Shown here in pieces: positions 1 to 64,000 of a stretch of 64,000 nucleotides of DNA; within the stretch, counting starts at the first letter, position 1, and every line of letters starts with the position of its first letter. Origin of the DNA: Tubiluchus corallicola (Eukaryota; Animalia; Priapulida); the NCBI GenBank assembly GCA_030141605.1, contig JAQGDQ010000329.1, forward strand, positions 62,001-126,000. Direction: 5' to 3'. The notes beneath the pieces were generated by a model. The model searched no databases, was not told where the DNA came from, and saw only the letters and a list, made by a program, of their open reading frames with translations. The position numbers were made by a program, and so were the translations under genes.

Positions 1-2754
1 TGAGGTCCACTAGTCACTAGTATTCACTATGTGAATCCGTTTGGTCCAACTCCTCATAGTAGCAGAGGTACGGCATAGGCCGATTTGCATGAAAAATACC
101 TATTTTTCTCTTTTTTTACTCATATTTGAAGGATTAGCCATGCAGCAACCACTGAGTTTGAATAGATCTGACTCTGCACAGTATTGGATCTTGTTATCTT
201 CTCCAAAATGACATTTCGACTTTTGTCCCAAACCCCCCTCTTTCGGCTCTACTGGGGGGTCTTTAAGCTCACATTACGTACAAGATGCAAATACTCGGTC
301 ATTTCAAAGTCTTATATCTCACCCACTGCGGGGGCGGGGACAAAAATATCGATATGTATGTGAATAGAGCTTCCCATCCCACTATGCTGTAGTGACAATT
401 TCGATGGAACGAATTTCCACCCTATTATAAATGACCTCTGAAAAAGGCATATATCAGGGTGAAAATATAGGTAACAACCTTCATCAAAAAGCTTCGTGTA
501 GATAAACATGAGTTGTCAAATCTTGTCAAAATACTTCAAAACGCCATAAATATTCATCTTTGGCAACTAGGGGCCTGGTCAGCACATTGGTTAAACTACC
601 GACAGGATTGGACTCCAGCATTCAAGATGGCGGCCACTGCTGAACTAAAATGTTCGTTTTCTGGGCTGTTTACCAGCGTTAAATGCGGTATTCTGACTAG
701 TTATCCGCACGAAACGAGTATTGTGAATCTATTAACCTGTACTAAAGACACTAGACCACATTTAGAGCGCTTCCATCTTCAAACAAATGAAATATCCACG
801 GAATGGAAATTGTTTGCAAGGACTGGAAAATGTTTTATGTACTGTTTATTTTCTATGCTTTGTAGATGTTATGTACAGGTTATTACCTCGTTATTATTCA
901 TTGTCTTACATAGACGTACAAACCAGGACACAAAGAAAATTGCCCTAAATCTGAGCGAATGCCCAAAAACTATGGGACAAACTTCCCCACAAAATATCAT
1001 TTGTCCGGTGATTTTTTGACTGTAAAACATCGAAAATTTTTGTGCCATTGGCGCAATTATTCAATCACACTATTATCAATTTTTTTTGTCAGAAATATCG
1101 ATTTTGTGCCACAAATAAATTTTGGGCGAAGAAAAATTTTCTAAGCTAAATATCACCGCCATCCCCTTAGAAGCGGCCCATATGCTTATATTGTCTCGTG
1201 TTTAGACTGTAAGATTTTCGCTTTATCACTTTCCCCATGATATATTTGTCTATATTTCTGTATCTATCTTCTAGGGATAATGTACCTGCATCGATAATTC
1301 TTTCTCTATTATTTAGATATTATGGTTTTGATTACTTGTACTACTCTTCAGTGATAGGATTATGCTGCTACAATAGGAAGAGTATTTCGGACTTAGAGAA
1401 ATTAATTCTGACTGAGTTTTGTAGTTTTTCATTTTTGTACTGATATTCATAATCTTCTCTGTATAGCCATGAAGCTTATTCATATAAAAAGTATAAAAAA
1501 TTAATGGATTTCTATTTTATATGTATATACCGAATATGGTCAGATTTTTTCGCTAGCAAGACTCTCAATCTTAACAATCGGTACTTCTTTTCTAAAAGAG
1601 GGCTTATTGTTTAGTCTTTCCTGGTATCCGCTAGCGATTCAGTGTGTAGAGAATGCCCTGAATCAGGGTCGGACTCGGTACTAGGGGCATGCATGATGTC
1701 CTGTCCTGAAATCCATCAGAAGAGGCAATTATTCATATTTGTAGTCATATGAAAATTCCGACATAACTAAATCAATTTAAGATGAAATTCGCAAATTTCT
1801 AGCAATTTCCATGGCAAAGGAATCTATTGCTACTAGGAAATTAGAGCACTAGTCACAGAAAATGCTGGTTAAACGTGGTCTACTGTCATATACGACCTGA
1901 GCCAAGTATGTCTGCTTTTTACACATGGACGGAATTACTATGGAAAGTAAAAAAGTGTGTTGATATGGCAATTTTTTCTAACAGTGCCCCTCTATATAAT
2001 GTCATTCATGATATTATCTCAGCTCGTGCGTTTTCATGAAATTTAGAATACAGATTTGTCACTTATAATCCAGCATATAGATAGAAAAAATATTGAAAAA
2101 CTACAAAAAAGCGAATTTTGCTGATTTTTGTGAAATTTTAAAGTGCCAGTACTAAATACAGGCTCCAGCGAATTTTCTTTTTTATATTATTAGTGAGGAT
2201 GATGGTCAACACATAAACCGGAAGTTCTGTAGTCCCGCAGTGGGCGAGTTATGAGCCTTACAACCTCTCCCGGGACTCTTAACAAAGAGCCGAATTTGAA
2301 AAATCCCGTTCTCTGATACTATTAATAGTATGTCAGAAAAAGTTAGGATATCAGAAGACAATGTCTGGGTCTATGTACCAGCCAACTTACATCGACCTAT
2401 CTATAATAGTCTATACAGGAGAAAAAGTTAAAATAACCCCCCCCCCAAAAAAATAGCGATTTTTTTGCCTCTTTCGGGGTCAATTTCTTGATGTGGTCAT
2501 TTCTCTGCCAATAGTAGCTCGATCGATTTGATAACTTGATTAAATGGTTTTGGGGGTCGCCCTTCATGTTAGAAAAAAATGATATAAATTCATCACCCCT
2601 CATGTGCCACCCCCTGCTTGGTGCTCTCGCGGACTCGTTCTTAACCTTTATCGTCTCAAAGTTCCTTAACGCATATTACCACACCTATTAAAACATAACA
2701 ATTATATCATTTAAAACTCTTAGTTATTTTAATCAGCTGATGATCATTGCTCAC

Positions 2755-2871
2755 GTGTTTCCGTCATATCCGTAGGGGCAGATGCAATAGAACGTGTAGA
2801 AGTAGAATGGTCTAGGTTTACATGTGCCTCCATTCTGACAAGGATCACCATCACAGGGGTTAATTTCACAA
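2755..2871 (-). CDS. Exon 6 (EGF-like repeat)
   Basis: CEINPCDGDPCQNGGTCKPRPFYFYTFYCICPYGYDGNT, phase 2-2, donor gtgagc. Confidence 0.9.
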
Positions 2872-5800
2872 CTGAAACAGTTATGAAAGCTTTTGAAAGC
2901 TGCACTTGGGGTAAAACAAAACGGCATTAATGAAGTTGTTTATATTGTACGTAATAGTTGATCACTACTGAATGCAAAGAAAGCTAGACAAGCAAATTAC
3001 TTTAATAAAGTAGTAAATTACTGTCATGAACTTCCTGATAGCCACATTAAAAGTTTTATAGAAATTGCCCGAAATGAGCGTGTAAAATTTGCAATATTTT
3101 ATGATGAACAAGAATTTGTTGGTAGGAGTGGTAAAGAAATTAATAGGGAATTAGATGACAGTGATAGTAAACGTGGGGTATATTATATTATAAATTCTAG
3201 GCTGGAGCTGCATAAGGTTTGTTTTAATTGTATTTTGACTGAGTATTTGCAAGGTACCGTACTGGTTTACACCATCTTAGAATTGACAGTGGAAGATGGG
3301 CTAGAACTCCTAGACAAAACAGAATATGTAATTAATTTTTATAACTTAAGGGTTTTACATTTTATGTACATGCTCTTGTGGAATGTCTTGGTACAAAATT
3401 TAATGTTGCGCCTGTGTTTTAATGTGCTTTTACTGAAAGCTAGATATGTGGTTACAATAGTAGCGTATAAGTTAGTTGGTATATATTAATATATTATTAT
3501 ATGTAATTATCTATGTATTATATATATATATAATATATATATATTGTATTATATGTATATATGTAATATATACAATATATATATATATATACAATATATA
3601 TATATAATATACAATATATGTATATTGTATATATGTAATTATTGTATTACATATATATAATATGTATTATATATATGTAATATAATATATGTTTATAATA
3701 TAATAGCTGTGTAATGAAACCTATTTCCTATAAGGTAATATATTGTAATATACTAATGTTAGAAATTCTTACAGTAGCTTAAATAAAAAAAACTTACAAT
3801 CTTCCATGGGTGCCCCATTGACAGTAACAGGAAAAAGCGTTATATCCATACTGTCCAGGTGTTACGCACATTCCATCATTCAGGCATGGGTTAGGTTCAC
3901 ATGGATTCGTACGAGTCTCACATCTGCAACAAGAACAACTATGTGCAAAGAGGACAGAAACTTGTTAATTCGACTCATTTCTTTACGCGGTTACATTTTG
4001 GAGAGTTTTTTCTCTTTTGGCATCTTTGATTTACCGTGCTTTAGCTGTCAAAAAGGCAAGGCAGTAACTTTGCACCTCTCTGTTGTTATCTGTTACTGTT
4101 GCTGTTGTCGTTTGCTGTTACCGCTGTTAATGTCGCTACCGTTCAGTCGCTATTGCTGTCACTAGCGCCACCGATTTTTACTTGTTCGTACATGTATTTC
4201 AATATGTTAATAACTCATAGAGAATTTTTTCACATATTTCTTCCAAGCCAGTACGACTTTGCTTGAACATCTTCAGAAAAAAATTAGCCATTCGACAGTA
4301 TCGTTGTTGCTGTAAGTCAAACCTTAAGTGAATCACGGCTCGAGTCTTAACTACAACCGTGACGTGACATTTGGTTAAAGCAAAATCGTCTGCCGCGTCA
4401 GTTTGTTTAGTTGTTTTACGCTGACACACTGACTTTACTTAATTATGCATTAGTCTCTGGGTAGAGTGATTTACTATAAGGATTTTGGTTGAGAACAAGA
4501 TAAAATGGAGTAGTCAAGGTTCTAGCTAGCTGTTAAAACTGTTATTACAACAGAATGGGCTGTGTAGCGTTGTCAAGTGTATACAAGTGCGTTAAGTACT
4601 TAACTGCTGACCTTTTCACGATCTTCATCAATCGCTGGAACTGTGAAAAGGCTTTTAGCATTAAAACAGCGTTTTTGTGAATTTAGAGCATCAGCTAAAA
4701 GTTCATTTAAACTGTAATTATTCCAAATCAGTTTAAGAATAAATTGATAAGGCAATACATAATGGTTAAAAGTAAAACAGACGATCAGTCCCTCCAGGAT
4801 TTATTAATGAGCGTTTACTTACCGTTCACCCTCGTATCCATATGGGCAATCGCAGTAAGCCTCGTAGCCTCTTTGGACACAAGTTCCATCATTCAAACAG
4901 GGATTGGGATAACAAGGATTCACTTCAGTCTCACAGATAGAACCTTCAAATCCATGACGACAGTGGCATTGAAAATCATATGCCATGTAGGGTGGTAATA
5001 GTTCACACCACCCTTCATTTCTGCAGGGATTTGGATGGCAGGGATTACCATCTGAAAACACAAAATTATTATGTAAAAAATATATTGTTTTTTTGCATTT
5101 GTCAAAATTAGTCTTGTATAGTACATAATATGTCTCTTTAACACATGATCATGTTTTACATGTGTAAAAATGCTGACCGGAAAGCATATACGCTATGACT
5201 TACTATACCGATGTAAAAGGTGTACGTCTGACTATCGTATAAAACGAGGGTCATACCAGAACAAAACTGTTTCATGTTTATGAAAGCCAATGTAAAAATT
5301 GGTCCTAGAAATGCGATAACCAAAGAGGTCTTTGGGTTGCACTGAAGTATATCGCAAAGTAGCGGCCCACCAGCAAGTAGCACTTGGAATTTGTTAGTAT
5401 ATGTAATTTGTACAAGAGAGAAAAGAAATATGTAATAAATGTGAAAAAGGAAAAGTAAGGCAGGTCAGTAAGAACAGAATAGCGCTAAAAAAATTTGGAG
5501 AAAGAAGGTCATGGGAGTAGGTTTACATATTACAGTTTTAGTTGTTTGGGAGGTGATTATAATCTCATTTATGCAGGAGTGTAATTATAATCATAAAAAT
5601 AGCTTGTATTAATAGAGAGAAATTTTATATACGTATAGTTATAATATTTTGCAAGGAATATGTTATGAAAGGAGTAAGGAAGACAAAAACAACTACAAAT
5701 ACAGGTTTTTGGAGTCGTCAAGAGGAACTTGAAAGTTGAGTTTCGACCTTTCAAATGGATGAAAATAATAAGAAAATGTACAATAAAACGTCTCCACGGC

Positions 5801-8800
5801 CAAAACTTAACAATATTGCAATAAGTTAGATGCTTCATGTGTACGTTAAGCTCGCAAACATGTATAAGTACTAGATAGAACAGAATTGGATTATCAAGGC
5901 ACATGCAGGACCATAATATCATCAACATTTTCCTTATGTCAGTCATCGGCTGAACATTGATAAAAGTTCATTTTTCAATTTCTGAAAAACTTTGTTTCAC
6001 ATTATTTCAATAATCTACCAATTTTTGTTGTTTAACCATTAATAAGAGCAATTAAAATAATGTAGAGCTTTCTTACTTTATTTCAGGTAGAATTAATCAG
6101 TTATAATTACACGTGGTACCTCTACAAACACCTTCGTAAGGATATGCGTGTGCACCCATATCTTTAGACTCGCATGTGAATGGTGGTTTGCAAGCAGTAC
6201 ATCCAGAGTTATCGCCATCAATCGTAATTAGACAAGAATCGCCAATTTCTGCAGATTTTTTACAAAAGGCTGGAAAAATATGAATAAAAGTTGTTAAATT
6301 TTCAGTTATCAGCCTTATGGGTCTAAGTAAATCATGAGAATTGTTGTTTACATAAACATGAACATAAGCTGTCGTCACGCTAAAGTTGTCGCTGGGGTGA
6401 GAGTCAACAACTGACATTGGCAGGTTTAACAGACTATTTTTGTAGTTGCGATGTTCGTGTTAAACAGATGAAATCACTGGATGAAAACATAGTTTAACTT
6501 TGCGATCTGTATTTTACTCAATATCATTGTCTCATAGTCAGTCCACATATATACGAAAATGGTAAGAATAATCAACAGTAGTAAACAAATGTTAACCCTT
6601 TCATACCCGTTGTATCCCGTGGGATACGAGAACATTTTCTGCCTTTAAAATTAATGAATTTTAAAACTGACAGTTATTTGATCTGTTAATAGTTATTTTG
6701 ATTTAAGCCAATAACAATAGACTAAAGATGATGATAAAATGGCAAACTAGAAAATCTACATAGCATAAAAAAACTGCGCAAGGTACAGTACTTTAGAGAC
6801 GACTTTTTACAGATCAGCATAGCGTGCATACTAAATGTCTCAAATACTTTAAAAAATTATCAGCAGTTGCAAAATGAAGCACATTTTATGCTTTCATTGA
6901 ATCCCAATGTATCCCATGGGATACAGACCACATTTAGCACGCGGGCACAGGTAGAAAAAATAATTACTATGGGTAAACAAGATGGACATACTGAAATTTT
7001 TTTCTTATTAAAAAAATAATTTGGGACTGAAAGGGTTAAAGTAAAATCCATTAGCCAATATATCATGGCGCCTGAGTCAAAACGTTATTATAACCACACA
7101 ACTGTTTAAGCCTATTGCTTGTCCTCTGATCTTACTACCAAGTGTGAAAAACTAGTCTACATTCACAGAGAAGCCCAGTAGCCCAGTTCCATACAAACAT
7201 ATAGCAATAGCAAGAACATACATATATTGGAAACTTCCAAGTGTACAAACAGATGTCAGCACTGGCTAACTGTAAATTAAATGCTCGCATCTGAGCCATA
7301 AGCAGACATTTACTTTTTCCTATCTCTACGCCGACAAGTTATTTTTAAAAATTAAACAGACATTAAATGGAGCAGCAACCATTTTCAGAGCAGCAACCAA
7401 AATTTTTTCCCTTTTGGTCTAGGAACCCATTTGGTTTACAGGTAGTTAGAGGTTAGAGGTAGAATCCCACCATTATCAAGGAAATCATTTTCTTTAAAGC
7501 TGGTTAATTAACTTACAACTACGTATTTTAGTATAAAATTATTCTGACTACGGAGCTGATTTTAATAATTTTAGGATTGTGACCAGAACTACAAATAGCT
7601 GGGTCTTTTTAAAAAACGTAAGTTTATCGATGTATCCTAACAAGCCTTCTGTTAATGTACAAAGTAGTTCAATTCCAGTAACTTTATTTTCAACACCTAC
7701 TATATTATAATTATTAACACTTATTATTAACAACTACAATACTTCTCTAGCGGGCTGTTCAGAATGCGCCCCCCCCTCACGTTTTCTGATTTTATTTATC
7801 GCCAAAATTCCAAAAGCTATGTCTTTCTATCTATTGCTTATGGCTTTTTGTGTTTGGAAGGTAAAGGAAGGAAACTATTGCGCTATAATGGGGGTCTACA
7901 ACTGTCATTTATCTAAAAAGGTAATTAAAGATGGGAAAGAAATTAAAATGCGACTAATGCGTAAACTAACTGTCATAGCCCTCTTTTGTATCACGCTTGA
8001 TGCAGCAAAGATTGGACGGGCAGTCTGCCCTGTTTTTGCATAGCCTTTCACCGGGAACCTAGAGAAAAAAAATAATAATGAATCCGCATTACTGATAAAG
8101 CAGCATGTTTATTAATAATAAATCAAATCAAGTCAAATCAATTTATTTCACTCCAGCAATGCATATACAATACATAAACCTACAATATGATTGAAAAAAG
8201 AAAAACGTATAGGTAAAAAAGGTTGATGAAGTCAAATTAACCAAACAAAAGAGTTACTGTATGACAAGTTGAAAGCTAGGCTTGTTAAGGTGACACAAAT
8301 AAGTGCATGAATGAATAAGTGAATAATATAAGGACTCCCGCGATTTTCAACATGAAGAGATCAACAAAACCAGGAATCAGCAGATCATCAACATGCCAAC
8401 ATTGAAGTCATAAAGTCTGACAAAATGAGTAAGCACACAGCCAAAGAGAAAGAGACAGTAAAAGCTCAGGAAATCATGCATTAACCAACAACAGAAGTCC
8501 AAGACCCAGAGACCACGGTAAAATAAATACAGGCAATCATCGATATTATGCACGGATATTTCCAGCAGTTAGACCAAGTGGACGAGGAGATATAGAGTAA
8601 AGAATCAAGGAAAATATTTATCAGATGCTGCATGATATGGATGATGCTTCCGGTACACTCAGTAGCACGTGCATTAATTTTACGATTGATCAGCAGAACA
8701 TAACAGACCCAGCAGAGAAATGAGTGTATCGCAATCTAGATGAGTCACTGCAAAGGGCACAGCCAGAACCACAGTCACGGCACAGTCAGAAGCAGCTACA

Positions 8801-11800
8801 GAACGAGCAGAGCCACAGCACAATCAGCACACCAGTTTTTGACTGCCAAATTCGACATTTTATTTACAAATGTGAATTGATCAGATTTCCACATGAGTTG
8901 CATTTTCCGCAGCAGTAGGCAACAAAGCTGATTTTTTACTATAACGAGTTCAACTATCTGATCGACAAGCTATGAAGAGAAACATTACATGCCATAGCAG
9001 GTTATCAGTTCACTAAAGCAAATTATCCCTCAGTAATTGATGTACTCCGACTACCACTTGAGAAAATGCAAGTCGTGATTCTACAACTCATTCATACATT
9101 CAACAGTTTGTACAAAGCTCTTCATATACATCACATCACTAGCGATGGTCAAAAAGAGAGCTGGGCATATCATTCTCGATACCACAATGCGCTCCAGACC
9201 AAGTTGACCGACAGGAAATGTTCAAAATTTTCTGATATGCAACCACTACATAGCAAACATACAATTTATACAAGAGAAATTGAAATTGACAGAGGCTGCA
9301 TCAGATAACGTAGACAATATACAGTGAAGTATTTCCAGTTTTAGATGAAAACGACCAGCTAAACCAAACAATCCATGCATAACTGTAGAGGTCTACTGTG
9401 GATGGATTAGTATTCAACTGATAAAATGATTGCGCAGACAAAAAGAAGGATGAATGATATATTTTTATATTCTTGAAGTCATGTCATTATTCTAGAAGCT
9501 GACATGCAGACATGTCTTGCAAGCACTGTAACAAACGAAAAATACGCCATATTCTGTATTAAACTCTGTTGGCAAATAAGGACAAAGTTATCAATATCAT
9601 CCAAACTGCATTAACCTGTTTGATAATGGAAGCATGCAGTCATTTTATCACACAGGAACTAGCCTTTAGATAGAAACTGCATATCAACAATGTCTGTAGC
9701 CAGCAAGTGAACATCGGGAACAGCTGTGCCAGCAACATTAATACATTCTAGAAGCTATGACGAAACGATTATTTGTCGCGACTATCTCAGCTGAAACACT
9801 TAGTGGGCACTCTGCTGTCCTAATAAAAGGCAACTTACCACGTTATCCGCGTTGTCACAAACACCATCGTGAGGGAAGAAGAATTCTTTCTGCATGCATA
9901 CTAAGGGCTGCTTGCATGGACATGGCTGTTTGTATTCATCCAAAATAAGGCATGGATCACCTTTCTCTCGATTCAGCCTGCAAAAGCCTGGAAAAGATGC
10001 AAAGTTTCAATTGTCAGTCAGTTTGCTGAAAATATAAAACTTATGCCACTTATTGAATTTTAGCAAAATGTTTTGTCAAATATACATTGGCAGACACTTA
10101 CTCTTTCTTCAGCTCTGGTCAAGCAGAGTGATTTTCACATAAAACGAAAAATATTAATTGCCATTTTCAGAACTGCAGTCAGAATTCCTTTCAATTTTTA
10201 TCAAAGAGCCATTTGCTTAAAAACCACGTGTAGTTAGAACCGGAGCGTCATATGAGACATCAATCTCAGGCAATTTATAATTCTTTGAATGTTACCTTTC
10301 GTTAACTTAACTAGTTACCTTAAAGAGAATTAAGTAGTTCACAACCAGAAACTTTTACAAAATTAATTTTTTATTTGTGCAACCTTACAGCTTTTTAGCA
10401 ACCCCCTCTACTGATTTCCGCAACGTTTCTGCAACCTTATTGAGTCAAAGTCAAATAATTGTACTTACTGTCATACCCTCCTTTTATACTAGTGTTTGGT
10501 ACAAAGACGCAGCAATGGTTGTCTGGACAGTCAGCATCAGTAGAACATTGTCTTTCGAAACTGTGAACCACCTATGAAACAACAGAGTTGTCAAGCCGTT
10601 AATCTCTGCCTACTTCTAGGTTGACAGTCCAGAAAAAACGTTCCACTAAATTAACTCTACGCCCTCCCCCTGAGGCGTCTGTTAACCCTTTCATACCCGT
10701 TGTATCCCGTGGGATACGAGAATATTTTCTGCCTTTAAAATTAATAAAATTTTAAAACTGACAGTTATTTGACCTGTTAATAGTTATTTTGATTTATGCC
10801 AATAACAATAGACTAAAAATGGTGATAAAATGGCAAACTAGAAAATCTACATAGCATGAAAAACTGTGCAAGGTACAGTACTTCAGAGACGACTTTGTAC
10901 AGATCAGCATAGCATGCATACTAAATGTCTCAAATACTTTAAAAAATTATCAGCAGTTGCAAAATGAAGCACATTTTATGCTTTCATTGAATCCCAATGT
11001 ATCCCGTGGGATACAGGCTATATTAAGCACGCGGGCACAGGTAGAAAAAAATTATTATGTGTAAACAAGATGAATATACTGAACAAAAGTACCAAGCCAA
11101 AAAAAATTGGGACTGAAAGGGTTAATTGCAGACTGTCTGTCGTCGCCTTCTCTTTCCAAAGAGTTTTCTTACGCTGTATTCCTCCATAGAACGATTGTAG
11201 AAAAACCTCCAAAAATGCTTTTTTACTCGTTGCCTGAATGCGGTACAGAAAAATTGGAGCGAAATTTATAGCTCTTTGGGAAGAAGAGAAGCCGATGATG
11301 AGGGCCTCTTACAAACGTTTCTACTAGGATGAGGGTTCACGAGTTAGTAAGGGGAACGTTTTTTCTGGACAATCTCGTAAAACCGTATCATCTACGAAGA
11401 AAACGTAAAAAAGAATTCTACCATGATGAAAATAAGATAGCGCTTTTCTGAGACTTGTCGTAATAATCGTAAAAGAAGTTCAAATGCTCATAAATCTCTA
11501 TCGGCACGAAAGCTCATGAAAAATAAAAAAAATATTAAGATTTATGAGCATTTTGACTTCTTTAATGATTCTACCATGATGAGTTTGATTACACTTCTTC
11601 CAGAGCTAATACTCGCATTGGTTACTTAACATGCACTTAGCATCAACGAAGATGTAAATGCATGCAAAATTATTCGATTTTTATTACGGTCCAACGAACT
11701 TCAAGATGGCAGAAAGTGCGGGTACTGATTCTCCCGCTTCCTTCCCTAGTATGCAGGGCTTGTTTGCTTTGTTGAGCTTCACTAACAACACAAAATGCGC

Positions 11801-12575
11801 GCTTGCCAGCACAAGACTGCCCATTTTCAAAGTGTGGTACTATGATCTTTCTTTAGTCACCAGTTAATACTGACCGGTTGTGAATTTGATTGTCTTATTG
11901 TTTAATCTAGTGACCTTGATACTATTCTACAAACATTGTTAATGGTCCAGATGGACTTGCGAACGACCGCATCTCGGGTTTTCACTACAGGGAGTAATAT
12001 TCACTACTAAGACTTCATTTCTCCTCTGTCATAAAATTACTCACAGTAAAAAATAGATAAAAGCGGTTTATAATGTTTTCAGCGCACCCCTTTTATGCTG
12101 CTGCGCATGCGTTATTCTTCTGCAGCTGTTCGTATTGCTATTCCGCAACTGAAAAACGCATCCGCATCCGCATCTGAATGCTGCATCTACGCCACTTAAA
12201 GGTGAAAAATTCGTCTTAGGCGTAGATCGTTTTAAAGAATTTTAGATAACACGTCGCTAACTAAGCCAAAGCAAAAATAATTACTATGGCTTGTCAATAC
12301 GATAAAAAATAGATTTTTGCTGAGTCAGTTGGGCACACTGGGTGGGTAGGTGTGTCAGTGACGTTTCACCAGTTGGTGCAAACATTTTAAATTAAGATTC
12401 TTTTTTACACAGGTCTTTCAAGGAAGTAAAGCTAAGTAACATATTTTTGTGTAGGAAGTTTTTTTGGATGTAATTTAAAATTGTCTTTTCTTCCGTTTAA
12501 ACTAATTTGTAAAAATAGTCTCACCTGAAGGAAAACCACTGTACAAATCAGCTTCAGCATCGCGAACTGTTCCAT
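2755..12575 (-). CDS. Secreted protein: signal peptide + prokineticin/astakine-like Cys-rich domain + >=4 EGF-like repeats (multi-exon, 3' end probably outside window)
   Basis: Exons 12575-12525, 10571-10469, 6269-6120, 5051-4823, 3923-3798 and 2871-2755 all have GT-AG boundaries with matching phases (0,1,1,2,2). Spliced protein: MEQFAMLKLICTVVFLQVVHSFERQCSTDADCPDNHCCVFVPNTSIKGGYDTFCKKSAEIGDSCLITIDGDNSGCTACKPPFTCESKDMGAHAYPYEGVCRDGNPCHPNPCRNEGWC...CEINPCDGDPCQNGGTCKPRPFYFYTFYCICPYGYDGNT. No stop reached. Confidence 0.88.
3490..3700. repeat. AT-rich low-complexity/(TA)n-derived tract
   Basis: Almost exclusively A/T, with TATA-type periodicity. Confidence 0.85.
3798..3923 (-). CDS. Exon 5 (EGF-like repeat)
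   Basis: CETRTNPCEPNPCLNDGMCVTPGQYGYNAFSCYCQWGTHGR, phase 2-2. Confidence 0.9.
4305..4655 (+). repeat. Dispersed repeat, copy 1 (copy 2 at ~26140-26475)
   Basis: Shared collinear blocks gtcttaactacaaccg, cgtctgccgcgt, tttacttaattatgcat, gctggaactgtgaaaaggctt. Confidence 0.75.
4823..5051 (-). CDS. Exon 4 (two EGF-like repeats)
   Basis: NPCHPNPCRNEGWC...CHCRHGFEGSIC and NPCYPNPCLNDGTC...CDCPYGYEGER; canonical splice sites. Confidence 0.92.
6120..6269 (-). CDS. Exon 3 (second half of prokineticin-like domain)
   Basis: ttttccag acceptor, FCKKSAEIGDSC...CTACKPPFTC...GVCR, phase 1-1. Confidence 0.82.
6596..7035. mobile_element. piggyBac-type MITE, copy 1
   Basis: TTAA on both sides (6592-6595, 7036-7039); termini CCCTTTCA...TGAAAGGG; subterminal palindromes gtatcccgtgggatac. 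Confidence 0.85.
8120..8330 (-). mobile_element. Probable 3' end of a degraded CR1/L2-type LINE
   Basis: On the minus strand, aataaa followed by a (TTTGA)n-like tail; no recognisable ORF upstream. Confidence 0.35.
10469..10571 (-). CDS. Exon 2 (C-x5-C-x4-CC) of prokineticin-like/EGF gene
   Basis: ttcatag acceptor, VVHSFERQCSTDADCPDNHCCVFVPNTSIKGGYD, gtaagt donor. Confidence 0.8.
10686..11121. mobile_element. piggyBac-type MITE, copy 2
   Basis: Near-identical to 6596-7035; TTAA flanks at 10682-10685 and 11122-11125. Confidence 0.85.
12525..12575 (-). CDS. Exon 1 (signal peptide) of prokineticin-like/EGF gene
   Basis: ATG at 12575, MEQFAMLKLICTVVFLQ, donor gtgaga, phase 0. Confidence 0.75.
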
Positions 12576-13127
12576 TGTTGGAGCTTCTGTCGAATTCTTT
12601 CTCGTGCTGCGATATGCAAAGTGAACAAAGCAAACCACTGAATAAGCTTTTATTTTCAAAATTTGCTGAAGCTGCAAATCTGCGAGGGTAATCAAGGGCA
12701 GATACAGGCTTCAGAAAACTGGTAGGCCCAAAAAGAAGGGTGTCTGGAGGAGCGCCTTAAGCTCTCCCAACACGGTCCCGGACATCAGTGCATTTTACTG
12801 CATTTTGACCATTTCTGTAGCTTCTAAAAGCTATTTCCTAAAGAAATTTCATTAGTTTAAAACACGCGTAACCCCAAACTTTTGACTCATAATTACACAA
12901 AAATATATATTGATATGCAATGTTCACTAGACTGTGTTTATGACTAAGTCATAAACTCACGATTCTGTAGTATGACGAAAACTGCAAATGCTGACTATGA
13001 AAATCTTTGCTGACTTGATATTTGTTTCAAGATCATAATTTTGCTATTGCTGAATTCTCCATGTTTTATTACCTGGGAAATGTATTATAGCTCGTTTCTC
13101 CATTTAATCCACATTAAAGAATTCAAG

Positions 13128-13412
13128 TATAGGAAACCATTTAAAAAATATTGGCTATAATTGTTTACTTTCATTCTACGGCATGTTGTACTATAAAATA
13201 TAGAGAACCATTTAAAAAAATATTGGCTATAATTGCTTACTTTCATTCTACGGCATGTTGTACTATAAAATATAGGGAACCATTTAAAAAATATTGGCTA
13301 TAATTGCTTACTTTCATTCTACGACATGTTGTACTATAAAATATAGAGAACCATTTAAAAAAATATTGGCTATAATTGTTTACTTTCATTCTACGGCATG
13401 TTGTACTACAAA
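13128..13412. repeat. Minisatellite, ~71-bp unit x4
   Basis: Repeated aaccatttaaaaaatattggctataattg(t/c)ttactttcattctacggcatgttgtactataaaatatag. Confidence 0.92.
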
Positions 13413-13559
13413 AGCACTTTCTTTCTAGCACTTTAAAATCTGGCAAATTCAATTCGGTTGTAATTCTGCTTGCAGAGTACGGATATTCAACCCTGAAAAA
13501 TTCGGCTAAATCCTATATTAAATACTGCTCTGATATTTGTTAGATTGTGGTTAAGAAAT

Positions 13560-14650
13560 CGTCGCCAAAGTGATAAACCGTAAATATTTAATGCAAATGT
13601 TTTAAAAAGTAGTATTTTTACTCCTAGTACCTCGATATGAGCAAATTAATTCGTGCATACAATTTTCCTTTCTGGATTATCAAGTCACAATCGTCTTGGT
13701 TATCACTTGTCAACCAATACCCAAAGTATTTTCCTTTGCTAGTTTCTCTTATACAATGCCATTAAATGTTACTTTTTCCAAAGTTTCTGCCAGATACAGA
13801 TTTAGAGCTGATTGTCATAACCTTTGTCTTATTTGTATTTACTATAACATGAGTGACACCATAAGTAACAAAACAGTTTACAAGAGCCTGAAGCACAGAT
13901 ATTGTCGTAGCTAAAATACGTGTGTCATCAGCATATATTAAATGATTTACAACCTTATTGCTAGCGTGACAACCAATACCGGCCTGAGAAAGTGCTTCAC
14001 TTAGATCATAGTTGTAAAAATTAAAATTACTTGAAAGTACGCTGCCTTGACGTACTCCATTCATTGAAGTAAAATGACTAGAGATATATCCATTCCATGT
14101 AACTGACTACGTGACTGCTATACCAAAAGCAGGGCCTATTTCAGCTTAAGCGATGGCCGGGGAAGTGGGGCGTGTGAGACCCCCTCAAGGTTGGAGCGGC
14201 GAAGCGCCGGGGGGGGGGCGGGCGCCACCATGGTTGGCACCCAGAAAATTTTTGAACTGCTAGAACGCCGGAGAAGCATTTTCGAAGAGAAAATATGGAG
14301 TTATACAGTTGTTAAAGGAAAGAACAATTGAAAGAAAAACTGCTTTATTCTCAAGACCAGTCCTTAATACTTGTCAATACTGGCAAACGGCGCGCGTGCG
14401 GCAAGAGAGAGGAGGTAGTATGTTCGCATAAAGCAAAAAATGTTAGCTCAGTGCGAGGCCCCGGGGAAGTATCCCCACTTACCCCCCTGAAATAGGGCCT
14501 GACCAAAAGTACAACAATCTAACCATAATATTTGGCATATCAATATTATCTATCATTTTTAGGAACTGCTTATGATAATTAACACGATCAAATGCTTTGC
14601 TACCATCTATAAAGCATATATGTACAGGAGTGCATTTCTCATTGTAAAAG
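13560..14650 (-). pseudogene. Degenerate non-LTR retrotransposon reverse transcriptase fragment (RTE-X/CR1-like), split by a MITE
   Basis: Motifs CFIDGSKAFDRVN, VRLLYFW, NGVRQGSVLS and NHLIYADD in RT order across frameshifts. Confidence 0.8.
14130..14501. mobile_element. hAT-type MITE inserted into the RT remnant
   Basis: 15-bp TIRs cagggcctatttcag / ctgaaatagggcctg (1 mismatch); 8-bp TSD accaaaag at 14122-14129 and 14502-14509. Confidence 0.88.
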
Positions 14651-16967
14651 TCAATAACTTCTTCCACGTTACTTACGTTGGTTTCCGGCATTAGTCTGGA
14701 GACAAAGGTTATGGCTCTAGACCTCATTACCTTTAAATCCGTGACACTTTTAGACCCGCGGTCTTTTATTACCTGCGCGTTTATTATCGAGACCATTTAT
14801 TATGTGGCTTTTGGTTTTTCACCACCCGTCTGTGTGTACATGTTGTATTATAATTGCGTGTAATGTAATGTGATCATTGAGGCAAATAAACGTCTTGGAT
14901 GAATGCAATTTTCGTTTGTACTTCTTTGGTTTCACTACCAGCCAGATTGATTTAGGCATAGTTGCCCGAGCACTAGCACTTTTCCATGTTTTGTTAGTTG
15001 CTGAAGTTGTTGTAGGTCTGAGGTTATATGTACATTTACGCAAAATGACTTTAAATGGTTAATGTTACTTTCTGCACAGATTGTAAAAGCTCGTGTATCA
15101 TGTCTGTATAGGAGAATTTTACCATGGCTGTGTAATGTGGGTTATTAAACTCATGCAATTTACTTCAGAGATGGCAAAAACGGCACACGTTTTACCTCCG
15201 TAGTACAGTAAGAAAAATGTCTTACTTGTTTTTGACATTTTTGCGAGATTGATCCCCTACTGACCCACCCACAAATGGAATCAATACGAATAATCGAAAA
15301 ATACAGAGGAGTAATGCATGGAACTTCGGCTGCCAGTTCTAATCTAATAAATTACCAATTTTATTATTTTTAAACCAGCATCAACTGACAAAACAATTTA
15401 TGCAGTAAAGTAGTTTAGCAAAACTACCAAATCGTCAGTTACCAACAGTAATGATTTATGCATTCATAATGATACTTCAGTATGCTCAAATTTGTAACAA
15501 GAAATGAAGTATTTGTTCAAATGTCTGAATCCTTTCATTGTTTCGTGACATAACTGTTTAGAGACCTGTGTGCGTTCAACTTTGCAGTTTTGTGAAAAAA
15601 AAATCAATTCTTTGTTAGTAACAACGGCTTTTTTTGATAGTCTACATTTGCCATCAATTGATGTAGATAATGCCGGATAAGTTGTCTTTCAATATCAATA
15701 CTGAAAATCAATGATATTATTTCTTTAATTATAGGTCTAAGACTTTTAACCATTTCCATGATCAAAGATGACGAAGATGTGTGTCCCAAATTATGGTGAG
15801 GTATGATTGCAGGTGAGATGTATAAGGAGTTAAGTATAATTTTTTAGTAAAAAGTCGCAACTGTTTAACTGCAGTAACGAACCGCGATTTGTGATCACGT
15901 TGCATTTTAGTTTCTAGCCAATTTATGGTCGTAAATTAACTTAAAAGAAAACCGGACGATTGTGTAAACATTAGTTCAAAATAAAGAACGCTCTAATATA
16001 TTGAAAACTACAATAACTTTTTTTGAAATCAGAGCTTAGATTAAATAATAATTTCCTCGGATCCTCAAATTATGTTAGACTTTCAAAACTACGCGCTGCT
16101 CAGTGAATCTACTAAGATTGGTAACGACGCCTTTTTGTCACATGCGCATGCCCGACAAACAGATGGCGGTACCGTGATGACCATGATCATGAACTGTAGT
16201 GTTAGTTTCTGACGTCATATGACGTATAAGCCCATTTTCCTGACATCACGCGTTTAAGCAGTAACACTTACGCAAACGTGCTTGACGCGCAAGGGAAGAT
16301 GCTTGCCATTGCGCAAACTGTGGTTAGTTTCTGACGTGAGCAATAGGTGTGCTCGGTTGCCGTTAATTAACTTTCTAAGTTATATTTGTTCAAATATAAA
16401 AAACTTGCTAACTTTTATAGACAAGAAAATGTATATTTTGGACCGTAAACTAAAATAAGGTTGATCTAAACAATCGACCGGTTTCCTTTAATTTATCTCT
16501 TGACTTTTTTTGAAATTTGTATAAAAATGCACTGTTAAAAGCAACTAATGGACTGTTCCAAGAATGGGCCCAATAAGTCAGCCCTGTCACATGTTGTCAC
16601 TGTTGTTGTGGACGCAGTCAAAGCAGACATCTTGTTTACTTTAGCCTAAAACACCAAAGAGCCAACGATGTAGATATGATACCACTTCGTCCATTTAATG
16701 TTTTCTTTCAAGCTGAAACCGAGGGCATGGTTTTACCTGTCTGGCTTTCTAACAGCCTTACTGTGTCTTTGGCCTAAAGTGATTTCCTGTTCATCGGGTC
16801 AGCCTTGATGCCATCACTGTTTCAGAATAACGGTTCTAACAATAAAATGTTCCTGCACAAAATGACAGATCAAATAATTGCAAGCGTAATTATTACTATA
16901 ACTAGATCGAGACCTTTCGTTTGATGTATAGATCGCCGCAAATGGTGCCGCCGTCGATATATATTGG

Positions 16968-17008
<41 letters not shown>

Positions 17009-17059
17009 TCTTTGTTTGTATAATATATATATATATATACCAGTGAAGTTAATATATAG

Positions 17060-17545
17060 ACTAGCAAAGGCCCCGCAAAAAATTTGCTTATAAATACACT
17101 TATAATCAATAATACGCGAACATCCTACACAGTCCTCATTTATAACGCAAAGCCAGCAGCAGCAGCTTTTACTGAATTAAAGTTATAGGCGAGTATACCA
17201 GGCAGAGTATAATGGATGACGTCACAACAATGGCTTTGCGTCCGGGAAAACTCCCATTACGGGACGCCGTGGCCCTCTCGCGAATTCTAAATATACCTGC
17301 TACACCCACCGTTGAACGGGCTATCTATCCATAGCCAGCACCACCCATGACCCATTCCCGTTCTCCAGAAGTTAGACGTATAAGTTTTGAAAGATGGCCA
17401 CTTTTGGAGGTTTTTCCCGGTAGGCCCGGTTCGAAAAATAAACCATCAATGGCACGACACTAGATCGACACCTTTCGTTTGATATATAGATCGCCGCAAA
17501 TGGTGCCGTCGTCCAAGCTGTAGCCTCGAATCTTATATACATATC
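17060..17545 (-). mobile_element. Non-autonomous Helitron-like element (partial second copy at ~16900-16957)
   Basis: Minus-strand 3' end has a gcaaa/tttgc hairpin then CTAG; block ctagatcga(g/c)acctttcgtttgat...gatcgccgcaaatggtgccg occurs twice; flanked by (TA)n. Confidence 0.5.
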
Positions 17546-18734
17546 ATATATATATAACAATACCAGCAGAATTAATATATGCGATGAATGGCACCTAATA
17601 GGTACTAGCAGTTTACGATAACTTTCATTTCGTAGTTTACTTCCAGGGATTACTTTCTATTGTGTTAGCTTGGCTATTTACAAAACTCAATACCTAGCTG
17701 ACGTAAGATTAAAAATATTTTTTTATTGTTTTTGTTGCAGTATTGGAAGTGATATGTGATTGGTTCTGATATCGCAAGTGTGGTAGTAAGTAGCCACTGC
17801 CACCCGGAACCGTAAAAGTGGGCGAGTGAGTCGGAAGCAAAGGGAGCAAAGAGGAACAACCTCAGCTTAGCCTATAGGCAAGTTTTAGCCAACTGTTATT
17901 ACTTCGTTAGAACGCTCGTTTGTTAGAACTTTCATACCTGGCGAACAGTGGTGATTAATTACTAGACGTAAACGGTTTTACCCAAAATCCCACAAGAAAA
18001 CATCTGTAAAAATTAAGACGTTACGAGAACCCACTAATTCTCACTGTCAGATCTGAAGCAAAGAACCTCATTACAGTGAGTTCTCAAAATATCATCATTA
18101 TAAATAAATCTTTTTATAAATGCAGTATTGCGGGATTTTGTTGTAAAAATTTGATTAATTTTGATGTCCATGATATAAATTTTATATTTTTATCAGGTTT
18201 CGTGTAATTTTGTGTTAAAACTCTCCAGGGTACTGATATATGTACTGAAAAGTATACTGAATATATATTTTGCAGATTTGATAATACCTTAACTAATATT
18301 ATTTATTGTATTTTGTACATAAGAGACTTATAAAGCGTGACTTATAAGAAGTTAAACAGGTTTAACAACCCTTTTTTTGTAATCGAGGCCTGCAGCAATG
18401 CTAATAACTTAGCGAGTGTCCCTAGCTTAACTGTATAATTGCTCCGTATATTATCTCTCAACTGACCATACGATGTTGTGTGAAATGATTTTTCTTGCTG
18501 CATAGGTTTTTGCGAAAAAAATCGGAAATTTTTTGACTTTTTCGAATTATCTGTCAGCAATTCCGTTCACCATTTTCCACACGCCCTAAGTGTCGAATGG
18601 GCCTTAGGGTAAGAAGGGCAATAGCCAGTCAAATGCTTTGCTGAATTGGTGTGTGACTTTTACTGGTGTGCTCGCGTAGTGGAGTTAATGGCGATGAAGT
18701 GAAAAAAAGCTCATACTGTTACTTTGATTCCGTG

Positions 18735-21700
18735 ATGTCTAAAGCAAATTGTGTTACAAAAACTATTGTTATTGCTTCTTTGTTGTCATTCTTTACCGTC
18801 GTTCATTTTCACAACAGAACAAACAGTGGCTATGCAAGTAATAAAGGTAAAATACCAAAGCTTCGTAATGACCACAGTCACAAAGATCACGATGATTGCA
18901 TCGAATACCTTGGACCAAAATCACTCGTTAACACATACGAGCTTGATTCAGTATCAAGTCAGTTAGTTCCAGGAACAATGAACAGAACGACACGATGTTT
19001 GAATGTAGGTAAACATATTACTGATGGTGTTTTGTGACACTATTTCGTTGGAGCAAAAATTTATACTAATTTGATTGTAGTAGAAATTTGTTAAAAATTA
19101 AATTAGCTTCGCATTCACAAAACCTTTATTTTGATGATCTTAGCATATTAATTCTTTTATCTAAAAATAATCAGCATTTAGGTGGCTGAAAACATGTTTT
19201 TAGAATAAGAATTGCATTACATTGTGAAGTCATGTCATACTAGCAATAAAAACAAAAATCAATATACTTGAAAATAGAATCACAGTATTCACTGAACTAA
19301 AAGTATTTTACTAATTCCGGGCTGCGTTGTACAAGAATAACTCAACAGCACACTTTTGTCAATCCAGGACTAGACATCTCAAACTTTCTAATGTTGCTGT
19401 ACATTTACCAGTTTTTTTTTCTTGCAGCATATTGTATTAAAGATGTGGGATCAACATAGTATAATTTATTTAAATGATGCCTTATTTCATGACTTCATTT
19501 CTTATCTCAACAGCTTACAAAATCCTTATTTTAATATGTTATGTTAACACTTAGTTTAATATATTACTGTTAGTCTGTAACGAAAATTCAGTTTTAAAAA
19601 TAATAACGCTGTGTGTAATAATAAATATATAACTAGATTTATAATCATTATGCACGTAGTTGTTTGTGATTTGTGAAACTGAGATTGATTGATTTTTTGA
19701 CCTGTTTGAATTGCCAGTTTGTCAACTGTTAAAGTCTTGTACTACTGTGTTATGTCTATTATAATTGTGTAAGGTATTTTCATTTTGGTTTATCCGTTAC
19801 TTTACATACACTAAAAAGGCTTCAAGTAATTAATTAACAAAAACATCTTTCTTTAGTTACTAACACAGTTTTATTATAAATATATAATACTTATATTTAT
19901 TACATAATTATGTCTCGCAACAAGCTGCTAATAGTGTCACTCGATTAACCAAATTAGTATGAATGTCGTACAGATAAGGTTGGCTGCTAGGTGACTTCAT
20001 GGTCTTTCACTACCCTCTCTCAACATAGTGTTTATAATCTTAAAGAATTATTCTATAGTATTATGTGTGTAAATTCAAAAGTCTTAGGCCTTGCCTTGCA
20101 TTGCCTTGCCTTGTCTTGTCTTGCCTTGTCTTGTCTTGTCTTGTCTTGTCTTGCCTTGCCTTGCCTTGCCTTGCCTTGCCTTTCTTGTCTTGTCTTGTCT
20201 TGTCTTGTCTTGTCTTGTCTTGTCTTGCCTTGCCTTGCCTTGTCTTGTCTAGTCTTACATTGTTTTGTCTTGTTTTTTCTTCTCTTGTCTTGTCTTGTCT
20301 TGTCTTGCCTTGTCTTGCCTTGCTTTGCCTTGTCTTGCCTTGCCTTGAATTGTCTTGAGTTGCTTTGGCTTGCCTCGCCTCGCCTCGCCTCGTCTCGTCT
20401 CGTCTCGTCTCGTCTCGTCTCGTATCGTCTCGTCTCGTCTCGTCTCGTCTCGTCTCGTCTCATCTCATCTCATCTCATCTTATCTTATCCTATCCTACGT
20501 CTGCGACTTGTGGTACCAATAGGCTTCGGTACGCTCATTATTCACTGTCACCTCCTAGTATAAATGATGCCTTTTGCGCTTTATCTCTAGGCTGGAATTC
20601 GCTATCTCGACGACTACAAAAATCCATGTTTTTACGTTACAAATGTAAGCGCGACAAATGCACACGGAGGTAAGAAAATTCAAATATTTGCACAATAAAC
20701 TAACATGTGTGAAATTATTTAATGCTTGTTGGTCAATTAAGAAAGAAAACATTAAATGTGGTGAAAAGGCATGATGAGTACTAGGCAGTAGAAGAAAAAT
20801 TGTGTTTTTTATGCTTTTCGTTCTGTTTCTTTTATCGCAATATAAACAATTTTTTAGTTTCTTGCAGATTTGTATAGTCTTAGGCTTTGTATTTTAAACC
20901 TTGTATTTTAACTGCTGTCTGAGTAATTCAAGTATTAGCAAATTCATTTTCTTTGAAGTGAGAAATGCATTAATTTCTTTTTAGCTACGTGTATCTATCA
21001 CGATGTATATGTTTGACTAACGAAATTTCTCTCAAGCTCAAGCTGTTAGATGATTATTTTTTTAGGAAAAGTTTTGAAGTGTTTACCATATGTGTACATA
21101 ATTGGTGTCCAAAAATCAGGAACAACGACTATTAATGCGATATTGTCAAAGCATTCTGATTACGTTTCAAGTGGTTTCAAGGAGAAACATTGGTGGGAGC
21201 ACTACCGAATCAAAAAACGTATTCACACTTAATTATTACATCTAATGTTACAGTACATTTACCAGTTTTCTTCCTTTTTTTCTTGCAACATATTGTATTA
21301 AAGATGTGGGATCAACATAGTATAATTTATTTAAATGATGCCTTATTTCATGACTTCTTTTCTTATCTTAACAGCTTACTAAATCTTTATTTTAATATGT
21401 TATGTTAACACTTAGTTTAATATGTTACTGTTAGCCTGTAACGAAAATTCAGTTTTAAAAATAATAACGCTGTGTGTAATAATAAATATATAACTAGATA
21501 TAACTATAATCATTATGCACGTAGTTGTTTGTGATTTGCGAAACTGAGATTGATTGATTTTTTGACCTGTTTGAATTGCCAGTTTGTCAACTGTTAAAGT
21601 CTTGTACTACTGTGTTATGTCTATTATAATTGTGTAAATTGTTTTCATTTTGGTTTATCCGTTACTTTACATACACTAAAAAGGCTTCAAGTAATTTTAA

Positions 21701-24700
21701 TTAAATTAAAGTTAACAAAAACATCTTTCTTTAGTTACTAACACAATTTTATTATAAATTTATAATACTTATATTTATTACATAATTATGTCTCGCAACA
21801 AGCTGCTAATAGTGTCACTCGATTAACCAAATTAGTATGAATGTCGTACAGATAAGGTTGGCTGCTAGGTGACTTCATGGTCTTTCACTACCCCCTCTCA
21901 ATATAGTGTTTATAATCTTAAAGAATTATTCTATAGTATTATGTGTGTAAATTCAAATGAGACTAATAAATCAAATCCAATCTAATCCAATCCATTCTAA
22001 TCTAGTCTAGTCTAGTCTTGCATTGTCTTGCATTGTCTTGTCTTGTCTTGTCTTGTCTTGTCTTGTCTTGTCTTGTCTTGTCTTGTCTTGTCTTGTCTTG
22101 TCTTGTCTTGTCTTGTCTTGTCTTGTCTTGTCTTGTCTTGTCTTGTCTTGTCTTGTCCCGTCCCGTCCCGTCCCGTCCCGTCCCGTCCCGTCCTGTCTTG
22201 TCTTGTCTTGCAGATGACGCAGTAATACCTCTTTATGCATTGTATATAGACGTGTAGACAGGTAAAGGCAGAGAAACTTTTTAATGACTGTTTTCAAGGC
22301 TGCAACACTTATCGTGAATTTTTTATTAAGTGATTTTAGTTTGATTATTTTGATTTAGTTAGATTTAATTTGAAACCAAATCACCAAAAACATCAAACTC
22401 CAAAATAGAGTTCCAAATTTTGATTACAAAAGTTTTTCCTAGAGCGAGAAACACAACCGTTTTGAGCCAAAATCAAGTAACATCTCCAAACTAGTCCAAA
22501 AAAGTTCCTACTCAAACAGGTGTCAATCCACCAATCAAATTTGGTGAAAAAAGTAGGACCAGTTAGACTAATTATTGTGTAAATAAAATACATTAATATA
22601 AGTACAGACTTGTGAATTTCAATCGAGTTCTCAAAGGCACTCATCCATGGCTGAATTGTGTAAATAAAATGACGTTCCAATTTGAGTAATCTAGGCCTAC
22701 AGCAAAATTTGATTCCTCTGTTTGGCATTTAGAAATTTACATTAATTAAAAAAAACAATAAAATATTGTAAAAACAATGACGCTGTTAAGGACTACGCTT
22801 CTCGAGTGATAGTGTTTATTCATTGTTACAAGTATCTCTCCTAAACCTGTTTTTACAATGTACATTTGGGTCTATGTAAACTAGTTTTGTAAACAATTAG
22901 CTGTCTAATTACTTGAATATAGGCATATTTCTCATATATATAGTTGTAACTTTGCAACTTCTTTCTGGCTAGATTGGAGTGACATAACACTGCGTTATGG
23001 AACTTCAATTCCTCGTTATGGAGGATAATCCGCAGCCAATTATCGGTATTTAGTCGTTATATCTGTATTTTTGGTACGTAAATCGTTTCATTCATGTTCA
23101 TTTTGACGTAGTTACCAATTCACTGTAGCCAATGGCTCTTACGTGCTCTATTTTTCTCTCTATTTTTGCTTTCTGATCAAACTTAGTGTTTAGCTTTATT
23201 TAGTCGCATCATCGTAATCATGTAATCGTTCTAATCCTTGTACATACCATTTCTGAAATGTTTGTAATGCAATAATACCTGTTAACTTTATTGTACTTGT
23301 TTTCTATAAACCCAATTTCGAGATTAACAAACTTTATTTCAATTACATATTTGCACCTGGCGAAATGCGGAATTTAACTTTAAAATACCAGGGTTTTCGG
23401 TCGTCCATTAATTGCTTTCCTCCTTTTTGTAAAGAGCTAAAAAGAATAAAAGTTCAAAATATTTACAAAAATAAAACTAAAACGTCAAATTTCTATTTTT
23501 TACCCGCGTTCGCAACAAAGTTCGCGAAACCCGTACTTTACCAGCTATTTGTATCCATGTTTGCAACAGACGCAGAAAAGTAAAACTACAAGTGGAGACA
23601 TCATAAACCTCAAACGGAAAATACAGAAACGCCAAAACGACAAATGGTCAAACAGAGATATATAAACGAAAAAACATTTTCTTTAGAAAAATAAACTTGA
23701 CTTTAAAACTAATAAATTGATTAATTAAAAATAATTTTGGTTTTTTTGTTGCTAGAAAACGAGAAGCTGAACAGGACAGGATACATTCCTTTACTTTCTT
23801 CCAATGGGGCTATTATAAAGGTAAAAAAAAGTTCTGATACTAACGACATTATTAATTATTAGTGAGTGCCGACCGGAAGTTAATAGTAGCTGTGCCTGTG
23901 CGCTGACTTATGAAATGTAGTACAGTATTTACAGCATTAAAGCATCTAGAATACTAATCCGTCATTTAATAATTGAAAATCACGTTAGTGGCTTATATAG
24001 CTCTTATAGACATCTAGAGCCCGTTTCCATTGTTGTGAATAAATTTATAAATCGACAAATTGGTAGTGAATTAATGGAGTTATCAGCTGAATTAGATTCA
24101 GTTGATAAATCTCATGCCACAGCCCCCCCCCCCCGATTCCATAAGTTAAATTTATTGGTTGACAGAGAAACTCACCCAGCTGATAAGTGCGGATTTAATG
24201 CGACGAAATTATTGCACATTGTAGAGGAACACCGGTGTCTATTTACGCGAAGACACTATTGTCTCGTATAAACCCATGCAGAGTTACAGTAATTAACGGA
24301 ATAACGGTAGTAGGCAGATGTCTTATGAAGATGACTTTATGGTCCTCACCAAGGTCTCTACCAGCGCTCGGAGACATTGGAGGAAGAGAAATCTAAAGAG
24401 TTGCCGACGACCGAAAGAGATCTCACGGAGCGAAAGAATTCGAAGACCACCTTGCTGATCGTAAAGGCAGAAATCACATAGCAGGAGATGTCACCTGCCG
24501 CCGGTTTCGCCATATGGTGCATTCTTTAGCAAGGTCAGCTCTTCAAAATATAAACTCTGAGTTTTAGACTACTCGACACACATGGCGGTGTGCGGCACGA
24601 GAGTCACACACACACGGGATCTCAGACACGAGATCACACGCACATCGAAGAGGAGAATCTGACAGTGTGTCCGGGACAGCTTCTAGGAAAGAAGATCATC

Positions 24701-27226
24701 GTTTGACACCAGTGTAGAGGAGTTCTGCGTTCTCAGTAATAGACTGGGCACTGGATCAACGAAAGTCTCGTTAAACTATTTGGAGTTGACCGAGTGTACG
24801 GGGTACATTGTGGTCAATCCACAAGTTAAGTGTAATTCACACATTTGTATCTGAGAGTACCTCTGCATAACTGTAGTTCACATTGTTTTAAGCACCTTAA
24901 GTGCAGCATACTGAATCGTTGTCAAGTAAATTGTATGAGCATCTTTTCTGGAGCTATACATTAATTGTAAACGCTCACCAGCGTATAAGGACAAATCGTG
25001 TAAAGCAATCCAGTTTAGATAAAGTGTATTTTGCGATTGAATAAATACAATTCACTGTGGTAACTTAGATAACGAGTTCTTGTATGATTAAGAGCGTTCA
25101 AAGTAAAGCAACACTAAATCCTAGATACGAACTTGAGAGATTCGCATTGTACTAAAGAAAGCTCAATTGCGGGAGCTAAGCTTGTAAACTTGAGGGATAA
25201 AGATCTGACTCACTCACAACGCACGGTCAAAGTGAAAGTCTTGAAGGACCGTATCATTGCCTGATAGACTTAACTAAAGCCCTCGGAGCCAGGTGATAGA
25301 ATCATCTTGTAGCAAACGAAGAGCGAATCTGTAAAATCAATCAATCTATACAATCTATAGATATAGTTCACGATCACTCGATACGGCTAGATAACACTAT
25401 ACGATCACTCTATCGAGAAAAAGGAACGTGACACCATCATAATACACGAAAAAAGTGACAACGATTTTTTTGCAAATTGCTCAACTGTGCCATTTTTTAG
25501 CTCTTCGTTAATTTAATTTTTTCACACTCTTTTATTATTTTTATTAGAATTACATTTTTCTACCTTCTTGGGTATTTGCAAGTTGCGCATACGTCTCCCC
25601 ATCTAGCGTCTAAAACTACAAATGGCTGATATTCCATAATTCGTTGTAAAATTCGTTCAAGATTGGTAAATCGAATAATTTTTAGCAGATAAAATTTGTT
25701 TGGAAGCTTATGGTAATACACGAGCGCTTAGAGTATCTAAGCAATCGCTTATCTAAGCAAACTCTTATAGATATGAATTCCACAGAGAATGAATGGAGCA
25801 ATTTCATATAAAAGAATGTTAGTCAAGCTTGCATGCTGATTTGGAAAAACCAGCAAGATCATATATTATAGCCCTTCCACAGCAGTTAGATATATCATAT
25901 GCAGTAGTAAAAATAAATCTCAACCACGAAGCGATGTTTGGATGGATGATACTTGGAAATCTGAGTTGCTGGTTAAAGCGAGAATTGGTGCACTAGCGTT
26001 GAGAAGAAATCCATTATTCAGTTGGAAATTTCATAAAAATCAAAAGTTTGTCATTTAAATCATAAAGAAAGAAACAAAAACTGTTTATTACTTGGAGACA
26101 TTGTTAATAAGACTTCACAGTTTCGCTATGCGCACGCGCAATTGCTATATGTCAAAGGTTAAGTTTACCACGGCAACGCGTCTTAACTACAACCGCCACG
26201 TGAAATGTGAGTAAGGCAAAGCCGTCTGCCGCGTTAGTTCAGTAACTTGTTTTATGTAGTCTTTACTTAATTATGCATCAGTCTGTGCGTAGAGTGATCT
26301 TGCTTGAGAACAAGTCAAAATGAACTACGTGTGGTTCTAGCTAACTGTTATACTGTTACTATTACAATAGCATGGGCTGCGAGGTGTTGTCTGTGTACGC
26401 GAATGCGTTGTCTAGTACACTTAACCTTTGACTTTTTACGATCATAATCAATTGCTGGAACTGTGAAAAGGCTTATTATAAAAACTGTCGTGCTATTGTT
26501 AGTTTTCATTGAGTTTAAAATGGTGCATAAGAGCGGAAGGAAAAGCTTATAATGTATATAAGCTTAGTGTGCCAGAAACTTTCTTTGTGAGATAATGAAA
26601 AAGATAGTGTACTAAATAATTGTGTTCAACTTGGGCTTCACCTTCAGCAATGCTGGGGCCGGTTTCACAAAGCTGTCACTAAGTTAAGGACGCCGTTATT
26701 ACATTCACTTGACTATTAGTAACGACGACGTTAAGTTAGTAACGGCTTTGTGAAACTTTCTGACGCCACAATTGTAAATATTGAAAAAAACTCATGACAC
26801 GAAAAGTGAAAACGTAAACGAAAAAACATCACGGCGAAGCAGACCGCCAGCGTGTAACCCGAAAACAACGTCATCTTTTACAGATTCAAGGCATGGGAGG
26901 ACAACTTTGGAAAAATATCTGAATATTTTTGAAAAGGCAAACAAAGAGATCAATGAGCATATTAGTAATTCATTTCACAGTAAAATTACAGGTATGCAAA
27001 CTTAGCATAATAATAGGAGAAAACTTGAATTAACAACGACAGGATGACGTGTACTTATTAAACTAAACATTTTCTGAGAGAAACGAAATGTTAAAATCTT
27101 GAAATTAAGGTTATTTGAATCACATTAATAACTAATTATGCTGATGGTTTATTGTGTGTGTGTGTGTGTGCGTGTGTGTGTGTGTGTGTGCGTGCGTGCG
27201 TGTGAGTGCGTGCGTGTGTGTGTGCG

Positions 27227-27258
<32 letters not shown>

Positions 27259-27737
27259 TGTGTGTGTGTGTGCGTGCGTGCGTGCGTACGTGCGTGCGCG
27301 TGTGTGTGTGTGTGCGTGCGAGCACACGGGTGCACGTGTATGAGGGTCTGTGTGTGTGCGTGTATGATAAACCATCATTAATATGATTTAAATAACTGTA
27401 ATTTACCGTAATTAAATTTCCAGCTTTAGTTTACCTGCTATTAATTGAATGTTTTTCTCTTAGCGGCAGGTTATACAGACTAGGTTAAAATAAACTTATG
27501 TTAACTTGAATATACGTGTTATTGGTTTTCGGTCTCTATATAATTTTTAGCTGGTAAATGGGCCACCAATTTCGGCTAATTTTGCTATGTTGATATTTAA
27601 CTAGGAGACTGTTCACCTTCTTATATCAGTGGCCTGCAAGAAGTCTTTGTTGAAGATTATCCATACATACCAGACGACATTCATTGGCTGACACCTTCAG
27701 CAAAGTTCATCGTTACTATGCGAAATCCAACAGACAG
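18735..27737 (+). CDS. Carbohydrate sulfotransferase 15 (GalNAc4S-6ST)-like type II membrane sulfotransferase, 5 exons, C-terminal half not found
   Basis: Exons 18735-19004, 20591-20669, 21066-21218, 26884-26991 and 27605-27737 splice in phase. N-terminal TM ([14 protein letters not shown]), [11 protein letters not shown], 5'-[39 protein letters not shown] and 3'-[14 protein letters not shown] parallel CHST15-family motifs. Confidence 0.85.
19387..20078 (+). repeat. ~700-bp duplicated intronic block, copy 1 (probable LINE 3' UTR)
   Basis: Near-identical to 21241-21957. Confidence 0.85.
20081..20497. repeat. Compound pentanucleotide microsatellite (CCTTG/TCTTG/TCTCG/TCTCA/TCTTA)
   Basis: Visible directly; explains the spurious LVLSC/RQDKT ORFs. 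Confidence 0.95.
21066..21218 (+). CDS. Sulfotransferase exon 3 (5'-phosphosulfate-binding loop)
   Basis: [48 protein letters not shown]. Confidence 0.9.
21241..21970 (+). repeat. ~700-bp duplicated intronic block, copy 2, ending in aataaa
   Basis: Near-identical to 19387-20078; aataaa followed by a TCAAA/TCCAA/TCTAA tail. Confidence 0.85.
21970..22210. repeat. Pentanucleotide microsatellite (TCTTG)n with TCCCG block
   Basis: Visible directly. Confidence 0.95.
24031..25433 (+). mobile_element. Solo LTR (Gypsy-type, ~1.4 kb)
   Basis: TG...CA termini (tgttgtg / cgtgaca), 4-bp TSD CCAT at 24027-24030 and 25434-25437, tataaa at ~24549, aataaa at ~25040, higher GC than flanks, no coding capacity. 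Confidence 0.7.
26140..26475 (+). repeat. Dispersed repeat, copy 2 (copy 1 at ~4305-4655)
   Basis: Collinear similarity with 4305-4655. Confidence 0.75.
26656..26757. mobile_element. Short hairpin MITE (PIF/Harbinger-like terminus)
   Basis: gggccggtttcacaaagc...gctttgtgaaac inverted repeat extending inwards (actaagttaa/ttaagttagt); right end eroded. Confidence 0.55.
27154..27363. repeat. (GT)n/(GCGT)n microsatellite
   Basis: Visible directly. Confidence 0.95.
27605..27737 (+). CDS. Sulfotransferase exon 5 (3'-phosphate-binding motif)
   Basis: GDCSPSY...[28 protein letters not shown] flanks. Confidence 0.88.
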
Positions 27738-28543
27738 GTAAAACATACTTTTACACCAAAATAGTAAAACGTTTTAGTTAGAATTGATGACTTGACAAAT
27801 ATGACTGATTACTTGAGATACACTATATTATGCCGATCCTGGAGCCGAAAGCCCAAATTTAAGGCGACGAACGCCAATTCATTATTAACTACATGCATGT
27901 TTTCCCCCTCCAAAAATTATACACGTTTAAAAATTGTTAATAACAAAATTATCTTTTTGCATTGTGTGCACATAGCTTCAACGTAGTAGTTCGTGACTCA
28001 GTCCACGTAAAACACTCACAGGTAAAAAAAGTCACAGGAAAAAACAACTGTAGCCAAAATTAACTGTGAGTTTTTTCTTAGCCAAAATTGAGACCTTCCT
28101 TCTGTGTTTTTACAACCGCTCACCTCTCGTCTATACTTCAAAGAAAACCAGATTATTGTGTAGACGTTAGTTTAAAGTAAAATATCCTGTTAAATATTAT
28201 ATATATATATATTAATTCTTTATTTGTCATAAAAACGGCTCACTCATTACAACAAAATTGAGCTAGCCTCAGGGCAATGTTAAAACAACCACACTGTTCA
28301 AGACAAATGCGTCCAGTGCATACTAAAAAAAACTAAAGTGCAAAACTATATACAATAAATGAACATATTTACAAACACCATATTAAAATATTTTTACAAA
28401 ACAATTATACGAAAGTACATTAAATTTTACATGACATTGTGTACACTATTTATACATTTAACATTACGAAACACGAAACTAACATAACACGTATTACATT
28501 ACATGATTTTTTTTTTAATTTCATTTTTAATCGTTATATGGAG

Positions 28544-31500
28544 TCAGGGGCGGGGGTAGATGAAAGTGGAGTCTGTGTAATTAGTATCAGATGCACAATG
28601 TGGAAGTTGAAACCTGTTATATTGATATTCTTTTAATTTCTTTTTAAAGTGGTGGAGAGATTCTATTTGTTTTATTTCACTGGGTAGTAAGTTCCATAAA
28701 TGTATGGCCTGTTTTGATATAGAGTTATTTCCAAATTTATTGTTTACTGTAATTTGCTTTAAATTGTATGTTCTAGTGTTTAAAGTGGTGTCAGGAATAA
28801 ATGCTAAGGGATTGTTTATAAATGGAATGCTCAGTTTATTTATATATTTATAAAGAAATATCAGTGTTTTGTAATCTCGATAGGCTTCTAATATTGGTAT
28901 TTTTGTGGACGTTCTTAAGCTTGTTGCAGAAGCAGCATGTTGTTTAGCAGTTTTGTTAGAGTAGCCATGAATTAATCTAAGTGCGTAGTTTTGCATTGTA
29001 TTTAGTTTTCTAAAGTTTTCATATTTAACGTTTTGAAGTAAAGTGCAACCATATAGATAATGTGGTAATATTAGACTTTTGTAGATGAGAATTTTTGTTT
29101 TCTTGGTTAGATGGCCTCTGGTTTGGCGTAAGAATGTCGTGCTTAATGCCATCTTGTTGTGTATTTGATGAAACTGTTCATCCCAAGTGAGTTTATTGTC
29201 GACAGCAATGCCTAAAAATTTTACAGTTTTTGCTTGTTCTATGGAACAGTCACCTACTTTTAGTGTTGCATTAGAAGAAGTAATGTCATTTGATTTGGGT
29301 GATATTACCATAAATTCTGTCTTATCATCATTCATTTTTAAACCAAAATAGTTAAATGCTGCATTTATATTTGTTATGTCTTTTTCTAGATTATTTTTTG
29401 ATGTTAGAAAGTCTGCGTGTGCTGTATAGAGTGTTGTATCATCGGCATATTGTGTTAAGTCTGAATTAAATAAAACTGAATGAATTTTATTAACGTATAA
29501 ACAAAAGAGTAATGGACCTAATATCGTACCTTGTGGGATGCCTCTCTGTGGTGTGTCCCATGTTGAAAAAGTGTGTTTGTTCAGCTTGACTCTTTGTTTT
29601 CTATTGTGTAGGTAATTATTCATTAGTTTGAGAGAAGTATAATCGAATCCTAGTTGGCGTAAGTTGTCTAGTAGTAAATTGTGATCGAGGCTGTCAAAAG
29701 CTTTACTTAGATCTAAAAATGCTGCTGTTATATATTTATTTTTATTTAAGTTGTAACGCCACTTTTCAGTGGCATCAATTATTGCGTCCATTGTAGAATG
29801 TAGTTTTCTAAAACCAAATTGATGATTTGACAGTAACTTATTATTTTCAATGTAATGGTTTATTTGGTTGTAGATAACTCTTTCAAATACTTTGGCTAGT
29901 ACGTGCACTACTGAGATTGGTCTGTAGTTTTTAGCGTCATCTTTAGCATCTTTCTTGTGTATTGGAGTTATGTTTGCTTGTTTACACACTGCTGGAAATT
30001 CTGAGCGTATTAAGACTTGGTTTGTGATATATGTTAGATGAGGAGTAATGATGCTGGCACAGTCTTTTAAGATTTTTATTGGCATGTCTGAGGGTCCACT
30101 TCCTTTATTTATATTTAAACTGTTTAATATTCTAAAGATGTCGTATTCTGTGACGCTAGTAAATGAGAAAGTGGATCGTATTACTGATTGGTTTTTGTAT
30201 ATATTGTGTATATTTGCATTATGTTGGTGTGGCAAGTTGTCAAATTTTCCGAGATTGATAAATGTGGAATTTAATTTGTTAGCAATGTCAACTGGATCAG
30301 ATATTATACTGTCATTTTCTCGTAAACTATTTATTTGTAATTGATCGTTTCTGTATCTGTTAAGTACGTCATTAATTAAACGCCATTTTTGCTTAGGTGT
30401 AGTTGCATCATTGCATTTATTAATATAATATTTATTTTTGAGTTTCCTGTTGTAGCTATTAAATTTATTTCGTGCCTTTTTGTAATTATTGTAATTGCTT
30501 TTACCTTTTAAATGTAAATATGTTCTATATAATTCATTTTTATTGTGTCTTAGTTTTGCGAGTTCTGTATCCGCCCAAGGGCAAGCAGATTTTGCATTAA
30601 ATTGCTGCTGATGTATTTTAATTTTTTTATACGGTGCATAGATATCCAGGCAGTATTCCATATTATTTATTAGTGTGTTTATTTGCATGTCAATGTCAGT
30701 CATTGTGTAAATATTACTCCAGTCCAATTTGGTTAAAGTATCTTGAAATATATCTTTATTATATGTAGAATAATCTCTGACTGTTTTCCAGACTGTGCCT
30801 GTATTGTTTTTGGTTGGTTCTTTTTTGTCTACTATTATTATAAAATCATGATCAGAATAATCACACGAGAAGTTTTCTTGTACTTGGAAATTGTCTTTAG
30901 CGTTTGAGATAAAGTGGTCTATGGTAGTAGATGATGTTTTAGTGATTCTTGTGGGTTTATTACTTGCGTTTAGTATTTGCGTGTTATATTGGGCCAAGAC
31001 TTCTTTATACTTTCTGCACTGAGCAGTATTTGTTGCATTAATATCGATATTAAAATCCCCATTAATAAAACTGGTTGATTTTCAAGTACAGCACGTTCAA
31101 GTTCAATTTCAAAATGTTTTAGAAAAGTTTTATATTTTTGATTTGGTGGCTTATAAATGACACCTACAATGTAGTTTTCGATATTGTACCAAATTGATTT
31201 TATTTTGTTAGTTTTAATTCTTTAGCTTCGTTAAATGACATGTGTTTTGGGATGTACATTGCAACCCCTCCTCCACGTTTATGTGTGGGACGGTCTCGAC
31301 GTATGAGTGTATGATGAGGCAGTTGTATGGAGGCACTAGGTATTTGCTTGTGTAGCCAAGTTTCGGTTATTCCAACGACTAAATTTTCAGATGAACGAAC
31401 TGTGTCTTTAAGCAATGCATGTTTTTTTTGTCAGACTTTGTATATTGATACATAGAAATTTCAAATTCTTTTTATGTTTTTGCATAAAATCTGCCAGCTC

Positions 31501-31600
31501 TACATCAATGTGGTTTTGCGTGGGGGGAGGGGGGTTGATTTAAGGGACCTGGATTGGTTTCAGTACAACCAATTATAAGCAACATTTTTAATACTGTTAG
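28544..31600 (-). CDS. LINE ORF2: AP endonuclease + reverse transcriptase (N-terminal part frameshifted)
   Basis: CINIQSL, VGITETWL, DR...GGGVAMYI, GVIYKPP, GDFNIDI, PTR...TIDHF, SDH; RT motifs NYRPIS, QFGFR, FLDLSKAFD, PQGTILGP, YADD, FLG; 817-aa open segment 28544-30997. Confidence 0.92.
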
Positions 31601-32031
31601 AAAATAATCATGGTTACAATTATTTTTAATTAGGTAGGGGAGTACACGTAATAAAGTAGGGGAGTACTGAAACTTGTAGTATAAATCTCTAGTATCTGAA
31701 AGTGTGCACTTTCTCACAGATGAATACTGTAAAATAGAAGCAGAATAGCAAAAATTTACGCACGAGTTATTTTCGATCCGATTTTGAGATATTATTACGC
31801 AGCAAGACGTGCATACACGTTTCAGTGTACCAGAGATTGGCACTGGACACATCTGTCTTGAGTTTGTACATTCTTTACACAATATTCGTTTATTTTGAGT
31901 AAAACTTAAAATTTTTCGTTTAAAATTCATGATTAAAATATATGTATATATATATATCACGCTTATTACAGTTATTTACAGTTTAGTTCACTCGTGTCAT
32001 CTTAAATAAACTGTTTAATAGTTTTCCAATT

Positions 32032-34121
32032 TTATAGAAACTTTGAAATGAATTCTTTTACTAATCCGGTAAACAGATTTTCAATTTCTGATTTTAATGC
32101 CTCTTTTTGAATGGGCTTAGTATCACCTGAAGGTTTATCAGAGTCATTTGCATAATTTACAGGAGTTGGTAATAATGGTAATCTTTTAACGGCATTCGCG
32201 TAACTAGCTGGTTTATAATTATATTGACAAAGTAAAGCCACGAGTAACTGTATCTTTGTTTTGATTAGTCTTAACTCTATACCATCGATTTGGGTCATTA
32301 AACAAACATAGTTTAATGCATTCTCGCAACTTTTGTACACCTAATCTACTCAGGTGTAATCCGTCTCTCGCAATTAAATTATCATCTTCAAAATGACATT
32401 GCAAATTGCACAAAATTGTATTAGTTTTAGTTGTCAGAGTTTCGAGTTCACTGTTAAATAATCGTAACACTCTATTCACCGAACTGATATTCATGGGTTT
32501 AGCAGTTGAATGTTTGTTTGTCTTTACAAATGGAATATTGCATACAAAAACATTACAAGGGTTAAACTTATTTTTTACACTTACAATGCATTGTTCCATT
32601 TGTCGTGTTAGTGACTTGAGTATTTCGTCTAGGTGAGCGTTCTGGTCGTTTTCTCGATTCCGTTGAATATGTTGTCTTACGTCATTGATTCCACACGTTA
32701 TGATAACGTTTTCCAATTTCTTCTCAGGGTATCGGTCTCGTACGAAGGCTGTCATTTCGTTCAGGTTTATCCCTCTGTAAGAATGCACCTGTAGATTTTT
32801 GGCTATTTCTTGAGGATTCAAGTAAGCGGTTCGGGAATCACCCAAGATTAAAGTTTCAGTTGATGTATTAATTTTTTTGCACGTTCGCGGCTTTGGTTTC
32901 TCCTCATTGTCGGTTTTGGTGNNNNNNNNNNGATGTAGTCAGTTTCGTGTCGCTAAGCTCACACTCTGTTATGTTACTGTTTGATGTGGAGGCAACTGCA
33001 TTTGTGTTTACGCTACTTGGTTCTTGATTATACACGTTCTTTGCATTCATTGTCACATTCATTGTTTCAGAAGCTGGTCTGTCTGCTTTTTCTTTTGCCT
33101 GTTGTGAAAAGCTGTAACCGTCTTTAATTGCTTTACTCATTCTTGCTTCTGTTTCATTTAATATCAAAAGCTCATCTCCGCACGTTTGTTGTGTCATAAG
33201 GCTATACAACTTTTCTATTTTTCTACTCAGTCGTTCTTCAGTTTCATTTATTTTTTGCCATACACTTTGCGGCGATTCGTTTTGTAGATAGTAGCTCAGT
33301 TTGTCGATTTTTCCATGTAGTAGTCTTAGGTCAAGCTCGCTTGATGTTTGAGTCTCACTTTGTTGTGTTTCTATGAGGTTATGCAGTCTGATAATTTCCT
33401 TATTCAGTGTTGTTTGTTCTGTGTAAGAAGCTCTAAGCTGTGCTTCTAGGCTTGTGACTTGACGTTGACTCTGTTTATTTTTAAATTGGAGTGTTAATAA
33501 TCGTTGTCCTAATTTCAGATTTTCACAGTCTCCGATGCAGACTGTTTTTGGAAAAATATCGTCATGTTCGGGCAGATCATCAAGGCTGTTGGAAATGAGA
33601 AGCGTTGTTTGTTCTCCATCAACTAAGTTATTCACATGCGAGTTGGCTTTCATAAACTCACTTTCCGTGTTAGAATGTAGTGGCTGCGGATTAATACATG
33701 TTAATGGAAACAACTTTTCTGTTACTGGCGGAGTGTCATATTCGGATTCTGACTCGTTATCTGATGTATCGGGATTCACAAACATCAGCGCTGGTTGGTT
33801 TTTAGGAGAGTTTTTATGGTCCTGATCACCAATAGTGTTTGGGAATTCATAATCAACGATTATGCTATGGTTGACCAAATCTTCTTCGTGATTTGACGAT
33901 TTTTGATTTGTTTCCTGTACAGTCTGTTTAATGAGTGTATTGCCGTACTGTTTATTGTAGCATTTGTCGCAAAGCTTTTCTCCACAGGCTCGAAGCTTTA
34001 ATGACTGTTGTATGGTTTTGCATTTTTGGCAACTTTTCCTGGTCTTTGTCTGGGGTTTAGAGAGAGGTGCTGGGCTGGTTAGCTCATCAACGTCTTTTGA
34101 CATATCCATTGTCCTAGCCAA
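32032..34121 (-). CDS. LINE ORF1: Cys-rich finger, coiled coil and SGNH/GDSL esterase domain
   Basis: CQKC...CGEKLCDKC; heptad-rich middle; GDS, GxND (CGINDV) and DGLH blocks of the SGNH fold seen in CR1/L2 ORF1; spans an N-gap and a frameshift. Confidence 0.8.
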
Positions 34122-34411
34122 TGATGCGTCGGTGTGTATACAGTTAACAGGTAACGATGTTGTCGTACTAGTTCCAGTCGACTAGATTACACACCAATCC
34201 TTTGCTATTTTTTGAATAGTTTTTCGTTAATAATTCAAAAACCACTTGAATTTTCACCAAAATTCTCACATATTCAGGTACTGCACACGTTTATGCACAT
34301 GTACATATAACTTTCCATTACTAGTTTCAGCAAAAAAGTTTAGTAAACACAGTGACAATCAGAGCAACAAAATTACGTCCTAACTGCACGCCGCTCCTCA
34401 TTTTAAAATGA

Positions 34412-35310
34412 ACATAGAGATTCAGTTTCAATGTAACAAGAACTTGATTCTTTTAATGAAAACAAAAAGAGAGACAGCAAACTGGTAAATGGCTCACTTT
34501 CAAAAATGTTTTTTGCATCACAGTACCTGACAAAGAGTTTTTACTTTTTCCAAGTAATTACTTTTATGCAACTCACCTGCATTTTCTGAATATTGTGCGT
34601 GATTCTATCCCTATAATTTATTTTAAGAGTTTTATTTGTTAAGGATATGTAAACATTAGCTGATACCACAGTAATAAAAAAATTAAATTAAAAAAATAAT
34701 TTTTCATTTCTAGTACTTACTTCTACTAATAATAATTTATTAAATTTAATAAAAATAAAATCTTCCCAGAGTAATAAGGGTCATAGTTCATCATGTTCTA
34801 CTTTGCTGACATCGTCTGAAGCTTGAGGATCAAACAACCACGGAAACAACATGACGAAGCTGTCTGCACTCACATCATACAACTCCTGCCAGCTGATGCT
34901 GCCATCTTCATTCGAATCTAGGAAGCTAAAAACCTGAAATTAAAAACCCTCCGATGTTTTCAAAATAGTTACCTAGGAAAAGTATGAAGGCAAACACTAA
35001 CTATCGGAATAAACTTGGTAGAACTTCTTTTGCCTATTTGGACAGAAACTTACATTTGCTCAAATTTAACAGCAATAAAAAGTAAACTTATTGTTGTATA
35101 AATGCCAGGCAACAATAGTCATGTACGCATAAAGACTCACCTTGATTATAAAGAATAGAACATATAATAAAAGGGTAAAGGCACTCGTTTTTATGTTATA
35201 TTTTTAGTTTTATCCTGGGGGAAAAAGGGAATAACATTAATGATTAAGAACTCTTTATTAAGACTAATAATAATGAATATCATTGAACAAATCACAGCAT
35301 TAAATTATTT
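34412..35310 (+). repeat. Segmental duplicate of 48181-49075
   Basis: Near-identical ~900 bp with scattered substitutions. Confidence 0.95.
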
Positions 35311-35478
35311 ATTCTGTACTTTTTGTTGCTAAAAGAGAAATGTAATCTGATTCACGCAAGACTGACCTAAAACAAATGAATTAACAACTGGCACTGTTAT
35401 TCATAAATGCTAAGCAATCAGTAATCTGCGTGTATAATTATATATATATAGTTATCTATATATTATATATAATTATAT

Positions 35479-37849
35479 CAAGGACTACTATACAACAGGA
35501 CGTGCACGCTCAGATCTCTGATTCGGCTAGCGGAGGCGATAAATTTTTAACATTTAGTGCTAATAGTTTGCACATATTTACCCCCCATGGTGACCTATAG
35601 CATGCCACAATACACATAGAACATATTCCTCATTCGTCTAGTAATTTAAAAACAGTGGTACCTATGATATCCCCCCCCCCTCCCAAAAAAAACACACCAT
35701 ATCTGCAACTCATTGTGTCCCGATGATTACCTGTCACTTTCTATAGAGAATAAACAGACTGCACCATTTTGTCAGGACTATATAAACTCATTCATAGGTT
35801 CCTCTGTGTAAATTAGAATACATGAAATTATTGCACTCACCATTTTGCAGAGATGTTTGCGACAATTAGTCGGCTAGTCGCGCCTTCTTAATGGAGGTCT
35901 GGTAAAGGGCTGAGTTCTGCTGGTGATCCTTCTCCAAATTGTGTAGCCGATGCAGCAGTACATGCGCCAGGCGTCTCAGAGCATTTCTTGAAAATTCTCC
36001 AAAATCAAAGTAGGCATTGATTATGGAGAGGATGTTCATGAGCTTGTTGCAGCAGCAGACTGTGTGAGTTGACTTCTTCGCAAAACACAAGCCAGTTGTT
36101 ACGAATTCGAACGTGAATGTGTGGGGCACTGTAAGACCTCCCCTAGACACTTCTTCAATGAACATTTTCATTTCCTCAGAAAGGAGAGGCTCATCCTCGG
36201 GAAAAAAAATGTCATTTTGGCACTTACTCTCCAACCAACCTGCGACATATGCACACGCGTTCAGTTCAGTTTTGGAAAGAGTCTGGTCAACACAAATCTC
36301 CATAATTTTGGCATCCTCGAAATCAATCCCATTGCATGTGTGCAACTGGATTTCGGATGATGTGTCTGTGTCCACAAACTCCAGGAATGATGCAGAAAAA
36401 CGCGCCAGTCTCCGCTTGAATGCTGAACAGACATCTCCAGTTTGCATGAATGCATCGGCCCCCCTTGACTGCCTGTAAACTGAGAACTCACCCTCTATTC
36501 TGTCACAGTGTTTCTGCTCAGAGCTTTTTACTTTCTGAAATGTTTTACCTAGCACCTTGTCAATATCTGTCGATGAAATAACTGACTGCAGCTTTCTTTT
36601 GCTGGGTGACACTAAAAAGTCACGCAGTTGTTCGTAATTGCAATGGGGAAATGACTCTATTGCAAAGTAATAATCAGACACTGTGAAAGTCTTATCACAT
36701 AATAGTCGAAGCTGTCGTGTTAGAAATTTGAGCTTCTTGGCTTTAGCATTAACACTATGAGATTGTTCTCGATTTTGAGCTAGTTCAAGTTCAAGAGACT
36801 TTGTCACTTTGTTGACAATATCATCAACATGATGAATGTGGTTGACAACAGAATTCACAACCGCGAAAAATTATGAGGAAGAGGACAGCCCATTGTTCGG
36901 ACTGAGGATTTTAGTGATCCCGTTTTTGAAAGCATACAGAGTAAGAGGGGAACACAAGGTAGGCTTATTGTGAACAATAATTGACATATAATATTGACTG
37001 TGGTCCTCTTCCATGAACATGCACACAAATTTGTCTTGTGTGCGAGATATAATGAGGTTCTGATACATCTTATGCAGGTCTTTCTCAGGAGTGAATTCAT
37101 TGAGAGAAGTTATTTTATCCTTTTTAAAGAAATAATTCAGCTGCTGGTCCTCAGTTTTTGGAGGGCGAGGTGGTGGCTTTGGAGTGGGCAAGCATGATGT
37201 TGGAACGTTGAAAATACTGGGTGGATCCACTGGCCTGGTGTGATCACCTGGAATTTTGACCATTTGAGTATCCGATGGCCAATGCTTTTCGCAAATGAAA
37301 AATTTCGTTGGATCAACAACAAAGCCTTCGCGTGGGGGGAAGAACACTTAGCCATTTCTGTTTTTCTACATGATCTCTTGGCAGTCTGAACACACGACAC
37401 TTGTTCTCCGTGTCATAGTTACCTTTGCATTTAACAACACCACACTTGTTAGGCATGCTGCTGAGCACAGATGTATAAAATCCACGAGAAATTTTGAAAA
37501 TAATCCTCAAAGAACAAACACAAGCATGAAAACAACGCTTCACTTGACTTTCAAGTTTCCCACAATGACAAAGCACTACTTCCGGTAAAATAAACTTACG
37601 CCTAAAGTAGTGCGCTATTTAAGAAGTAAAAATGAACACTAATTTCCTTTGATACATAAAATAAACAATTGGTACTTTTCTCCCGTAATGTAAAGAACCA
37701 ATTAAATGAAAAATAATACTCGCTATCTACCGATCCGCCCATTCTTTAATTTTCAAGATCACTACTCTCTACGTTCATACAAGTATAGATCGCCTCCGCT
37801 GGCGGAATCAGAAATCTGAGCGTGCACGTCCTGTGTATAGTAGTCCTTG
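35479..37849 (-). mobile_element. P-superfamily (THAP) DNA transposon, internally deleted, non-autonomous
   Basis: ~60-bp TIRs starting CAAGGACTACTATAC; 8-bp TSD AATTATAT (35471-35478, 37850-37857); THAP C2CH domain MPNKCGVVKC...W...ICEKHW...PSIF. Confidence 0.92.
35866..37456 (-). pseudogene. THAP/P-element transposase remnant
   Basis: ATG at 37456, frameshift in a poly-C run at ~37335, in-frame TAA at 36871-36873; jumps from ...KVKSSEQKHC directly to DRIEGEFSVYRQSRG, so most of the catalytic core is missing; C-terminal YVAGW motif. Confidence 0.85.
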
Positions 37850-40050
37850 AATTATATATATATATATATAAATTTTGATGAGTGGTTTTTCTTCTGGTTG
37901 AAGGTGTGGCAAAGTCAGGTTAGTCTTGTAGTGCTTTTCTTTTTATTCTCAGTTTTGGAAAGATGGCATCTATCAACAAATTTTAATTTTGTCTTTGAAG
38001 TTGTAGCATAATTTTGCAATAACAGGTAAATTTGTTATTTATTAGCAGTGTAATATCAGCTGCAGCCAGTAGAGTAGCTAGAGCTTCTGGCGGCTGGGGA
38101 GGTACTCGAGATTAGCACCTCCACCCCACCCTAACCGCATTCTTGTGTTTTTAGATTCAGATTTAACGGTGTTGTATTGCAGTTGATATAAGTTGTGACG
38201 ATAAATTGGTAAAATAAACAAAGTACTACTTACTGAAAAAATTTGTTTGCGGAGAATGTTGAAAATCTTTCATTCATTCAGAGATCATTTGTTCTTTGAA
38301 ACTAATGTAACTTGTAAAATCTATATCATCAATTCTTTATTATAATATAAACAATAATATTCACATCTCGTTACTAACTGCAAATTCCTATAAAACATGC
38401 ATTTTCTATGCAGACGAGGTCATATGTGTGTATCTATTAGCATTCAGCATAACTGCTAAACAATAGTCTGTCTGGAATGTTAACAGAAATTGTAATCTTG
38501 CAGTTACATTTTTATCAAATAAATGGATTATTAATCATCTTAGAAGTTGGAAAACTCAAAATTGAAATTCCCAACTTCTAAAACTATTTCTAACAGTATT
38601 CATGCACGATGTATTCATGCACCAGATTATTATTCATATCAAAAATGAACAAAAAACTTTAAGAAATCAGCTTTATCTTACTAAATTGATGCAAATGCCA
38701 GAATACCGCTACCTGGTAAAATACTATTTCAAAACGTTATAGTCCACTACTTTCAATTATGTCAGCCTAAGCCATAAATATGAGTGGCAACTGTTTCTTG
38801 CTTTTTTTGCCTGCCTACCTTTTACTGCTGATTTCACACTTTCAAGAAGTTATAAATCTTCTGACTCGTACGCATCAACAAATTCGTCCACAATCATTGC
38901 AAATAATCCATTTATTGATCAATTTTTTCTTTCCAATTTCGACTTCTTTTTCGAAACTCATTGTAGTTGTACCTAAAACAGTATGTAAAGAAGCTACAAT
39001 TAACATAATTTACGATAAATCAATAATAATTACCTTATTTAATAATTTAATCATGTTTACACAGCATCATTAGCATGTCATTTTAAAGTGCAGGAATAGC
39101 GGAGAAGTGTGTGCTTGGCTACAAAGCTGTGTAATGCAAAACTTGCTTAGCAATTAGAGGGTTGACCATCAAAAAATGTTTGTGGGCCATTACAACTGGC
39201 ATCCTACCTCCAGCTACGTTTTCTCAGCGACAAAAATGTACAAACATGCTGAGATACACAAGCCAGTCTTGGATCACATCTTAGCTCGGTAATTACCAAA
39301 GTTCCGGTCCCACTACATCCGTTCAACATTAGTAGTATAACTTGCCCTGCCCATCTTCTGATTAAAAAAAATAAAAGTACATGACATGAAGAATTACCTT
39401 GTACAGAGAATCACAGTCTAACGAAGTAAATAATAGTCAAGAAATAGTAAAGCATACTACACAAATCAACCTAGCAGCAGATTTCACAGAGGCAAAGAAA
39501 CAAGAATGTACAGTATCAATTGATTAGCGGAGCAGCAATTTGTATTTCCCAGTATTTTTGCGACTTCCTTACTTTATTAGAGTTTTATTAAAACAACATA
39601 TTTTGTCTGAACAAGATAAGCTTGCATAAGTATTTTTTGGTTTGACGAAGGCACCGGTACCAGTAAATGTGGAAATGTTGCAAATAAACATCATATTATG
39701 TGCAATAGAGGTTTGAACTCAAGCGTTATAGAAAGTGTGGCAAGCAGATAACATAGGTTCCAAATTAATGAATGAATGTATACATTGCGTACAACACGAC
39801 AGACCGCTTGTTGTGTTTGTTTCATGAATATCGTCTTCATAAACTAATGGACGTTAATGACAAACATAATGTAAGGGAATGAAACTAATAAACTGTATAG
39901 TACTAAAAGCATTCAACAGCAAAAAAACCCTAAAGGTATGGTTTTTTTTTTTTTTTTTTTTATAACAAATAAAACTGGAATACAATCAAATATCTGAAGA
40001 AATGTCATGTGTTCAGTTATTCCAGGCAACAAGTTCAGCAATAGGAAAGA

Positions 40051-40221
40051 CTAGCCAAGTTTTCTATTCAAAATGTCCCACGAGGGCAAAATTAAATCAC
40101 CATTCTGTATACTAAGTGTAAAAACTTCATACGAAGTAAATAAAGATGTCCTCCAAAAATGGAGTGAAACTAATATTCCACATACCTTCCCCAAAGTATG
40201 AGGAGAGAAAAACAAGTCTGT
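40051..40221 (+). repeat. Segmental duplicate of ~62107-62285
   Basis: ctag(c/t)caagttttctattcaaaatgtccca...gaggagagaaaaacaagt shared. Confidence 0.9.
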
Positions 40222-40240
40222 NNNNNNNNNNNNNNNNNNN

Positions 40241-40327
40241 CGGCATGTTCCTGACCTCCACGTGGTGTCGCGCGGGCAACAGATGATGGACCCGAGGGTT
40301 ATCAAATGATTCTGGCTGACTAGGAAC
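40241..40327 (+). ncRNA. HDV-like self-cleaving ribozyme at the LINE 5' end
   Basis: P1 [NNN]cggc/gtcgcgc; P2 gttcctg/taggaac; P3 acc/ggt; L3 tccacgt; P1.1 cc/gg; gcaac J1.1/4; P4 hairpin cag..tgat..accc/gggt..atca..ctg; J4/2 gctgac with putative catalytic C at 40316. Confidence 0.88.
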
Positions 40328-40838
40328 ACCCTGGCTGCTGGGGAATGAACAAGGATGGGGCGTGGTGGGAGAATTAGGAACTCAGGAACAAGCGAAAGCG
40401 AGAAGCCTGTTTTCTCCGAAGTCTTCCCCATTCCGTAATCTGAGTCTGTCCTCCAAAGGCCACCGGCTGTCATGAACCTTGTCTCTAAAGGCGGGGGAGG
40501 GAAAGGAACCTATGACGGAATCTCATCGTGAAGGAGGGTACAGGTCTAAAACGCGCTCCGTGCCGCGGCCACGAGGTAGTTCTAGAGGCCCGCTCCTGGT
40601 CTAGCCACCTGGGAGGGCTGCCTCCGTCAACTCGTGAAAATCTCCTCGCACTCGTAGCTCCAGTTGGCGACTGGATAGGGGCCTGCGAGTGCGTTGGGGG
40701 GGCATTCCCGAGGCCACCTTTCGTTGACAAGTCCGTCAGTACTAGGTCCCTGATCTCTTCCGGTCGGAGGGGGCTGGTGAGTGCCAGTCGGCTCCTGGGT
40801 TGGAGTTTACCCGCTTTAAAAACCAACAAACTTATGAA

Positions 40839-42200
40839 ATGAACGAGAAAGAAAAATCGAGTCCAGCACGGCTCCCTACCCTAACAAAATTAAAACCTGC
40901 TGGGAACAAGCCGGTGAAAGCCGGATCTTCCCGTCATCAAAATTTAAACGAAGCTGCAGGGAACAAGCCGGTGAAAGCCGGATCTTCCCGTGAACCAGAT
41001 TTGAAACCAGAACAGCCGAAAATTACGGAGTTCTTGGAAGAAACGAAAACTGAGGACATGCAAGTCTCTGAAAAAGGGAATCCATGGACTACAAAGACCA
41101 GTAAAGGTTCGGCATCGTCAGAGTATACTCTGAACACCGTACCTGCCGCAGAAGGAGTAGATACCCGGAATCCTGGTGCTCCAAATGAGCCCAGCAAGCC
41201 CGAGGAATCGAAACCGATGGGGAAAAATCATGAAAAAAACCGGCGGAAGAAGGAAAAGAGACGACTTCTGAAAGGTGTGTCGGCTATGTCGATCGCCAAT
41301 CAGGAGGAGGCTCCCACTCCTAACCCATCGGTGGTGAAAAAGAGAACGAGCAGCGCTCTCTCAACTCCAAGTCCGATCTCGAACGTGAAGCGACCCCGGG
41401 GTGACTCCGGGCAAGCGGGGCGTAAGGGAGAGGAAGGTCAAAAGGGTGAAGGCACAGAAGGAAGCAGTAAGGCCTCATACGCCAAGGCTGTGAAGTCTGG
41501 CGGCCAACACCTTAAAATTACAAAAAAGGACGCGGGAGAAGACCCTCTGGACGGCTCGGATTTACGGGCAATACAGTCGGGGATCAACCGTGTCCTTCTC
41601 AGAACGGATCCGGGGTTTCTTGTCCGCATTGAGAGGACCTACCTACATGAAGGTAAAGTCCATGTCGTGTGCAAGGACGAGAAAACCCTGGAGTGGGCAA
41701 AACAGCTTGTCCTGGACATTGAAAACCCATCTGTGGGCCACCCGGGGTACGAGGCGAGAGGACCGAAAGATCTTCCGCCAGCAAGGACCTTCGGGGTTTG
41801 GATTCCGGATGAGGATGATATCAAAATCGAGGATCTGCTGATGTTGGTGGACCGATGTAATTCGGAACTCCAACGGAAGCACATGGAGGTCCGCGGTGGG
41901 TCAAAAGGGGTCGGCGGAATGCTACACGTAGTAGCGGTCTGGGACCCGTCCCTGTCAGGTCTGGAACGACTGGAGTTTGCTCCGTACGCCGGATGCAAAC
42001 GAGTCACGTTCCAGTCCAAAAAGAAAAAGAAAAACCAAGGGAAAGCCAAGGAACCGGAAACACCTGTTCAAACGGTGGATAAGGGTCCAGAAGTGAGTAC
42101 CGAGGGTGGAAACACCCCCGACGTTGCCACTGGAACAAAGGAGCTGCCGTCTGTCGAGCAATCGCAGATGAAGGCACCCGAGTCCAGTATGGAAACGTAA
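40839..42200 (+). CDS. LINE ORF1 (gag-like, basic, LOA/DUF4780-type C-terminal region)
   Basis: Uninterrupted ORF with first ATG at 40839; lysine-rich NLS-like stretches, SYAKAVK, ...LEFAPYAGCKRVTF; ends 12 nt before ORF2. Confidence 0.82.
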   Translation: MNEKEKSSPARLPTLTKLKPAGNKPVKAGSSRHQNLNEAAGNKPVKAGSSREPDLKPEQPKITEFLEETKTEDMQVSEKGNPWTTKTSKGSASSEYTLNTVPAAEGVDTRNPGAPNEPSKPEESKPMGKNHEKNRRKKEKRRLLKGVSAMSIANQEEAPTPNPSVVKKRTSSALSTPSPISNVKRPRGDSGQAGRKGEEGQKGEGTEGSSKASYAKAVKSGGQHLKITKKDAGEDPLDGSDLRAIQSGINRVLLRTDPGFLVRIERTYLHEGKVHVVCKDEKTLEWAKQLVLDIENPSVGHPGYEARGPKDLPPARTFGVWIPDEDDIKIEDLLMLVDRCNSELQRKHMEVRGGSKGVGGMLHVVAVWDPSLSGLERLEFAPYAGCKRVTFQSKKKKKNQGKAKEPETPVQTVDKGPEVSTEGGNTPDVATGTKELPSVEQSQMKAPESSMET

Positions 42201-42212
42201 ATACAGAAAAGT

Positions 42213-45200
42213 ATGGGAACAGGGGCTAAAGTAAAATCCCGGCCGCAGACAGTCTTCGGTGGAAATACCCACGGTAGATTGAATGTTATTTCCGGGGACA
42301 ATTTGGATAAAATAGGTGAGAAGCCAGCACAAAGTGTCTCTGGTATTGAGTGCTGGCAAATCAATCTTCACAAAAGCAAAGCTGCGAGTTACAACTTGCA
42401 GGATGTTGTAAAACACATACGTACCGGGTTAGTCTTTGTACAGGAACCCTGGACGCACGGTGGGGAAGTTAGGGGTAAACTCCGAGGATGGGATCTGTTC
42501 CAGGGAAACCGGAATGGAGAAAGGCCTCGGGCGTGCATTTATGCCACTCCTAACCTAAAATGCTTTTTACTTCCAGTGTTCTCGAATACAGACATTGTGG
42601 TGGTTAAAGCAAAAAATGTGTGCCGGGATGGAGATGAGTTCATTTTCGCCTCGGCATACATGGTGCATGATCAACCGGCTCCCCCTATGTTACTCAGGGA
42701 ACTGATATCATTCGGGGACGGTGATAAAACTCCAATTATTGTGGGGACTGATGCTAATGCGCATCATACGTTATGGGGTTCCACCGATGTCAACGACAGG
42801 GGTGAGGAACTCTTGGAGTATTGTGCAAGCGCTAATCTTGAGTTCTGTAATGTTGGCCGTAAACCAACGTTCCGAACAAAAGCAAGAGAAGAGGTGCTAG
42901 ACTTGACACTGAGGAATCTGCATGCAGGGGACATAGTATGCGATTGGTATGTCAGTGACGTGCCATCGCTGTCTGACCACATGTATATAAGATTCCTAGT
43001 GAAAAGCAGTATTTCAAAAGAAAACCCACTTATCAGGAACATCCGCCGTACTTGCTGGGAAAAGTATGCGGAAGAACTTGAGCATAAACTTCCAGAACTG
43101 AACCGGGAATACAAGGTGTCCTCCAATGAGGATATTGAGGATTTGGCTGATGAAGTTCAGGCTGCTGTTATTCATTCTTATGAAACTGCTTGCCCATTAC
43201 GTAGGCAGAGGAAGAAGGATGGGAACAAATGGTGGAATCCGGAGCTAAGCCGTCTCCGCAAGGAGGCGCGCAGGGCTTGCAGGAGAGCCACTAAGACTAA
43301 AAATCAACGAGACTGGGAAACAAGAAAGCTAACCCAGTCTATATTCAAAAACGCCGTCCGGAAGGCGAAACGCCAATCCTGGCGGAGTTTCACGGAAAAG
43401 ATGGAAGATCAGGCACCAACTGCTAGGTTGGTAAAGGTCCTCCGCCGAAATAAAGCAGCGCAATTAAGCTGTGTGTATAAAGAAGACGGTAAATTAACCA
43501 GTTCACCGGAGGAAACTTTAAACCGGCTCCTCGACACCCTATCACCAGGGAGTCGAGTAACGGAACCAGACACATCCACGGACTTGCCTGTTTGCGCGAC
43601 CGTGGATGAGGAATTCATCGCTTCCATTTGCTCGGAAGAACGAGTGAAAGCGGCACTGTTTGAATTCCAACCTTTCAAGGCTCCGGGACCGGATGGTATA
43701 TATCCAGTCCTGTTGCAGAAAGGATGGAAATACATTAAAAAACACTACCTCATGCTTTTCCAGACATGTCTCAGGTATGGTTATGTACCGAGATCCTGGA
43801 AGGAAGGGAAAGGAGTATTTTTGCCGAAACCCGGAAAGAATAGCTATTTAGAAGTCAAGTCTTTCCGGATGATAACATTAACGTCATTTCAACTGAAATG
43901 GTTGGAGAGAATAGTCCTCTATCAATTGAACGAGGATACTGAATTACAAGCAAGACTATCCAATGTGCAGTATGGCTTCCGCGCAGGCGTTTCCACGGAA
44001 ACTGCTCTGCACGAGTATGTACAGCGTATTGAACGTAGTCTTGCTAAAAAGAAGCTCTCACTAGGTGTCTTTTTGGATATTGTTGGGGCATTTGATAACG
44101 TTTCTTTTAATAGCATATCCGCCGCATTGCTTGAACTTGAGGTATCGCCAGTTCTTATCCGCTGGATTGAGAACATGGTAAGGTGCCGTACGGTCCAAGT
44201 AGAGCTGTGTGATGCCACGGTAAAGAGGGAAGTAGTAAAGGGAAACCCCCAAGGCGGAATACTGTCTCCCTTGCTATGGAACTGTGTATTGAACTCTCTG
44301 CTTAGGGAATTTGAAGAAAATGGAATTTATGCACAAGCCTATGCCGACGACCTGGCAGTACTAATAGCTAGTGCGAACGTATCGACGGTCAGAAGGAGGG
44401 CGCAAAATGTAATTAACATTGCTGCTGACTGGTCCAGGAAAACTGAACTAGAATTCAGCAGTAGTAAGACCGAAGTAATCATGTTCACAAACAAGAGAAA
44501 TCCAAATATTGGGGATCTCTGGATGAATGGACAGAAGCTCCAACTCTCCAATGAAGCGAAACTGCTAGGGGTAACCCTAGACAGTAAACTGACTTGGAAG
44601 AGCCATATAACACGGGTCACCAACAAAGCGACGGCGGCACTTATGCAATGCAGACAAATTGTTGGTAAAACGTGGGGTATCCAACCGCGGATCATGAAAT
44701 GGATATACACGGCAATGGTGCATCCTTTCATGACGTATGCGTGTGTGTCCTGGGTCAGCGGGTTGGAAAAAATGTACCTCAGGAAAATGCTCCAGAAAGT
44801 ACAGAGATTAGCATGCTTAATGATTTCTTCAGCGTTCCCAAGTACTCCTACCGGTGCATTGGAGATGTTGTTGAATATCACACCAATAGATGAGTTCATT
44901 CGGTCGGAGGCGGTCCGAGGGTCATACCGTATAGATACGGCGGGGCTCTGGACAGCGAAGACCGTGGGAACTTTTGGTAAGTCTAAAAGTCATATCGATG
45001 TGTGCAATAGCTATAGGCGCGACCTCCAACTGTTGCATATGCCGGGTGATTTAAGAAAAAGAACACGCGTGTTCGAAAGAAATTTCGAATGCCAGATTCA
45101 GGAAAGAGAAATCGCTATCAAATCGGAAGGCGAAATGGATAGGAACTGTTTCAGGTGTTATACCGATGGTTCCAAACTGGGCGGAACGATCGGTGCAGGT

Positions 45201-46010
45201 ATACGTATCGAGTATCCGACTGAGTCCAGAGTATTGGAGGAGTTCTTCTATCTTGGGAAATTGAGTACTGTTTTCCAGGCAGAAGTTTTCGCCATCTCAC
45301 AAGCGGCGGAGATAATGTCTTCGGAAGGACTCCAGAATCAATCAATAGTCATCCTGTCAGACAGCCAGGCGGCTATTAAAGCTATTGAAAACAATACAGT
45401 AAAATCTATCTCGGTTTTACGTTGTGTTGAAAACTTGAACATACTTGGAAAAAGAAACCGAGTCTTGGTTACATGGATTCCTGGACACGAAGGAGTACAT
45501 GGTAACGAAGAGGCGGACAAGCTTGCTAAAAAGGGATCTGAGCTCTCTCCGGAGGGACCAGAACCCTATCTGCCCGTCCCTTACGCTAGCTGTGTCTACG
45601 CGATTAAGGGATGGAGTCTAAAACGATGGTAAACGTCGTGGAATAATCGTGAGGACTGCAAGAGAACAAAGGAACATGTGGGCTGGGCCTCGGCCCGAGT
45701 CTGCAATAGGCTCCTGAGTCTCAGTAGAACTCAACTCAACATGGTTATACAGGTCCTAACCGGACACTGTAATCTCCAAAAACATAAAAAAACCACTTGT
45801 CGAGCACAATCCGCGATTTGCCCGAAATGTGGTCAGGAAGACGAAACACCGGACCATCACGTGGGACGATGCACCGCCTACCAGGGTGCTCGTATCAAAT
45901 GTCTGGGAAATAAAAATACAACACTTAGAGCAGTTGTAGAGAACTTAAACCTGAAAAAACTAGCGGCGTATCTGAAGCAAGCTGGAAGGCTTGCCGAGTA
46001 CGACCAATAG
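42213..46010 (+). CDS. LINE ORF2: APE endonuclease, RT, RNase H and C-terminal Cys/His knuckle, with one in-frame TAA at 45630-45632
   Basis: QINLH, VQEPW, DANAHH..WGS, SDH; KAPGPDG, QYGFR, FLDIVGAFD, PQGGILSP, YADD, LLG; RNase H YTDGSK, QAE, SDSQ, WIPGH.G..GNE.AD; CPKC...ETPDH...C continues in the same frame after the stop. Confidence 0.95.
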
Positions 46011-46125
46011 ACGCATAGCAGTGAATAATTGCAATGGCCCTGTCGAAGGCCTCAGCAATGTGTCGGGGGGTGGGATTTTTCCATCCTATACAATCTCCCC
46101 GACACCACTGCCCCCCTAAACTAAA

Positions 46126-47140
46126 CATGTGTGTAAGGCACATATGCATGGTCTGTATGTGCGTGTACATGCGTGCATATTTATTTATACATCTAATAAG
46201 GTATACAACTTAAAATGCACCCGTAAAGTTCAAAAGTTAAATGTTTATATAACATACATCTGCCACATCATTTATTAACACTAATGAAAGGTATAAGCAC
46301 ATCACAAAAGAGCTAAAGTGAGATACCTGTGAAAAAATATAGCTAAAATATCTAAAACAGGTTCTAAATAATGCACAGTGCATTTAGCTGGGTTGACAAA
46401 ACTTCCTATTTAAGAGAAATTCTGGCTACAGGGTAAAGTCTTTAGCTTGCAGTTCTATAAATGCGAGGCTGCATTTCATGAATCTGCAGAAAGTCTTGAG
46501 ATTTTATGAATAACCGTTAGTAACACGGAGAATGATCATACTAGAAAAGTAATCAACTAATGCATATAATTAAAAATATTTTAAAATGTGACACTAATTT
46601 AGGAATTTGTAACTACAGGCCAATACACTTCTATACACATAGTAAAATAAGCTACAGCATTTGTTTTCATAATAAGTGAGAGTATGGCGTTTTACAAGCA
46701 TCAGCTTGGCAAGTAATCTGCCACTGAAAGCTAAAAGCCAGGTTGCACAGTGCCACACTATTTTAGAGATGGTACTTTACGGGTACTACTAAATGCTCTT
46801 TACTACAGTCCAATCATCTTTTGTAATCAAAGATCAGCACAGCACAGTAATTTATGGACACACACTATTACATAATGTAAACAGCTGATTGGCCAGAGTG
46901 TGTTTTTAGTGGTCGAGCTCAAGCAACGTCGTGACTGGTCAGTGAATGGATGGGTGACCAACAAGTCTGACCTATATTTATTTTAGTTTAATTTGCAATA
47001 CAGATTCTGGCTGTTTATCACTATCAGTGCACATAGACATTAACACACAAACATAATGTCAAATATACTTATCTGTCTTATTTCGTTTATTAAAGAAATA
47101 TCGTAAAATGACAGCAGAGTTGAATTCATATTTCCCATTT
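46126..47140 (+). repeat. Segmental duplicate of ~62290-62510 plus 63130-64000
   Basis: Long, highly similar collinear sequence. Confidence 0.93.
46912..46959 (+). repeat. 5S rRNA-derived fragment (SINE3-like head); second copy ~63770-63817
   Basis: cgagctcaagcaacgtcgtgactggtcagtgaatggatgggtgacc resembles the 5S internal control region (box A, IE, box C tggatgggtgacc); not a full 5S gene. Confidence 0.55.
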
Positions 47141-49172
47141 TGCTTGTTTACTATGGTTAGTCAAAGAAGAACTCTTAACAATGAAACTACTTGACAAAAT
47201 TTAATACAGAAATTTTAATTCATTTTGTACATAGGGCCTGAAACATAAGTTTGCAGATTAGCAATATACAGTAGAACGAATTACGTTTGGTCATAATAAG
47301 TCAACCATTAATTTGATAGTCTTCATATAAGAGTTTGCAAAAAAGTTACAAATTACTTTTACAATTACATATGTGCACATGTGAAGGATATTTACCTAAA
47401 AAGCATTAAATCTTCTCAGTTATGAACGTTAATGTTGGCGAGCCAAAAACCATTCAATATTTCTTTTGGATTTCTTCTTTAAACAATACAGTACCTAAAC
47501 TTGTACATAGGTTCAAAACCTCTTGGCACTGAAAGTTATAATGTTGCTATCCATTCTTCTGCCACCTACAACAATCCCTATTATTTAACTTATCTAGTGA
47601 TCTAAAAAATAACAAAATCTTAAAGCAACTGTTTTTTACAATAGCAAAGAAAAATTCTAGACATTACAACCATATGCATAATTTGCTGCTGTAGAATGTG
47701 TAAAAAATTCACAAAACATGTTTCAGCACGCACAATGTTTAGCACCCAGTCTTGACTAACCTAGTGAAAACTATGTTACAGTCAAAATAACCATATAATT
47801 ACTGAAACAGCCAAACAAAAATTAAAACATATGTATGCAAAACTGTACATTATTTCAAAATCATAAAGAAAGAAAATAGATTTCAATAAAATGTCTAAAA
47901 ATGAATGACATCATCTCTGAAATTTTCTCTAATAAAAGCACATCCGTATAAAATCTTGAAAGCTGCAGATGGAAAAGTAAGTTTTCCATGAATGTAAATC
48001 GTTCGACAATTGTTAAAACTGATATTAAAACAACACTCTTATAGATGTATATTATAAGCAAAAATAGTGAAAATATTCAAGTAAGAATAGTAAATAAAAT
48101 GTATAAACAAAACGAAATCTAATTGCGGCACAGTCACGTTATGAATTTGACTGGTTTGCATAATTGGTAACTACAATTGTACATAGAGATTCAGTTTCAA
48201 TGTAACAAGAACTTGATTCTTTTAATGAAAACAAAAAGAGAGACAGCAAACTGGTAAATGGCTCACTTTCAAAAATGTTTTTTGCATCACAGTACCTGAC
48301 AAAGAGTTTTTACTTTTTCCAAGTAATTACTTTTATGCATCTCAGCTGCATTTTCTGAATATTGTGCGTGATTCTATCCCTATAATTTATTTTAAGAGTT
48401 TTATTTGTTAAGGATATGTAAACATTAGCTGATACCACAGTAATAAAAAAATTAAATTAAAAAAATAATTTTTCATTTCTAGTACTTATTTACTACTAAT
48501 AATAATTTATTAAATTTAATAAAAATAAAATCTTCCCAGAGTAATAAGGGTCATAGTTCATCATGTTCTACTTTGCTGACATCGTCTGAAGCTTGAGGAT
48601 CAAACAACCACGGAAACAACATGACGAAGCTGTCTGCACTCACATCATACAACTCCTGCCAGCTGATGCTGCCATCTTCATTCGAATCTAGGAAGCTAAA
48701 AACCTGAAATTAAAAACCCTCCGATGTTTTCAAAATAGTTACCTAGGAAAAATATGAAGGCAAACACTAACTATCAGAATAAACTTGGTAGAACTTCTTT
48801 TGTCTATTTGGACAGAAACTTACATTTGCTCAAATTTAACAGCAATAAAAAGTAAACTTATTGTTGTATAAATGCCAGGCAACAATAGTCATCTACGCAT
48901 AAAGACACACCTTGATTATAAACAATAGAACATATAATAAAAGGATAAAGGCACTCGTTTTTTTGTTATATTTTTAGTTTTATCCAGGGGAAAAGGGGAA
49001 TAATATTAATGATTAAGAACTCTTTATTAAGACCAATAATAATGAATATCATTGAACAAACCACAGCATTAAATAATTTATAAATAGTGTATAATTATAT
49101 ATATAGTTATATAAATTTTGTATATATAATATATATATAAATAATTATATATAATTATATAAATTATATATA

Positions 49173-49318
49173 TATAAATTTTGATGAGTGGTTTTTCTTC
49201 TGGTTGAAAAAATACATATACATATACACATACGCATATATATATATATATATATGCGTATGTGTATATGTATATGTATTTTTTCAACCAGAAGAAAAAC
49301 CACTCATCAAAATTTATA
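49173..49318. repeat. Perfect 146-bp palindrome centred on (AT)n
   Basis: tataaattttgatgagtggtttttcttctggttgaaaaaatacat...atgtattttttcaaccagaagaaaaaccactcatcaaaatttata. Confidence 0.95.
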
Positions 49319-51650
49319 CAAAACGAACCTTCCGCAATTGTTTTCGACTTCCCAAAAACGATAAATAGATATTCCAAAAATCAATTTCTGAAATCTGTGT
49401 ATAATTTTCAGCTTTCAGAAGAAGATCAGCTCTGAAAACAGTGAAAAATAAACTAGTTTACAAAAATTATAATACAATATGCAATTTGACAGTTTCATAA
49501 AACAGTTTTAAGTACAGTAATAAATGTTTGCTGCATGCTTGTAGTGTTTGTTCAGCAACCAAAGTTAAGCAGCAATGGGAGCAATTAGATGTATACAGCA
49601 GACCACTAAAGACAACTAAATTCAACCATAAAGTTACCTTTTAATTGTTTCAAGAACCGTTGAAACTTTCAGAAAAGTTGGAACTCACACGAAAAAATTG
49701 AGGCTGGCAAGCCCAAATGTTGTTGCCTTTTCAGTTTTTGCCCATAGCCAATTTGTATTTAGTGACTATTAAATTACACACACACACACAATCAGTAGTA
49801 ATGGAGTGGCACACTCAGTAGGAAAGCCCACTTACTGTAATGAACGTAGCAGAACAGATAATCTACATCATTAAGAGGGATAATTGTTTAAAAGAAAACA
49901 AAACATAATCTACCCCATTTTGAAAAACGGCAAAAAATATACATTTTAACACTCATGATAATACCAAAGTGTTTCCAATAATTACATAATACATTAAAAC
50001 ACCATAATACAATTAACGATGCCTGTACCCAACTACTGATGACATCACAACTGAGCATATTGCAGATGTTTGCAAAAGCGAAAATTGAAGTACAAAGCTA
50101 CTATACAATATTCAGTGTGATACATAAGAATTATGCAAATTTAAAATTTAAAATTCAAATTGCAAGCTTACCGCTGTGCCCATGCATGACCTCTTGAATT
50201 TGTGTCTCACAAGAGAACACCGCTGAAATGAGAGGTACAACGCATTTCCGAAATGTAGCACTAGTGCCTGTCTAACTAGCGAATGGCGAAATACATGTAA
50301 CAATGAAGAACTATGAACACAGTTTCTACGGTAATAATTCTTAGGTCGCATAAGTCACTCTTGAAAAAACATTTTGTTAGGGTTAGGTTTCAACATTCTA
50401 TAGCGTAGCTTACTTTGAGTTACAGTTTAAGAATGAGTCTAGTTTCCTTCAGAATAACAAGATATGCAAACAAGAAGAAGATGTTATCAGATATATATAA
50501 ATATAATATATTATATACAGATTCTTGCCAGTTGGATAAATAGCCCAGAGGTAATATGGTAAGTAAAGCTGTTCAAAGATATTTTTCTTTGGTCGTCAGT
50601 TCATTTACTAACCAGGCCAGTGCTGCTAAACTTCAGTTGCTAAGCACACCCCTTGACCACTCAATTATTCCCCTCAATTTGCATTACTAAGTAAATATGT
50701 CACATTGAAAAGCTGATTTTAATCTGTGCAAACTTATATAAATTCCTAAGAAGCACTTTTAAAATAATACCACGAAAATTTTCAGACAAAAATGTCCCAC
50801 AAAAAAATTTCTTAGACCTCTTTCATTATAATAAATGCTGCAGCAAATATGTGTGCGCAGAAACATGAACACAATACTTTGTTTTTGTTTAGACTCGTAA
50901 CATATACACTTGTAAGAGTTAACGCATAAAATGAGCAATAAACTTGTTTCAGGCTTTTACTGATTCATCTTACTTTAATGGTTCATTAGACGACGAATAA
51001 GGAATCTTGTCCAAAGTTTCAAAATCTGGTAGATCTTTTCCCTTGCAGTCCAAAGCATCAAACCATATCAGCCTTGCAAACCAAATATTTATAGCAACAC
51101 TGCGACCAGGAGGCGTTCTTACATAATGAGGCCAACTATTTAAAAACAAAGTAATATATGCTAACCGGGCCCGTTTGTTATATTCGATTTGCTGCATTTA
51201 TTAATATACGTTATAAGTGAAATTTGCTGGTTTGTTTCTCTTTGAAATTTAATTAATTTTCAACTCACATATAACTGCAATTACACGGCACTTTCGTGGC
51301 GGGGGGGGAGGGAACTACATGCTTGGTCTTGGAAAAATTTAGGCTGAGAGTTCAGGTTCAGGCCATTTCACAAGTAGTGGTACAGTATCAGTCACGCACT
51401 GAGTGATCAGTACAATAAAATGGTCAACCAGTTTCAAACATACTGGAACGAGAGAGTTACTCATCTCATCCACTGTTCATTTACAATTGGCCTGATTTGC
51501 AAAAATTGGCCTTCGTTTTGCAACCGTAGTAATGGACATTGCAACACAGACCAGTAAACATCGTGAAGAAAATTTAAACAAAAGAAATAAAAACTGTTAA
51601 GAGGCTTTTGAATAATATAATTTTAGTTTTGCATTATAAAAGCATATTTC

Positions 51651-51651
<1 letters not shown>

Positions 51652-51728
<77 letters not shown>
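51652..51728. repeat. (CA)n microsatellite
   Basis: Visible directly. Confidence 0.97.
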
Positions 51729-51731
<3 letters not shown>

Positions 51732-54700
51732 CTTACAATGTTTTAACGACAGGTGCTTTAATGACATTCTGTTAGGCATATATCGTCATTATGCATATAT
51801 GTAGCAAAAGAAATAAACAGATCCAAAATGGAAGACAAAACTGCACAGGAGAAATTTTCCGGGCAGCTACCAACCATTCATTAACTAGAACACTACTGCT
51901 TAACTTTGTACCTAAGAATGCACTATAACTACTCATCTATACACTAATTCACCAAAACGCAAGATGTATTTAAAAATGCTCTTTCCAAGCAAGCGTCCTA
52001 TAATCACAGTTTTTCTTGAATTTCAACACACTAGTTATTATTAACCAAAGGCATAGAAACACAATGACAGCTAAAACTCCAACAAAAAGTATGTATAAAT
52101 GACGCATGGGATAAATGATGTAAAATATAGTTTCAAAACAGTGATATTTCAATGCCAGAACAAGAGTAATCATCAGATGTTACAAGCAAATCCTTCAAAA
52201 AATTAAGTTTTTTTAAAAGATCCGGCTGTAACAACTGATGACGACTCCCATTAGGATAAGATGAAATGTCGCATTTTTGAATACATATTTTACATCTCTC
52301 TTGCCATTTATAGCCTCCGACTTACGACCACAATCGGTTCCAGCAGATTACATGACTTGCACGCAAGTAGGACCTGTATGTTCAAACAGTGTGCCCCTAC
52401 TCAAAAGATGTCGTGAGTACGCGAAATAAGTATGTTAGTGTCCAAGGAAGAATTTATCAAAACACATAGCATGTTAAAATTAATTTGCTTAAAAAATAAG
52501 GAAATCTGAATTATTATTATTAGTTCTGTATAGAGAATTAAGTTGTGCTGGGATCGCAAAGTCGAACACTCGTAAGTTGCATAGGTCGTAAGTTGATGTA
52601 ATAACGACCTTTATTGTTTGTTTGTTAGTGTATATTTTCAAGTGTTGCCAAAACATGTTTGTAAGCTAAAAATTCATAACAAATACTATAAAGATGTAGC
52701 TAGAGCTACACAATATAAGATACAAACCCTGTAGGTAAATAGAAACAATCACCAGGTTCGAGAGATATCCAGTAATATGGCACATCACGAAGGCCAGGAT
52801 ATTTGAACATGTCAACTTTATCCACATCCACTGTACTATAACCACTTTCCGATCTGTAAAAGATAAAATAATTGAAACTAATTAGCAGTTATAATGCTTT
52901 TTCCATTTGAAAAATAGATACATTGCAAAATTATAGTTCAGCAAGAAAACTTTAATAAAATACAACTCTTTTAATATTAAATAACAAGAACCTATTACCC
53001 AATTACAAAGAGGTGTTTATCATAAACTAACCTTATCAACAAGAAAAATTTCCTTTCGGCCATCTACAACACAGTTGATATTGTCCACGTTGTCATAGTG
53101 AAGCACAGATGTTGTTGCTCCACTGCTGAACCAAAGTACAGCATCCTGTATCAACTTTGTAAAGCCACCACACAAAAGACACCTCAGTATTCCTACATCA
53201 CCTAGAAAAAAATTGTGATGTCTTCCATAAACTGTTGAAGCTTTAGTTAAGTACCACCAAATATATTACACAATAAGCAAGCAAATTAAAAAAATACTAG
53301 ATAAAATTGGATATAATGAGTCTTATTAGACAAAGAACCACCCTATAAAAGTTAAACAAATGCACAAATGAAGATTGAAGCAGTGACTCGCAATCATGAA
53401 AGCACTTAGACTAACAAGCTAACAATCGATAACTGAAACGAGTATGATTGATTGCAGTAAGAAACATCAAAACCCCAAAAAATCATTAACATAAAGTGAT
53501 ACCCACGGGCATCTGAAATAACTGTGCACTGTGTCATTGACTAAGTAAGCTAATCATACATGAGATCATGCACAAATAAAATGGGAACTGAGCTAATTTC
53601 AATATCTGAAGAAAGCTATTCTGCACAGAAAACAAGAATGTTCACTGACTGACTGACTTACATAGTCCCTCCTTGACACTAATGAGAAGATAGTGTCCAG
53701 CAAGTGTCAAAAATATGACCAGCAAAACGGAGTTATATAACTAAGCTAGACGATCAACTGATGTTCTGATTGCATAATTTCTGCCATAATGGAAATATTT
53801 TGTTAAGCAGCTTAATCTCATAGTGCAATATCATGTCATAAACCTATAACATAACACAGTACAACAACGAAAAGTTTTCAGTGAAAAAATTATAATGGCA
53901 AGGTGAAGCCTTAAATTAAAATAATATAACAGTTTTTTCTCAAATACAGATTTATGACATGTCATAATCGCCATCAATTTCATACTGACTGTCATCAGAC
54001 TTTATAATGTTTCAGTTCGTCATAATACATTTGTATAAAAATAGCAAAATAGTAGAGTTAAAAAGACAAATGAAACTCACAAAAGTGAATTTATTCACCT
54101 TTTTCCTCTGTGCCTGATTCTTATTTTTTGCAAACAGAAGATGATTTCTACTTCTTCTAATACAAGTCTTTTACTCTCCATTACCGACAGATCTCTGCAA
54201 CTACTATACTAAAACTGCTAGACCTGCCAAATAACACCCACATGAGCCATTTGCATAAAGTACCCTGCAAAACCTCAGGCAAATCCTGCTTTTAAGAAAA
54301 CTAATGGTTCAGCTATCAAGAGATATCAAATCAGTTAAGAACAACAAAACATGAGACAATGTACGATGAACAAGAGAATGACAGATGATGCATTAGTAGT
54401 AGCCACAATAGGTTGTATAAAGACGTTTGCTTTTTGCTAGTCTGCAGCAGATTCACAGACATTGTGGCAGTGAATTTACGGTGCATTAACAAAATTATTT
54501 AGGTGAACAAAGTTATGTGCATTAACAACATATATAGGTGATTAAACAGTGACCGGTAATAAAGTCACAGAGAAAAAAGTCACATGAAAAAAGATACAAT
54601 TTTTGCTGGAAAAGAAAGTCAGGTAACCAAACAAAAATATTCAAGTCAGTCACAAATTATGTAAGTACTATAAACAATTCAACTAATAAAACAGAAAATA

Positions 54701-56281
54701 TTTTAAATCAGTTATTAGCTGGCAATACATGATTTGTACATACTTGACAACACTATTTACATCTGACGGCATTATACATATGTGAAAAAAATCACGTTTT
54801 TTCAATATCTTAGGGTCAGTGTTAGTGTTAGGATTATTTCTTTTTTCCACGTAGCATTATTACCTGGATTCAATTAAACTTACTGTGTATTAGTAAAGTA
54901 CTTTTCGTTTATTGCAGTGAAAACAGTTACACTACTTCAGTTGCTGGTGTAATTTTAGCAGTTCACTTACAAATTTCATATTTATGTGAACTTCTATGCC
55001 ACTAAGGCAACCTTTAACAATTGATTATTGATCCAATATGAAAAGAAAATGTAAAGCATAATGAGCACTAACATGGGAATTTTCTTGTGAAATTCAGCAT
55101 CATAACAAACGCTACATTAGATTATTAGTTCTGAAATAAAACAAGTACAAGAATCTCCATTTAATTTGACACTCACTTGTCGACTACTATTCTCGTATTA
55201 ATTCTGGTTTTTATTCATTTATTCCTCACTCTTTTTATTTCTCTAATAACTGGTAAATGCACAAGGCTAGGGTCACAAAACTGACAGAGTACTCTCATCA
55301 CCTAGGGGAATTTATGTTTATATGTCACTTGTCACTCCCGGACCAGAGGTTACTCAGTGGTTGAGATCTTGCACATGTGCCATGTATGTATGGGAAAATT
55401 TTCCATGGAGCGAGGACGAAAAACGGAAATTGACAGTAGGGGAAAGAAGTGAGACAAGGGACGAGCAACAGTAACTTATAGCATATCAAATAAAGGTCTC
55501 GACGAGGCAAACTGAACGACAAGAGTTATGCACAGATTGGTTTATATCTGATTCACCTAAGGGCAAAAACCAAAATTGGATGTGCCAGGGATACAAATAC
55601 CCCCAATGTCGAACAAGTAACCATGTAATATATCAAATGAAAGGATTAATGAAAGGAGTTGAATAGTATAAATTACACCAACATTGGTCACAAGCGAAAG
55701 TTACAAATTCCGATTTTAATACCTTGTGGTACATCAAATGAAAGGTCTCAACAAAACAAACTGAATGGTAAGCATGAACCAAGATTGGTCCCAGGTCAAA
55801 GATAAAAAAATTTGAACTTTGAATTTCACTAAAACAAAATGCAATTCCTAGCACATTCAATAGAATCAATATAGTGACCTTCAGTACCTTAACCTAGATT
55901 AGGGGGGCGTAAAAGTGACCAGGCCCGATTTCATTGAGTCTATTAATGTCAAGCACAACAGTGCCTTATGTACACTGTTAATTATTTTGAAGAACATCTT
56001 CTATATGTTAACATGAAACAAAAGCTGCCACTTAAAAGCATCTCTAGCCACAGAAGTAGAATCTTATCACAGATTCTGACACGGTCAAGAATGTCCACTA
56101 GTTCTGACATTATTAAGCTCAATGTTAAATTATCTCTTCATCCATGACCATGCACATTCCGTAAACTGACTTTCCTTTTTATCCATGCAACTGTTCTGGA
56201 ACACTCTGCATAAACCTACAAAGTGCACTATCATAAAAGTAACGATGTTCATTATATTATGTTACAGAATATACTATAAAG

Positions 56282-57283
56282 ATGAACTGCTCTGAACTTG
56301 AGATTGCAGACTGCAATGATACAAACACATCTTTTTCACATCCTTGGAATATGAGGACCATTGCTCTAAGATGCCTTCTCTCTGGAATGGTGATACTCCT
56401 CAACAGTTTAGTTCTTATAGTATTCCTGACTGGCAGACACAGCAGTTTCAAAGATGTCAAATACTTCTTCTTGTCACTACTGGCAGCATCAGATCTCATC
56501 ACTTCATTGCTGTATATGCTGTATACAATATTCACGTACATGAAATACCCGATCTTGAGTATTAACAGTAGCAAAAACTTTTGCCTCTGGTCAAGATCAG
56601 TTATGCCATTTTCTTCTGTCATATCAGCATTTTCTTTACTGGCAGTAGCAGTAGATCAGTATATAGCTATAGTTCATCCATTTCACTATCAATACGTTTC
56701 TAAAAGAAAGGCTCTGGTAACAATGGGAGTAATAGTCATATATGCTACTGTTTTCGCCCTAATGCCACTCGTAGACATAGGAGTTACAGATGAGGAACTT
56801 ACCACATGTTTGGTTCACAAAATGTACACTTTCGGATACCAACTTATGCTGGTAACAACAATGTTTTTCCTTCCTCTCTTTATTATAATGTGTCTGTACT
56901 TAAGAATATTTATTGTAGCACACCACCAAATTCAGGCAATTGGTGCTCAAGCAAATCAAGCACTAACCACACCCTATTCTTCTTTCAAGACTGAAATGAA
57001 GGTGGCAAGAACAATATCACTTCTGATTATATCATTAATTATATTCTGGCTACCAGTCAGTCTTGCACTACCAATCAATGCATACTGTGGCTATGAGAAG
57101 TGGCCATTAAGGCGAGTGGGACCATTTATGATAGCCAACTCGCTGATTAACCCTCTTATTTACACTGTTCGTTACAGAGAATTTAGATCAGCTTGTAAAC
57201 GCATACTGTACTGCCACTCGGGGTGGCATGAGAATGAAATAAGTATGAATATCATAAATGGTCCTATTGTAAGCACCATTTGA
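56282..57283 (+). CDS. Intronless class A (rhodopsin-like) GPCR, 333 aa, orphan
   Basis: Seven hydrophobic segments; N-terminal NxS/T sites; TM1 N (LLNSLV), TM2 LAASD, TM3 AVDQY..IVHP, TM5 P/Y, TM6 FWLP, TM7 NSLINPLIY, helix 8 FR..C. Confidence 0.95.
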   Translation: MNCSELEIADCNDTNTSFSHPWNMRTIALRCLLSGMVILLNSLVLIVFLTGRHSSFKDVKYFFLSLLAASDLITSLLYMLYTIFTYMKYPILSINSSKNFCLWSRSVMPFSSVISAFSLLAVAVDQYIAIVHPFHYQYVSKRKALVTMGVIVIYATVFALMPLVDIGVTDEELTTCLVHKMYTFGYQLMLVTTMFFLPLFIIMCLYLRIFIVAHHQIQAIGAQANQALTTPYSSFKTEMKVARTISLLIISLIIFWLPVSLALPINAYCGYEKWPLRRVGPFMIANSLINPLIYTVRYREFRSACKRILYCHSGWHENEISMNIINGPIVSTI

Positions 57284-59196
57284 AAACTCCTCCCTGCTGG
57301 CTATATAGTTAAGTCCTCACTTAATAGCAGTAATGCATTTCAGCAAATGCAATGTTATGATCCTCCTTCCATAAAACACTGTAAGTGGATGGAGATCTGT
57401 TCAATTGTATTTCTTGGCAAAAATCAATAATGCCACCTGTTGCTTTCAAAATGAATATTTGTAATTTGTAATTAATAGCTCAAAACCGAACTGTACTGAA
57501 CAAAACGAAAGTAAGAAGTAACTATTTATAGCTGTGTTACAGCACTAACAACACAACTTGCATAAAGTTATGCAAGGTAATTTCATACCTAGCTACACAC
57601 ATATTAACAAAATTGAAATGCTCAAACGCTCCTCTTATGGGTTGTACAACCAGTAAAGTAAGGTTATGGCTTCCTTGCTACAATTTTGTGAACTATCTTT
57701 ACAGTTAGCAAATTTAGTGTGTGCCAGAACCTGACAGCCTGTTATGAATCACTAATACAAATATAGAAACTTTCGTTTTGGTTAGTAGCGTAACTGCCAA
57801 GAATCAAACTAATCTTTGTTTAAACAAAGGTCAAAATTCTGTGTTAAGCAAAAAAATCGGCATCATCGAAGCAAATCATTGCTAAGTGTGGAATCATTAA
57901 GCGATGATTTACTGTAATTGCAATAAGAAGCTAAACTATGTACACTATTTTACACATTGTTAGATTTTATATAACTTATTTATATGAATTACATCATATA
58001 TTCCATTGAGAATTGGCATGTTGATTATCTGACAGTGGTGTTAAATTTTGAAAATCTATATACCATAGCTTTATACAGTTAGTAAATTAAAATTGTGCAT
58101 TCGAAATAAACTTGCTAGACAGAAAAGCTTAAACGGTTAACACAGTAAAAAGCAGCAGCTTCAAACACTAAAAATTTCTCTGTTGTCTTGATGGATGTTA
58201 TTGGCAAACACTTCTAAATACTTAAAACTGCTTTGTTGAAAGGACTAACTGCCAATCAGCAGCATTGTGACAGTTCTGGTCTGGTGTGTATTTGAAACAA
58301 TTAGAAGCACACAAAATTTTCAGCTTAAATGTCATGAAGTAAACATCTAATACATGGACTGGTTAAATGTTATTCTCATTTCAGCTGATGTGATGTACAC
58401 AAATCACTTTCACGTATTTCGAAGCATACTAGGCATAGTAATTGTACCTATTAAATATCGTTGTTATGGTAAACAGTTTTAGCGAGAATGGGATAAGTGA
58501 ATAAAGCATTTAATAAATATGCTATAGGACGTAAATGCAAATTGCAAAATTGTTTGTGAAAGCACAACCTGTTGCTTATAGTTAGAATATCAAATTGTTG
58601 CTATCACTATGACAAAAATGACTTGAATTTATTTCTTTGAAAATTATGTAAAGTTTCTTATAACTGCAAAACATACTAGCAAAGAAGAGTAAAACTAACA
58701 CATACTGTAGTTTACCAAATAGCAAATAGTCAGACTGATCACTTGTTACTCAATGTCACTAAGACTACAAGTGTACTTTCAGCAATAACAAAAAAAGAGC
58801 TTTGTGTTAAAAAGCTGTCAAGTTGCTGGTGTTTTGTTTTTTGCACTAAACCCTTCATCATTGCACCAAAAACTAAATAATCTTCACTAACTTCGTCCAT
58901 AGCCTAAACGCAGACTAAATAACAAAGGAAAGAGAATATAAATTGCCAAATATGATCACATTGTTATCTTATCAAACACTTAACAACAGTATGCAAAGCA
59001 AGCATTATAACCAAAAATATCAAATGAGACAGTAGTCAAGCAGACAATATTGTGATGACCACAACATAGCCAGAAAATTGTAATGCAGCAATACTTAGTA
59101 ATGTAATACAGCAATATGCAGCTCATAATTAGAGGCATATACATTTTTGATTTATCGTTTATACCAGAATACATAATGGACGATAATTGCTATAAC

Positions 59197-60065
59197 TAGA
59201 GGCTGAAGCTGAATCAGTCAATTGTCACTACATCAGCTGACTCACACAGTAAAACGGCTAGCTCGGCTGAAGTTGACCGACTTTTCAGCTGAGTTGGCTT
59301 AAAGAAAAAAATCGGCTAAGTTGGTTAAAGCTGCGAATTTTTGTTAACTTAATAAATGATAAATAAATTGTTAGTTAACTGTTAAATTAAGGAGAATTTT
59401 TTTTAAATAATTCGTGTTGCTTATACGCAGAAAAAAAATTGATGTACAGACTCAAATAATGTATTAGACATCAATCTTTTTTTATTATAAAAAAGCAACG
59501 GATTTATTGCAAATAAAATTTAAATCCAACGCTTGGTGAAAATTATTATGATTACCGACGAATCAATGCCAAAACACCAAAATAATCCCATATGTGTGAC
59601 TAATGTTGCCGCCTATTTGTTCATTTAATTTTGAATTGACTGCTTTCTCGTTCAAAAATTTCTAAAGTTTAGTATCTCTGCCGGCTGAATCTGACAGACT
59701 GAATCTAACACACAATCTGACCACGAATCTGCAATGTGTTTGCCATATTTCAATCAGCGATTCCATCACCATCATCATAAGCCCATTACTTCAATTGTAG
59801 ACACTGGCCCAGCAGAATTCTAAAATAAAAGAAATCTGCCCTCAAGACAGGTAAACACAGCAGTAATCCAGCAAAAAACTAGACACTGCTATGCCAGTGG
59901 CTTGTTCATGAGCGCGAAAATCTTCGCAGCCAGCAAAAATCTCGGCTAGCTTGACTTACATCACTGAGTGGCTGGCGAGACTAAAGTTGGGTTTCTTATC
60001 AGCTAGGTCAACTGTAGACTTAAACTGGCTGGAACTCAGCTGAAATTGCACAGCTCTGACCTCTA
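59197..60065. mobile_element. hAT-type MITE
   Basis: Termini TAGAGG...CCTCTA; 8-bp TSD gctataac/gctataat; repeated subterminal gctga/tcagc motifs. Confidence 0.65.
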
Positions 60066-62509
60066 GCTATAATTAATTAATGATTAAGACAAAATTTGCA
60101 CAAAGGAAAGTGTCAGGAGGTGTAGGAGAAAGGGTAGCAAAGGAGCAATTGGTCAACAAGTCAGCTACCCTTCTCAGATAAATTGTTAAAAAAGTTTGCA
60201 GCGCTGATGTATAAGAGTAGTAGAAATTCAACTGTTACTGAAAAATCTATTAGGGGAACATGAAAGCGACAATGAAACAATATTGTAAAATGAAAAATAT
60301 GGAATGATTCTCAACCAAATATGTAACTAAGAACTAACTGATTAAACTATAAAACAAGGGAACAAATCAAATAAAACCAAAAGAGAAAGTAAAATATAAC
60401 TGAAGAATCAATCAAGGAAACAAAATATGCATGATAAAAAAACGAAAAATATATCAATATAACAAAACAAAAATGTGCAATGACATTCCATATATCCATG
60501 ATAACCAAATATGTCAAGTATAATAGTGAATAAACTATAGAACAAGAGAGCAATTATAAATAAACAGAAATGGAGCAAACAGAATATGCAATGAAAATTT
60601 AATAACTAAGTAAAAATTAAGATAATGTTTAACCAATTCACACATGTCCAAATTAAGAACAGCTACAGATACGAATCAAATTATTATAATTTCTATCAAA
60701 AGTAAGAAAGAAAACCTTCAGGTACGGGCTTCAACTTACTAAAATAGTATAATTCTTAAGACCACTAGTGCTAATAAAATTGTTAAGAAGATTGGCGCCC
60801 ATTGCTTTCATTTATCTTAGCCTAAGCCATAAATAGCTACGAGTGTTTCTTAAAAGAATACCTTTCATCGATGATTTGACACTTTCGACAAGATATAAAT
60901 TTTCTGACTCGTAGACGTCAACAAATTTGTCCAGTGTCATAGTAAACAGCCCACTACCTTAACTGATCATCTGACCACGAAGTAAAAGCAGGTAAATCTC
61001 TACCAGCTCCTTTGAAAATGACTGGACTGTTCCATTTCACATAGTTATCAAAGAAATATTGTGGGTGGGGGACCTGATTTAATTCATCTACATCACCAAC
61101 TGGTGATCCATGAGAACCGAGAGGTTGCAAGCGTCCACTGGGCTCCTCTTTATCCTCATTGCCAAGTTCATATGACACACTTCGTTTTAGAAGCGAAATA
61201 ATTCATAAACATTCAATGACGCAAAACAACGACACAGGCATCTTTCAAACTGTTACCAGTAGTCCATTAGCTCTGTTTCAACATCAGGCTGAGCAAAATG
61301 CCTAAACAGCAATATGAAATGGTATTAAATAATGACAAAATAATGTAAAAATAACATAGTAATCTCGATTAACTTAATCCATAACAGTATGAACTGAAGC
61401 AAAGCTAATGGTATGTACATATACATGTATATGGTGATGATTAAAAAAACAAATGACAGATGTGGTAGCAGGTTTAGCATCTAATAAATAACTAAACATA
61501 AGCGTTAAACATAAACCCAAATATAAAAACACCTCGATAACTAGGCGCACCACCATGTGCAAGCGCTAACGATAATAATGTTGCTGGCAGGCTTTTTACA
61601 TCACTGTCAAAGGGTGCTGATGAGACCACTCGTCTGACATAAAACCTAGAAATCTCCACAAAAGCCTAACAGCAAACATAATATTTGGCATGATAAAAAG
61701 GACGTTCATTAATAAATATGCAAACATTGTTATCACACTACATAAATGTAAAGTTCCTACAATAGTGGAATATGGTTTACGTCCATTTCCTAGAAAAAGT
61801 GTTCTCCAAAAAATTTCTCAAAGAAAAGCCATTTCTTTTTTTTTAACTTTTCTCAGTTTTTTTAACAGAAAAAGATCACGGTTGCATTTTTAATTGCTAA
61901 ATAGGCGATTTTAGTAGCAGAAAACTTCTATTTCTCTCCTTCCATTTGCTTCTCTTTCTTTATACATCCTTCCCTTATTAGCCCCTCTCACCTACCCCTC
62001 TCGCCCTTCCCATTTGTCTCTCCTGCCTTTCTCTCTCCTTCTCACCCTCAAACTCTATCCTGCTTTTTTTCAACTATCTCTCCCCTAATCGGAAAAAGCC
62101 GAAAAACTAGTCAAGTTTTCTATTCAAAATGTCCCACAAGGGCAAAAGAAAATCACCATTCTGTATACTAAGTGTAAAAATTTCATACGAAGTAAGTAAA
62201 GATGTCCTCCAAAAATAGAGTGAAACTAATACCTATCCACATACCTATCCCAAACTATTTTTAGTGAGGAGAGAAAAACAAGTATGTAGCACATGTGTGG
62301 AAGGATGCGTGCGCGTGTGTATTTATGTGTGCATGTGTATATATGTATATACATGTGCTGTATATATGCATATGCATGGTCTGTATGTGCGTGTACATGC
62401 GTGCATATTTATTTATACATCTAATAAGGCATACAACTTAAAATGCACCCGTAAAGTCCAAAACTTAAATGTTTAATTGACACACATCTATCACATCATT
62501 TATTAACAA

Positions 62510-62905
62510 TAGAAGCATGACTAAAAATTACGATAATGTATATACGTTATTGTTGCATAGGTTCACTATCTACTATTTATTGTATCTTTTTCCTTTAATT
62601 TTATCACTGTTTTTTGAGTTTGTTTGTTTTTGCTCATATTGTTTTTCCATATCTATTTGTAGTTTTTTATAGTAATTTTGCAGCACATATAATTATTAAT
62701 TTATTAATTTAAGAAGGGTAGCTGTCTCGATGATTCGAAGGTCTTTCGCTACCCTTTCTCTTGCAGCCACTTAATCACACATTAATAATTTTCTTCCTCT
62801 TATTTTCGTGTAAATTTTATATGATTAATCATTTTGTGCATTTTATGTAAATGTGCACTATAAGAGATTAATAAACGTGTCTATCTCTACATCTATGTCT
62901 ACGTC
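62510..62905 (+). mobile_element. 5'-truncated LINE 3' UTR insertion (related fragment on minus strand at ~60075-60230)
   Basis: Absent from the paralog at ~46280; stem agaagggtagc/gctaccctttct, aataaa and (TCTAnn)n tail. Confidence 0.55.
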
Positions 62906-64000
62906 TGGCACATTCTTTTAGGCCGAGTCCTACAAAACTTTCGTAAATCACGATGCTGTGTTTTTTTATGTTTCTCAATTTGCATATATTTTCGCACGGA
63001 GTGCAGTGTGTTATACACTAATGAGGAGTCATACATTTCTTGCTCCTGTTATTAAGCTTCCAACAAGGCAAAATACTAACAGTCATTGGGAAAGAAAATT
63101 AATGCACTGTCTAATTTTGAACGTTAAATAAAAGGTATACGCACACCACAAAAGAGCTACAGTGAGATACCTGTGAAAAATATAGCTAAAGTATCTAAAA
63201 CAGGTTCTAAATAATGCACAGTGCATTTAGCTTGGCTGACAAAACTTCCTATTTAAGAGAAGTTCTGGCTACAGGGTAAAGTCTTTAGCTTGCAGTTCTA
63301 TGACTGCGAGGCTGCATTTTATGAATCTGCAGAAAGTCTTAAGATTTAATGAATAACCGTTAGTAACACGGAGAATGATCATACTAAAAAAGTAATCAAC
63401 TAATGCATATAATTAAAAATATTTTAAAATGTGACACTAATTTAGGAACTTGTAACTACAGGCCAATACACTTCTATACACATAGCAAAATAAGCTACAG
63501 CATTTGTTTTCATAATAAGTGAGAGTATGGCATTTTACAAGCATCAGCTTGGCAAGTAATCTGCCATTGAAAGCTAAAAGCCAGGTTGCACAGTTCCACA
63601 CTATTTCTAGAGATGGTACTTTAGGGTACTTCTAAATGCTCTTTACTGCAATCCAAACATCTTTTTTACATTGATCTCATGAAATAAAAGATCAGCACAG
63701 CACAGTAATTTATGGACACACACTATGAGATAATGTAAACAGCTGATTGGCTAGAGTGTGTTTTTAGTGGACGAGCTCAAGCAACGTCGTGACTGGTCAG
63801 TGAATGGATGGGTGACCAACAAGTCTGACCTATATTTATTTTAGTTTAATTTGCAATACAGATTCTGGCTGTTTATCACTATCAGTGCACATGGACATTA
63901 ACACACAAACATAATGTCAAATATACTTATCTGTCTTATTTCGTTTACTAAAGAAATATCGCAAAATGACAACAGAGTTGAATTCATATTTCCCATTTTG

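What the first reader, a model, noticed from the sequence alone, without database searches (positions are those of the whole stretch)
40241..40327. HDV-like self-cleaving ribozyme at the 5' end of a LOA-like retrotransposon
Seen: the first ~87 nt after the gap parse fully into the nested double pseudoknot: P2 gttcctg/taggaac, P3 acc/ggt, L3 tccacgt, P1 3' strand gtcgcgc, GG for P1.1, the gcaac linker, a P4 hairpin and J4/2 gCtgac. Known: HDV-like ribozymes process the 5' ends of several non-LTR clades (R2, L1Tc, RTE, LOA/Baggins). Inference: this copy is 5'-complete and can be cut out of read-through host transcripts. P1 pairing predicts that the last three bases hidden in the N-gap are GCG, with cleavage just before that G.
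Basis: partly seen in the sequence, partly recalled or inferred. Interest (0 to 1): 0.8.

Follow-up and report, generated by a model that had tools for sequence, protein, structure and literature searches.

The report
Self-cutting RNA heads a LOA retrotransposon
The first 90 bases of this full-length jumping gene match the base-pairing pattern of the hepatitis-delta type of self-cutting RNA and likely trim the element's RNA out of longer host transcripts, which makes it a new but ordinary example of an arrangement already published for this class of elements.

Summary
Confirmed. A zero-mismatch descriptor finds this one site in the window and none in 17.64 Mb of shuffles. Rfam's HDV model matches only weakly (21.8 bits, E 3.4). 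A high-depth contig begins exactly 3 nt before 40241. The gap length fits a 13-15 bp target-site duplication plus those bases (inferred). The element has a DUF4780 ORF1 and an endonuclease-RT-RNase H ORF2 with one premature stop. Three distant DUF4780 relatives carry the same core at their heads with wholly different stems. Cleavage and expression are untested. LOA is already listed among LINE clades with 5' ribozymes (PMC5786205). This scan reported HDV-headed RTE and Vingi elements on other DNA, none like this sequence. New member of a known kind; interest 0.3.

The parts
40222..40240 (+). N run; inferred to hold 3 flank bases, the 5' copy of the target-site duplication and the first three ribozyme bases
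   Evidence: 19 N; loose ends in X1 and X3; arithmetic 3+13+3=19 is inference, no contig shown bridging it
40238..40328 (+). HDV-like ribozyme; predicted cleavage 5' of G at 40238, the element's inferred first base
   Evidence: sister copy GCG; contig starting 3 nt before 40241
40241..40244 (+). visible 4 nt of the P1 5' strand (pairs 40267-40270, one G-U)
40246..40253 (+). P2 5' strand (8 bp with 40321-40328, one G-U)
40254..40266 (+). P3 stem and 7-nt L3 loop
40267..40275 (+). P1 3' strand and the GG of P1.1 (pairs the CC at 40258-40259)
40280..40314 (+). P4 hairpin with a 6-nt bulge
40315..40320 (+). J4/2 with predicted catalytic C40316
   Evidence: aligns to the C of the Rfam HDV consensus; C in 3 of 3 relatives with the core
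40369..40390 (+). two extra copies of the P2 3' strand (40375-81, 40383-90); the first is preceded by a J4/2-like hexamer with A at the catalytic position; possible decoy
   Evidence: weak against shuffles
40839..42200 (+). ORF1, DUF4780 (PF16012); nine ATGs lie upstream in the 5' UTR
42201..46010 (+). ORF2 (first ATG 42213): endonuclease, RT, RNase H; premature stop at 45630-45632 cuts off the last 125 aa with the CCHC-type motif
46060..46124 (+). 3' UTR stem (9-bp arms 46060-68/46097-105) and a short TAA-containing tail
46125..46137 (+). 3' copy of the inferred target-site duplication (13 bp, or 15 bp counting a 2-nt microhomology with the element's start)
   Evidence: loose ends of left-flank contigs run into this sequence

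Best explanation
This is a full-length LOA-like LINE retrotransposon whose first 91 bases match the HDV-like double-pseudoknot pattern and likely self-cleave just before the element's first G, which would free the element RNA from a longer host transcript and fix its 5' end. Steps: (1) a host transcript runs into the insertion (inferred); (2) the fold forms during transcription and C40316 with Mg2+ cuts 5' of G1 (fold pattern shown; chemistry inferred from the HDV family); (3) the uncapped RNA is translated, possibly helped by the structured head since nine ATGs precede ORF1 (inferred); (4) target-primed reverse transcription copies the RNA to its cut end, so full-length copies begin at G1 behind unrelated flanks (junction seen in one sister copy, shared start seen in contigs) inside a short target-site duplication (inferred). 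This copy's ORF2 is cut short, so it probably needs a sister copy's protein to move again.
For: All core elements present with no mismatch; 0 hits in 17.64 Mb of shuffles. GCG before CGGC in a sister copy with a different flank. A contig of depth 1100 begins exactly 3 nt before 40241. No differences listed over 40241-40345 in 4 of 4 runs from 2 studies. The same P3/L3/GG/J4/2 core with entirely different P1, P2 and P4 stems lies 1.6-1.85 kb upstream of ORF2 in L065, L072 and L067, all with a DUF4780 ORF1; in L065 the contig starts 3 nt before its G1. Control descriptors with the catalytic C changed give 0 (G), 0 (U) and 1 (A, the window's own decoy) against 4 for C in 493,999 nt, both strands. 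LOA/baggins 5' ribozymes are published.
Against: No cleavage assay. Rfam score far below the cut-off. Folding z-score unremarkable. J4/2 has G two places after the catalytic C where the Rfam consensus and all 3 relatives have A. Pseudoknot-free folding loses native P2 for transcripts ending at 40375-40420. Only 3 of 84 related loci show the core (38 have at least 1500 nt upstream of ORF2), and the closest loci L002 and L003 do not (their 5' ends may be missing). L067 lacks a P1 5' strand. The descriptor was tuned after those hits were seen; the first strict one found 0 of 76 loci. Some contigs (X1 record 4, X3 record 10) do not match at or before 40241 and their letters were not shown.
Confidence: 0.8

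Rival explanations
1. The fold is a genuine HDV-like head but is slow or silent in this family: the G in J4/2 or the downstream copies of the P2 3' strand block cleavage, and the shared 5' end is inherited from an ancestor or set by an internal promoter.
For: J4/2 departs from consensus at one place. One decoy duplex is stronger than native P2 (-13.9 against -10.5 kcal/mol). Well-folded SIDER ribozymes proved inactive and downstream sequence inhibited others (PMC4035085 passages).
Against: Catalytic C and the following constrained A are kept, and R2 ribozymes tolerate J4/2 variation (PMC3774820). Every visible pair is intact in a young family. Native P2 has probability 0.99 or more until about 40345 and 0.96 or more again from 40450.
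Confidence: 0.12
2. The head is kept mainly for a non-cleaving role (internal promoter, translation entry site or ORF2-protein binding site), with cleavage incidental.
For: Nine upstream ATGs. HDV-like heads of R2 and L1Tc are reported to aid translation or bind protein (PMC6765202 passages); L1Tc bears an internal promoter (abstract listing).
Against: The catalytic C and L3 are conserved across relatives of 36-38% ORF2 identity while the stems are not, which fits selection on catalysis. These roles do not exclude cleavage.
Confidence: 0.06
3. A chance match in a GC-rich 5' UTR.
For: Rfam E-value 3.4; a relaxed descriptor gives 130 plus-strand and 156 minus-strand hits in the loci.
Against: 0 hits in 17.64 Mb of shuffles; position exactly at the element's 5' end; the GCG prediction came true in a sister copy; same core in 3 relatives.
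Confidence: 0.02

Closest known systems
5' HDV-like ribozymes of LOA-clade LINEs (baggins; Ruminski et al. 2011, not held, known here through PMC5786205, PMC6765202 and PMC3774820 passages)
   Same: HDV-like fold at the exact 5' end of an RNase H-bearing LINE; cleavage at the element's 5' end is stated for baggins; LOA is named among six clades with such ribozymes.
   Different: A different, unnamed family: 38% identity to the Lian-Aa1-named protein; it sits on its own branch of 11 rows, apart from the branch holding the one named insect protein in the tree. Whether the 2011 paper or its supplement lists this family could not be checked.
HDV ribozyme, Rfam RF00094 (and the CPEB3 and drz-Agam relatives)
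   Same: Compact build with 1-2 nt J1/2; P3/L3, P1.1 GG, linker and catalytic C align to the model.
   Different: 21.8 bits against a cut-off of 50; first P1 pair G-C rather than G-U; G in place of A in J4/2; longer bulged P4; chromosomal, not viral.
R2 and L1Tc/ingi 5' ribozymes
   Same: Likely the same job of releasing element RNA from a co-transcript; a 2-nt microhomology at the 5' junction fits the model for elements cut at their own 5' end (PMC3774820).
   Different: Other LINE clades; R2 is rDNA-specific and often cuts upstream in 28S; this element inserts in unrelated flanks.

Membership tests
HDV-like ribozyme | P1 of 6-7 bp starting at the cleavage site | tested here: met
   4 pairs visible in the window; 7 of 7 pairs in the sister copy with GCG. 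The window's own three 5' bases are partly inferred.
HDV-like ribozyme | P2 of at least 5 bp, 3-bp P3, L3 with conserved U-C-C and G, P1.1 | tested here: met
   limits from PMC3774820 section 16
HDV-like ribozyme | catalytic C first in J4/2 followed by a constrained A | tested here: met
   C40316 and A40319; one non-consensus G between them
HDV-like ribozyme | score at or above an Rfam family's gathering cut-off | tested here: not met
   RF00094 21.8 bits against 50. This lowers membership of that Rfam family only; relatives also miss it, and three P1 bases are N.
HDV-like ribozyme | covariation of stems among homologs | tested here: inconclusive
   4 sequences with different but pairing P2 (4 of 4) and P1 (3 of 4) stems, read by descriptor; too few and too unlike for a column-wise test (alignment misplaces the 3' halves)
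HDV-like ribozyme | Mg2+-dependent self-cleavage lost in the C-to-U mutant | not testable with these tools
   needs an in vitro assay
LOA clade LINE | two ORFs; ORF2 with AP endonuclease, RT and downstream RNase H | tested here: met
   RNase H in known LOA elements per PMC2790886 passage. Other I-group clades also have RNase H (recalled), so this is not sufficient.
LOA clade LINE | RT phylogeny inside the clade of LOA, Bilbo, Lian and Baggins | tested here: inconclusive
   No named reference was available. 38% identity over 984 aligned positions to P0280, whose UniRef name is Lian-aa1 retrotransposon protein; another hit of that search carries an R1 name. The quick tree has no named LOA rows and a long-branch outgroup.
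Full-length, recently inserted LINE copy | target-site duplication on both sides | tested here: inconclusive
   Left-flank contigs run into the sequence at 46125 onward and the gap length fits, but the 5' copy lies in the N run and no bridging contig was shown

The most novel reading that the evidence does not exclude
The head is a timed switch: two downstream copies of the P2 3' strand, one preceded by a J4/2 mimic with A at the catalytic place, displace native P2 once about 45-60 more bases are made and are themselves sequestered some 60 bases later. The element would then cut itself out of host transcripts only in defined windows set by polymerase speed or pausing, on a LOA-like branch apart from the named insect elements.
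Probability: 0.08. Interest if true: 0.55.

Novelty: new member of a known kind. Interest (0 to 1): 0.3.

Why it matters
It adds a compact, intact HDV-like ribozyme on a LOA-like lineage, with three more candidate heads from related DUF4780-ORF1 elements, all missed at Rfam's cut-off. It supports the view that ribozyme processing is common in this clade, and gives a ready in vitro test with a natural J4/2 variant. It does not change the known picture, because LOA is already counted among ribozyme-headed LINE clades.

Tried and rejected
No genome is held for the window, so copies could not be counted or their junctions listed. No RNA holder listed; this says nothing on expression. Run X2 has no cover over 40080-40235; not used. 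Contig depths are not taken as copy numbers. Rfam at gathering level: 0 hits in 20 of the first 76 loci; L065 1-400 gave only weak HDV-type matches (14.9 and 14.7 bits, E 2.6 and 2.7). Strict descriptor: 0 of 76 loci; medium: 1 of 76; relaxed: noise on both strands. L064 3743 looked like a core but was rejected: no GG for P1.1 and far upstream in flank-like DNA. L080 200-560 was inspected and could not be parsed. Viral contigs: no relative among 33 candidate stretches. The careful tree did not finish; the quick one was used (90 rows: window, its other LINE, 12 chosen of 120 proteins, and loci with at least 200 RT residues). The decoy idea is weak: at least one such site in 83 of 300 shuffles, two in 13 of 300; a downstream site stronger than native P2 in 1 of 3 relatives. 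A homolog search with the GPCR gave 2 unnamed weak hits, so the host group is not determined. Cluster look-up gave no useful names for close relatives. Bacterial promoter scan: 0, not relevant. Literature searches with no result: 'LOA clade'+'non-LTR'+'ribozyme' and 'DUF4780'+'retrotransposon'; one search returned unrelated papers. Ruminski 2011 is not held.

Full report
Observation. The window has a 19-base N run at 40222-40240, followed by the motif as described: CGGC 40241-44, P2 40247-53/40321-27 (8 bp with 40246/40328), P3 40254-56/40264-66 around a 7-nt L3, P1 3' strand 40267-73, GG 40274-75, linker 40276-80, C at 40316. ViennaRNA, which cannot model pseudoknots, recovers P2 and P3 in the best structure of 40241-40330, and P4 in 40274-40320, but the energy is not unusual (z -0.57, 56 of 200 shuffles as good). 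Rfam aligns the stretch end to end to the HDV ribozyme model, with C40316 on the catalytic C, at only 21.8 bits (E 3.4, cut-off 50). My descriptors find this one site on either strand of the window. Allowing one mismatch gives 3 hits in 2.35 Mb of Markov resamples; requiring no mismatch and only the four visible P1 pairs gives 0 in 17.64 Mb. The descriptors were written knowing this site.

The gap. No genome is held. Four public runs from two studies hold the element (X1, X3 and X4 are one sample and may be the window's source). In X1 a 34-letter contig of depth 1100 begins exactly 3 letters before 40241, as expected if copies share sequence from the predicted G1; an X2 contig reaches 5 letters before 40241, and two 35-letter contigs (X1 record 4, X3 record 10) match only from 40242, with unshown letters before, so a variant exists. 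No other letters were listed over 40241-40345 in 4 of 4 runs. From the left, an X3 contig runs past 40221 for 49 letters; of the 30 shown, the last 27 equal window 46125-46151, the DNA right after the element. This is an empty site (other haplotype or a paralogous flank). An X1 contig stops 18 letters past 40221, where empty and filled forms would part. Three flank bases, a 13-bp duplication and GCG add up to the 19 N. That is an inference; no bridging contig was shown. It implies a 13-15 bp target-site duplication, a 2-nt microhomology at the 5' junction and a young insertion.

The element. It spans about 40238-46124. ORF1 (first ATG 40839, stop 42200) carries DUF4780; ORF2 follows in the same frame with endonuclease, RT and RNase H. 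A stop at 45630-32 precedes a 125-aa tail with a CCHC-type motif; 6 of 6 homologs shown align through it at 57-66% identity, so this copy is damaged or misassembled there. Nearest proteins are unnamed (60-67% for the best five). ORF2 is 38% identical over 984 aligned positions to a protein UniRef names Lian-aa1 retrotransposon protein; Lian is a LOA-clade element and known LOA elements carry RNase H (PMC2790886, passages). LOA-like is therefore reasonable, but clade membership was not tested with named references.

Relatives. Scans gave 76 metagenome loci (best 80 kept of 550 confirmed) and 8 from genome contigs; 38 of the 84 have at least 1500 nt upstream of ORF2. Three show the same core 1.6-1.85 kb upstream of ORF2: L065 (P1 6 pairs plus a mismatch, G1 at the contig's fourth base, P2 12 bp), L072 (7-bp P1 with G1-U, long J1/2, 8-nt L3) and L067 (no P4, P1 5' strand absent). 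All three have a DUF4780 ORF1. L3, GG and the catalytic C are kept while P1, P2 and P4 sequences differ entirely. A core descriptor, tuned after these were seen, gives 4 hits with C and 0, 0 and 1 with G, U and A at the catalytic place in 493,999 nt on both strands; this control follows PMC10879173 (passages). The other 81 loci show no core, including the closest, L002 and L003; many lack 5' ends, but loss or a variant fold is possible. Rfam found nothing at cut-off in 20 loci tried.

Mechanism. Shown: the pairing pattern, its place at the element's head, GCG in one sister copy, and the conserved core in distant relatives. Inferred from the family: cleavage 5' of G1 by C40316, release from a host read-through transcript, help with cap-independent translation (nine ATGs precede ORF1), and copying to the cut end. 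Cautions: J4/2 has a G where the Rfam consensus and 3 of 3 relatives have A, though R2 ribozymes keep little there beyond the C and one A (PMC3774820, passages and sections 15, 16, 18). Two further copies of the P2 3' strand at 40375-81 and 40383-90 compete in folding models: the native pair has probability 1.00 and 0.99 for transcripts ending at 40330 and 40345, 0.53 at 40360, 0.00 at 40375-40420, and 0.96-0.99 from 40450 (no pseudoknot modelled). Two such sites arise in 13 of 300 shuffles, and only 1 of 3 relatives has a comparable one, so this is a weak lead. Downstream inhibition and inactive look-alikes are reported for trypanosomatid ribozymes (PMC4035085, passages).

Known status. PMC5786205 (passages) names LOA among six LINE clades with 5' self-cleaving ribozymes; PMC6765202 (passages) and PMC3774820 name baggins. 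PMC7761336 (passages) adds nothing on LOA. The primary paper, Ruminski 2011, is not held, so it and its supplement may already list this family. Two searches pairing LOA clade or DUF4780 with ribozyme or retrotransposon terms found no paper. Earlier notes of this scan describe HDV-headed RTE and Vingi elements in other genomes; none resembles this sequence.

Verdict. A real, intact HDV-like head on a young, full-length LOA-like LINE; likely active (0.8), untested; new member of a known kind; interest 0.3.

Noticed in passing
window 42198-42215: ORF2 follows the ORF1 stop in the same frame, first ATG 12 nt later; could be reinitiation or read-through. One insect relative (P0104) is annotated as a single DUF4780-endonuclease-RT-RNase H protein.
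   Followed up: no
window 40834-40842: A start-Lys-stop mini ORF whose stop overlaps the ORF1 ATG; nine ATGs precede ORF1.
   Followed up: no
window 45630-45632: Premature stop in ORF2 before the C-terminal CCHC-type motif; homologs read through. Mutation or assembly error not decided.
   Followed up: partly
window 28544-34181 (- strand): A second, distant LINE with an RT ORF and a GDSL esterase-like ORF, with a 10-N run at 32922-32931; no HDV core found by the descriptors.
   Followed up: partly
window 56243-57283: Single-ORF rhodopsin-family GPCR with only two weak homologs at 25-26% identity.
   Followed up: partly
window 35866-37347 (- strand): Two in-frame ORFs split by one stop, no Pfam match; reads like a decayed transposase gene (impression, not tested).
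   Followed up: no
L065:4-178, L072:45-288, L067:1727-1773: Three further HDV-like heads on DUF4780 LINEs: L065 and L072 complete with long J1/2; L067 minimal, without P4 and without its P1 5' strand.
   Followed up: partly
L077-L084: LINE relatives inside bacterial genome records, most likely host DNA contamination of those assemblies.
   Followed up: no
L074:5280-5540: Tandem repeats of about 45 nt in the 3' UTR of a related element.
   Followed up: no
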